DNA of 10,473 nt. Source: a virus. Taxonomy: Duplodnaviria > Heunggongvirae > Uroviricota > Caudoviricetes. The notes under the pieces were generated by a model, which searched no databases, was not told the DNA's origin, and was given only the letters and a program-made list of their open reading frames with translations. The stretch lies in the IMG/VR virus record IMGVR_UViG_2531839584_000010. One strand, given 5' to 3'. Within the stretch, counting starts at the first letter, position 1. Every line of letters begins with the position of its first letter. Made by a program: the position numbers and the translations under genes. This document shows, piece after piece, positions 1 to 10,473 of this stretch.

Positions 1-8938: not shown

Positions 8939-9360
8939 ATGTTCCTGAAAACCGAATCATTTGAACATAACGGTGTGACCGTCACGCTTTCTGAACTGTC
9001 AGCCCTGCAGCGTATTGAGCATCTCGCCCTGATGAAACGGCAGGCAGAACAGGCGGAGTCAGACAGCAACCGGAAGTTTACTGTGGAAGACGCCATCAGA
9101 ACCGGCGCGTTTCTGGTGGCGATGTCCCTGTGGCATAACCATCCGAGAAGACAAAGCTGCCTTCCATGAATGAAGCCGTTAAACAGATTGAGCAGGAAGT
9201 GCTTACCACCTGGCCCACGGAGGCAATTTCTCATGCTGAAAACGTGGTGTACCGGCTGTCCGGTATGTATGAGTTTGTGGTGAATGATGCTCCTGAACAG
9301 ACAGAGGACGCCGGGCCTGCAGAGCCTGTTTCTGCGGGAAAGTGTTCGATGGTGAGCTGA
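8939..9360 (+). pseudogene. G: Tail assembly chaperone gpG, net single-base frame loss near 9140-9165
   Basis: ATG 8939 reads [69 protein letters not shown], then RRQSCLP-stop at 9169. The G C-terminus resumes in another frame in ORF 9166-9360 ([64 protein letters not shown]). Confidence 0.8.
9336..9342 (+). promoter_or_regulatory. -1 programmed ribosomal frameshift slippery heptamer G GGA AAG (G to G-T)
   Basis: GGGAAAG at 9336-9342 is phased as G|GGA|AAG in the G C-terminal frame. The -1 frame is open from 9342 to 9776 and encodes T-like sequence. This is the canonical lambda G/GT recoding arrangement. Confidence 0.8.
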
Positions 9361-9776
9361 GTTTTGCCCTGAAACTGGCGCGAGAGATGGGGCGACCCGA
9401 CTGGCGTGCCATGCTTGCCGGGATGTCATCCACGGAGTATGCCGACTGGCACCGCTTTTACAGTACCCATTATTTTCATGATGTTCTGCTGGATATGCAC
9501 TTTTCCGGGCTGACGTACACCGTGCTCAGCCTGTTTTTCAGCGATCCGGATATGCATCCGCTGGATTTCAGTCTGCTGAACCGGCGTGAGGCTGACGAAG
9601 AGCCTGAAGATGATGTGCTGATGCAGAAAGCGGCAGGGCTTGCCGGAGGCGTCCGCTTTGGCCCGGACGGGAATGAAGTTATCCCCGCTTCCCCGGATGT
9701 GGCGGACATGACGGAGGATGACGTAATGCTGATGACAGTATCAGAAGGGATCGCAGGAGGAGTCCGGTATGGCTGA
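9342..9776 (+). CDS. T: T-frame extension of the G-T tail assembly chaperone fusion (reached by -1 frameshift, not an independent gene), frame intact
   Basis: ORF 9342-9776 (.FDGELSFALKLAREMGRPDWRAMLAGMSSTEYADWHRFYSTHYFHDVLLDMHFSGLTYTVLSLFFSDPDMHPLDFSLLNRREADEEPEDDVLMQKAAGLAGGVRFGPDGNEVIPASPDVADMTEDDVMLMTVSEGIAGGVRYG). Stop TGA 9774-9776 overlaps the H start. Confidence 0.85.
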   Translation: MFDGELSFALKLAREMGRPDWRAMLAGMSSTEYADWHRFYSTHYFHDVLLDMHFSGLTYTVLSLFFSDPDMHPLDFSLLNRREADEEPEDDVLMQKAAGLAGGVRFGPDGNEVIPASPDVADMTEDDVMLMTVSEGIAGGVRYG

Positions 9777-10473
9777 ACCGGTAGGCGATCTGGTCGTTGA
9801 TTTGAGTCTGGATGCGGCCAGATTTGACGAGCAGATGGCCAGAGTCAGGCGTCATTTTTCCGGTACGGAAAGTGATGCGAAAAAAACAGCGGCAGTCGTT
9901 GAACAGTCGCTGAGCCGACAGGCGCTGGCTGCACAGAAAGCGGGGATTTCCGTCGGGCAGTACAAAGCCGCCATGCGTATGCTGCCTGCACAGTTCACCG
10001 ACGTGGCCACGCAGCTTGCAGGCGGGCAAAGTCCGTGGCTGATCCTGCTGCAACAGGGGGGGCAGGTTAAGGACTCCTTCGGCGGGATGATCCCCATGTT
10101 CAGGGGGCTTGCCGGTGCGTTCACCCTGCCGATGGTGGGGGCCACCTCGCTGGCGGTAGCGACCGGTGCGCTGGCGTATGCCTGGTATCAGGGCAACTCA
10201 ACCCTGTCCGATTTCAACAAAACGCTGGTCCTTTCCGGCAATCAGGCGGGACTGACGGCAGATCGTATGCTGGTCCTGTCCAGAGCCGGGCAGGCGGCAG
10301 GGCTGACGTTTAACCAGACCAGCGAGTCACTGACGGCGCTGGTGAATGCCGGTGTGCGTGGTGGTGAGCAGTTTGAGGCGATCAGCCAGAGTGTGGCGCG
10401 TTTCTCCTCTGCATCCGGCGTGGAGGTGGACAAGGTCGCTGAAGCCTTCGGGAAGCTGACCACAGACCCGACG
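9769..10473 (+). CDS. H: Tail tape measure protein gpH, N-terminal 235 codons (continues beyond the window)
   Basis: ATG 9769 is preceded by AGGAGGAG. The frame is open to the window end, 705 nt: MAEPVGDLVVDLSLDAARFDEQMARVRRHFSGTESDAKKTAAVVEQSLSRQALAAQKAGISVGQYKAAMRMLPAQFTDVATQLAGGQSPWLILLQQGGQVKDSFGGMIPMFRGLAGAFTLPMVGATSLAVATGALAYAWYQGNSTLSDFNKT... Confidence 0.9.
   Translation, partial: MAEPVGDLVVDLSLDAARFDEQMARVRRHFSGTESDAKKTAAVVEQSLSRQALAAQKAGISVGQYKAAMRMLPAQFTDVATQLAGGQSPWLILLQQGGQVKDSFGGMIPMFRGLAGAFTLPMVGATSLAVATGALAYAWYQGNSTLSDFNKTLVLSGNQAGLTADRMLVLSRAGQAAGLTFNQTSESLTALVNAGVRGGEQFEAISQSVARFSSASGVEVDKVAEAFGKLTTDPT

Follow-up and report, generated by a model that had tools for sequence, protein, structure and literature searches.

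The single-base break in gene G of the lambda-like module described here is present in the text of the draft contig that carries it. Judged from where the missing bases of that contig fall relative to the polymorphisms of related prophages, it is almost certainly an artefact of assembly. The window (the whole stretch of DNA analysed, 10,473 nucleotides in length) is an entire draft contig, APXC01000069.1 of assembly GCA_000356305.2, and the missing base in G is the last of 123 deletion events that are scattered along it. Very probably, the contig merges reads of two or more near-identical prophage modules, with the positions at which the copies disagree having been dropped from the consensus. 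Each of the real templates most likely has an intact 140-codon G, the slippery sequence G GGA AAG and an open T frame; the G/GT recoding unit is an ordinary one, the already known unit of phage lambda.

Gene G, which encodes a tail assembly chaperone, starts at its true initiation codon, ATG 8939-8941 (on the plus strand, as are all parts of the G/GT unit referred to below), and reads normally through codons 1-69 (8939-9145; MFLK...SLWHNHP), which cover positions 1-72 of the Phage_TAC_2 profile (PF06894). Thereafter the frame is lost: SLWHNHP is followed by RRQSCLP and by a stop codon at 9167-9169, for a total of 76 codons. The remainder of the gene, from the last two bases of codon 70 through codon 140 and the stop codon at 9358-9360 (9146-9360; Phage_TAC_2 profile 77-125), is shifted by one base and is open, in its own frame, from ATG 9166 to that stop codon (MNEAVKQ...SAGKCSMVS). 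When aligned with lambda (NC_001416) and with three close relatives, G lacks exactly one base, the first of codon 70, directly 3' of CATCCG, at the 9145/9146 junction. The original prediction, that the N- and C-terminal frames of G differ by a net single base and that neither G nor the G-T fusion can be made from the G start as written, is therefore correct for the deposited text. It had also allowed that lambda G might have the same frame relationship, in which case the frames would have been misread. Lambda G is one continuous 423-nt ORF (annotated at 9711-10133) and does not share the frame relationship of the window, so the frame reading stands. The G frame is likewise uninterrupted in all 12 relatives that were compared.

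The aligned column at the 9145/9146 junction is C (CAG, Gln) in lambda and in the prophage of E. coli ETEC-2264, and A (AAG, Lys) in phage phiSTEC1575-Stx2k and others. Apart from the missing base, 8939-9803 is identical to phiSTEC1575-Stx2k. As deposited, no uninterrupted G frame connects the start codon with the slippery site; restoring one base creates it. Re-inserting A yields a 140-residue G that is identical to the protein of 5 of the 12 comparison prophages and phages (L002, L003, L005, L007 and L009), and a simulated -1 slip on the restored gene yields a GT protein of 279 residues. Residues 1-125 of the latter match Phage_TAC_2 over profile positions 1-125 of 126 (E 6e-59), and residues 164-239 match Phage_tail_T (PF06223; E 6.5e-14). 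Thus, the expectation that a one-base repair would leave the G/GT unit whole is borne out.

The other elements of the unit were read correctly at the outset. The heptamer of the G-T programmed -1 ribosomal frameshift, GGGAAAG at 9336-9342, is phased G GGA AAG with the C-terminal frame of G as its zero frame; it ends 16 nt before the TGA at 9358 and is found at the equal position in 10 of 10 relatives examined and in lambda. The T frame, which is -1 relative to the C-terminal frame of G and shares its first bases with the 3' end of G, extends uninterrupted over 9342-9776 (stop codon 9774-9776; 144 codons in the ORF list) and has lost no bases. By analogy with lambda, T would have no product other than the C-terminal part of the G-T fusion. 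In lambda, standard decoding makes gpG, and a low-level -1 slip on G GGA AAG makes gpGT (PMC5009743, citing Levin et al. 1993), at a gpG:gpGT ratio of ~30:1 that is required for tail assembly (PMC5009743). Within gpGT, it is the G portion that binds tape measure protein H, and the T portion binds major tail protein V and recruits it (PMC5009743, citing Levin et al. 1993 and Xu et al. 2004, 2013, 2014). The window shares with lambda the V-G-T-H gene order, the Phage_TAC_2 and Phage_tail_T families, a slippery heptamer that is identical in sequence, position and phase, and a T ORF in the -1 frame; this agreement of gene order, protein families, heptamer and frames upholds the assignment to the lambda type of programmed frameshifting that was first made from the sequence alone. 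Only a few substitutions separate the two over a 443-nt stretch comprising G and short flanks, the restored protein reading KKTKLPS or QKTKLPS, according to the allele, where lambda has QKTQMPS, with a few other substitutions. The deposited text differs from lambda, in addition, by the absent base at codon 70 and by two more in the ribosome-binding region.

These two bases are missing from 8926-8938 (plus strand), after 8930 and after 8937, at 9 and 2 nt before the start codon of G: where relatives have CCGG[A/G]GAGTCAG[C/A]GATG, the window has CCGGGAGTCAGGATG. Matching any natural allele therefore requires that both be restored as well. All four of the deletions in 8900-9146 fall on polymorphic columns (A/C at 8909, A/G at 8930, C/A at 8937 and C/A at the 9145/9146 junction).

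An exact search with the 76-residue truncated G product identified the window as the whole of APXC01000069.1. The contig is short and stands alone, and its content is confined to a multi-copy prophage module for which E. coli genomes offer a median of 2 places and a maximum of 9. A short stand-alone contig holding nothing other than a multi-copy module is the usual appearance of a collapsed repeat. Its gene content is that of the lambda head-tail region: A, W, B, C/Nu3, D, E, FI, FII, Z, U, V, G, T and the start of H, with positions mapped from annotated relatives, and with the gene calls of the source contig and Pfam matches concurring. The chaperone unit is located between the genes for its presumptive partners in the V-G-T-H order: the major tail protein gene V (8204-8925, plus strand) lies upstream of G and is broken by 19 single-base deletions; H, for the tape measure protein (9769-10473, plus strand), is free of deletions, overlaps the end of T with its ATG at 9769, and runs past the end of the contig. 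The deposited text breaks the frames of A, W, B, C/Nu3, D, E, FI, FII and V (75-8925), with 3 to 31 deletion events per gene, which brings the number of frame-broken genes from A through G to ten or eleven. Deletions spare only Z (7226-7804), U (7801-8196), T and the start of H. In consequence of the breaks, the source contig is annotated with some two dozen short gene fragments, which have already entered public protein collections. We looked for a publication on assembly GCA_000356305.2 and found none.

The suspicion that the indel in G might be an error is supported, but the notion of a single isolated error is not. Every close relative has 10,607 bases where the window has 10,473. Relative to the best match, the ETEC-2264 prophage (L001), there are 123 deletion events, amounting to 134 bases and spanning 1561-9146, no insertions and 74 substitutions; against phiSTEC1575-Stx2k there are 120 deletion events (again 134 bases) and no insertions. 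An identical analysis of private deleted bases assigns 135 to the window and none to any of 10 relatives. The deletions are clustered (per 100-bp bin, the variance is 3.45 for a mean of 1.15), and four stretches, 1-1560, 3992-4709, 7113-8405 and 9146-10473, ~4.9 kb in total, are free of them. The window contains no large deletions and no IS elements. Private substitutions outside the deletion clusters number ~9; a MAFFT-based count gives 59, most of which reflect alignment slippage beside the clusters. The only patches that resemble real substitutions absent from the ten relatives compared are at 4852-4909 and 5375-5391, and these probably represent a mosaic contribution from a lineage outside that panel. 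One event, at 5170 in D, is the sole loss of more than 3 bases: CACCT is missing from the context GGA[CACCT]CCACC, at a site that is invariant in the panel, and may reflect slippage at a small repeat or an indel by which the templates differ.

The placement of the deletions is the most telling of their properties. Columns of the alignment that are deleted in the window vary among 10 relatives in 85 of 138 cases; the corresponding figure for retained columns is 3.9% (odds ratio 40, Fisher p 9e-80). When the comparison is widened to 12 relatives, 97 of the 123 events lie exactly on a polymorphic site, ~13 times the number due to chance: random placement within the deletion span puts 7.5 +/- 2.7 events on such sites, with a maximum of 17 in 2000 trials. 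In two regions, 5735-5830 and 8625-8720, successive gaps of the window stand over columns that vary among the relatives. The third codon position accounts for 72 of 114 genic single-base deletions (63%), and the alleles at dropped sites are related by transitions more often than by transversions (62 vs 24). Differences between the backbone and an alternative sequence are mostly dropped in segments that have deletions (16 of 18 in 1561-2520, compared with L003, and 27 of 32 in 5701-6450, compared with L004) and are never dropped in the deletion-free segments (0 of 31, 0 of 17, 0 of 26 and 0 of 43). Since the deletions fall overwhelmingly on sites that differ among prophages, they point to an artefact of consensus building or assembly and not to a mutation of G.

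There is a residue of events that does not conform. With the 12-sequence panel, 26 of the 123 are off variable sites, and 17 are still so with a tolerance of +/-1 nt: those at 1619, 1732, 1746, 1927, 1932, 2091, 2191, 2300, 2343, 2509 and 2685, in the 1-3 kb region, and those at 5128, 5329, 6131, 7025, 8412 and 8507. These 17 may mark private alleles of a second template that the panel does not sample, or they may be errors of a second kind.

The break in G itself lies on a natural C/A polymorphism that makes codon 70 Gln or Lys. Each of the two restored 101-nt alleles (beginning with CAG or AAG, and each continuing as AAGACAAAGCTGCC) has matches of 100% identity among complete E. coli genomes. 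One of these genomes, NZ_CP030768.1, carries both alleles, on separate prophages whose modules share 97.0% identity. A search of 5,426 complete E. coli genomes did not recover the deleted form, its nearest match there (99.0%) being the intact allele; the exact 41-nt pattern of the deleted form has no match in IMG/VR, in the GTDB representative genomes or in the JGI metagenomes. Five polymorphic sites directly 3' of the break (9153-9165) are retained in the window. For a two-template origin this is a constraint: the second template must therefore be of the type in which CAG is followed by AAGACAAAGCTGCC, and that type does exist in complete E. coli genomes. Farther along, the alleles of 9147-10473 alternate between those of the two ETEC-2264 copies, resembling copy 2 in 9153-9650, copy 1 in 9804-10158 and copy 2 again in 10239-10380; this alternation reflects either natural mosaicism or a chimeric majority-rule consensus.

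A merging of reads from separate templates, which we infer from the pattern of missing bases, would have worked as follows. The templates would be two (or more) nearly identical lambdoid head-tail modules, most simply prophages residing together in one E. coli genome. In the building of the consensus, their disagreements would have been dropped instead of being resolved, leaving single-base deletions at sites of natural polymorphism, of which the C/A first base of codon 70 would be one; the deletion-free stretches would be those in which the templates agree. How a mismatch might be turned into a gap can be pictured in two ways. An alignment may stagger the mismatch into two half-gap columns, both of which are then outvoted, and this would explain the total lack of insertions; alternatively, ambiguous or low-quality calls may have been stripped. 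The confinement of errors to places where copies differ, with error-free sequence where they agree, is shared with collapsed-repeat consensus errors in draft bacterial assemblies. These usually take the form of a chimeric majority-rule sequence or of ambiguity codes, in contrast to the window, from which positions have been removed to leave pure deletions. Dropping the discordant columns from pairs of reference sequences (including the two prophages of ETEC-2264 and those of 2017C-4173W12) does not reproduce the contig for any pair. The true templates are therefore different mosaics that have not been sampled, and the two-template model is statistical and not exact. In the intact templates, frameshifting would be expected to operate as it does in lambda, with gpG as the main product and a -1 slip of a few per cent providing gpGT.

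It has to be asked whether the breaks could be real, the window then representing a truly decayed, defective prophage with genuine single-base deletions, that in G included. Defective lambdoid prophages are common in E. coli (an IS-truncated copy in ETEC-2264 and a Qin-like A-to-G relic, both described below, are examples), and ten genes are frame-broken as written. We nevertheless consider decay to be highly improbable. Natural decay generates substitutions that far outnumber indels, and its indels include insertions as well as deletions, whereas here 123 deletions are accompanied by not one insertion and by only ~9 private substitutions outside the clusters, and the large deletions and IS elements that might also be looked for are missing. 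Mutation would have no reason to favour third codon positions or the polymorphic sites of other strains, and the G deletion is shared by none of the 5,426 complete E. coli genomes. Neither the mixed spectrum of a decayed pseudogene nor a placement of changes that is independent of polymorphism among relatives is seen. A more elaborate proposal would have the deletions made in vivo, by recombination between co-resident prophages of ~97% identity followed by aberrant repair that excises the mismatches of the heteroduplex. If true, this would be an undescribed mutational signature of homeologous recombination, silencing a prophage module together with its G gene, but we regard it as having a barely appreciable chance of being correct.

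An origin in the sequencing rather than in the merging of copies is also very unlikely, if somewhat less outlandish: random read-level or low-coverage errors from a deletion-prone chemistry, unrelated to any collapse of repeats, would account for clustered changes that are exclusively deletions, and the source is, after all, a draft whole-genome shotgun contig. Such errors would not produce a 13-fold excess over chance at polymorphic sites, nor would they be expected to spare the ~4.9 kb that is free of indels. The deletions also show no tie to sequence context: of the 116 single-base deletions, 83 affect bases with a run length of 1, compared with 56% of bases overall, which rules out sequencing error of the homopolymer type, and they are not enriched near the methylation motifs of Dam and Dcm (5 near GATC, with 3.5 expected, and 4 near CCWGG, with 2.4 expected). 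There is, finally, the thought that the break in G is real and tolerated, with function supplied either by a 64-residue ORF that begins at ATG 9166 and would have its own G-T frameshift, or by a compensating +1 ribosomal frameshift near 9146. The slippery site and the G stop codon both share the frame of ATG 9166, and the annotation of many genomes includes the identical 64-residue ORF as a gene; in those other genomes, this ORF is a deletion relic in a cryptic prophage. The original prediction had left room for an alternative in-frame start that would rescue G, and this internal Met is the only start that the C-terminal frame offers. It does not serve: no Shine-Dalgarno-like sequence precedes it, and its 64 residues cover only 49 C-terminal positions of the Phage_TAC_2 profile (77-125 of 126). 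Nothing points to a recoding signal at 9146. Moreover, V, E, B and other essential genes are broken as well, and no functional tail or head would therefore be possible in any case. A tolerated break is scarcely credible. Dropped disagreements between merged copies of the module thus remain the preferred explanation of the break in G and of the deletions that precede it.

The biological weight of these findings is small, what is at issue being a textbook lambda G/GT unit that is most likely intact in the real DNA. Their use is as a warning: before apparent 'broken recoding units' or 'pseudogenes' in short, repeat-only draft contigs are taken at face value, the sequence should be compared with relatives. 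The 123 events in APXC01000069.1 have split genes into spurious short ORFs that now reside in protein collections. A quick diagnostic for errors of the collapsed-repeat kind can be put together from the features encountered here: deletions only, located at sites that are polymorphic among relatives, in excess at third codon positions, and with error-free stretches between them.

Natural prophage relics that retain parts of the same unit provide a comparison. Many E. coli genomes harbor a Qin-like cryptic prophage (L015, 9366-10611; also L016-L018) in which a natural deletion of ~8.6 kb joins terminase gene A (position 844 of the ETEC-2264 prophage L001) to G (position 9432 of L001). Like the window, this relic keeps the 64-codon C-terminal ORF of G, the GGGAAAG heptamer and the T ORF without a functional N-terminal part of G; its neighbours are tail-fibre and invertase genes. 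The likeness ends there, the Qin-like relic being the product of a real deletion of ~8.6 kb that is common to many genomes, whereas the G gene of the window lacks one private base in a module that is otherwise complete. The second lambdoid copy of ETEC-2264 (L019, 8829-8835; NZ_CP023349.1, at ~1.779 Mb) is a remnant of another sort: transposase genes of IS3 and IS30 directly precede its starting point within V, and it retains intact G, T, H and distal tail genes.
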